From positions 1 through 34,359 of IMG/VR virus record IMGVR_UViG_3300022183_000026: 34,359 bases of DNA. The stretch is one strand, 5' to 3'. Source of the stretch: a virus. Its lineage: Duplodnaviria; Caudoviricetes. Positions 1 through 34,359 of the stretch are shown here, one piece after another (within the stretch, counting starts at the first letter, position 1; each line of letters starts with the position of its first letter). The notes below the pieces were generated by a model. The model had not been told where the DNA came from, made no database searches, and saw only the letters and a program-made list of their open reading frames with translations. The translations under genes were made by a program, and so were the position numbers.

Positions 1-126
1 GGGCTATCGAAGACCCGCGCCGGACGCATTGCACAGACGGAGATGAATGCCGCCGCCAACTGGGGGAGCCTTGAAGCGGGCAAGTCCGCAGGGATGACGC
101 GCAAGGAATGGGTTACGGCGGGGGAT
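1..126 (+). repeat. Exact 126-bp terminal direct repeat, copy 1 (circular/assembly overlap)
   Basis: Identical to 34133-34258 by direct comparison. Confidence 0.95.
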
Positions 127-279
127 AAACGTGTACGGGATCAGCACAAGCCTTTGAACGGCAGAGTAATAGGCATTGACGAAGAGTTCGACAACGGCCT
201 TCTATATCCTTCAGAACCCGGCAAAGACAAACCGTCCGAAGTGATAGGATGCCGTTGCCAAATTGTATTCTTGCCATGA
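1..279 (+). CDS. C-terminal part of MuF/SPP1 gp7-like minor head protein (continues across the circular junction from 33728)
   Basis: RIAQTE...KEWVTAGD.RVRDQH..LNG...GCRC motif set typical of Phage_Mu_F; frame continuous with the ORF at the window end. Confidence 0.9.
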   Translation, partial: GLSKTRAGRIAQTEMNAAANWGSLEAGKSAGMTRKEWVTAGDKRVRDQHKPLNGRVIGIDEEFDNGLLYPSEPGKDKPSEVIGCRCQIVFLP

Positions 280-548
280 CAGCCTGGTTCAATAGATTAT
301 CACCAACCTGGCAATCACTTGTCGTTATTGCCTTCGCCGTGGCCTTCGGGTTCGTTATAGCCGGGGCCGTCGCTACGGCTACCGATATCCCCGAACTTGT
401 AGAAGAGAACCAGAAAGACATACAGCGACTTAGTACGCGAGTACAGAAGATCGAAGTGAATCAGCGGGACATACTAGAGGCGATCCAATTAGGTAACTGC
501 CTTAACCTATCCGCAGCACGTAACACACCTTATCAAGAATGCTTGTAA
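276..548 (+). CDS. Small membrane protein (one TM helix plus coiled coil)
   Basis: ATG overlaps the upstream TGA (ATGA); hydrophobic LVVIAFAVAFGFVIAGAVA followed by a heptad-like segment. Confidence 0.7.
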   Translation: MTAWFNRLSPTWQSLVVIAFAVAFGFVIAGAVATATDIPELVEENQKDIQRLSTRVQKIEVNQRDILEAIQLGNCLNLSAARNTPYQECL

Positions 549-1405
549 TGAAACGACTTTCAGCTTTTATACTTCTGTTTGCCTTCGCCTTTTCAGCCTA
601 CGGGCAGACGGGTGAAGAGCGCGATGCTGCGGGCAACGGCATACGGTCGGACTTCTACCTTGAGATCATCAAGGGCGATGTGCGCGATCATAGCCACGTT
701 GACAAGTTCGGCGCGGCAAACGACGTAGGCACGGCATGGACCATCGTATCGTCTTCTAAGACGTATCAGACACCGACAACGGCGCAGGCGTTGGAGCTCG
801 TATCTGCCTCTGCCGATGACTCGCTGGGCGGCTCTGGGATAAACAACCTATGCGTCGAAGGGCTCGGATCGGGATGGCAGCCCTTGACGCAATGCAAGGA
901 CACGGACGGCACAAGCGCAGTGGCCTTCGATTCAAGCATGGTGCGCCTGTTTCGTATCTACGGCGGTTCTTCGGGTTCGTATGCTACGACGGCAGGATCA
1001 TCGCAGGCGGGCATTATCACGGTGCGCGGATCGGGCGGCGGCGTTACGTGGGGCACCCTGAATACGGAGTCATCGTTCGGCTTCGGGCAGTCGCTGATCG
1101 GGGCGTACACGGTCCCGCGTGGCTACACGGCTTATGTTTCGGGCTATCACGTTGACGTTGAGGGCACGAAGTCACCTGACGTTGCTTTCTTTAAGCGATG
1201 CAATGCCGATGATGCCGTGACCCCGTACACGGGCGTGATGCGATTGCAGGCACTACACCGTGGCGCAGACGAGTCGTTCGACGTAGCGCATCAGATACCC
1301 CTCGGCCCCTTCCCCGGCCCGTGTGACATCGGATTCTTCAGCAAGGTTCCTTCGGGCACGGCTGACGTATCGGTGCAGTTCGAGATCGTCTTGGTCAAAG
1401 AATGA
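548..1405 (+). CDS. Secreted or virion-associated beta-rich hypothetical protein with signal peptide
   Basis: TAATG coupling; MKRLSAFILLFAFAFSAYG|Q signal peptide; Gly/Ser/Thr-rich body. Confidence 0.75.
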   Translation: MKRLSAFILLFAFAFSAYGQTGEERDAAGNGIRSDFYLEIIKGDVRDHSHVDKFGAANDVGTAWTIVSSSKTYQTPTTAQALELVSASADDSLGGSGINNLCVEGLGSGWQPLTQCKDTDGTSAVAFDSSMVRLFRIYGGSSGSYATTAGSSQAGIITVRGSGGGVTWGTLNTESSFGFGQSLIGAYTVPRGYTAYVSGYHVDVEGTKSPDVAFFKRCNADDAVTPYTGVMRLQALHRGADESFDVAHQIPLGPFPGPCDIGFFSKVPSGTADVSVQFEIVLVKE

Positions 1406-1503
1406 GGGTCGGGATATACATACCGAGCAAATGGCGGGACGGTAGCGTATTTGTCGTTCACAGTTATTACCTTGATGCATTCGTAAGGCTTGACCTGAAC
1501 TGA
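1402..1503 (+). CDS. 33-aa hypothetical protein (MRVGIYIPSKW...RLDLN)
   Basis: Not in the ORF track; coupled on both sides (ATGA and TGATG overlaps). Confidence 0.5.
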   Translation: MRVGIYIPSKWRDGSVFVVHSYYLDAFVRLDLN

Positions 1504-1676
1504 TGGAATACCTGTACCGCTATACCGACAATCGCGGGGGCTTGGTCAAGATCGACCACCCGATGAAGGACGCGGCCAAGACCGAATGGCAGGGTCGCCC
1601 CGTTAAGCGCGTTATTGAAGGCGGTACGGGGTTCGTGTTGAAGGGGCCAGGATTCTATAAGAACGACTACAAGTGA
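1503..1676 (+). CDS. FmdB-family (CxxC_CxxC_SSSS)-like small protein lacking the cysteines, 57 aa
   Basis: Not in the ORF track; MEYLYRY...HPMKD...VKRVIEGGTGFVLKGPGFYKNDYK matches the FmdB C-terminal GF.FKG.GFY.TDY signature. Confidence 0.7.
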   Translation: MEYLYRYTDNRGGLVKIDHPMKDAAKTEWQGRPVKRVIEGGTGFVLKGPGFYKNDYK

Positions 1677-2050
1677 AACGCCTCCTACTCATACCATTTA
1701 TGGTACTACTAACGATACCATCAACGGCGCAAGACAGCACCGCCGTAGCCTTTGATTCCTGGGATATTGCCTATCATGTGTTCAGCGGCAAGGATTATCT
1801 CCGCGTCATGGACAGCCCGTATAAAGAGGCAAGGGCGATATTCGTGTATCAGACGCACTACCTACAATCGGTTCACGTATTCGACAGCGGGTGCGCGAAC
1901 TACCTGCCGTCACGACGCGGCACAGATGCCGTGTTGAAGCGTTCTAGCACAAGCTGTTCGATGTACCGCTTCTACATGGATCAGATCACGGCGTACATAG
2001 ATGGGAAACCCGAACGCAAAAAAGGCCCGGTGTCACTTGATGAGTGGTAA
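1673..2050 (+). CDS. Secreted hypothetical protein
   Basis: GTGA overlap; signal peptide MKRLLLIPFMVLLTIPSTA|Q. Confidence 0.7.
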   Translation: MKRLLLIPFMVLLTIPSTAQDSTAVAFDSWDIAYHVFSGKDYLRVMDSPYKEARAIFVYQTHYLQSVHVFDSGCANYLPSRRGTDAVLKRSSTSCSMYRFYMDQITAYIDGKPERKKGPVSLDEW

Positions 2051-2204
2051 AACAAAAAAGCAAGCCTACCTAGAGTATGTGATGCGCCTTGCCCTTCGCG
2101 TCTGGGATGACGAGATAGCGGAGTTCCGCGTGATGAAGAACCGCAACGGAGTCAGCGTACTACCTACGCGGCGGGAGTTCTTTACGGAGGGAGACAAGAA
2201 ATAA
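2040..2204 (+). CDS. Small hypothetical protein (MSGKTKKQAYLEY...)
   Basis: Fills the gap in the operon and overlaps the upstream stop; start chosen at the second ATG. Confidence 0.55.
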   Translation: MSGKTKKQAYLEYVMRLALRVWDDEIAEFRVMKNRNGVSVLPTRREFFTEGDKK

Positions 2205-2205
2205 T

Positions 2206-2234
2206 TTGCTTTATTGGTTCGCCGACTGTAATAT
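2206..2234 (+). promoter_or_regulatory. Sigma70-like promoter for the methyltransferase, probably giving a leaderless mRNA
   Basis: TTGCTT-17 nt-TAATAT; predicted +1 falls at about the A of ATG 2241. Confidence 0.55.
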
Positions 2235-2240
2235 GACCGT

Positions 2241-3077
2241 ATGACAGTAGGATCATTATTCAGCGGAATCGGCGGCTTGGACCTCGGCCTTGAGTGGGCG
2301 GGGTTTGAGACAAAGTGGTTCTGTGAAATTGAGCCGTTTCCGCGCAAGGTGCTAGAGAAGCATTGGCCGGGTGTACCAATAATAGAGGATGTGCGTGATG
2401 TCACAAAAGGAAATGTTCAACCAGTCGATGTCATCGTCGGTGGATTCCCATGCCAAGACATCTCATGGGCCGGTAAGGGGCGAGGAATTGATTACGACCT
2501 ATCTGGCAAGGAGGGAACCCGGTCTGGTCTTTGGTGGGAGATGTGGCGCGTCATACGCGATCTTCGACCCCGATACGTCATTGCTGAAAACGTACCAGCA
2601 CTCACTCATAGAGGACTCGACATTGTACTCGGAAGCCTTGCCCAAATCGGGTATGATGCGGAGTGGCAGACTATATCAGCGGCAAGCGTGGGTGCCCCGC
2701 ACATTAGAGAGCGAGTGTTCATTGTGGCCTACCCTTGCGGCATCAGATCACATGAGCCCATCTCCGGGTACGGCCATTCGGAAGTCGAATGGGCAGGATC
2801 GGGATTCGGGTGCGAAAATAGGATCTTCGATAAGGTGGGACGAAAGAATACTGAATTTGGCTCGCCGGACTTTTGGCCTTCCGGGGAATGGGATGCCCAC
2901 CTCGCGACAGATGCGTGTATCTCTGACATGGGCAGAAAACCACATGGGATTCCCGACTCATTGGACACGTATGGACACAGAACTAAAGGACTCGGAAATG
3001 CCGTAGTCCCGCAGGTCGGCTATTTGGTCGGCAGAGCTGTAATGGCACACGCATTCGCGCAAGCGGATAACCGTTAA
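2241..3077 (+). CDS. dcm: DNA cytosine-C5 methyltransferase, alpha polypeptide (motifs I-VIII and X)
   Basis: LFSGIGG (I), GGFPCQ (IV), ENV (VI), HIRERVF (VIII), GLGNAVVP (X); no motif IX in this frame. Confidence 0.95.
   Translation: MTVGSLFSGIGGLDLGLEWAGFETKWFCEIEPFPRKVLEKHWPGVPIIEDVRDVTKGNVQPVDVIVGGFPCQDISWAGKGRGIDYDLSGKEGTRSGLWWEMWRVIRDLRPRYVIAENVPALTHRGLDIVLGSLAQIGYDAEWQTISAASVGAPHIRERVFIVAYPCGIRSHEPISGYGHSEVEWAGSGFGCENRIFDKVGRKNTEFGSPDFWPSGEWDAHLATDACISDMGRKPHGIPDSLDTYGHRTKGLGNAVVPQVGYLVGRAVMAHAFAQADNR
2389..3006 (+). CDS. Nested +1-frame ORF: beta polypeptide of the C5-methyltransferase (TRD-like region and motif IX)
   Basis: 205 sense codons wholly inside dcm; carries LWPT and WAENHMGFPTHWT, a motif IX-like (E..RLQGFP) segment; same layout as M.EcoHK31I. 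Confidence 0.75.
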   Translation: MCVMSQKEMFNQSMSSSVDSHAKTSHGPVRGEELITTYLARREPGLVFGGRCGASYAIFDPDTSLLKTYQHSLIEDSTLYSEALPKSGMMRSGRLYQRQAWVPRTLESECSLWPTLAASDHMSPSPGTAIRKSNGQDRDSGAKIGSSIRWDERILNLARRTFGLPGNGMPTSRQMRVSLTWAENHMGFPTHWTRMDTELKDSEMP

Positions 3078-3106
3078 CCTATAACTAGGTGCAACGGTCA
3101 AGGGGG

Positions 3107-3141
3107 AAGGGGTCATCGTGGGGCGGTGGCCCTTTTCTTTT
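3107..3141 (+). terminator. Intrinsic terminator after dcm
   Basis: AAGGGGTCATCG-TGGGG-CGGTGGCCCTTT hairpin followed by TCTTTT. Confidence 0.8.
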
Positions 3142-3145
3142 GCTA

Positions 3146-3175
3146 TTGAACATCACCGCTATTATTTCGTATATT
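3146..3175 (+). promoter_or_regulatory. Putative late promoter for the head-tail operon
   Basis: TTGAAC-18 nt-TATATT; the 12-mer ATTTCGTATATT (3164-3175) recurs exactly at 25391-25402. Confidence 0.6.
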
Positions 3176-3181
3176 AGCACA

Positions 3182-3315
3182 TAGCGCAGGGCTTCACTGG
3201 GGAGTGACTCGAAAGCCGCAGGTAGGCGGTGCGCTGAATCTACCACACATTAAAAGCGAAACCTCACCAACTGAGGCCATTGTTTCCATTTGGAAGCGGT
3301 GGCCTCTTTTTGTTT
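3182..3315 (+). ncRNA. Structured 5' leader with a terminator/antiterminator arrangement
   Basis: AGCGCA...TGCGCT closes two internal hairpins; 15-bp hairpin 3273-3306 plus TTTTTGTTT directly before ATG 3316; competing CCTCA/TGAGG hairpin at 3262-3276. Confidence 0.55.
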
Positions 3316-5142
3316 ATGGACCACACCGAATCAAGCCTGATGACGATCCAGGGCGGCGAACTGAAAGCCCTCGGAGATATGCGCGTAGGCGGCTGGCTTG
3401 TCAAGTTCTCCGATGCCGACAGCCCCGATCTAACGGGGGACTTCTTTACGAAGGACACGCGCTTTGGGAATACCAAGTTCAGCCCGATCCTGCTTGAGCA
3501 TTCGATGGACCCTGACCTGGGTGACATTGAACTAGGCGAAGTAGAGCATAAGACGATGGACCTCGGAATCTGGGTCGAAGGCAAACTGCAAGCTCGCGGC
3601 GAATACGAATCGTTCCTTGACGGGCAGTTCGGGGATAAGGGATCAGAGAAGTTCTTGAAGGCTGTGTACGGCCTCGTAGAAGCGGGGAAGATGGGATGGT
3701 CCTCCGGCGTACCCGCGCACCGCGTAAGGCGCGAGCCTGTTAACGACGAGGCAACCGGGTCCGTCAAAGCATGGAAGATCACTAAGTGGCCTTTAGGGTT
3801 GGATGCGTCATTGACGGTGCAGCCCGCAGAGCCTACGGCGACTGCCCAGGCAATTAAATCAATACTCGCTAACGAAGAAGCTGAAGGGACAACGGCGCAG
3901 ACCGAGGGTAAATCGGGCGACGTTGCGGAAGTGGATTCGGTGGCACCCGCGCAGGAAACTGCAAATGTAGAAACCGAAACCATTGGAGAAATGGAAGAAA
4001 CCAAAAACACGCAGGAAACGCCGGATAACGGCCCCCTGCAAGACACGCTCAAAAGCATTGAGGCCCTTCTGACAAAACAGAACGAACGCCTCGACGCTAT
4101 TGAAAACCGCGAAGAGCCGAAGCAAGAAGTCAAGGCTATCACGGAAACCAAAGCCGCCGGAATCATCACCAAGCGCGGTGATAGCATGAAGGACGCTTTT
4201 GCCCATTGGATGAAGACGGGCGACCGTAAGGCCGTTGCCGGACTCGTCACGATGAACGAACGCGGGCAGGAAGTCGTGGAAATCAAGGCGTCAAACGCCA
4301 CAGATATGAACACGACCACGGCGGCCGATGGTGGCAACACCGTCACTGACGATATGCACACGGAGATCATTCGCCGTGCTGATGAGATGAGTCTAGCGAC
4401 ACGCGCAGGCGTTCGCCGGTTCCGCTCTTCGGCCAACGTGCTTGATATCCCGATTGACAACGAAGCCGATTCGGAGTTCGTTGCTACGACCGAAGCGAAT
4501 ACATTTGACCAGGATTCCCCGGCAATCGGTCAGAAGGTACTCACCAAAGTCGCCTACACGAAGTATGCCGACGTTTCATATCAGCTGCTCGAAGCATCTT
4601 CGGCAGACGTTATGGACTTCGTTATGGATCGCGTTGCTATCGGTAAAGCCAAGACGGACAACGACCTTTTGATCTCCGAAGTGGAGTCGAACGGTACGCA
4701 GTTCAAAATCTTCGCTGGCACTGCGGCTATCGCAGTGGACGAACTGGAACCGATCGCATTGAATAACACCAATGCCTGGTACGTCCAGAACCCGTCAGAC
4801 GCGAAGTGGATCATGGCCCCGGCCACGCATCAGGCAATCCAGTTACTTGATGACGCGAATGATCGCCGCTACTTCGGAAACCAGCAGGGTGGCCCTCGGG
4901 AAATCCTCGGCTCCGAAGTGCTGTACTCCAACAAGGTTGACGCTATCGGCTCGGGCCTCAAGCCTGTTCTGTTCGGTAACTTCAACTACGTTGCACAGCT
5001 TGAAGACCCATCGTTGCAGTTCCTCCGTGACCCGTACACGGTCGCTGTAAGCGGTCAGGTTCGCTTGCTGTGGTACTACCGCACGGCGTTTGGTGTATTG
5101 CAGGCAGGTGCCGTAGGGTACGGTCGCAACATCACCACCTAA
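3316..5142 (+). CDS. Fused prohead protease / scaffold / HK97-fold major capsid protein
   Basis: N-terminal DL.GDFF, LLEH, GIWVEGKL, GWSSG and ASLT..PAEP protease motifs; acidic linker; C-terminal ADGG.TV and ILG..V..S...LFGNF...LRDPY capsid motifs; ATG 3316 preferred to TTG 3280, which lies inside the hairpin. Confidence 0.9.
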   Translation: MDHTESSLMTIQGGELKALGDMRVGGWLVKFSDADSPDLTGDFFTKDTRFGNTKFSPILLEHSMDPDLGDIELGEVEHKTMDLGIWVEGKLQARGEYESFLDGQFGDKGSEKFLKAVYGLVEAGKMGWSSGVPAHRVRREPVNDEATGSVKAWKITKWPLGLDASLTVQPAEPTATAQAIKSILANEEAEGTTAQTEGKSGDVAEVDSVAPAQETANVETETIGEMEETKNTQETPDNGPLQDTLKSIEALLTKQNERLDAIENREEPKQEVKAITETKAAGIITKRGDSMKDAFAHWMKTGDRKAVAGLVTMNERGQEVVEIKASNATDMNTTTAADGGNTVTDDMHTEIIRRADEMSLATRAGVRRFRSSANVLDIPIDNEADSEFVATTEANTFDQDSPAIGQKVLTKVAYTKYADVSYQLLEASSADVMDFVMDRVAIGKAKTDNDLLISEVESNGTQFKIFAGTAAIAVDELEPIALNNTNAWYVQNPSDAKWIMAPATHQAIQLLDDANDRRYFGNQQGGPREILGSEVLYSNKVDAIGSGLKPVLFGNFNYVAQLEDPSLQFLRDPYTVAVSGQVRLLWYYRTAFGVLQAGAVGYGRNITT

Positions 5143-5149
5143 TAGGTAA

Positions 5150-5192
5150 GCCCCCTGTGACCCCGTAAGGTCATGGGGGGCAACCTTTTTTT
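5150..5192 (+). terminator. Intrinsic terminator after the capsid gene
   Basis: GCCCCCTGTGACC-CCGTAA-GGTCATGGGGGGC hairpin, then AACC and T7. Confidence 0.85.
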
Positions 5193-5196
5193 GATT

Positions 5197-5364
5197 ATGG
5201 CAAAGTATAAGTGCATCAAGTCGCTGGCCGGGTATCGTGACGGAAAGTTCTTTTCTCACGGTCAGGGCGACGAAGTAGACCTTCCGGCGAAGGACGAGTA
5301 CGTAAGAAAGGGGTTCTACGAAAAGGTGCCGACTAAGAAGGCACCGAAAGCCAAAAGCAAATGA
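5197..5364 (+). CDS. Small basic head-associated protein
   Basis: MAKYKCIKS...GDEVDL...KKAPKAK; typical position after the major capsid gene. Confidence 0.7.
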   Translation: MAKYKCIKSLAGYRDGKFFSHGQGDEVDLPAKDEYVRKGFYEKVPTKKAPKAKSK

Positions 5365-5939
5365 GCGTAACGGTAACAACTGCCCCAGCGTCTGAGCCTA
5401 TTTCCACGGCAGAAGCTAAGGAATGGCTACGCATCGACACGGCTGACACCTCACAGGATGCCGTTATAACGATCCTGATAAAGACGGTAAGGCAGAAGGT
5501 CGAAGAGTTCACGCGACGGGCGATGATTACGCAGACGATCACCTGGGAAGCAGCAGGCAAAGACGTTGCTCGGCAGGAGGTAGAACTACCCCGGCCCCCG
5601 GTGCAATCGGTAACGTCCTTCACCGTCTACAACGATGTGAACGGGTCGGAGACTACGGCGGTAGTAGGCACAAGCAACTATCAGCTTACAGAAGGCTCGG
5701 TCATTGTTGAACGGAATACAGGATGGGATATCAACCGCGCGAACCGTGCGGCTACAATCGTCTACGTTGCAGGTTACGGCGACGCATCTACGGACGTACC
5801 GGCACCCTTGCGCTTCGCTATGCTCAAGCTCCTAGCGATGTATTACGAACGGCGCGGCGATGAGGACAGGGACTTTGTTTCGAGTCGAGAGCAGGAGATC
5901 CTAGAAGACGTTCAAGACTACGTGGTCTACGGCTATTGA
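5361..5939 (+). CDS. Head-tail connector (HK97 gp6 / phiE125 gp8-like)
   Basis: PASEPIS..EAK..LRID, RAMITQT, LPRPPVQSV, Y.AGYG..VP..L..A motifs; synteny. Confidence 0.9.
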   Translation: MSVTVTTAPASEPISTAEAKEWLRIDTADTSQDAVITILIKTVRQKVEEFTRRAMITQTITWEAAGKDVARQEVELPRPPVQSVTSFTVYNDVNGSETTAVVGTSNYQLTEGSVIVERNTGWDINRANRAATIVYVAGYGDASTDVPAPLRFAMLKLLAMYYERRGDEDRDFVSSREQEILEDVQDYVVYGY

Positions 5940-6334
5940 TCGGAAAACTACGACATAGAATTACGTTCCAGCAGAACGAGTTCACGCGCACGAAGGGCGT
6001 TCGCTCCGACAACTGGATTGATGCCGCTACCGTATGGGCGCGGGTCGAGCCGTTACGCGGCACAGAGGTTACGGCGGCAAGCCAGAAGGAAGGCCGCAAC
6101 AGGCATAAGGTGACGCTTCGATACCGCCCGACGGTAACGGAGCAGTTCCAGTATTTAGACGGCACGGACTTCACGTTCTTAGACGGTGAGCTGTTTTTGT
6201 TCATCGGCACGGCAGACGAGGTGGAGTCACGGCTACGCATCAAATTCGGTAGCCGCTTCTTTGATATCCGCGATGTGCGCCAGCTATATCCTCACGACGA
6301 ACTGACGGTATTAGAGGTGGAGGAAGCAGCATGA
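5936..6334 (+). CDS. Head closure / head-tail adaptor (SPP1 gp16-like), copy 1
   Basis: IGKLRHRITFQ...W...ATVWA.VEPLRG.E...RI.FG.R.FDI. Confidence 0.85.
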   Translation: MIGKLRHRITFQQNEFTRTKGVRSDNWIDAATVWARVEPLRGTEVTAASQKEGRNRHKVTLRYRPTVTEQFQYLDGTDFTFLDGELFLFIGTADEVESRLRIKFGSRFFDIRDVRQLYPHDELTVLEVEEAA

Positions 6335-6660
6335 TCGGTACACTAGACAAGAGGGTAACGATAGAGAAGCGTTCCCTGACCCGCGTGAAGGGCGTGAAGA
6401 CCGCTGACGGATGGGCAACGATCGAAACCGTCTACGGCTCGCTTGAGCCGCTACGTGGCTACGAGCGGCGCGTTGCCGAACAGAACGGATTGATCGCCAC
6501 GCACAAGGTCGTGTTGCGCTACCGCGACGATCTGGACGGCGAAGAGTTACAGTATGATATGCGCTTCCTGATTGACGGCGCAGAGTACGAGGTGCGCGAA
6601 ATTAAAAACCCTGACTTCCGAAACAAGTGGTTTCAGGTCATGGTGGAGTCACGCCGATGA
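6331..6660 (+). CDS. Head closure / head-tail adaptor, copy 2
   Basis: IGTLDKRVTIE...W....TVYG.LEPLRG.E...THKV.LRYR...MRF..DG..YEV. Confidence 0.85.
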   Translation: MIGTLDKRVTIEKRSLTRVKGVKTADGWATIETVYGSLEPLRGYERRVAEQNGLIATHKVVLRYRDDLDGEELQYDMRFLIDGAEYEVREIKNPDFRNKWFQVMVESRR

Positions 6661-7076
6661 TTACCGTAGAAGTAGAGGGGCTGAATAGTGCCCTAGCAAA
6701 CATTCGCAAGTATTCTGCCGATGTGCAGAAGGACGTAACGAAGGCGTTGAACGACACGGCGCAGTTGGTGCGCCGTCAGGCTATCAAGAACGCACCAGTA
6801 AACAAGAAGAAGGGGTTTATCGGGACCAACCTTCGCCGCTCTATCACGGCAGACCCCGCCCGCAACTTCGCGGCATATGTCAATGCCCGCGTCAAATATG
6901 CAGAGTTCGTCGAATACGGCACAGGTCGTAGGGGCGCATCGTCTAACGTAGAAACGCCAATGACGTACAGCTACGGCCCGAAGCCAGGGATGAGGGCGCA
7001 GCCCTTTATGTGGCCTGCTATCGAATCGGAACGGCCCGCACACCTTCGCCGCTTGCGGCAGGCATTGAAGTTATGA
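6657..7076 (+). CDS. HK97 gp10-like tail component
   Basis: VEGL, NAPV, LRRSI, YAEFVEYGT, MRAQPFMWPA motifs. Confidence 0.9.
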   Translation: MITVEVEGLNSALANIRKYSADVQKDVTKALNDTAQLVRRQAIKNAPVNKKKGFIGTNLRRSITADPARNFAAYVNARVKYAEFVEYGTGRRGASSNVETPMTYSYGPKPGMRAQPFMWPAIESERPAHLRRLRQALKL

Positions 7077-7474
7077 ACGACCCACGCAACGCAGTACAGG
7101 ACACGGTATACGACCTGCTAAACGGGGCGGGCCTGACCGCGCTTGTTGATCCCGATGATAGCGATGCCCTGCCATACACGGTATTCGGCGACGCTACGTT
7201 CACGGTCGATGCCATGACTACGAAGACAACCGAGGGCACAGAGGTGGTTCATCAGTGCGTATCTTGGGCGACAGATCCCGACACGGCGCAGGCGAACGCT
7301 AACACGGGCCTTGCGGCGATTACCGACAGGACTATAACGGTGTCCGTTACAGGGTACGAAGTGAATGCGGTGCTACCGGACTTTGGTGGGCCGATTATAA
7401 AGGACGATTTGAGGCCGAACGAAACGTACTGGGGCGTCCCATACCGCGTTCGTTTCTGGCTCACACAGCAATGA
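7073..7474 (+). CDS. Tail terminator / tail completion protein (DUF3168-like)
   Basis: Q..VY..L, PY.VFG, KTTEG.EV motifs; synteny. Confidence 0.75.
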   Translation: MNDPRNAVQDTVYDLLNGAGLTALVDPDDSDALPYTVFGDATFTVDAMTTKTTEGTEVVHQCVSWATDPDTAQANANTGLAAITDRTITVSVTGYEVNAVLPDFGGPIIKDDLRPNETYWGVPYRVRFWLTQQ

Positions 7475-8202
7475 GAAGATTGTACAACATAGGAATACTA
7501 ACCGCCCTCTGGGGTCGGCACGAAGTCGCTGATATCGTCCTCCGCTACTATTCGGAGATGGAGATAGAAGGCCTTCGGTTGCACCGCGTTGCCGTAGGTA
7601 GCGAGGGTGATGTGACGCACTACCTAGCCGAGTCGAACAACTGGCACTACACCGAGGCTCCGAACGAACCGCTATCGGATAAGTGGAACGCGGGCATGGC
7701 AAAGATGAAGGGGCACGTTGATGCCGTTCTTATCGTGGGCAGCGATGACCTATTGAGCGAGAAAACGATTCGGATGCTTGTCGCTGAATGGGAAAATGGC
7801 GCAGACGTTGTGGGCCTTGAAGACCTCTATTACTACGATCTCCCGAAGGACGCCGTTTACTATTCGCGCCGCTCCCACCCCGGCGCGGGTATGCTTATCG
7901 GTGCGTCACCTCTCACGCGCCTTTCATGGCAACCGTGGCCTTCGGGACTTTTCAAGCGTTTAGACGGGCAGTTGATTAACCGCCTAACGACGGACGCCTA
8001 CCCTTGCAAGACACGATATATCGACAAGTGCAGCGACAAAGAAGCCGTACTTGTTGACATAAAGACGGATACGAATATGTGGTCCGTCGAGGACATGGCC
8101 CGAATGACGGGTCGTGTTGACCGCGTTCCGAACGAGGAACTAGACAAGACCTTTCCCGGCCTTCGGGAATTACTGAAACAAACCAACCACGACCATGCCT
8201 AA
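7471..8202 (+). CDS. GT-A fold (GT2-like) glycosyltransferase inside the tail module
   Basis: N-terminal IGILTALWGR strand; N.PLS.KWNAG; DAVLIVGSDD (DxD-like). Confidence 0.7.
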   Translation: MRRLYNIGILTALWGRHEVADIVLRYYSEMEIEGLRLHRVAVGSEGDVTHYLAESNNWHYTEAPNEPLSDKWNAGMAKMKGHVDAVLIVGSDDLLSEKTIRMLVAEWENGADVVGLEDLYYYDLPKDAVYYSRRSHPGAGMLIGASPLTRLSWQPWPSGLFKRLDGQLINRLTTDAYPCKTRYIDKCSDKEAVLVDIKTDTNMWSVEDMARMTGRVDRVPNEELDKTFPGLRELLKQTNHDHA

Positions 8203-8641
8203 CAAACTCGGACGCGAACTACTCCTATACGCGACCACCACCAGCCCCTCGACGGCAACGGACGCAAGCGACTACACGCTTGTCGGCCTCGTCACAGAAA
8301 CGAACCTGAACCGTTCGCGATCTGCTATCGACGTATCAACAAAGGACTCCGGTTCTAACTCTACGTTTATCGCGGGCCGTAGGAACGAAACGGTATCGGC
8401 ATCGGGCATCTTTGACCATACGGAAGACGCGGGCTATACCGCCCTGTCTGACGCATACGAAGCAGACAACGGCACGATCTACCTGCTCGTTTCATCTACG
8501 ACGAACGGCGACACCGAATGGCACGGCACATGTATCATAACGGATCTGTCCCTGTCCTTTGGCGATGATGCCGCTTCGACGTTCTCTATGTCGGCCCAGG
8601 TTACGGGTGCGCTTACCGAAGTAACGGGAACGACTACTTAA
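8195..8641 (+). CDS. Major tail tube protein (TP901-1-like)
   Basis: GRELLLY, IDVSTKDS...FIAG, G...IT.LS......TFS...Q.TGAL. Confidence 0.85.
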   Translation: MPNKLGRELLLYATTTSPSTATDASDYTLVGLVTETNLNRSRSAIDVSTKDSGSNSTFIAGRRNETVSASGIFDHTEDAGYTALSDAYEADNGTIYLLVSSTTNGDTEWHGTCIITDLSLSFGDDAASTFSMSAQVTGALTEVTGTTT

Positions 8642-8693
8642 TAGATTATGTATATTACCTGATCTACCTTAATAACTAAGTCAACAACTGACG

Positions 8694-9035
8694 ATGAAAA
8701 AGACACACCCTGAAGCTGTTAAGATTGACCTTGACGGTGAGGAATACACAATGCGTATCGGCCCTGCGGCGTTTCGGCTTGCTGAGATGAAGCAGAAGGT
8801 GAAGTTTACGCAGGAACAGTTCTCCGCTCCTAGCCTTGCGGACCTTGCGCGGTTCGCATACGTCGGGTGCCTGCTAGATAACCCGAAGCTAAAGGAGGAA
8901 GATTTCCTTGTGGGTATGGCGAAATCCGACGAGGGCAAGATTCTTGCCGCCGTTGGTGAATCACTACGCCGGATGACGGACGGCCTCGCGGCCATAGGCG
9001 GTGATTCAGAGGGAAACGGGGAGCCGGGGGAGTAA
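8694..9035 (+). CDS. Tail assembly chaperone (lambda G analogue)
   Basis: Lies between tail tube and tape measure genes; ends just after a G GGA AAC slippery site. Confidence 0.85.
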   Translation: MKKTHPEAVKIDLDGEEYTMRIGPAAFRLAEMKQKVKFTQEQFSAPSLADLARFAYVGCLLDNPKLKEEDFLVGMAKSDEGKILAAVGESLRRMTDGLAAIGGDSEGNGEPGE

Positions 9036-9373
9036 ATCCCTCGGCCCCTTTTCCTGATTTTGTCACGCTCGACGGGATGTGCGCGGCCTACCTGGGAATG
9101 ACCCCGGCGCAGGTCGATGAATGTTCTTTCAGGGATGTATACGTTATGCTTGCCGGGGCCGTGAAGCACACGCGCCAGCAGGCAGAATTGTCGTGGCAAC
9201 AGACGCTTGCCGTAGCGCAGGCGATTGAAAACACGATGCGTTTACAGGCGGGCAAGAAGCCGAGGCCGCTTGACTATATGTTCAAGCAGGTAAAGAAGCC
9301 CCGCATCACGCTTGACGAATACCGCAAACGGCGCGACGCCGCGTTGGAGATAATACATGGCAACGGCAGCTGA
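9011..9373 (+). CDS. Tail assembly chaperone -1 frameshift extension (lambda T analogue)
   Basis: G GGA AAC at 9011-9017; -1 frame is open into ORF 9077..9373; 9-bp hairpin at 9023-9045. Confidence 0.85.
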   Translation, partial: GKRGAGGVNPSAPFPDFVTLDGMCAAYLGMTPAQVDECSFRDVYVMLAGAVKHTRQQAELSWQQTLAVAQAIENTMRLQAGKKPRPLDYMFKQVKKPRITLDEYRKRRDAALEIIHGNGS

Positions 9374-11960
9374 ACTAACCGTAAAGATCGGTGCTGATAT
9401 TTCCGCGTTTCAAGCGGGGATGGGTAAGCTAGAGGGCCAGCTGAAAAATGTTGGGGCGAGCCTGAAGAACGTCGGGCGGCAAATGTCGCTTGCCGTTACA
9501 CTGCCTATTGCCGGGGTCGGCGCGGCGGCTATCAAGGCCGCGTCCGATGTGGAGGAAATGGAGTCGAAGTTCAACACGGTATTCAGCACCGTGGGGGGCA
9601 AGGTTCGTAAAGACCTAGATGCCTTCGCAAAGGCTACGGGGCGGTCCCGCTTCGCCCTAGCGGGTATGGCTTCCGAGCTTGGTGATATTATCAAGCCGAT
9701 GGGTTTCACCGAGTCTCAGGCCGGTGATATGTCTACGACCCTCACGAAGCTGGCCGTAGACCTCGGCTCCTTCAATAATATGCCGATGGACGAGGCCCTT
9801 ACGCGGCTTCGCGGTGCGCTGATCGGGGCGCATGAAAACGTAGCTACGTTCGGTGTTATCATCAACGAGAACACGCTGAAGCAAGAACTTGCCCGCATGG
9901 GCATGGACAAGCTAACGGGGTCGGCGAAGGAGCAGGCGAAGGTACAGGCCCGCATGAATCTTATCATGGCGCAGACCACCGACGCGCAGGGGGATGCAGT
10001 GGACACGGCCGGATCGTTTGCAAACAATCTTGAAGGGCTAAAGAATGCCCTGTACGATCTAGGTGTGACGCTTGGGCAGGTGGTCTTGCCACACGCAAAC
10101 AAGCTGGTAGACAGGCTTCGGGAGATGGTTGCGTACGTGCAGAACCTTAATCCCGACATACAGCGTCTGGGCATCATCATCGCAGGCGTAGCGGCGGCGG
10201 CAGGGCCGCTTGTCTTTGCGCTCGGCGGCATTACATCTTCGTTCGGCTCTATCCTTCGCGTCCTCACCCTAACGATGGGGCTATTCAATCCCTGGGTTGC
10301 AGGCATCGCAGCGGCGGCAGCAATCGGCGTCGTATTATATCGCCAATGGAACGCAGTCCCGGCGGTGTTCGAAGAGATAAAGCGCACCGCAAAACTAGCC
10401 TTTGACATTCTTGTTACATGGTGGATCGATAACCGCGAACTGATTATAGGCCGCATTGCCGCCCTGTGGGAAGCCATACAAGGGGCGTTCGGCGCGGCAT
10501 TCGTTGCGCTGTCTGAGGTGATCGAAACGGGCCTCGCCTTCGTGCGCGGCTTCTGGGTGGGTTACGGCAGCGAGATCGTTTCAATACTAGGCTTTGCTTT
10601 TTCGACGGCCCTGAACGTAGCGACCACCTACTTCAAGAACATGAAGGCGGTGATCGAATTAGGCATGGCCCTGATTAAGCCGGGATGGGATGGGGAATGG
10701 GCGGCGTTCACGGCTATCGTTGAGAACAATACGAACTTTGCGAAGACCGCCGTTGAGGATTTTATGCGGGCGGTCGATAGTGAAACCGATCTATCCGATG
10801 ACCCGATAGACAAGAAGATGCGCCTTGAAGAGTTTAGGGCAAGCCTTACAACAAAGCTAGGGCAGGGCGTTCAGGCACTCAAGGCATTCAGCAAGGGCGC
10901 AGACACCGAACTCGTGAGCGGAGATGGGTCGGTAGCGAACAGCGCATTAGAAGCACAGGGGTCTATCCGTGATCTTCATTCGGAGATAGGCGGGTTCACG
11001 TTCACCACAACGCAATACTCTTCCTTCGTTACCGCTATCGACTCAATGAAGGGATCGACGGACGCGGCGAAGGAAAGTGTCGGAGACTTGATGGACGAGA
11101 TCCCTACCGAGTTGGTAATGCCGACATGGGATGTGACTGCGCCGACAGAGGACGATATCGGTTTCTGGGGTACGTACAACGCGAAGATAAAAGAGGCAAG
11201 GGATTTCTTTGCTGGCGTGTCGCATCACGCGGGCATTCTTGCTTTCAATCTTACCGATGTGGAGTCGGGTTACTCAGCCCTGTTCGGCGATTCCCCGCAG
11301 TGGATGAAAGACCTCGCGAGCTACGCGGACGCGGCGTGGCGTGTGTTCAGGGCGTTTGAGGCGTTGGGAGAATTGATGCAGGCCGAGTTCTGGCGTGGTG
11401 TTTACAGCGATATACGCGGCCTCGTTAGTGGCATCGGATCTATTCTAGGCGCAGGTGGCAGCGGCAGTGGTGTTCCCGACTTTACAGGCGGCGCAGGCGG
11501 CATAGGTACTACCGGCCCAGGAACGACAAGCACCGGCGCGGCGGCGGCAGGCGCAGGAACTGCCGGGACATGGGCGTCCGGCTCATGGGCAGGCCTTGCG
11601 GCTACTGGCTACGTATTCGGTCGGTCCCTCTACCAGCTCTTTGGCGGCGGGCAAACGCAAACGCCCTGGGACCGGGCCGGAATCACGCAGGCCGAGTGGA
11701 CGCAGCAACAGATTGATTCAGGCGGGTACGCACATATCCTCGGAAACCTTGCAGGGCCGAACAGTGGTATTCTCGGTTTACTGAACGGCAGCACGACGCC
11801 AGGTTGGTTATCCGGTCTTCAAGGCTACACGGGCAGCGACACATCGGGTCGAATGAGCAATGGGCAAACCGTCAACGTGATTCTAGACGGCCGCACGATT
11901 GCAACGGCAACTGTACCGTATCTTGCCGGTGAACTAGAAGTGAGGGGCACGAACTACTGA
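9357..11960 (+). CDS. Tail tape measure protein
   Basis: 867 aa, Ala/Gly-rich helical; L.VKIGAD..F N-terminus; V.V.LDGRTIA C-terminus. Confidence 0.95.
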   Translation: MATAAELTVKIGADISAFQAGMGKLEGQLKNVGASLKNVGRQMSLAVTLPIAGVGAAAIKAASDVEEMESKFNTVFSTVGGKVRKDLDAFAKATGRSRFALAGMASELGDIIKPMGFTESQAGDMSTTLTKLAVDLGSFNNMPMDEALTRLRGALIGAHENVATFGVIINENTLKQELARMGMDKLTGSAKEQAKVQARMNLIMAQTTDAQGDAVDTAGSFANNLEGLKNALYDLGVTLGQVVLPHANKLVDRLREMVAYVQNLNPDIQRLGIIIAGVAAAAGPLVFALGGITSSFGSILRVLTLTMGLFNPWVAGIAAAAAIGVVLYRQWNAVPAVFEEIKRTAKLAFDILVTWWIDNRELIIGRIAALWEAIQGAFGAAFVALSEVIETGLAFVRGFWVGYGSEIVSILGFAFSTALNVATTYFKNMKAVIELGMALIKPGWDGEWAAFTAIVENNTNFAKTAVEDFMRAVDSETDLSDDPIDKKMRLEEFRASLTTKLGQGVQALKAFSKGADTELVSGDGSVANSALEAQGSIRDLHSEIGGFTFTTTQYSSFVTAIDSMKGSTDAAKESVGDLMDEIPTELVMPTWDVTAPTEDDIGFWGTYNAKIKEARDFFAGVSHHAGILAFNLTDVESGYSALFGDSPQWMKDLASYADAAWRVFRAFEALGELMQAEFWRGVYSDIRGLVSGIGSILGAGGSGSGVPDFTGGAGGIGTTGPGTTSTGAAAAGAGTAGTWASGSWAGLAATGYVFGRSLYQLFGGGQTQTPWDRAGITQAEWTQQQIDSGGYAHILGNLAGPNSGILGLLNGSTTPGWLSGLQGYTGSDTSGRMSNGQTVNVILDGRTIATATVPYLAGELEVRGTNY

Positions 11961-13390
11961 TGGCGATAGTCATAAAGGATAGCGGCGGCACAGACGTTGA
12001 CTTTGTGCGTGAATCGTTCTCAATGGAAGACGCCGTTACGCAGCGCGGTACGCTTTCCTTTCAGCACATAGGAACGACGAGGCCGCTTGAGTGGGGGGAG
12101 GATGTTTTTGTCTACGACGGCGCATCAAAGATATGGGGCGGCACCGTTGATTCGTGGGTGGAGTCGGACATAACGGTAGCCGGAAACACGGAGCTACGCT
12201 TTACCTATCGGTGCGTGGACTTCTCGCAACTAGCCGCCCGCGCCATTATTGCAACGCAGTACGTTGACCAGACGGCGGGGGCAATAGTAACCGCGCTTGC
12301 CGGTAACGGCCTGCTTGTAAACTTCGGCGTATCGGCGGGAACGATACATGACGGGGTGACGATTGATTCCATCTCGTTTAACTACCTACCTATTGAAACG
12401 TGCCTTGATGACCTTGCCGAACTGTCGGGTTTCTTCTGGGATATCGACAAAGATAAAAACTTAAACTTCCGGCCCGTCGACGCCGCCGCCGCGCCCTTTG
12501 ACATAACGAGTAGCAACCGCCCGTATCGGTCTATCACGTTTCAGGAAACGCGTGGGCAGTATGTCAACCAGGTCTTCGTGAGGGCGGGAACGACGCTAGA
12601 TTCGGCAGACACGACTGAGACACAACTGGGCGACGGCAACAAGCGCACCTTCGTGGTCGGTGCGCCGATAGGGTCCACGCCAACGATTGAGGTTGATACA
12701 GGCGGCGGGTTCTCTACGCAGACCGTAGGTGTCAATGGTATCGGCACATCCTCGCAATGGTATTATAATGTTGGTTCCTCCATCGTCGTTCATGATAGCA
12801 GCGAAACGGTACTAGGTGCTACCGATAAGGTGCGCGTAACATTCAAGGGCCGCTTTCCGATTATTGTATTCGCCGTCGAGGAAGATGCGCTAACGGAGCG
12901 GTCGGCGGTTGAAACGGGTAATGGCACTTATCAGCGAGTAATTGACGCCCAGGATCTGGCTTCGTTAGACGAAGCAGAACTAAGGGCGAAGGCTATCCTT
13001 GAACAGTATTCACAGGCGCGGCTTACGTGTTCGTATGTAACAGACACGGCGGGATTAGAGGCGGGGCAGACGCAAACGATCAACCTGACCGAACACGGTA
13101 TAAACGCGAACTTCCTGATTGAAAAGGTATCAGCTTCGATGCTGTCGGACGGGACACTGCGTTACAATGTGGATGCGGCGGCAACGCAGACCGTTGCGGG
13201 GTGGAGCTACTGGAAGCAAAAAACCCGGCAAGACCGTAAGTTTGTAGTTCGCGACAACGAGGTGCTTAACAACCTTGCACGACCGTCCGACGATATAACC
13301 ATTGCCGACGCTCCCTCTACTGCTACATCAGGCGTGGACGGGTTCAATGTCGGCGCATCATCCATTGTGGGGTTAGTAAGTGTTGGATAA
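11960..13390 (+). CDS. Minor tail / baseplate hub protein
   Basis: Follows the tape measure gene; LD.LAELSG..W.ID..K.LNF and YVNQVFV motifs. Confidence 0.75.
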   Translation: MAIVIKDSGGTDVDFVRESFSMEDAVTQRGTLSFQHIGTTRPLEWGEDVFVYDGASKIWGGTVDSWVESDITVAGNTELRFTYRCVDFSQLAARAIIATQYVDQTAGAIVTALAGNGLLVNFGVSAGTIHDGVTIDSISFNYLPIETCLDDLAELSGFFWDIDKDKNLNFRPVDAAAAPFDITSSNRPYRSITFQETRGQYVNQVFVRAGTTLDSADTTETQLGDGNKRTFVVGAPIGSTPTIEVDTGGGFSTQTVGVNGIGTSSQWYYNVGSSIVVHDSSETVLGATDKVRVTFKGRFPIIVFAVEEDALTERSAVETGNGTYQRVIDAQDLASLDEAELRAKAILEQYSQARLTCSYVTDTAGLEAGQTQTINLTEHGINANFLIEKVSASMLSDGTLRYNVDAAATQTVAGWSYWKQKTRQDRKFVVRDNEVLNNLARPSDDITIADAPSTATSGVDGFNVGASSIVGLVSVG

Positions 13391-13391
13391 C

Positions 13392-13814
13392 ATGAACATA
13401 AAGGGCCGCGTTCGTATCGAAGTGTCCGACGGGCGCGTCTTCGAACAGGATAACATTGTCACGAACGGCGGGCGCGACCGCATTGCCGCGCTGATCGCGC
13501 AAGACACTACGTCGTTCCCTTCGCACATCGCTATCGGCACGGGCTCTACGGCCTTTGTCGTTACCGATACGACGCTCGACACAGAGGTAGACCGCAACGC
13601 GATTGCATCGTCTACGGCTTCGTCGGGTGCTACGACGTTCAAGGCGTTCTTCGACAAGAACGAGGCGAACGGGAATACTATTGCAGAAGTCGGTATATTC
13701 GATGCGGCGGCGGCAGGCACTATGCTTTGCGCGGCTGTCCTAGCATCGACCGTAGCGAAGACTTCATCCGTCACCCTAACAATAACGTGGACATGGACGT
13801 TCGCTGACGCATAA
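13392..13814 (+). CDS. Tail collar-like small structural protein
   Basis: NIVTNGG, IAIGTG...DTTL..E..R, EANG..I.EVGIF motifs. Confidence 0.75.
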   Translation: MNIKGRVRIEVSDGRVFEQDNIVTNGGRDRIAALIAQDTTSFPSHIAIGTGSTAFVVTDTTLDTEVDRNAIASSTASSGATTFKAFFDKNEANGNTIAEVGIFDAAAAGTMLCAAVLASTVAKTSSVTLTITWTWTFADA

Positions 13815-14599
13815 TGGCTACAACAGTATTTCCCGAAACATCGGACGCGGTAACAGAAGCAACGTGGCAGGGCTTGAATAAGGCCATTGCCGCCGGTGGC
13901 GCATGGACTACCGAGGGCTTCGATGTAACGGTAGACAGCGGCCTTGATATTGATATCGCCGCAGGCGAAGCATTCGTCAATGGCTACTGGGTTTCATCCG
14001 ACGCCGTGCAGGGCGCGACGATGACGGACAGCACAACGAACTACGTATGGCTTGAGCCAGACGGCACGTTGACGGTAAACACAAGCGGGTCAAACCCCGG
14101 CAATGCTTTGCTACTTGCTACCGTCGTTACTTCGGGCGGGGCGATCAGTTCGATCAGCCGCGAAAGCAACGTGACTACCGGCCCCCATGTTTACATTCGA
14201 AAGGCCGCATCGGAGTCGGTAACTTCATCTACTACGCTCCAGGATGACAATCACTTGACGGTCGCCCTTGAGCCGGGTTTGTACAGGGCAACGCTTGCAT
14301 TAGAGGTGACGGCCAATGCATCGGGCGGGATAAAGGTAGCACTTGCAACTACTGCCACGAACGCTCTTCTTGAAGGGGCTGTGTACCTAAGCAATGGGGC
14401 GGTAACAGCATGGGCAGACACGTTCGGAACGGCAGCAGGGCATACCGTAGCTTACGCGGGTGAGCCCGTGGTTATCGAGGTCATGTTCGGCCTTGCCGAT
14501 GCCGGGACCGTGAAGTTACAGTGGGCGCAAAACGCATCCTTCGGGACGGCTACCACGCTTGAAACGGGAAGCATGATGTTTATTGAACGGATATCGTAA
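13814..14599 (+). CDS. Putative receptor-binding / short tail fibre protein 1
   Basis: MATT.FP N-terminal anchor, V.V..G.A.V.G motif, C-terminal beta sandwich (LQWAQN). Confidence 0.7.
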   Translation: MATTVFPETSDAVTEATWQGLNKAIAAGGAWTTEGFDVTVDSGLDIDIAAGEAFVNGYWVSSDAVQGATMTDSTTNYVWLEPDGTLTVNTSGSNPGNALLLATVVTSGGAISSISRESNVTTGPHVYIRKAASESVTSSTTLQDDNHLTVALEPGLYRATLALEVTANASGGIKVALATTATNALLEGAVYLSNGAVTAWADTFGTAAGHTVAYAGEPVVIEVMFGLADAGTVKLQWAQNASFGTATTLETGSMMFIERIS

Positions 14600-15417
14600 T
14601 GGCTACAACACGATTCCCCGACACCTTAGACACGCCGATTACAGAAGCGAACTGGTCGGGGGTCAATGTTGCGGCTTCTGGCGTTCGCTCTTGGCGGCAG
14701 ACGGGGTTCGACCTATCGGACGGTGGCGGGCTGAACCTTGACATAGCCGCAGGCACAGCCTACGTGGGCGGCTATTACGTCGATATCACAACGACAACGA
14801 CGCTTGCTCTCACCGACAATCTTAACTTCGGAGACGGCAATAGGGTATGGCTCCAGGCTGACGGGACGATATACGCCAATGCGTCGAACACACCGACAGC
14901 CGCAACGGACCTTCTTCTGGGATGGGTTGAAACAAACTCGGGGTCTATATCTGATATCAATCCGAGCTACGAACTAGATGTGGGCAGCGGGTATCAGATA
15001 GGAAACCGGCGTATGTCATTCGGCGGCGTCTTGGGGTCTGTTAGCACCAGCGAGGTCGTGCGCCTTGATCTTGCCGTTGAACCCGGTATGTACTGGGTGT
15101 CGATGCGCATCGCCGGTAATAACCCTGCCGCATCACACACGTACAACATTCGCATTACTTGCCTGAGTGCGGCAGAGGCGTCGGCTAATCTTTCTATGCA
15201 CAGGTATACGGAGAATGGGACAGGTGCGGGAGACTTTGCTTCAAGCGGAACGCAGGTATCATTTGCAAACAACGGGGGAACGGGGCAGCTTACCGGATTC
15301 TTTATCGTTCAGGGGGTGATGGAGTTTGCCGACACAGGTAGCATTGAAGTTAAGTTGCAAGTAAGCTCGGGGGCACAGTTTGGTAACGGGTATTTGACGG
15401 CTCGCAAGATCCTATAA
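14599..15417 (+). CDS. Putative receptor-binding / short tail fibre protein 2
   Basis: N-terminal ~120 aa paralogous to the previous gene; divergent C-terminus. Confidence 0.7.
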   Translation: MATTRFPDTLDTPITEANWSGVNVAASGVRSWRQTGFDLSDGGGLNLDIAAGTAYVGGYYVDITTTTTLALTDNLNFGDGNRVWLQADGTIYANASNTPTAATDLLLGWVETNSGSISDINPSYELDVGSGYQIGNRRMSFGGVLGSVSTSEVVRLDLAVEPGMYWVSMRIAGNNPAASHTYNIRITCLSAAEASANLSMHRYTENGTGAGDFASSGTQVSFANNGGTGQLTGFFIVQGVMEFADTGSIEVKLQVSSGAQFGNGYLTARKIL

Positions 15418-15433
15418 CAAACCGGATTTAGGA

Positions 15434-16315
15434 ATGTGGAATGTATCAGAGTGGGGAAGTGGTCACGAAATACTATTCACAGCAGAGTATCAGAAGCCGG
15501 GGTGGGAGCAATGGGTTCTACTGACGGGCGATAGACACTGGGACAATAAAAAGTCCGATTGGGCGTTACAGAAAAAGCACCTTGAACTAGCGAAGGAAAG
15601 GAACGCGCCGGTTATCGACGTAGGCGACTTCTTCTGTCTGATGCAGGGGCGATATGATAAGCGCAAGTCTGCTACGGCCATTCGGCAGATACACAGCGGC
15701 GATGATTACTTCGACGCCGTGCCCCTTACGGCGGTGGATTTCTTCAAGCCCTATGCGAAACAGTTCGCCGTGATAGGGATGGGCAACCATGAGACGGCAA
15801 TACTAAAGCATCACCAGATCAACATTACGGATCGGTTCATCTACCGACTGAACAAGGAAACGGGATCGAACGTGATGCGCGGCGGGTACGGCGGCTGGAT
15901 AAAGCTACGCTTTGCCTACCCCGGCGTTCAGAAGCGTAAGTCATTGCTACTGAAATACCATCACGGGCATGGCGGCGGCGGTAGGGTAACACGCGGAACG
16001 CTGAACGCGCAGAGGAACGGGGAGGTGTACCCGCAGGCCGACATAGTAGTGACGGGCCATATCCATGAACGCTGGCACGTAGAAACGACGAAGGAATGCG
16101 TTACCGACTACGGGCGCATGGACCTGCGGCCCCAGCATCATATTCAGGTGTCAACGTACAAGCAGGAGTATGACCCGAAGGGGGGATGGCATTACGAAAG
16201 AGGGGCACCGCCTAAACCCCTCGGCGGCTACTGGCTACGCTTCACCTACGAATCAAAGCAAGTAGACGGCAAGCAGGTAATGAGCATCAGGGCGCAGCCA
16301 ATGCCGACGATTTAA
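15434..16315 (+). CDS. Calcineurin-like metallophosphoesterase
   Basis: GDRH, VGD, GNHE, HHGHG and GHIH motifs in canonical order. Confidence 0.9.
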   Translation: MWNVSEWGSGHEILFTAEYQKPGWEQWVLLTGDRHWDNKKSDWALQKKHLELAKERNAPVIDVGDFFCLMQGRYDKRKSATAIRQIHSGDDYFDAVPLTAVDFFKPYAKQFAVIGMGNHETAILKHHQINITDRFIYRLNKETGSNVMRGGYGGWIKLRFAYPGVQKRKSLLLKYHHGHGGGGRVTRGTLNAQRNGEVYPQADIVVTGHIHERWHVETTKECVTDYGRMDLRPQHHIQVSTYKQEYDPKGGWHYERGAPPKPLGGYWLRFTYESKQVDGKQVMSIRAQPMPTI

Positions 16316-16932
16316 CGCCAGGATTGCTGGTTGACAAGGGCTGTCTGAATCCTATCATCGTTGCGGTGCCTATCGTAGATCGTATCAGGCACTTCTAGGT
16401 ACTTGATCCAATTTCGTTTAGGCGGTGGCACCCGCATAATATCGATGCCTAGCGTGTTGCACTTTACCCCTACGTGGATATCTGCCATGTTCTCGTATGG
16501 GAAATCCGATATGTCGAATCTGGCATGATCGGTATGGTAGCAGAATACCCCGGTGCCGGGGATATGAACCCGCTCCACCTTCTTGTCGAAGGTGCGCCAG
16601 TCGTGCTTGATGCGGGCCGACTTGTCACGGTAGTAGGACTTGCTTTCTTTCAGGACGATACGCCCCATGAGGGACACGGGGCACCCGTGCTTTTCGGCCT
16701 GTTCTACCATGTAGGCGGCGTAATCGTCGGGCATAACTAAATCATCGTCAAAAGTTAAAATATATCCGCTGTAATTATGCATCTTCCAATCGACTGCGAA
16801 CTTGCGGGCATCGTCTGTGCGCCCGTCAACGTCGCGCTTCCACACAAAGGTGCGGCATTGACTTCGCATTGCGGCCTCTGCTTTGCGGGCTTGTTTTTCC
16901 CTGCCTGGAATTGTCGCCATTGATGCGATCAT
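16312..16932 (-). CDS. GT-A fold glycosyltransferase-like protein
   Basis: ASMATIP.R, D..KF, ILTFDDDL.MP.DY, GTGV, MADI motifs. Confidence 0.75.
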   Translation of the reverse strand: MIASMATIPGREKQARKAEAAMRSQCRTFVWKRDVDGRTDDARKFAVDWKMHNYSGYILTFDDDLVMPDDYAAYMVEQAEKHGCPVSLMGRIVLKESKSYYRDKSARIKHDWRTFDKKVERVHIPGTGVFCYHTDHARFDISDFPYENMADIHVGVKCNTLGIDIMRVPPPKRNWIKYLEVPDTIYDRHRNDDRIQTALVNQQSWR

Positions 16933-17489
16933 CGGACCCGCTCTTTAAACATTTTAAGTACTCGCCTCTTGTGCTCTTCTGGATTGTCCTTTCTCCACAA
17001 GACTTCCGCTACTATTTCATTCCATGACGGGTGTTCATTAACTGCTTCAAAGTGCGCTCCTGCGAATAATCTAAAGGTTCTAAGTGCGAGTATTTTGCTT
17101 CCTGAATACATTGAGTCATGCCACTTGCCGCCTGTTTCTGTTATAAAATGCTTTTCAGCCCCAAGAGCAATTGCATCGCTTTCAAGTATAGCCTGCTCAT
17201 ATGATATACCGTGGAGGTCATCGTAAAACAAGCGCATATCGCAATCGGCCTTGTATACCCTTTGTGCGCTACATGAACGGGCCATCCACCTGTGTTCTTT
17301 GTAGTGGCATTTTCTACAAAGGGTTAATCCGTTTGTAATAACATATCTCAGTTTTGGATATTTTGCCCACGGCTTTACATGGTGAGCGTGTAGTTCATCT
17401 TTGGACCCGCATTGAGTGCACTTGTGACTATCTCTTGCAATCACCCGTTTTCTCCACTTTCTATATCTTTTATCATTCCATCTGCTCAC
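16929..17489 (-). CDS. HNH endonuclease with C-terminal extension
   Basis: RD.H.CxxCG...LHAHH.KPW...NG.TLCxxCH..EH; visibly AT-richer than its neighbours. Confidence 0.9.
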   Translation of the reverse strand: MSRWNDKRYRKWRKRVIARDSHKCTQCGSKDELHAHHVKPWAKYPKLRYVITNGLTLCRKCHYKEHRWMARSCSAQRVYKADCDMRLFYDDLHGISYEQAILESDAIALGAEKHFITETGGKWHDSMYSGSKILALRTFRLFAGAHFEAVNEHPSWNEIVAEVLWRKDNPEEHKRRVLKMFKERVR

Positions 17490-18133
17490 AGCGGGTTCCT
17501 CTTTCGTTCGTCGTAGTGCATTTGCGAATCATGTTCGCCGTGTTCATACAATGTATCACTTACCTGGCAGACACGCAAACCGGACCTCCAAAGCGCAAGG
17601 CTCATATACTTTCCAACGCCTGACGATGCGTTCGTACTGAAGTGTTCGGCAGGGATATGCGGGACTCGCCAAGACAGGGCTTCCAGTACGTCCCTACTAC
17701 ACGCAAAGCATCCGTCTACCCAATGCGTTAGCCAGCGTTCGCGTTCGTCTACGGGATCGACAGGCACCCAGCATGGGCCGCGTCCGCGCCCGTCAACAAG
17801 AGGCACTATCACATCACAGTGTTCAAGGTGCGACAGCATCCGTTCGACGGGGTTTGTCACAGCCGGGGTAACGTCATCGGGTAGGAATACAAACGTGTCG
17901 GCATCGGACTTGCGGCAGGAATCAAGAACGTGATCCCAGGTTTCGGCGAAGTGCCTGTGCCCCGGTGGTTTGTGCAGCGTGAATTGCAACGCATCAACAT
18001 GGTAGTAGGGCAGGCCCCCGCCGTCATGGAATACGTTTATGTCCGCGTCCGTTTCGTAGCGCGTCAGGTCCACAAGGCGGCGGCACATATCGGGCCGCTT
18101 GTAGGTGATGATTGATATTAGGAGGGAATCCAT
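17486..18133 (-). CDS. GT2-like glycosyltransferase
   Basis: LISIITYKRP, VFHDG, FVFLPDD motifs. Confidence 0.75.
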   Translation of the reverse strand: MDSLLISIITYKRPDMCRRLVDLTRYETDADINVFHDGGGLPYYHVDALQFTLHKPPGHRHFAETWDHVLDSCRKSDADTFVFLPDDVTPAVTNPVERMLSHLEHCDVIVPLVDGRGRGPCWVPVDPVDERERWLTHWVDGCFACSRDVLEALSWRVPHIPAEHFSTNASSGVGKYMSLALWRSGLRVCQVSDTLYEHGEHDSQMHYDERKRNPL

Positions 18134-18798
18134 ACGTGGGTAGCGGTTGCGTTGAATACTTTTGGCAGGCGCGTATGATCGGACAGAAGCCAGTCGGCTG
18201 TCTCTAGGTTCACGCGGTCTGTTTCTTCCATGATAACAAGGGGGCGGTGAATGGTTACGATACCCATGCTTGCTATTAGGGCGTGTAGCGACATTCCCTC
18301 TGCGTCGATCTTTATAGCCGTAGGCTTGAACGTGCCGATTACGTGCGCTAGGAAATGCCCCGTCTTTGTTAGTTCGTCCGCGCCCGCCCTTTCAAAGCGC
18401 GTCATGCCGACGTTGCCTTCGGGCGGCGGCACAAGGCGGTAGTCTATCTGCGGGCCTATCAGGTAGCCGCGCGTCTGCACCCTATCCCATAGGTTATTTG
18501 CGGACAGGTTCTTCTTTAGGTACTCGCCGTTTGCCGGGGCGGGTTCGATAGCAAACACCTTTGCCCCTAGCTCCCCCGCAAAGAAAACGGAATGATTCCC
18601 TAGACAGGCACCTACGTCCACGACACGTTCGAAGTATTGCGGGTTGTCGTATGCCCATCGCAACACGCCGCGTTCTCCGTATTCGTAGAAGTGCCCCGCT
18701 CGCCAGTGCCGCACCTGATGATCGCCCTCCGGTCCGTGCATAGCATAGACATTTCCTGACGGACCCTTTACGGGTATTGGGTTCGTATCAATCTTCAT
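18118..18798 (-). CDS. FkbM-family SAM-dependent methyltransferase
   Basis: VVDVGA.LGNHS, V.AIEP...N, IKIDAEG, RPLVIME. Confidence 0.9.
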   Translation of the reverse strand: MKIDTNPIPVKGPSGNVYAMHGPEGDHQVRHWRAGHFYEYGERGVLRWAYDNPQYFERVVDVGACLGNHSVFFAGELGAKVFAIEPAPANGEYLKKNLSANNLWDRVQTRGYLIGPQIDYRLVPPPEGNVGMTRFERAGADELTKTGHFLAHVIGTFKPTAIKIDAEGMSLHALIASMGIVTIHRPLVIMEETDRVNLETADWLLSDHTRLPKVFNATATHVWIPS

Positions 18799-19087
18799 TG
18801 TTCAACGCTGAATGGTGGGCGCAGAAGAAGTCGGGGTTACTGACGGGTTGCGGAACGTCCATCCCCAAGTCATAGCTGTACTCATAATCGCCCCCATCGG
18901 TAACTGGTAACTGGCAATGGCCTGATCCCTCATCGGGCATTGGGCGTGAATATCTAATCCAATTCTCACACGTTTCGCACCTGATGCCTGAGTTACGGAT
19001 AGCGTCTGCAAGGGTGTTTCCGCAAGGAACCTTGTCGCTGTCTATGGTGAATCCGTCCCGCCTCGTTTTTAATATCTCGTAGCTCAT
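18788..19087 (-). CDS. Cys-rich hypothetical protein
   Basis: RCETCENW...C...DFFCAHH; coupled to neighbouring genes. Confidence 0.65.
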   Translation of the reverse strand: MSYEILKTRRDGFTIDSDKVPCGNTLADAIRNSGIRCETCENWIRYSRPMPDEGSGHCQLPVTDGGDYEYSYDLGMDVPQPVSNPDFFCAHHSALNNED

Positions 19088-19449
19088 TGTTTTTTACTCC
19101 ACCTCCGATAGAATACGTGTTCGTGCAAGATGCCAAATACTCCCCACATAAGCAAGCCAGCCCACCAAGGATAGCCGTGCATGACAGCTGCGTGAACGAA
19201 GATGCCCACAAGCAGGACGGACTTGGTTAGGTGCCAGAAGTCGATAAACGAAGCGCCGCCCACGTAGACCCACCATTTGAGCGATCCGTCATCGTTGTAC
19301 TTCACCTTCCAGTTGTTGCCCCACCAAGCATCTGGTATAAACGGGAGCATGTTTTTCAGCCATTTTGGAACCCACTTGTGGAAGCTGTTAGCGTCCATCG
19401 CGTCAAGATGGAGCGTGACAAACAACGTGAATAGGAGTAGGTCAAACAT
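19084..19449 (-). CDS. Membrane protein
   Basis: Several hydrophobic segments; W.NK..., DFWHLTK. Confidence 0.7.
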   Translation of the reverse strand: MFDLLLFTLFVTLHLDAMDANSFHKWVPKWLKNMLPFIPDAWWGNNWKVKYNDDGSLKWWVYVGGASFIDFWHLTKSVLLVGIFVHAAVMHGYPWWAGLLMWGVFGILHEHVFYRRWSKKQ

Positions 19450-19765
19450 AGCGGGTTTCGATTTCGGATTCGTCGAACGTCAACCCGTGAATATACACTC
19501 GTGTGCCGAAAACGAGTAAGCCCGCAGGCATCCCCTCAATCGTGTACGTCACAGATTCGGGTTTGTGCTTGTCGGTGTCGAGGGCGCGAAGCTTGGTGCT
19601 ATCGTGCCATGCAATCGCTTCGTTCTCTCCCTTTGAAAGCGGTAGCGTGTACATCCCGTCGAGTTCGTAAGGAATGCCCATGCCTTCGGGTATCATGAAC
19701 CGATCACCCTCATCCAGTTCGGAATACTTGACTCGTTGCAGTTTGACTACGCGGGTCAGCTTCAT
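19442..19765 (-). CDS. Hypothetical protein
   Basis: Coupled ORF; starts within the junction repeat. Confidence 0.65.
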   Translation of the reverse strand: MKLTRVVKLQRVKYSELDEGDRFMIPEGMGIPYELDGMYTLPLSKGENEAIAWHDSTKLRALDTDKHKPESVTYTIEGMPAGLLVFGTRVYIHGLTFDESEIETRYV

Positions 19766-19790
19766 CCCTCTGCCTCCGTGTCTGTGTGTG
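19762..19790 (-). repeat. 29-bp gene-junction direct repeat, copy 1 (copy 2 at 19977-20005; partial copy 20274-20286)
   Basis: TCATCCCTCTGCCTCCGTGTCTGTGTGTG is exact in both full copies; encodes HTDTEAEG-stop. Confidence 0.9.
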
Positions 19791-19980
19791 GTGCTTTGTT
19801 AATGGCTCTTTCGATCTTCCTTCTCCCACAAGCTGAATCGGTTCTCATCCAAAGTCGGTGCAGCCTTTCTTTCCTCATCATTCCAACAATACGTTGTCTG
19901 GTCTGGTCATCATATTCAAAGCGCCTTGCATACGCATCCTCTATTGATAACCATTCATCCTTTGGTTTCGCAAGCATCAT
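19762..19980 (-). CDS. Hypothetical protein
   Basis: Bounded by the 29-bp repeats; ATGA coupling. Confidence 0.6.
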   Translation of the reverse strand: MMLAKPKDEWLSIEDAYARRFEYDDQTRQRIVGMMRKERLHRLWMRTDSACGRRKIERAINKAPHTDTEAEG

Positions 19981-20246
19981 CCCTCTGCCTCCGTGTCTGT
20001 GTGTGAATGGTCAATGGCAAGCCTGACAGCGTTATCCATGACCTCAAGCCTTTTTATGTGCTTGAACGGCCCTTCCTTGAGCCTCCGCAGAAAAAGGTTC
20101 TCGTTCAATTCGCTGAACAGTTTTCCCCTATGATTCGTGTATCCGAAACTCGTTCCCACTTCCTCGTGGAAGCGACTAAGTGCGACCTCGAATAAATCAG
20201 GATCATCCAATACGCGGCGATAATCGTTTTCGGTTGGCAGACTCAT
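19977..20246 (-). CDS. Hypothetical protein (MSLPTEN...)
   Basis: GGAGGGG SD and ATGA coupling at 20246; ends in HTDTEAEG. Confidence 0.6.
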   Translation of the reverse strand: MSLPTENDYRRVLDDPDLFEVALSRFHEEVGTSFGYTNHRGKLFSELNENLFLRRLKEGPFKHIKRLEVMDNAVRLAIDHSHTDTEAEG

Positions 20247-20614
20247 GGTTCCCCTCCGTATGATTCGTCCGCTGTGTCTGTGTGTGATTGGATGAGGGAC
20301 TTGATGCGGTTGATAGCGTTTTGCAGACACCCATGATGATCTGCCCACGAATCATACTGCTTGCCCCCATAGGACTCATCCACGATCCGCTCCACATCCC
20401 CCACCGTTATCGCCGTGTCACAATGGGAGCATCCTGTACAGGAACCCTGTACAGGGGAAGCGGTGAGGTTCAGATTGTGAATCGGAAGCATTCCCGATGC
20501 CGCCAAGATCAACTCGTCTGGGACGCTATACGAATCGGGGTCAAGTCGCTCTGCCTTCGCAACAATCTGATCCAGTAGAATCTTCTCCTTCGATCTTTTC
20601 TCCACGTTATCCAT
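20243..20614 (-). CDS. Hypothetical protein with CxxCxxC
   Basis: MDNVEK start overlapping the upstream ORF end. Confidence 0.55.
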   Translation of the reverse strand: MDNVEKRSKEKILLDQIVAKAERLDPDSYSVPDELILAASGMLPIHNLNLTASPVQGSCTGCSHCDTAITVGDVERIVDESYGGKQYDSWADHHGCLQNAINRIKSLIQSHTDTADESYGGEP

Positions 20615-20759
20615 CTTGGTTCTCGTTGTTGGTGTTTTCCCCCTGTTCGGATTGGAGGGCGGCGGCATCCATGACACGGTTCAACCATTTGCCGTGGTCG
20701 TATATGGTTTCGTTGCACAAGGCCTGAATCTCCGGCTCTTTCATCCAGTCAGTTGCCAT
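20607..20759 (-). CDS. 50-aa hypothetical protein (MATDWMKEPE...)
   Basis: Not in the ORF track; GGAGG SD; fills the gap between coupled genes. Confidence 0.5.
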   Translation of the reverse strand: MATDWMKEPEIQALCNETIYDHGKWLNRVMDAAALQSEQGENTNNENQDG

Positions 20760-20970
20760 CAGTCTTTGCCTCCTGTCGTGCTTTTAGATCGCCAATCATA
20801 TCGGCCATCATCTGATAGTCATTTCGGTAGTCTATTGACAGCGTGACCCAGGGGGTTGTGAATCGGATCAGGTCTCCATGCCAAAATGATTGCCGCTCGT
20901 ATCCTGATTTACGTGTCGATCTACTCAACATAATTGACGGTATGGCCCGCCTTTCTCTGTTTCCGCTCAT
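20749..20970 (-). CDS. Hypothetical protein
   Basis: GGAGG SD; ATGA coupling. Confidence 0.55.
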   Translation of the reverse strand: MSGNRERRAIPSIMLSRSTRKSGYERQSFWHGDLIRFTTPWVTLSIDYRNDYQMMADMIGDLKARQEAKTDGN

Positions 20971-21101
20971 CTCAACACCCTCCGTTTAATCCGTTCAAGT
21001 TTCAGCACCGCCCAAGCCTTCACGCGCCAAAGAAGCGCAGCCTGTTCGTTCGTCGTGATAGGGCCATCGCTAATGGCGTACTCATTCGGGTCGAGCTTCA
21101 T
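20967..21101 (-). CDS. 44-aa hypothetical protein (MKLDPNEY...)
   Basis: Not in the ORF track; fills the gap and its stop is coupled to the next start. Confidence 0.45.
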   Translation of the reverse strand: MKLDPNEYAISDGPITTNEQAALLWRVKAWAVLKLERIKRRVLR

Positions 21102-21402
21102 GCTTCATCCTCGTTGCTTCTGCAAGGTCCTTCAGTTCAGGATAGCGTAACGCCCAGGAATCAAGAATGTTAAGGGCTTCTGGCGTCATGCGCTGACCCT
21201 TCTGAATGTTCTCGTTCAGTCCAATGTATTGAATGTTTTCTAAAGATCCAATTCTTTCGGGCGGTAGGTCATGCTTAAACCCGAAAGAAACAGGAACGAT
21301 ATGATCCCTTGTGAACCCCGACCGGCTAGGTGCGACCGCCCTTGTTTCAAGCCCTACGCGGTAGCGGTAGGATGAATATCGTTTTGATCGTGCGCCTTTC
21401 AT
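21082..21402 (-). CDS. HNH-like nuclease domain protein
   Basis: DHIVP...ENIQ.I...EN.QKG. Confidence 0.65.
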   Translation of the reverse strand: MKGARSKRYSSYRYRVGLETRAVAPSRSGFTRDHIVPVSFGFKHDLPPERIGSLENIQYIGLNENIQKGQRMTPEALNILDSWALRYPELKDLAEATRMKHEARPE

Positions 21403-21590
21403 ATCAGCACATCCCCCGGCTCTAGGCCTAGCGCATCGCACCAGCGGCAGAACTTTGAAATACTAGGCGCGTCCATGCCGCACTCCCATCGGCTTACGGC
21501 TGAATACGTCACGCCTATAAGACCCGCAAGGTCCGTCTGTGTGAAACCCCGATCATATCGGGCAGCGATCATCTTGCCTGTGTCGATCAT
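21399..21590 (-). CDS. XRE-family helix-turn-helix regulator (Cro-like)
   Basis: R...GFTQ.DLA..IGVT..AVSRWE.G...PS. Confidence 0.9.
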   Translation of the reverse strand: MIDTGKMIAARYDRGFTQTDLAGLIGVTYSAVSRWECGMDAPSISKFCRWCDALGLEPGDVLI

Positions 21591-21760
21591 TTTATAAATG
21601 CCGCGATCTGTTGAATGATGTTTGCCAGGATGTTTATAGAAGCCCCTGGGTGACGAAATAGGTACTCCATCGTTGTGCCGTCCGAGTAGTGGAATACCAC
21701 CTTTTTCGGGGTGCGCCCCTTCTTGAATGCTACCAGCTGGTTCTCTGTGTTCTCGTTCAT
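21587..21760 (-). CDS. 57-aa hypothetical protein (MNENTENQ...)
   Basis: Not in the ORF track; ATGA overlaps at both ends. Confidence 0.55.
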   Translation of the reverse strand: MNENTENQLVAFKKGRTPKKVVFHYSDGTTMEYLFRHPGASINILANIIQQIAAFIK

Positions 21761-22053
21761 TGAGCGTCCCTTAGTAGTGCTTCGTATATGTCACGCGCCT
21801 TCTGATGCATCTTAGGATCGGGGGCATTGCCGCCCACGCTTTTTGCGCTACTGGCGGTGTTGTACCCTAGCTGATCTAAGACCCACCGAATACCCATAAA
21901 GCCCATGTTTTCATCTAGTAATGATGCCGCCACGCGCCTTGCCTCGCCTGCGGGCACATTGTTGTTACCAACGGCCATGAAGTCCTCGGTTATCCCGTAG
22001 GCATCGCAGACCGCCCGCTTGATAAGCCGCGCCCGTTCAGGAATCGTCGGCAT
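21757..22053 (-). CDS. DnaA C-terminal (domain IV)-like DNA-binding protein
   Basis: I..AVC..YGIT..........ARRVA..L pattern resembles Bac_DnaA_C. Confidence 0.55.
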   Translation of the reverse strand: MPTIPERARLIKRAVCDAYGITEDFMAVGNNNVPAGEARRVAASLLDENMGFMGIRWVLDQLGYNTASSAKSVGGNAPDPKMHQKARDIYEALLRDAQ

Positions 22054-22279
22054 TGATTACCTCCGTAAGAATAGCCTTCGCATTGCGCCGGAAGTATATA
22101 AGGGCATCAACCCAGGTTTCGGCGTGTAGTACGTGCGGTGAATAGCGATCACGGTGCCGTTCGTGTCGCCCTGACATTGCCTTACGCCAGTAGTCCGCTC
22201 CCTCGTCCGCAATGTCGATGTTGTTAGCGATCAACTCCGTCATGCGTTCGGCATAGTCTTCTATCTGCTTCTGTGTCAT
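22037..22279 (-). CDS. Hypothetical protein
   Basis: Coupled ORF with GAGG SD. Confidence 0.6.
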   Translation of the reverse strand: MTQKQIEDYAERMTELIANNIDIADEGADYWRKAMSGRHERHRDRYSPHVLHAETWVDALIYFRRNAKAILTEVINADDS

Positions 22280-22464
22280 GCTTCCTCGGTGTATGCTGTT
22301 CGGGCGTTGCGGAACCCTTCAATCTCTCCCTCTGCGTATAGCACACGAAGGGCGGCTTGAATCACAAGGTCGGTTTGCTGTGGGCTATACCTGTCAAAAG
22401 ACATTGCCCGCCGTATTTCGGATAGGCATTCTGCTACGTGCTTCTCTCTGCGTTCGCTGCTCAT
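22276..22464 (-). CDS. Hypothetical protein
   Basis: Coupled ORF with GAGG SD. Confidence 0.6.
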   Translation of the reverse strand: MSSERREKHVAECLSEIRRAMSFDRYSPQQTDLVIQAALRVLYAEGEIEGFRNARTAYTEEA

Positions 22465-22964
22465 TTCAGTTCCTCAATCATTTTTGAAATTCCCTGTGCG
22501 TCCTGACCCTTTGCCCGCTCAATCAACGCGGCGCGTTCGCCTTCGGGCTGTTTCTTTATCAAGCTAAAGAGGAAGTTCTTCTGCTTGTCCGTGGCAGGAC
22601 GCGACCCTTGCTGGCTGATCGCGTTCGCCACCTCGTCGGCTGATGCGTATTCAGTACCTGCAAACCCGGCGGCGGCAAGGGCGCGACCGATAGCCGACGT
22701 CTCCGCGTTCTCAAGGGCCGACGTTCTATTGATGTTCGAAGACCCGCGCACCTCTTCGCCGTGCCCCGTCCCGATTATGCGCCCGTCAGGATCGGTGATA
22801 ACGGCGCGGACTATCACGGATGTTTCATCAAAGTGGTGGAGCTGCGTTTCAATACCCCACCCTTGCTTGATCGTGTAGTCAGATCGGAACTCGGTCACAC
22901 GAAGCGCAACAGTTTTATATTCCTTGCCGTGGATATTCACGACTCCTGTGTCTTTATTGCTCAT
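22461..22964 (-). CDS. Sak/Rad52-like single-strand annealing protein
   Basis: GKEY..VA.RV..F, G.G..E.....IN.TSALENAETSAIGRALA, C-terminal AT.KQ. Confidence 0.75.
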   Translation of the reverse strand: MSNKDTGVVNIHGKEYKTVALRVTEFRSDYTIKQGWGIETQLHHFDETSVIVRAVITDPDGRIIGTGHGEEVRGSSNINRTSALENAETSAIGRALAAAGFAGTEYASADEVANAISQQGSRPATDKQKNFLFSLIKKQPEGERAALIERAKGQDAQGISKMIEELK

Positions 22965-23242
22965 TGTTTCTTTGGTTGCACGGGTAGGCACATCAGGCAC
23001 CAGTTCCCGCCGGGGTGAACTTTGCGACCGCAGGCACACCGCCCTAGATCGCGCATCTTTTTAGCGGCTTCGACCTTCGTTTCAAAGGTTGTCTTTTCCC
23101 TTACGTCGGGGTTGTTCGCGTGAATCTCCGCGTCCCTTTCGCGGCGTTGCTCCATCCATATCGGAACCGGATCCTCCGCACTTGTGCCGTTCACAAAAGA
23201 AAGGGTTGTCCGTGTCGATCCTTTTAGCGCATCCATTTTCAA
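22961..23242 (-). CDS. Hypothetical protein with C-terminal Zn ribbon
   Basis: RCACG......WCLMC. Confidence 0.55.
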   Translation of the reverse strand: MKMDALKGSTRTTLSFVNGTSAEDPVPIWMEQRRERDAEIHANNPDVREKTTFETKVEAAKKMRDLGRCACGRKVHPGGNWCLMCLPVQPKKQ

Positions 23243-23286
23243 AGCAGGTTTTCATTGTCGTTTCCGTTTAGTGTACCGCAATGTAA

Positions 23287-23562
23287 TCATGCGATAGCAA
23301 TAATCCAAAAATGCTCTTTACGTCCGTATCGCCCCTTGCGGGTGTCGCCTAGCTTGTTCAGCTTACCCTCGGCGGTCAGCGTGTTTATCGACCGGCGCAC
23401 GGAAGTGATAGGCCATCGATCACCGAACTTGTGGTACACCTGCCAGGGCGACCAGCGGCGTTTGGTCACTTCAAAGAAGCGAAGTATTGCGGCGTCCTGC
23501 TTTGCGGCCTTGCCGCGCAGTATCGTCAGGTCCGGCTCCGGCGTTGTTGCGTAGTAGGTCAT
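23287..23562 (-). CDS. Winged-helix-like DNA-binding protein
   Basis: IL.FF...SP.QV...ITSVRRSI.TL...G.L.K. Confidence 0.6.
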   Translation of the reverse strand: MTYYATTPEPDLTILRGKAAKQDAAILRFFEVTKRRWSPWQVYHKFGDRWPITSVRRSINTLTAEGKLNKLGDTRKGRYGRKEHFWIIAIA

Positions 23563-23744
23563 TCGAAGTACCTCGAAAATTTTTCCATATCAGACTGCGT
23601 AGGAAACACCGTGTCTGCTACGCATTCATTGTGCCCTCTGTATGCCCCTGACGTATCGCCTATCGTGTAGCCAAACCAAAAGGCGGCTATGATGATAGCA
23701 AGATGCACAAGGTCCATGACAAGGCGTTTGATCCAGCGACTCAT
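23559..23744 (-). CDS. Small membrane protein
   Basis: One TM segment; coupled to neighbours. Confidence 0.55.
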   Translation of the reverse strand: MSRWIKRLVMDLVHLAIIIAAFWFGYTIGDTSGAYRGHNECVADTVFPTQSDMEKFSRYFE

Positions 23745-23818
23745 ACAAGCGTCCTGATAATAAAGTAAAGCGTGGCGGCTGTAAGCACAGCGTAGTAGAT
23801 ACGGTCAGCTTTTTTCAT
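23741..23818 (-). CDS. 25-aa hydrophobic peptide
   Basis: MKKADRIYYAVLTAATLYFIIRTLV; ATGA coupling. Confidence 0.4.
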   Translation of the reverse strand: MKKADRIYYAVLTAATLYFIIRTLV

Positions 23819-23826
23819 TTGAGCTT

Positions 23827-23976
23827 TTACGATGTTGGTGCATTTAATCGTTTAAGTTCAGCCCGAATTGATGCCAAGCGATCTTCGTCCATAGGGACTT
23901 CGCCTGTTAGCATTGCAAGTGCTTCGAATCGCAGGGCTTTTATCTTGTGATCTAAGTAAAGGGTCTTCAGTGACAT
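23827..23976 (-). CDS. 49-aa hypothetical protein (MSLKTLYL...)
   Basis: Not in the ORF track; fills the gap in the leftward operon. Confidence 0.45.
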   Translation of the reverse strand: MSLKTLYLDHKIKALRFEALAMLTGEVPMDEDRLASIRAELKRLNAPTS

Positions 23977-24012
23977 TGTTCTGTGCCTGTATAGAATGAA
24001 AATGTGGGGGCC

Positions 24013-24225
24013 TTAGGACGCAAACCCGTTACGGATGGCGTCTTCCTCAGTGGCAAAGTCCTGAGCGTCGATGCCTTGAACCTCAGCGGCGATCTTGCAA
24101 GCCGAGAGCCATGAGCCGTAACCCGAAGGGATCTGCATCTTAGTCCACTTGGCAACCGATGTGGTCAGCCCGCGTCCGCGTTTAGTAGTCCATCCCGTCA
24201 ATGCGTAAACCGTTTCAGTATTCAT
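24013..24225 (-). CDS. Hypothetical protein, first gene of the leftward operon
   Basis: GAGGA SD before the ATG. Confidence 0.6.
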   Translation of the reverse strand: MNTETVYALTGWTTKRGRGLTTSVAKWTKMQIPSGYGSWLSACKIAAEVQGIDAQDFATEEDAIRNGFAS

Positions 24226-24655
24226 TGTCCTCTACGTGTTTGTTGAACTGCCGACAACTTCGCGCACCGCCCTGACAATTCAAACTTTATGAACGATTCT
24301 TCATCTTTTAGCCTTGCCTAAACTAAGAATACCGCGTCACGGCTTGAACTTGTCCTGACTTAATCATTAAGATGCTGTCGGCTGATGTGATAGGTGCCCG
24401 TGGTTATGGAAGCGGGGCCGCTTGAGGCGCAGAAGGTCAACCGAAACACGCCGGGGATGCAGGCAACGATTCCCGAATTGCACACAGGGGCGGCGTTCTT
24501 TCGGCCTATATATAACCCCTGTTGCACCTTTTCGACAATTACGGTATACCTAAACGGATCGTAGCAGTCAGAAAAAACAAAACAAAAAAAGTAGCCATAA
24601 CTGCACGGCGCGAAGGATTCACCGCACCGCCGGAAGGGGCTACATCCAAAGGATT
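24226..24655. promoter_or_regulatory. Divergent control region (largest non-coding stretch)
   Basis: Strand switch point; ATGAA-N6-TTCAT inverted repeat at 24289-24304; TTGAAC-18-TAAGAT at 24344-24373; A-tract near 24571-24590. Confidence 0.55.
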
Positions 24656-24970
24656 ATGAAGGCACTAGAACCATCTAACATAGATGCAAAGGCCATAGCC
24701 TACGTACAGCGTAGGCTACTGCGGACCCTATCCTATAACGAGAAGGCCGCTCTTGTCGGCAACATAGAGCCAGGATCAGGGCAGGAGTTCAAAGAAAGCG
24801 TTGACTTTTGGTTCGATCATGGTCTATCATTCGAAGGACGCGATAACATGGAGGATTTTCGCAAACACTACCTGAACCGCGTAGCCGACCGCCGTGAAAA
24901 AGAATGGGCGAAGCAGAAACAAGAACTACAAAACACGAAGATCATTGACCTTTTCCAACCTAGCGCATGA
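24656..24970 (+). CDS. Hypothetical protein
   Basis: AAGGA SD; 104 codons. Confidence 0.65.
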   Translation: MKALEPSNIDAKAIAYVQRRLLRTLSYNEKAALVGNIEPGSGQEFKESVDFWFDHGLSFEGRDNMEDFRKHYLNRVADRREKEWAKQKQELQNTKIIDLFQPSA

Positions 24971-25376
24971 AGCGGAACTACTAGCGCACCGCATGACCGG
25001 ACTCTCTATTCAGCAATGGGAAACGCAGGTAAAGGCGCGGCGCGAACGCGCACTAAAGACGGGCAAGCTGCACGGTATGCCCGTCCCTCCGTACAAGCGG
25101 GACGAATGGATAGGGTTCTACGACCTCGACCCGTCAGACTTTGAGCTCGTGCTTGTCACGCGGGACGGCGAGTATAACAAGAACACCTTTATCGAAAAGG
25201 AGAACGAGGGGCGTAGGAATCTAGGTGATGCCGCAAGGCCGGGTGAGTCGTTACCCGTACCCGATTGCGAGGACATAGCCGATCACTGGTGGTCGAGGTA
25301 CGACCGTATCTTAGACCGTGAGAAAGTGAAGGCGAGGGCGACGAGTCGTATAGCATACAGGCTTCGGAAGCGGTAG
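24894..25376 (+). CDS. Hypothetical protein (start uncertain, possibly ATG 24992)
   Basis: Open frame filling the region before the late promoter. Confidence 0.55.
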   Translation: MKKNGRSRNKNYKTRRSLTFSNLAHEAELLAHRMTGLSIQQWETQVKARRERALKTGKLHGMPVPPYKRDEWIGFYDLDPSDFELVLVTRDGEYNKNTFIEKENEGRRNLGDAARPGESLPVPDCEDIADHWWSRYDRILDREKVKARATSRIAYRLRKR

Positions 25377-25402
25377 CACGGAAAGGCAACATTTCGTATA
25401 TT
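25374..25402 (+). promoter_or_regulatory. Putative late promoter for the lysis/packaging operon
   Basis: TAGCAC-17-TATATT; contains ATTTCGTATATT identical to 3164-3175. Confidence 0.55.
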
Positions 25403-25417
25403 GACTTCGTTCAAACA

Positions 25418-25699
25418 ATGGAGCCTATCAAACCCATACCGCCAGATCCTATTCCGTCATCCGGCCCAAAGATGCGGCTCCGTAAAAACTACCTTTATCC
25501 GCACGTTTATATGAAAACGATTCTACGCAAATTAAGGGAGTCTACAACCTGGGTCGGCCTTGCTGTGGTTGCACAGTTCGTTCCGCTCGGTATGGAAGAA
25601 CTTCAAGCAATATGGACCGTCGTTACCGGCATCGCCGGTGTGGTCCTCATGTTCATCGATGAGCCGAAAACGACTCGGGAAAAAGACACTACGGGATGA
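25418..25699 (+). CDS. Holin (alternative start at ATG 25511)
   Basis: KLRESTTWVGL plus two hydrophobic segments; directly before the endolysin. Confidence 0.75.
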   Translation: MEPIKPIPPDPIPSSGPKMRLRKNYLYPHVYMKTILRKLRESTTWVGLAVVAQFVPLGMEELQAIWTVVTGIAGVVLMFIDEPKTTREKDTTG

Positions 25700-26133
25700 A
25701 CTACCCTACTCACATCGTCTTGCACACGCTGGCGTATGAGGGGAAGGCTGATATAGACACGGTGCGCCGTTGGCACGTAGAAGGAAACGGGTGGTCCGAC
25801 GTAGGCTACCATTACCTTGTGCGGCGAAGCGGTGAGGTGCAGACGGGCAGGCGCGAAGAAATGATCGGTGCCCATGCCCTCGGCTACAACCGCAAGTCTA
25901 TCGGCATTGCCTGCGAGGGCCACGGGGACACGGAAATGTTCACCCTCCCGCAGTTACTCGCTCTGCTTCGCTTGTGTGACGATGTGAGCCGCCGGTACGC
26001 GATCAGCCCTGACAAGGTTATAGGGCACCGCGAAACCGGAAGCCGCAAGACCTGCCCCGGCACCCTAATTGATATGGATGCCTTTAGGGGTTTACTGTTT
26101 GAACACATGAGGGAAGATGCCTACCCTGCCTAA
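25696..26133 (+). CDS. Endolysin, N-acetylmuramoyl-L-alanine amidase (Amidase_2, T7 lysozyme-like)
   Basis: IVLHT, GWSDVGYHY, GAHA.GYN..SIGI, GHRE...K.CPG. Confidence 0.95.
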   Translation: MNYPTHIVLHTLAYEGKADIDTVRRWHVEGNGWSDVGYHYLVRRSGEVQTGRREEMIGAHALGYNRKSIGIACEGHGDTEMFTLPQLLALLRLCDDVSRRYAISPDKVIGHRETGSRKTCPGTLIDMDAFRGLLFEHMREDAYPA

Positions 26134-28789
26134 TAAAAATGCCCTTGCTGATCTATCGGGCGGCTACTATTCCTATTGGACCGATGGAACGACAGAGGGC
26201 CGCGCTACGGTAGCGGTCCTTCTAGCGTCTACCGATGCACAGGCGGCGGCGGCTTCCTTTAGTAGCCTTGCGCTAGGCACAGACCTTGCCGTTTCGCACG
26301 GCGGCACGGGGGCAAGCACGGCGGCAGCGGCCCGAACTAACCTCGGCGTAGACGCGGCGGGTACAGATAACTCGACCGATGTAACGATTGCCGCCGGTCT
26401 GGACTATATCAGCATCGCGGGTCAGGAGTTAACGCTGGGGTCGGTAGATCTGACTACGGACGTAACCGGGGCATTGCCCCTTGCTAACGCGGCTTTTGCG
26501 GATCAGAACGTACTACAAGCGTCCTCCCCCACCTTTGCGGGGCTGACGGTGGACGGCGGGGCGGGTGATGCTGTAATAGATTTTGCGACAACTGGCGGGG
26601 CGGGAAGGGATTGGAAGATATTTAGCAACGGGTCGAACCTTTATTTTGACCTAGAGACAAACGCTGGTGCCTCTTGGTTTTTTAGGGCGTTCGATAACTC
26701 TAACGCGCTTTCGCTGACAACGGCGGGAGTTATGTCCGTCCTGAATAGTGTGACCATCGCCTCCGACCTCACCCTTGCTTCTGGCTCCATCACCTCTGCG
26801 AGTGGGGCGATATCGTTTGGGAATGAGAACCTGACCACTACGGGGACGCTTACTTCCGGCAATCACACAATTTCTAGTGGATACCTGTCAATCAGCAGGT
26901 CGGCACCATACATCTATTTTGAGGAAAGCGACCGCGTAGATGATAACTGGCGTCTGCTTGCTGACGGTGGCGTTTTTTACCTGTCGCAGATGGATGATGG
27001 GGAAGCCTTTTCTGCTCACGTTTGGAGCGTGGACGCATCTGGCAACCACGACTTTCAAGCAGGCAACATCACCACAACAGGGACAGCATCAACCGGGAGG
27101 CTTGATCTTGTAAACCCGTTTGCGATCTACGACAACCGCGCAAACAACATATTACAACAGAGCGCATCGACCCTTGCAACGGGACGAACGATTGACTTTG
27201 GCAACGCCACCTACTCGACGTTCAATTTCAATTTTGCCGCATCTGCCACTATTGATGCGGGTGATGCCAACCTCACCACCACGGGGGAGGCGTCTGTTGG
27301 TAGCCTCACGGTATCTACAAACGATGGTGCTGGCCCCGGTCAAATCGGATTCCTGTCAGACTTCCTCATCCTGCATGGTGGGGCAAATGGCCTGATAGTC
27401 AGGGACGATCAACAGAATAATAACTTGGTTATAGATGCCTCTGGGCACTTCGACTTCCAGAGCGGCAACATCACCACCACGGGCACCTTTTCGAGTGGCG
27501 CGGCAACGGTGACGGGCCTGACAGTTTCGACAGGCGATGTAACCCTTTCGGCGGGGGATCTGGTTCTTGGCTCGAACGACATGGAGATCCGTCACGATGG
27601 GTCACATGGACAGATTGATTCAATTACGGGCAGGCTTGATTTCTATGTTGGTGGCACCCGCTACAATGTGATGGACACAAGCGGGAATCTGATTCTCGGA
27701 GCCACCTCCACCTCCAACAACGCGCAGTTCTACGCGACCAAGACGTACAGCGCGGCGAGTGGGACGGATATTGGAGCGTACTTCAATTATGTTCAGGACA
27801 CCGCATCCGTAGATGGTTTCAGGGCGGTTCAAGGACAGGCGCGGTCAACTCACACTTCCGGCACTCTTGCTAATCTGATCGGCGTTTATGGATTCGCAAG
27901 AGCAAGCGGGGCTGGAGGAACAACTTCAAACGCCTACGGGCTTTATTCTGACGTTTGGAGTTCTGACGCATCATCAACAATAACCAATGCTTTTGGCCTG
28001 TACATTGTAGGATTCACCGCCACAGGCACCATCACAAACCGCTGGGGCATCTATCAGGCAGGCGCAAGTGAGTCCAACTACCTCGCAGGCCACCTCCGCA
28101 TAGGCACGACGAGCGCAACGAGTTACGGAGAGGCCCTACACGTAAGCACCGTTTCTGGATCGACACCCGCCGCCACATTCAAGGGCTACGAGTCAATAAC
28201 ATCCACCACCACGGCAAATGCTGGCGAAATCAGAGTAGGCGAAAACACATCGTTTCAAGGAAAGATATCATACACAGGCGCTACGACTGTGATGTATATC
28301 ACAAATACGTGGAATAACGGGAATGGCGACGTTGTGTTACGCACGGCTGGCAATACGAACACACTGGTAGCAAAGGGTTATGGATCGGTTCAGTTTCTTA
28401 ATGGCACGGTAGCCCTTCCGTCCATCGGATTTCAGAACGACGTAGACACCGGACTTTATATGCCGTCAACAGGCGTAATCGGTGCGGTTACCGCAGGCAC
28501 CGAACGCTTCCGCGTAGCCTCTGACGCCGCGAACCTAATCATTGGCGGCTCGGTTGACCCGGCAACTATGGACAGCGGCCTTGTCCTGACAACAGGCACA
28601 GCCCCAAGCGCAGGGGCCGCAGACGCCGTTGCCCTGTACTCTACTGACCTGTCGGCTGGCAACACCATGCTCGGTATCTACACCGAAGGCACACCCGTAG
28701 GGACAGGCACACCAACACAGGACCGCACCATTGCCGTAGAGGTTAACGGAACCACACTTTACCTTCTCGCATCAACATCAGCATCATAA
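26117..28789 (+). CDS. Long fibre-like virion protein (890 aa)
   Basis: L.V..GGTGA.TAA.AR.NLG fibre motif; repeated N(L/I)TTTG modules; PSI.F..D.DTG.Y...G.ER.R motif. Confidence 0.8.
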   Translation: MPTLPNKNALADLSGGYYSYWTDGTTEGRATVAVLLASTDAQAAAASFSSLALGTDLAVSHGGTGASTAAAARTNLGVDAAGTDNSTDVTIAAGLDYISIAGQELTLGSVDLTTDVTGALPLANAAFADQNVLQASSPTFAGLTVDGGAGDAVIDFATTGGAGRDWKIFSNGSNLYFDLETNAGASWFFRAFDNSNALSLTTAGVMSVLNSVTIASDLTLASGSITSASGAISFGNENLTTTGTLTSGNHTISSGYLSISRSAPYIYFEESDRVDDNWRLLADGGVFYLSQMDDGEAFSAHVWSVDASGNHDFQAGNITTTGTASTGRLDLVNPFAIYDNRANNILQQSASTLATGRTIDFGNATYSTFNFNFAASATIDAGDANLTTTGEASVGSLTVSTNDGAGPGQIGFLSDFLILHGGANGLIVRDDQQNNNLVIDASGHFDFQSGNITTTGTFSSGAATVTGLTVSTGDVTLSAGDLVLGSNDMEIRHDGSHGQIDSITGRLDFYVGGTRYNVMDTSGNLILGATSTSNNAQFYATKTYSAASGTDIGAYFNYVQDTASVDGFRAVQGQARSTHTSGTLANLIGVYGFARASGAGGTTSNAYGLYSDVWSSDASSTITNAFGLYIVGFTATGTITNRWGIYQAGASESNYLAGHLRIGTTSATSYGEALHVSTVSGSTPAATFKGYESITSTTTANAGEIRVGENTSFQGKISYTGATTVMYITNTWNNGNGDVVLRTAGNTNTLVAKGYGSVQFLNGTVALPSIGFQNDVDTGLYMPSTGVIGAVTAGTERFRVASDAANLIIGGSVDPATMDSGLVLTTGTAPSAGAADAVALYSTDLSAGNTMLGIYTEGTPVGTGTPTQDRTIAVEVNGTTLYLLASTSAS

Positions 28790-28792
28790 ACA

Positions 28793-29146
28793 TTGAGCAA
28801 CCGCAGAACAATACCGCCAGTTCCTGCGCCCGCCGATTGGCACAGCGCAAGATCATCGAAGTTCATCGTATACCGTGAGCCGCAGGACGATTCGTACCTA
28901 GACGGCAACGGCGACCTCGTACAACGTAGCAAGCGCATCGACATTGCAGGCGTTACCTTCATCGAAGAGGACGCACAGGGAAACGTGATTCCGCGCAACA
29001 CGGAAGGCTACCCGAACCTACTATCATTCAACCAGGACGAACTACGCGGCATAGCCCAGAACAATCCCGCCGTACTGACAGCATACCAGGAAGCAATTCC
29101 GAAACTAGCAGCCCTATGGGATGCCATTTATCAATCAATCAAATAA
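28793..29146 (+). CDS. Hypothetical protein (possible fibre assembly factor)
   Basis: TTG start immediately after the fibre gene. Confidence 0.6.
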   Translation: MSNRRTIPPVPAPADWHSARSSKFIVYREPQDDSYLDGNGDLVQRSKRIDIAGVTFIEEDAQGNVIPRNTEGYPNLLSFNQDELRGIAQNNPAVLTAYQEAIPKLAALWDAIYQSIK

Positions 29147-29159
29147 GTCACCAACTGAC

Positions 29160-29597
29160 ATGAAGATTACAAACGCACAAGCCATCAACATGGCAGCGAC
29201 ACTATCAGACGCAATCGAACCCGATGCCGTAGACAAGATGACGCACGACGAGAAGAACCGTTGCGTCTACCGCATGGGCAAGACCCACGGCAAACTGATA
29301 TCCGAAATGAAAGCATTCAACAAGCAAGACGAAGCCCTACGCGACGCCGCTATCAAGCGCGACAAGAAAGGCAACAAGGTCAAGGCACGGGTGAAGGACG
29401 AAGAGACGGGCGAATGGAAGGACTCCGAAACATCGTTTCAATGGGGTGACTTCGAAACGTATCAGACCGAACGCGGCAAACTGCTCGACGAAGAGATAGA
29501 GGTATACACGGTATCGTTCCCCCTAGAATGGCTTGAAGGCAACCCGCACCTCGGCGCACTCGCTTCGGCTTGCGCGGAGTTGATCGAAGATGAGTAA
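29160..29597 (+). CDS. Hypothetical protein
   Basis: MKITN... start; charged helical composition. Confidence 0.65.
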   Translation: MKITNAQAINMAATLSDAIEPDAVDKMTHDEKNRCVYRMGKTHGKLISEMKAFNKQDEALRDAAIKRDKKGNKVKARVKDEETGEWKDSETSFQWGDFETYQTERGKLLDEEIEVYTVSFPLEWLEGNPHLGALASACAELIEDE

Positions 29598-30078
29598 ACG
29601 CATCAAAATATCAGACCTGCACTTCGACCCGCAGAACGCCCGTGTCCGCACGGCGAAGGGTGAGGCCATGATTCAGGAGTCATTGCAGCAGGTCGGCGCA
29701 GCCCGCTCAATCGTCATTGATGAGAACGGCACCATCCTAGCAGGCAACGGCACCGTCGAAGCAGCCGGACAGATAGGCATCGACAACGTAGTGATCGTCG
29801 AAGCATCGGGCGACGAGATCATAGCGGTACGGCGCAAGGGGCTGACGGACGAACAAAAAAAGAAGCTGGCCTATTACGACAACCGCACGGGCGACGAAGC
29901 CGAGTGGGACATGGAGCAGGTGGCCCGTGACCTCTTGGGCGGCTATGACTTCCTCGACGAGTTGTTCGACGACATCGAAGTGCCCGACTTCGACCCGGTA
30001 GATGAATCGGAAATGGGTTCTTTAGATAAAGTAGGATTAATTGAATGCCCTAACTGTGGACACGAGTTCAAAAAATAA
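29590..30078 (+). CDS. ParB/Srx N-terminal domain protein with C-terminal CPxCG knuckle
   Basis: I.DL..DP.NAR, SL...G..RSIVIDE...ILAGNG..EAA, DNR.....WD; ends CPNCGHEF. Confidence 0.85.
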   Translation: MSKRIKISDLHFDPQNARVRTAKGEAMIQESLQQVGAARSIVIDENGTILAGNGTVEAAGQIGIDNVVIVEASGDEIIAVRRKGLTDEQKKKLAYYDNRTGDEAEWDMEQVARDLLGGYDFLDELFDDIEVPDFDPVDESEMGSLDKVGLIECPNCGHEFKK

Positions 30079-30700
30079 TGCTTTACGACTTGATTGGTGC
30101 AGCCATGAAGCGGCAAAGTTTGCCGTTATGCGGTGGCATTATTCAAAGACCATGCCCGCTGCCATGAAAAGAATAGGCGTTTGGGAGGGTGATCGTTTTG
30201 TTGGTGCTGTTTTGTATGGTCATGGTTCAGGTGGTAGCACGGATGGGAGAAAATACGGATTTGACAGGACAGGTCATATTGCTGAATTGGTGCGTGTTGC
30301 ACTTGCACCAAACCGCGTTCACAGCACAAGCAAAGTCGTTGCAATATCAATTAAAATGATTTCGAGATCGGACCGCGGTTTAAAAATGCTAATATCTTTT
30401 GCCGACTTTGCGGGGCAGGAACACATCGGGACCATTTACCAGGCAAGCAACTGGCTTTACATTGGCGAATACAATAGCAGTGGCAACTGCATCATTAATG
30501 GAGAAGAAGTTCATCCAAGAACTGTCGGTGCCAGATATAAAAGCAGGTCCATTGAATATCTAAGAAAACACGTAGATCCAACTGCATACTATGTGAAAAC
30601 AATTAAACACAGGTACGCATATCCGCTTTGCAAAGAAGCTCGCAAAGTACTTGAAGGGATGGCACAACCATACCCCAAAAAACAAGCGCAGGTAGTGTAA
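30041..30700 (+). CDS. mom: Mom-family DNA adenine hypermodification enzyme (GNAT-like)
   Basis: WHYS, G.WE...FVG.V.YG, EL.R.AL, LISFAD....H.GTIYQA.NW.Y.G, KHRY.Y.L, PYPK motifs; start (TTG 30041 or GTG 30056) uncertain. Confidence 0.85.
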   Translation: MNALTVDTSSKNNALRLDWCSHEAAKFAVMRWHYSKTMPAAMKRIGVWEGDRFVGAVLYGHGSGGSTDGRKYGFDRTGHIAELVRVALAPNRVHSTSKVVAISIKMISRSDRGLKMLISFADFAGQEHIGTIYQASNWLYIGEYNSSGNCIINGEEVHPRTVGARYKSRSIEYLRKHVDPTAYYVKTIKHRYAYPLCKEARKVLEGMAQPYPKKQAQVV

Positions 30701-30755
30701 TGGTAGCACGGCCTACATCCAGTAGGCAAGAGGGGTTCGAATCCACCCCTGCGCT
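30686..30755 (+). tRNA. Atypical tRNA-Gly(TCC), overlapping the mom stop codon; CCA not encoded
   Basis: Acceptor GCGCAGG/CCTGCGC plus U73; D arm GTGT-AATGGTA-GCAC; anticodon arm GCCTA-CATCCAG-TAGGC; T loop TTCGAAT; imperfect T stem GGGG/CCACC. Confidence 0.85.
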
Positions 30756-30776
30756 CAAAAATGTAACGGTATAAAA

Positions 30777-31103
30777 ATGGCATACGAAAAAGATCAATTT
30801 ATCAAGGCGATAGAGAACAGCGGCGGGTACGTTTCGCTGATCGCTGACCGCGTTGGATGTGCGCCAAAAACCGTTTACGATTGGATCAACAAGAACGAAG
30901 ACGTAGCCGACGCGATCAAACGCGAAAAGGTGAAACAGGTGGACTTTGCCGAAGGCAAGCTTCAATCCCTCATAAAGAAGGAGAACCCCACGGCGATCAT
31001 ATTCTATCTAAAGACACAGGGTAAGGGCCGGGGCTACGTGGAACGCCAGGAAGTAACCGGACCCGATGGGCACCCTTTAATGTTCAAGTGGCAGGATGAT
31101 TGA
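30777..31103 (+). CDS. terS: Terminase small subunit (HTH)
   Basis: A....G.VS.IA..VG....TVY.W, D.AE..L...I......AIIFYLKT.GK.RGY.E; precedes TerL. Confidence 0.85.
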   Translation: MAYEKDQFIKAIENSGGYVSLIADRVGCAPKTVYDWINKNEDVADAIKREKVKQVDFAEGKLQSLIKKENPTAIIFYLKTQGKGRGYVERQEVTGPDGHPLMFKWQDD

Positions 31104-32271
31104 ACGATTAAGCATATACAAACCAGCAGCGGAAACGACCGCGCACTACCGCGTCCTCGGCGGCGGGGCCGGGTCGGGCAAGTCTGTGTTTATCGCCCAG
31201 GATCTACTTCGTTCATCGGCAGAGGACGGCAAGCGCATCCTTGTCATTCGTAAGACGGCCCGCACCCTGCGTCATTCAACCCATCAGCTGTTCGTCGATA
31301 TCATATCTGAGCTGGGCCGCACCCACATGGTGAAGATCAACAAGGTGGAAATGCGGTTCGACTTCCCTTCGGGCGGTTCGATATTGCAGGTCGGCCTTGA
31401 CGATCCCGAGAAGATCAAGTCTATCGCCGAGATTGACGAGGTGTGGATTGAGGAAGCGACCGAGATAAAGAAACAGGAGTTCCAGCTTGTAGACATTCGC
31501 CTTCGCGGTGAGGGAAAGAAGCGCATCACGGTCACGTTCAACCCGTCCGTCAAGGCGAAGTGGATTCGCCGCTACCTTGTCGAACGCACCGACGAGGACA
31601 GCCCGCACGAGGAAGATGTTTACGTTCAGTTCACTACCGCCCTTGATAACCCGTTCGCCGGGGAGGACTACTTCAAGCGGCTAGAGAACCTGCCACCGAG
31701 CCTTCGTGATGTATACGCATACGGCAAGTGGGGCGAAGCCCTAGAGGGCCTGATCTACACCGACGTTACCTACACGGACGAGCCGTGCGTTCCTGCGTTC
31801 TACGGCCTTGACTTCGGCTTTAACAACCCGTCGTGCCTGATCGCCTGCCAGGACCTAGACCCGGTGATGCGCGTTGATGAACTGCTATACGAACGGGGGC
31901 TGACGAACAGCGACCTGATAAGGAAACTAGAGCGTCTGGTGCCGGACAAAGACATACCGATATACTGCGATGCGGCTGAACCGGCTAGGATCGAAGAAAT
32001 AATCAGGGCCGGGTTCAATGCCCGCCCTGCCGACAAGTCCGTTAAAGACGGCATAGACACGGTGAAGCGCTATACCCTAGAGGTGACGAGGGGAAGCCAG
32101 AACCTAACGAACGAGGTCCAAGAGTACAGGTGGGACGAGGACCGCAAGACGGGCGACCTATCGGATGAGAAGCCCGTCAAGCACAACGATCACGGCATGG
32201 ACGCTATGCGTTATGCCATCCATACTGAACTATCAACGGCACACGCGACATGGGGCCTCTGGGGAGCGTAA
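31096..32271 (+). CDS. terL: Terminase large subunit, PBSX family
   Basis: GGAGSGKS Walker A, VWIEEATE Walker B, TFNP, GLDFGF, H.MDA.RYA. Confidence 0.95.
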   Translation: MIERLSIYKPAAETTAHYRVLGGGAGSGKSVFIAQDLLRSSAEDGKRILVIRKTARTLRHSTHQLFVDIISELGRTHMVKINKVEMRFDFPSGGSILQVGLDDPEKIKSIAEIDEVWIEEATEIKKQEFQLVDIRLRGEGKKRITVTFNPSVKAKWIRRYLVERTDEDSPHEEDVYVQFTTALDNPFAGEDYFKRLENLPPSLRDVYAYGKWGEALEGLIYTDVTYTDEPCVPAFYGLDFGFNNPSCLIACQDLDPVMRVDELLYERGLTNSDLIRKLERLVPDKDIPIYCDAAEPARIEEIIRAGFNARPADKSVKDGIDTVKRYTLEVTRGSQNLTNEVQEYRWDEDRKTGDLSDEKPVKHNDHGMDAMRYAIHTELSTAHATWGLWGA

Positions 32272-33635
32272 AACCTGACTTATACGTAATGGGATCATCC
32301 CAAAAGGGCTTGTCGCTCAAATACTGGCAAGCCTGGGTAGATGCCCTCGACGGCGACTTTGACGGCGATAAGCCCGATATGACCGTGCAGCAAGCCTTCT
32401 CGAAAGAAGGTTGGTTTCGCCGTTGTATCGACGTACGCGCATCGTCACTCGCCGCTATGCCGTGGGAGATCATCCCGCTCGGATCGGAAGACCCCGCCTG
32501 GGTATCGGGCGAAGGGTCGCCGGAGCCGTGGGAGTGGTTTCATGCTGATGACTACCTATACCGCACCGCAGCCGCCCTAACGCTTACAGGGCACAGCGTA
32601 GCGCAGAAGGAGGGGACGCTGAACAAGGATATGCGCTACCCGTCGCTTGAGGCGGTAGACAACCTGAAGCACTACAACCCGCTAACGATCAAGCCCGAAT
32701 ATGAAAAGGGAGAATACGGCCCCGACGAAATGGGCAATTTCCGATACTTCTGCCGCACCGTTTCGGGACACAAGTACCACATACACAGGGATTCCGTCGT
32801 TTACGTCTTCCAGCCTGACCCGTTCACGGAGCAGGGTTCGGGGTCAAGCATCGGCGAAGCGGCGCGTCAGCAGGCGCAAGTCCTCTTCGATATGGGCGAC
32901 TTCACATCGGATCAGCTACGTAGTGGCCTGCCTAAGAAGGTGGTCTTTGTCGCTGACAAGGATGCTCGGCAACCGAACGAAGAGCAGCTAAAGAAGTGGC
33001 AGCGATGGATTCAACGCCACATCTTAGGCGCAAAGGGAACGCCGCCGGAAGTGATGCAAGGCCTCGACACGAAGGAGATAGGGTCAAGCCTATCGGACCT
33101 GCACAGCGAAGCGATTACGAAGGATGCCCGCGAAGCCGTAGCCTCTAGCCTCGGCATTCCGCATTCCCTGATTATGTCGAACGCGGCAAACTTCGCTACC
33201 GCGCAGGCCGACCAGTTAAACTTTTATACAACTACGATCATACCGCAGGCGAAGCTGATTCAGCACAACCTGAATGCCCAGTTCATGCGCGAAGTAGGTT
33301 TCAAGTTTCAGTTCCGTCCCGACAAGCTAGAAGTCTTCCAGGCTTACGAGCTAGAGAAGGCGCAGGGTTTGATTGCCTTGACGGGCGGCAAGCCTGTGCT
33401 GACGCAGGATGAAGCGCGTGAGCGCGTAGAAGCGGACCCGCTAGGGTACGATGACCTAGACGTAGTGCGTCAGAACGACGTTAAGAACTGGACTAAGAAG
33501 ATCGAACGGGTCGGGCGCGACTGCGACTTCGAACCGCTCGGCCTCAATGACACAGAGGCTGGCGTGATCCGCGAACGCCTTGCCGCAGGGAAATCATTAG
33601 ACAAGGTGTTTAGCCCGCCCTACGCGGATTTTTAG
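32250..33635 (+). CDS. Portal protein (start may be ATG 32289)
   Basis: Follows TerL; RCID.RA...A.MPW, A..LGIP.SL....AN.ATA, FY..TIIP, LT.DEARE. Confidence 0.9.
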   Translation: MGPLGSVKPDLYVMGSSQKGLSLKYWQAWVDALDGDFDGDKPDMTVQQAFSKEGWFRRCIDVRASSLAAMPWEIIPLGSEDPAWVSGEGSPEPWEWFHADDYLYRTAAALTLTGHSVAQKEGTLNKDMRYPSLEAVDNLKHYNPLTIKPEYEKGEYGPDEMGNFRYFCRTVSGHKYHIHRDSVVYVFQPDPFTEQGSGSSIGEAARQQAQVLFDMGDFTSDQLRSGLPKKVVFVADKDARQPNEEQLKKWQRWIQRHILGAKGTPPEVMQGLDTKEIGSSLSDLHSEAITKDAREAVASSLGIPHSLIMSNAANFATAQADQLNFYTTTIIPQAKLIQHNLNAQFMREVGFKFQFRPDKLEVFQAYELEKAQGLIALTGGKPVLTQDEARERVEADPLGYDDLDVVRQNDVKNWTKKIERVGRDCDFEPLGLNDTEAGVIRERLAAGKSLDKVFSPPYADF

Positions 33636-33727
33636 ACGGTAGGGATAACGCCGAACACCCTACCGAATACAAGGCACTGAAACCGCTAGGCCGTAGCCGT
33701 GCTGATCGTGACGAACACGAAAGCACG

Positions 33728-34359
33728 ATGAACCGATTGATCGACGAGCAAATAGAGAAGTACGTCGATGACATAGAGGCGGCATTGACGAAACAGGTCG
33801 AGGAAGCGGCCCAGGTTGCCGCAGGCGGCGACGAAGTTCGCTTTGATACCGAAGCCATAGCCGGACCCGTAGAGGCGTTGTGGCGCGAGTCAGGGCCTTA
33901 CTTCGCGGGGCTTGTATTCAACGCAATCGACCGGGCGCGGAAGGACTTCACCGAGGAACAGTTTTCCGTATGGGAGGAAGCCGTTGCAGACCACATCGCG
34001 CAGAAGACGGGTGAACAGGTCGTGCTGATAAATGACACTACGCGCGAATGGATTCAGAGCGTCATATCGTCAGCGACCGCCGAAGGCATGGGGACCGACG
34101 AGATCGTGCGCGAACTGCGTAGCCGATGGGACGGGCTATCGAAGACCCGCGCCGGACGCATTGCACAGACGGAGATGAATGCCGCCGCCAACTGGGGGAG
34201 CCTTGAAGCGGGCAAGTCCGCAGGGATGACGCGCAAGGAATGGGTTACGGCGGGGGATCGGCGCGTAAGGGATCAGCACAGGCCGCTAAACGGCGAAGTG
34301 GTGGGAATAGACGAAGAATTTTCTAACGGCTTACAGCAGCCCTCGCAGCCGGGAGGTCC
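33728..34359 (+). CDS. MuF/SPP1 gp7-like minor head protein, running off the window end (frame is open from 33614)
   Basis: INDTTRE.I...I..A..EG.G..EI...L....RA.RIAQTE...KEWVTAGD.RVR..H. Confidence 0.9.
   Translation, partial: MNRLIDEQIEKYVDDIEAALTKQVEEAAQVAAGGDEVRFDTEAIAGPVEALWRESGPYFAGLVFNAIDRARKDFTEEQFSVWEEAVADHIAQKTGEQVVLINDTTREWIQSVISSATAEGMGTDEIVRELRSRWDGLSKTRAGRIAQTEMNAAANWGSLEAGKSAGMTRKEWVTAGDRRVRDQHRPLNGEVVGIDEEFSNGLQQPSQPGG
34133..34258 (+). repeat. Exact 126-bp terminal direct repeat, copy 2
   Basis: Identical to 1-126. Confidence 0.95.

Follow-up and report, generated by a model that had tools for sequence, protein, structure and literature searches.

What is a tRNA doing at the very end of a phage gene for a DNA-modifying enzyme? 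The window analysed here is the whole 34,359-nt stretch of the IMG/VR record IMGVR_UViG_3300022183_000026, a complete-looking tailed-phage record with head, tail, tape-measure and lysis genes. In it, the 3' codons of a mom-like gene (GCG CAG GTA GTG TAA) are at the same time the 5' start of a 70-nt cloverleaf. An initial annotation of the sequence had taken this RNA for a glycyl carrier dedicated to the enzyme and shielded from translation. Four DNA runs from two samples, either of which may be where this DNA came from, gave contigs with no differing letter over the stretch; they are not independent.

The mom locus, its enzyme and its RNA

Profile searches place a ParB-like gene, mom, the tRNA-like element, terS, terL and the portal gene in this order on the plus strand across 29590-33635. 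The ParB-like gene (29590..30078, plus strand; 162 aa with a C-terminal CxxC; phrog_620, E 5.7e-26) overlaps the start of mom (30041..30700, plus strand), which opens either with TTG at 30041, preceded 4 nt upstream by AGGA, or with GTG at 30056. The RNA follows at 30686..30755 on the same strand, and 21 nt downstream of it starts terS, coding for an HTH-type terminase small subunit (30777..31103, plus strand; phrog_309, E 6e-9). The large subunit is encoded next (terL, 31096..32271, plus strand; PF04466, E 1.3e-42). Mom thus sits between a ParB-like gene and the terminase genes as initially annotated, although the span of 29590-30760 given there for mom and tRNA is too wide, as it includes the ParB-like gene. 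The gene order suggests late co-expression; a promoter and terminator scan of 28700-31200 gave no signal above chance, and none at all on the plus strand.

The product of mom belongs to the Mom family, as had been proposed. It matches PF25680 over positions 2-202 of 202 (E 1.9e-43, 148.9 bits, cut-off 27.1) and phrog_1384 (E 5e-43). By sequence, its only significant solved relative is Mu Mom (8bv8, phmmer E 5.7e-10), which also takes Foldseek ranks 1-2 for the AF2 model of the protein (pLDDT 90.4; E 1e-12, TM 0.70). The model predicts a GNAT fold close to that of Mu Mom, with an HTH-like insertion (helices at 147-165), and the two proteins share a terminal YPK motif at 27% structural identity. 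In the alignment, numbered from 30077 with an inferred offset of 9 to Mu numbering, the catalytic residues R111, S124 and D149 of Mu correspond to R73, S85 and D110, and H58, Y59 and Y159 to H21, Y22 and Y121; all of these except S85 are invariant among 37 homologues. Residues R151, W48 and W181 of Mu are not kept, their aligned positions being A112, E11 and a glutamate. R151 is reported as essential in Mu Mom (PMC13219725), and an H116 invariant in the 37 homologues lies near A112.

Mu Mom is described as moving glycine from Gly-tRNA-Gly to N6 of dA, followed by a rearrangement to 6-NcmdA (PMC13219725), in line with the donor named in the initial annotation. By analogy, the phage enzyme is predicted to be a DNA adenine glycyl (carbamoylmethyl) transferase that makes 6-NcmdA on dsDNA from Gly-tRNA-Gly. 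It is new to a known family. The low GC content of mom (0.45 vs about 0.55) had suggested a recent transfer; this was rejected, since mom is richer in AT than the gene before it in 88 of the 109 loci compared.

Sequence anatomy, ARAGORN and Rfam agree on the UCC cloverleaf at 30686-30755, in which the mom stop TAA (30698-30700) occupies positions 13-15. A tRNA-Gly(tcc) at 30686-30756 is all that ARAGORN reports for the window, and RF00005 has its sole match in the record on 30686-30755 (39.7 bits, cut-off 29), in agreement with the initial annotation, which had noted no other tRNA. The family model R1 described below scores it at 62.2 bits, the element being 1 of the 44 R1 training rows, and has no other match in the window. 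Its fold is more stable than most dinucleotide shuffles (z -2.55; 2 of 200 equally stable).

All six members of the bacterial GlyRS identity set are present: G1-C72, C2-G71 and G3-C70 in the acceptor stem GCGCAGG/CCTGCGC, U73, C35 and C36. CCA is not encoded, the next bases being CAA. The D arm is intact (U8, A14, G18G19), and T54-U55-C56 and A58 are in place. The anticodon stem GCCTA/TAGGC bears the loop C32 A33 U34 C35 C36 A37 G38, whose outer bases C32 and G38 pair with a probability of 1.0. The T arm, GGGG-TTCGAAT-CCACC, holds either two non-standard pairs, as cmscan draws it, or 4 bp and a bulged A at 30745; most relatives have 5 pairs. The fold with A30745 bulged lies 0.1 kcal/mol off the MFE, its four T-stem pairs having a probability of only 0.22.

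The element therefore fails three elongator marks: U33, an open 7-nt anticodon loop and an unbroken 5-bp T stem. These defects and the identity set had all been noted initially. For A63 of the T stem, the defect stands but a simple 51-63 mismatch does not, since in the family this base bulges out at a distance of two pairs from the acceptor stem. In all, the window's copy is one of the milder variants of its family, retaining U8, G18G19, TTC and the D arm.

Linkage of the RNA to mom

Beyond the YPK motif, at which Mu Mom terminates, most of 120 listed Mom homologues exceed the window's protein by about 25 residues, and these tails looked like translated tRNA-Gly. A single-sequence scan of viral DNA returned no relatives; an alignment-based query then found them.

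Scanning the flanks of Mom homologues, as the initial annotation had proposed, we started from 240 homologous loci together with cultured phages; 15 of 245 were lost, being without the C-terminal anchor or 200 nt of downstream sequence, which left 230. The parser applied to mom 3' ends is blind to identity and scores base pairing only. A score of at least 15 was reached at 168 of the 230 ends, against none of 230 shuffles and two of 230 in-gene control windows. After refinement, the parse placed an element in 172 loci and a covariance model added 32 of the other 58, bringing the total to 204 of 230. The 26 loci where parser and covariance model found none include Yersinia/Serratia prophages, actinomycete prophages and phiEf11. 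Among Mu-type loci, 10 of 45 were searched with the family model, and none had the element; it was likewise absent within 800 nt in seven of eight more distant mom loci of cultured phages.

We also ran the test in reverse, on viral contigs chosen only by a bulged or by a canonical T-arm pattern. Among loci with at least 600 nt of upstream sequence, Mom was found in 72 of 75 bulged matches and in none of 70 canonical ones. This length requirement removed 45 loci from the 120 bulged and 52 from the 122 canonical ones; over the whole sets the counts are 95/120 and 0/122. The bulged pattern misses the window's own 4-bp variant, and at least five of its matches are contigs also in the forward set. 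There are three exceptions: in L315 Mom lies one gene further off, with a glycosyltransferase-like gene between mom and the RNA; in L301 a Mom-like GNAT adjoins (phrog_1384, E 5e-5); and L354 reads as a deleted mom remnant. Altogether, about 200 loci link the element to mom. In 21 reverse matches it stands in front of mom, which indicates that the RNA tracks mom and not terS or the terminase.

Could the glycine be meant for another phage enzyme, such as the ParB-like neighbour or another modifier, or could the RNA induce glyQS T-boxes of the host? A ParB-like gene does lie upstream of mom in 29 of 30 homologous loci sampled (30 ORFs out of 112 were annotated on the upstream side and 30 out of 97 on the downstream side), and L315 puts a different gene next to the RNA. 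However, among the neighbours a need for Gly-tRNA is known only for Mom, the RNA keeps to mom even where it precedes the gene, and ParB-mom pairs exist without the RNA, as in phiEf11. T-box induction, for its part, would suit a free position 34 and a degenerate elbow poorly. We consider a client other than Mom, or T-box induction, decidedly improbable.

Conservation as RNA, and the marks kept and lost

To see what the family retains of a tRNA, we set 128 distinct elements against 67 canonical viral tRNA-Gly, 34 of the 122 control loci being unparsed. In a few cases the parse is imprecise, by one base in L217 and L244 and by a displaced loop in L109 and L183. The identity bases are near-fixed in the elements: G1-C72 and C2-G71 occur in 126 each, G3-C70 in 123, U73 in 124, C35 in 124 and C36 in 125, with C35 and C36 together in 123/128 as against 64/67 controls. 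These bases match the bacterial glycine identity set (PMC9976931, Table 1).

Elsewhere the two sets part. U33 is found in 39/128 elements vs 66/67 controls, U8 in 18/128 vs 62/67 and A38 in 28/128 vs 67/67, while A34 is found in 61/128 vs 2/67, and 58/128 elements have the anticodon ACC. A Watson-Crick pair closes the anticodon loop at 32-38 in 110/128 elements vs 26/67 controls, where it is always U-A; C-G, G-C or A-U stands there in 87/128 and 0/67, respectively. The T stem is bulged in 113/128, nearly always by an A at a distance of two pairs from the acceptor stem, and TTC is kept in the T loop of 44/128; for TTC and T-arm length the contrast follows from the control search pattern, which prescribes both. 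The D stem is absent in 47/128 and the D region short in 70/169. A pyrimidine occupies position 4 in 90/128 elements, the window's among them (C4-G69), vs 5/67 controls, and CCA is encoded in 77/128. With the caveat that two of the six marks tallied are fixed by the control search pattern, at least one non-canonical mark is present in 128/128 elements vs 6/67 controls, and at least two in 124/128 vs 1/67. The forms in front of mom are nearer canonical, with U33 in five of the six distinct ones parsed.

This distribution supports selective loss rather than random decay: identity bases are near-fixed, and U33, position 34, U8, the T loop and the D arm vary. Intact acceptor identity joined to a degenerate U33 and T stem is also what the initial annotation had predicted for the family. 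One clade (L109, L183, L039) has a different discriminator. Its member on the chromosome of Methanobacterium ferruginis (L109), located beside mom, has A73 in common with the two tRNA-Gly genes seen in the host; in this clade the element would seem to track the archaeal host discriminator. The GlyRS of A. pernix is reported not to need A73 (PMC9976931).

Is the element simply an ordinary translating tRNA-Gly(UCC) that supplements host pools, lying beside mom by chance or offsetting the drain of Gly-tRNA by Mom? Both ARAGORN and Rfam call it a tRNA, and U8, A14, G18G19 and TTC are retained in the window's copy. The offsetting of a drain would also account for the linkage to mom, and the front-of-mom forms lean towards the canonical state. 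Like canonical phage tRNA-Gly (RF00005), the element has a cloverleaf, the Gly identity set and a score above the family cut-off. The canonical controls differ in their near-invariant U33, A38 and U8, and none of the 122 lies near mom. With A33, C32-G38 and a 4-bp bulged T stem in the window, two or more non-canonical marks nearly throughout the family, and ACC as a frequent anticodon, a role in translation is very improbable in our estimate. A codon supplement was rejected separately: of the 820 Gly codons that 39 ORFs contain, just 134 are GGA.

The element overlaps the coding sequence in 123/128 cases and does so in all three frames (48, 47 and 33 of the 128 distinct elements); mom stops after it in 99, inside it in 24 and before it in 5. 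Three-frame overlap and stops before or inside the element rule out a conserved peptide. In 44 aligned sequences, 97.7% of cells are paired, compared with 36-42% in slid controls, and two-sided compensatory changes are seen at 18 of 22 pairs, in all four helices. The 32-38 pair covaries as well (C-G 20, U-A 8, A-U 4, G-C 4), and G-U outnumbers A-C on the element's strand by 54 to 8. On a Mom tree of 227 rows, changes number 4, 3 and 3 at positions 35, 36 and 73, as against 76 at position 33 and 52 at position 34, and acceptor pairs 4-7 change 46-66 times, almost always on both sides jointly; these counts are rough, the FastTree tree being poorly resolved (78 of 212 branches open). On such comparative grounds the family is conserved as RNA, not as peptide or DNA, and the odd C-terminal tails of about 25 residues on many Mom proteins are explained as translated RNA.

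A decayed tRNA, a relic of an integration site or a DNA hairpin serving as packaging signal before terS is hardly credible against this pattern. The short distance to terS in the window, the presence of terS behind the element in 20 of 30 homologous loci sampled and the frequent acquisition of tRNA fragments by phages would fit. Compensation in every helix, fixed identity bases, the bias for G-U over A-C and the encoded CCA of many members would not; in addition, placement follows mom and not terS, and no integrase was found among 38 scanned ORFs of the window.

A candidate glycyl donor for Mom

We propose that the remodelled tRNA-Gly is probably a glycyl donor for Mom, charged by the host and shielded from EF-Tu and the ribosome. 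The RNA would be transcribed together with ParB, mom, terS and terL, and its maturation would fall to the host, through RNase P, trimming of the 3' end and addition of CCA. Host GlyRS would then load glycine, as the fixed G1-C72, C2-G71, G3-C70, U73, C35 and C36 suggest. A bulged A among pairs 49-65, 50-64 and 51-63 is expected to weaken EF-Tu binding, and the 32-38 pair, the lost U33 and the free position 34 to prevent decoding; exclusion from translation is the simplest reading of the T-stem bulge and the closed anticodon loop. Finally, by homology to Mu Mom, the enzyme would move glycine to N6-dA to give 6-NcmdA, and the DNA would be shielded from restriction before packaging. An anti-restriction benefit of the modification is thereby implied, and the gain from the RNA itself would be a pool of Gly-tRNA that EF-Tu does not sequester. 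The linkage across the family is what names Mom as the consumer.

The Mu study bears on several of these steps. Mu Mom accepts all three E. coli tRNA-Gly isoacceptors and rejects Gly-tRNA-Ala, which implies that it reads the tRNA body, and its authors argue in the peer-review file that Mom cannot contact the anticodon (PMC13219725). If so, the near-fixed C35 and C36 point to GlyRS. Conservation of the acceptor alone could reflect binding by Mom without charging. Charging may also be slow or host-dependent where position 4 is a pyrimidine and D regions are short: GlyRS of L. plantarum is reported to barely charge D-armless tRNA-Gly and to prefer purine4-pyrimidine69 (PMC10464925). The window's element has the disfavoured C4-G69 but an intact D arm, and the preference is known for one enzyme.

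Several observations speak against a donor: Mu Mom works without the element, 26 of 230 relatives show none and neither do seven of the eight more distant loci, R151, essential in Mu, is not kept at its aligned position, and the window's copy is a mild variant. A 'dedicated' carrier cannot, then, mean one required by all Mom enzymes, because Mu Mom, without any element, uses all three E. coli isoacceptors. In this sense the claim of a dedicated glycyl carrier is supported, its comparative predictions, linkage and selective conservation, having been borne out.

The RNA might instead regulate Mom, binding it as a decoy, charged or not, and so restraining an enzyme toxic to the host, or limiting its synthesis when excision removes the mom stop. 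The position of the element lends this some weight: 99 of 128 lie wholly inside the coding sequence and 24 hold the stop, so that maturation of the RNA's 5' end would sever the mom mRNA. Mom is reported to read the acceptor end (PMC13219725), and D-armless forms may charge poorly (PMC10464925). A decoy, however, has no evident use for near-fixed C35/C36 if Mom does not contact the anticodon (PMC13219725), and the RNA stands in front of mom in the 21 reverse matches and outside the coding sequence in phages B2_17 and Appa. We hold regulation to be unlikely as the main role, and note that regulator and donor are not exclusive.

A bolder form of the donor proposal, which we put forward tentatively and at somewhat less than even chances, is a widespread two-part viral system in which the gene for the DNA-modifying enzyme would also specify a cofactor RNA for it. 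The RNA family would consist of stripped tRNA-Gly mimics, the smallest of them D-armless forms of ~66 nt without a canonical elbow. The host would charge them, the translation machinery would not see them, and the bulged-A T stem would be the feature by which this Mom clade positively selects them. Owing to the overlap with the gene end, each transcript would supply enzyme or donor RNA but not both, and the ratio of the two would be set in this way.

The donor proposal has a close parallel in staphylococci. In S. aureus, EF-Tu is reported to sequester Gly-tRNA away from FmhB and so inhibit it, and the non-proteogenic tRNA-Gly escape EF-Tu, their first T-stem pairs being weak and their anticodon loops 5 nt long (PMC7826273). 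The phage RNA resembles these NP1-NP3, donors for FmhB, FemA and FemB, in its GlyRS identity, 5-nt anticodon loop and weakened first T-stem pairs, and presumably in serving a GNAT-fold transferase rather than the ribosome; the same donor logic, in a virus, is the simplest reading. The differences are clear as well. NP1-NP3 are chromosomal, confined to staphylococci and devoted to peptidoglycan, whereas the phage family is viral or prophage-borne and overlaps the gene of its own enzyme. Their T stem is weak by A49-U65, U50-A64 and A51-U63, that of the phage RNA by a bulged A among G-C pairs, and only the phage family has free positions 33 and 34 and often lacks the D arm. We therefore liken the phage RNA to NP1-NP3 in probable function, do not count it as a member and claim no common ancestry.

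We found no report of a mom-linked tRNA-like family in Rfam or in the literature searched, most subscription papers lying outside its scope; term look-ups in the Mom paper (PMC13219725), its preprint and a jumbo-phage review returned none either, and in the literature searched no test of EF-Tu with a bulged T stem was found. In that 2026 paper on the Mom mechanism, Mu is described as scavenging host tRNA-Gly isoacceptors (PMC13219725). A large Mom clade would, by contrast, appear to bring its own rebuilt donor RNA. If true, this would add a virus-encoded case to the dedicated non-ribosomal aminoacyl-tRNAs, which are rare beyond cell-wall synthesis in staphylococci, with a bearing on how transferases obtain aminoacyl-tRNA despite EF-Tu sequestration. 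The natural variants of the family, in the hundreds, would also help to tell GlyRS determinants apart from those of EF-Tu and the ribosome, which is useful for translation-orthogonal aminoacyl carriers. It is mostly missed by ARAGORN, which detects just 24 of 127 members, and we estimate about 1,400 IMG/VR stretches with one sub-pattern.

Layouts vary around mom. The Mu locus has com upstream and no tRNA-like element, unlike the ParB-mom-RNA-terS-terL order described here. Salinibacter phage B2_17 (OR896349) has, like the window, a mom homologue followed by a same-strand tRNA-Gly, which scores 92.4 bits with the family model. In Microbacterium phage Appa (NC_047972), a tRNA-Gly(CCC) lies 32 nt past mom on the opposite strand, with U33 kept (46.1 bits). 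In the GenBank records of both phages this neighbour is entered simply as tRNA-Gly, and no connection to mom is mentioned. In Arthrobacter phage Zartrosa the element is unannotated and scores 50.6 bits; together with B2_17, this cultured non-pathogen phage makes the mom-RNA system testable.

Structural variants of the mom-linked RNA

The tRNA-Gly-like element at the 3' end of mom takes several shapes among the homologous loci compared (L-numbers). In 70 of the 169 parsed loci (L005, L018, L038 and L051 among them), it lacks the D arm, measures about 66 nt and carries a degenerate T loop, resembling animal mitochondrial tRNAs. On a rough tree of Mom, the state of the D arm changes up to 24 times. 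In a Bifidobacteriaceae MAG (L108:3084-3194), the element is interrupted mid-way by an insertion of about 38 nt, intron-like in appearance.

Mom is also accompanied by such an RNA on the chromosome of a methanogen, Methanobacterium ferruginis (L109:3097-3173), and on two related contigs (L183:1797-1873 and L039:about 2104-2180). All three elements possess the archaeal-type A73 and a 6-bp stem with a loop of 6-7 nt; the T-stem bulge is absent. These loci suggest that some archaeal viruses may employ Mom-type modification.

The 3' part of the window's own element (30711-30760), including the 4-bp bulged T arm, is common to other contigs of the DNA runs from two samples, both possibly its source; these contigs differ in the anticodon stem and flanks. 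They are probably sibling viruses carrying the same T-arm variant.

Alternative arrangements of mom and its RNA

A second layout was found in 21 viral contigs picked only by the bulged T-arm pattern of the family: here the RNA lies a few bases upstream of mom (L337, L338, L345, L361, L364, L369 and others). Its T stem is bulged, U8 and U33 are mostly kept, and a long anticodon loop is frequent. Two elements stand back to back in L368, L126 and the tail of protein P0089. Separately, L080 and L171 apparently contain two consecutive mom genes.

At L315:1561-2868 and in another sequence, G001:16763-17359, the gene order is mom, a glycosyltransferase-like gene, the RNA and terS, perhaps a sign of multi-step base modification; the glycosyltransferase-like gene had no match to a named family, and the label is our own reading. 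Finally, at L354:1504-1650 the ParB gene is followed by the first dozen mom codons joined straight to a damaged element, mom being apparently internally deleted.

Genomic context of mom and a cultured relative

In the window, TTC AAA AAA directly precedes the stop of the ParB-like gene and the mom frame is +1 (30041-30078). Over 112 loci, the frame offsets between the upstream ORF and mom are distributed 76/34/2; because the two are almost never in frame, coupling seems likelier than a conserved frameshift. At 88 of 109 loci, mom (30050-30700 in the window) is richer in AT than the gene that precedes it; the mean difference is 4.6 points.

The phage encodes a DNA methyltransferase (2241-3077, phrog_363) and a second methyltransferase-like gene (18118-18798, phrog_8156); its DNA modification may be layered, with Mom acting alongside these enzymes.

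A mom homologue is present in 23 Arthrobacter phage records. In the cultured Marthavirus Zartrosa, an unannotated element occupies the mom end (L162:2595-2665), and this phage offers a tractable model for the mom-linked element.
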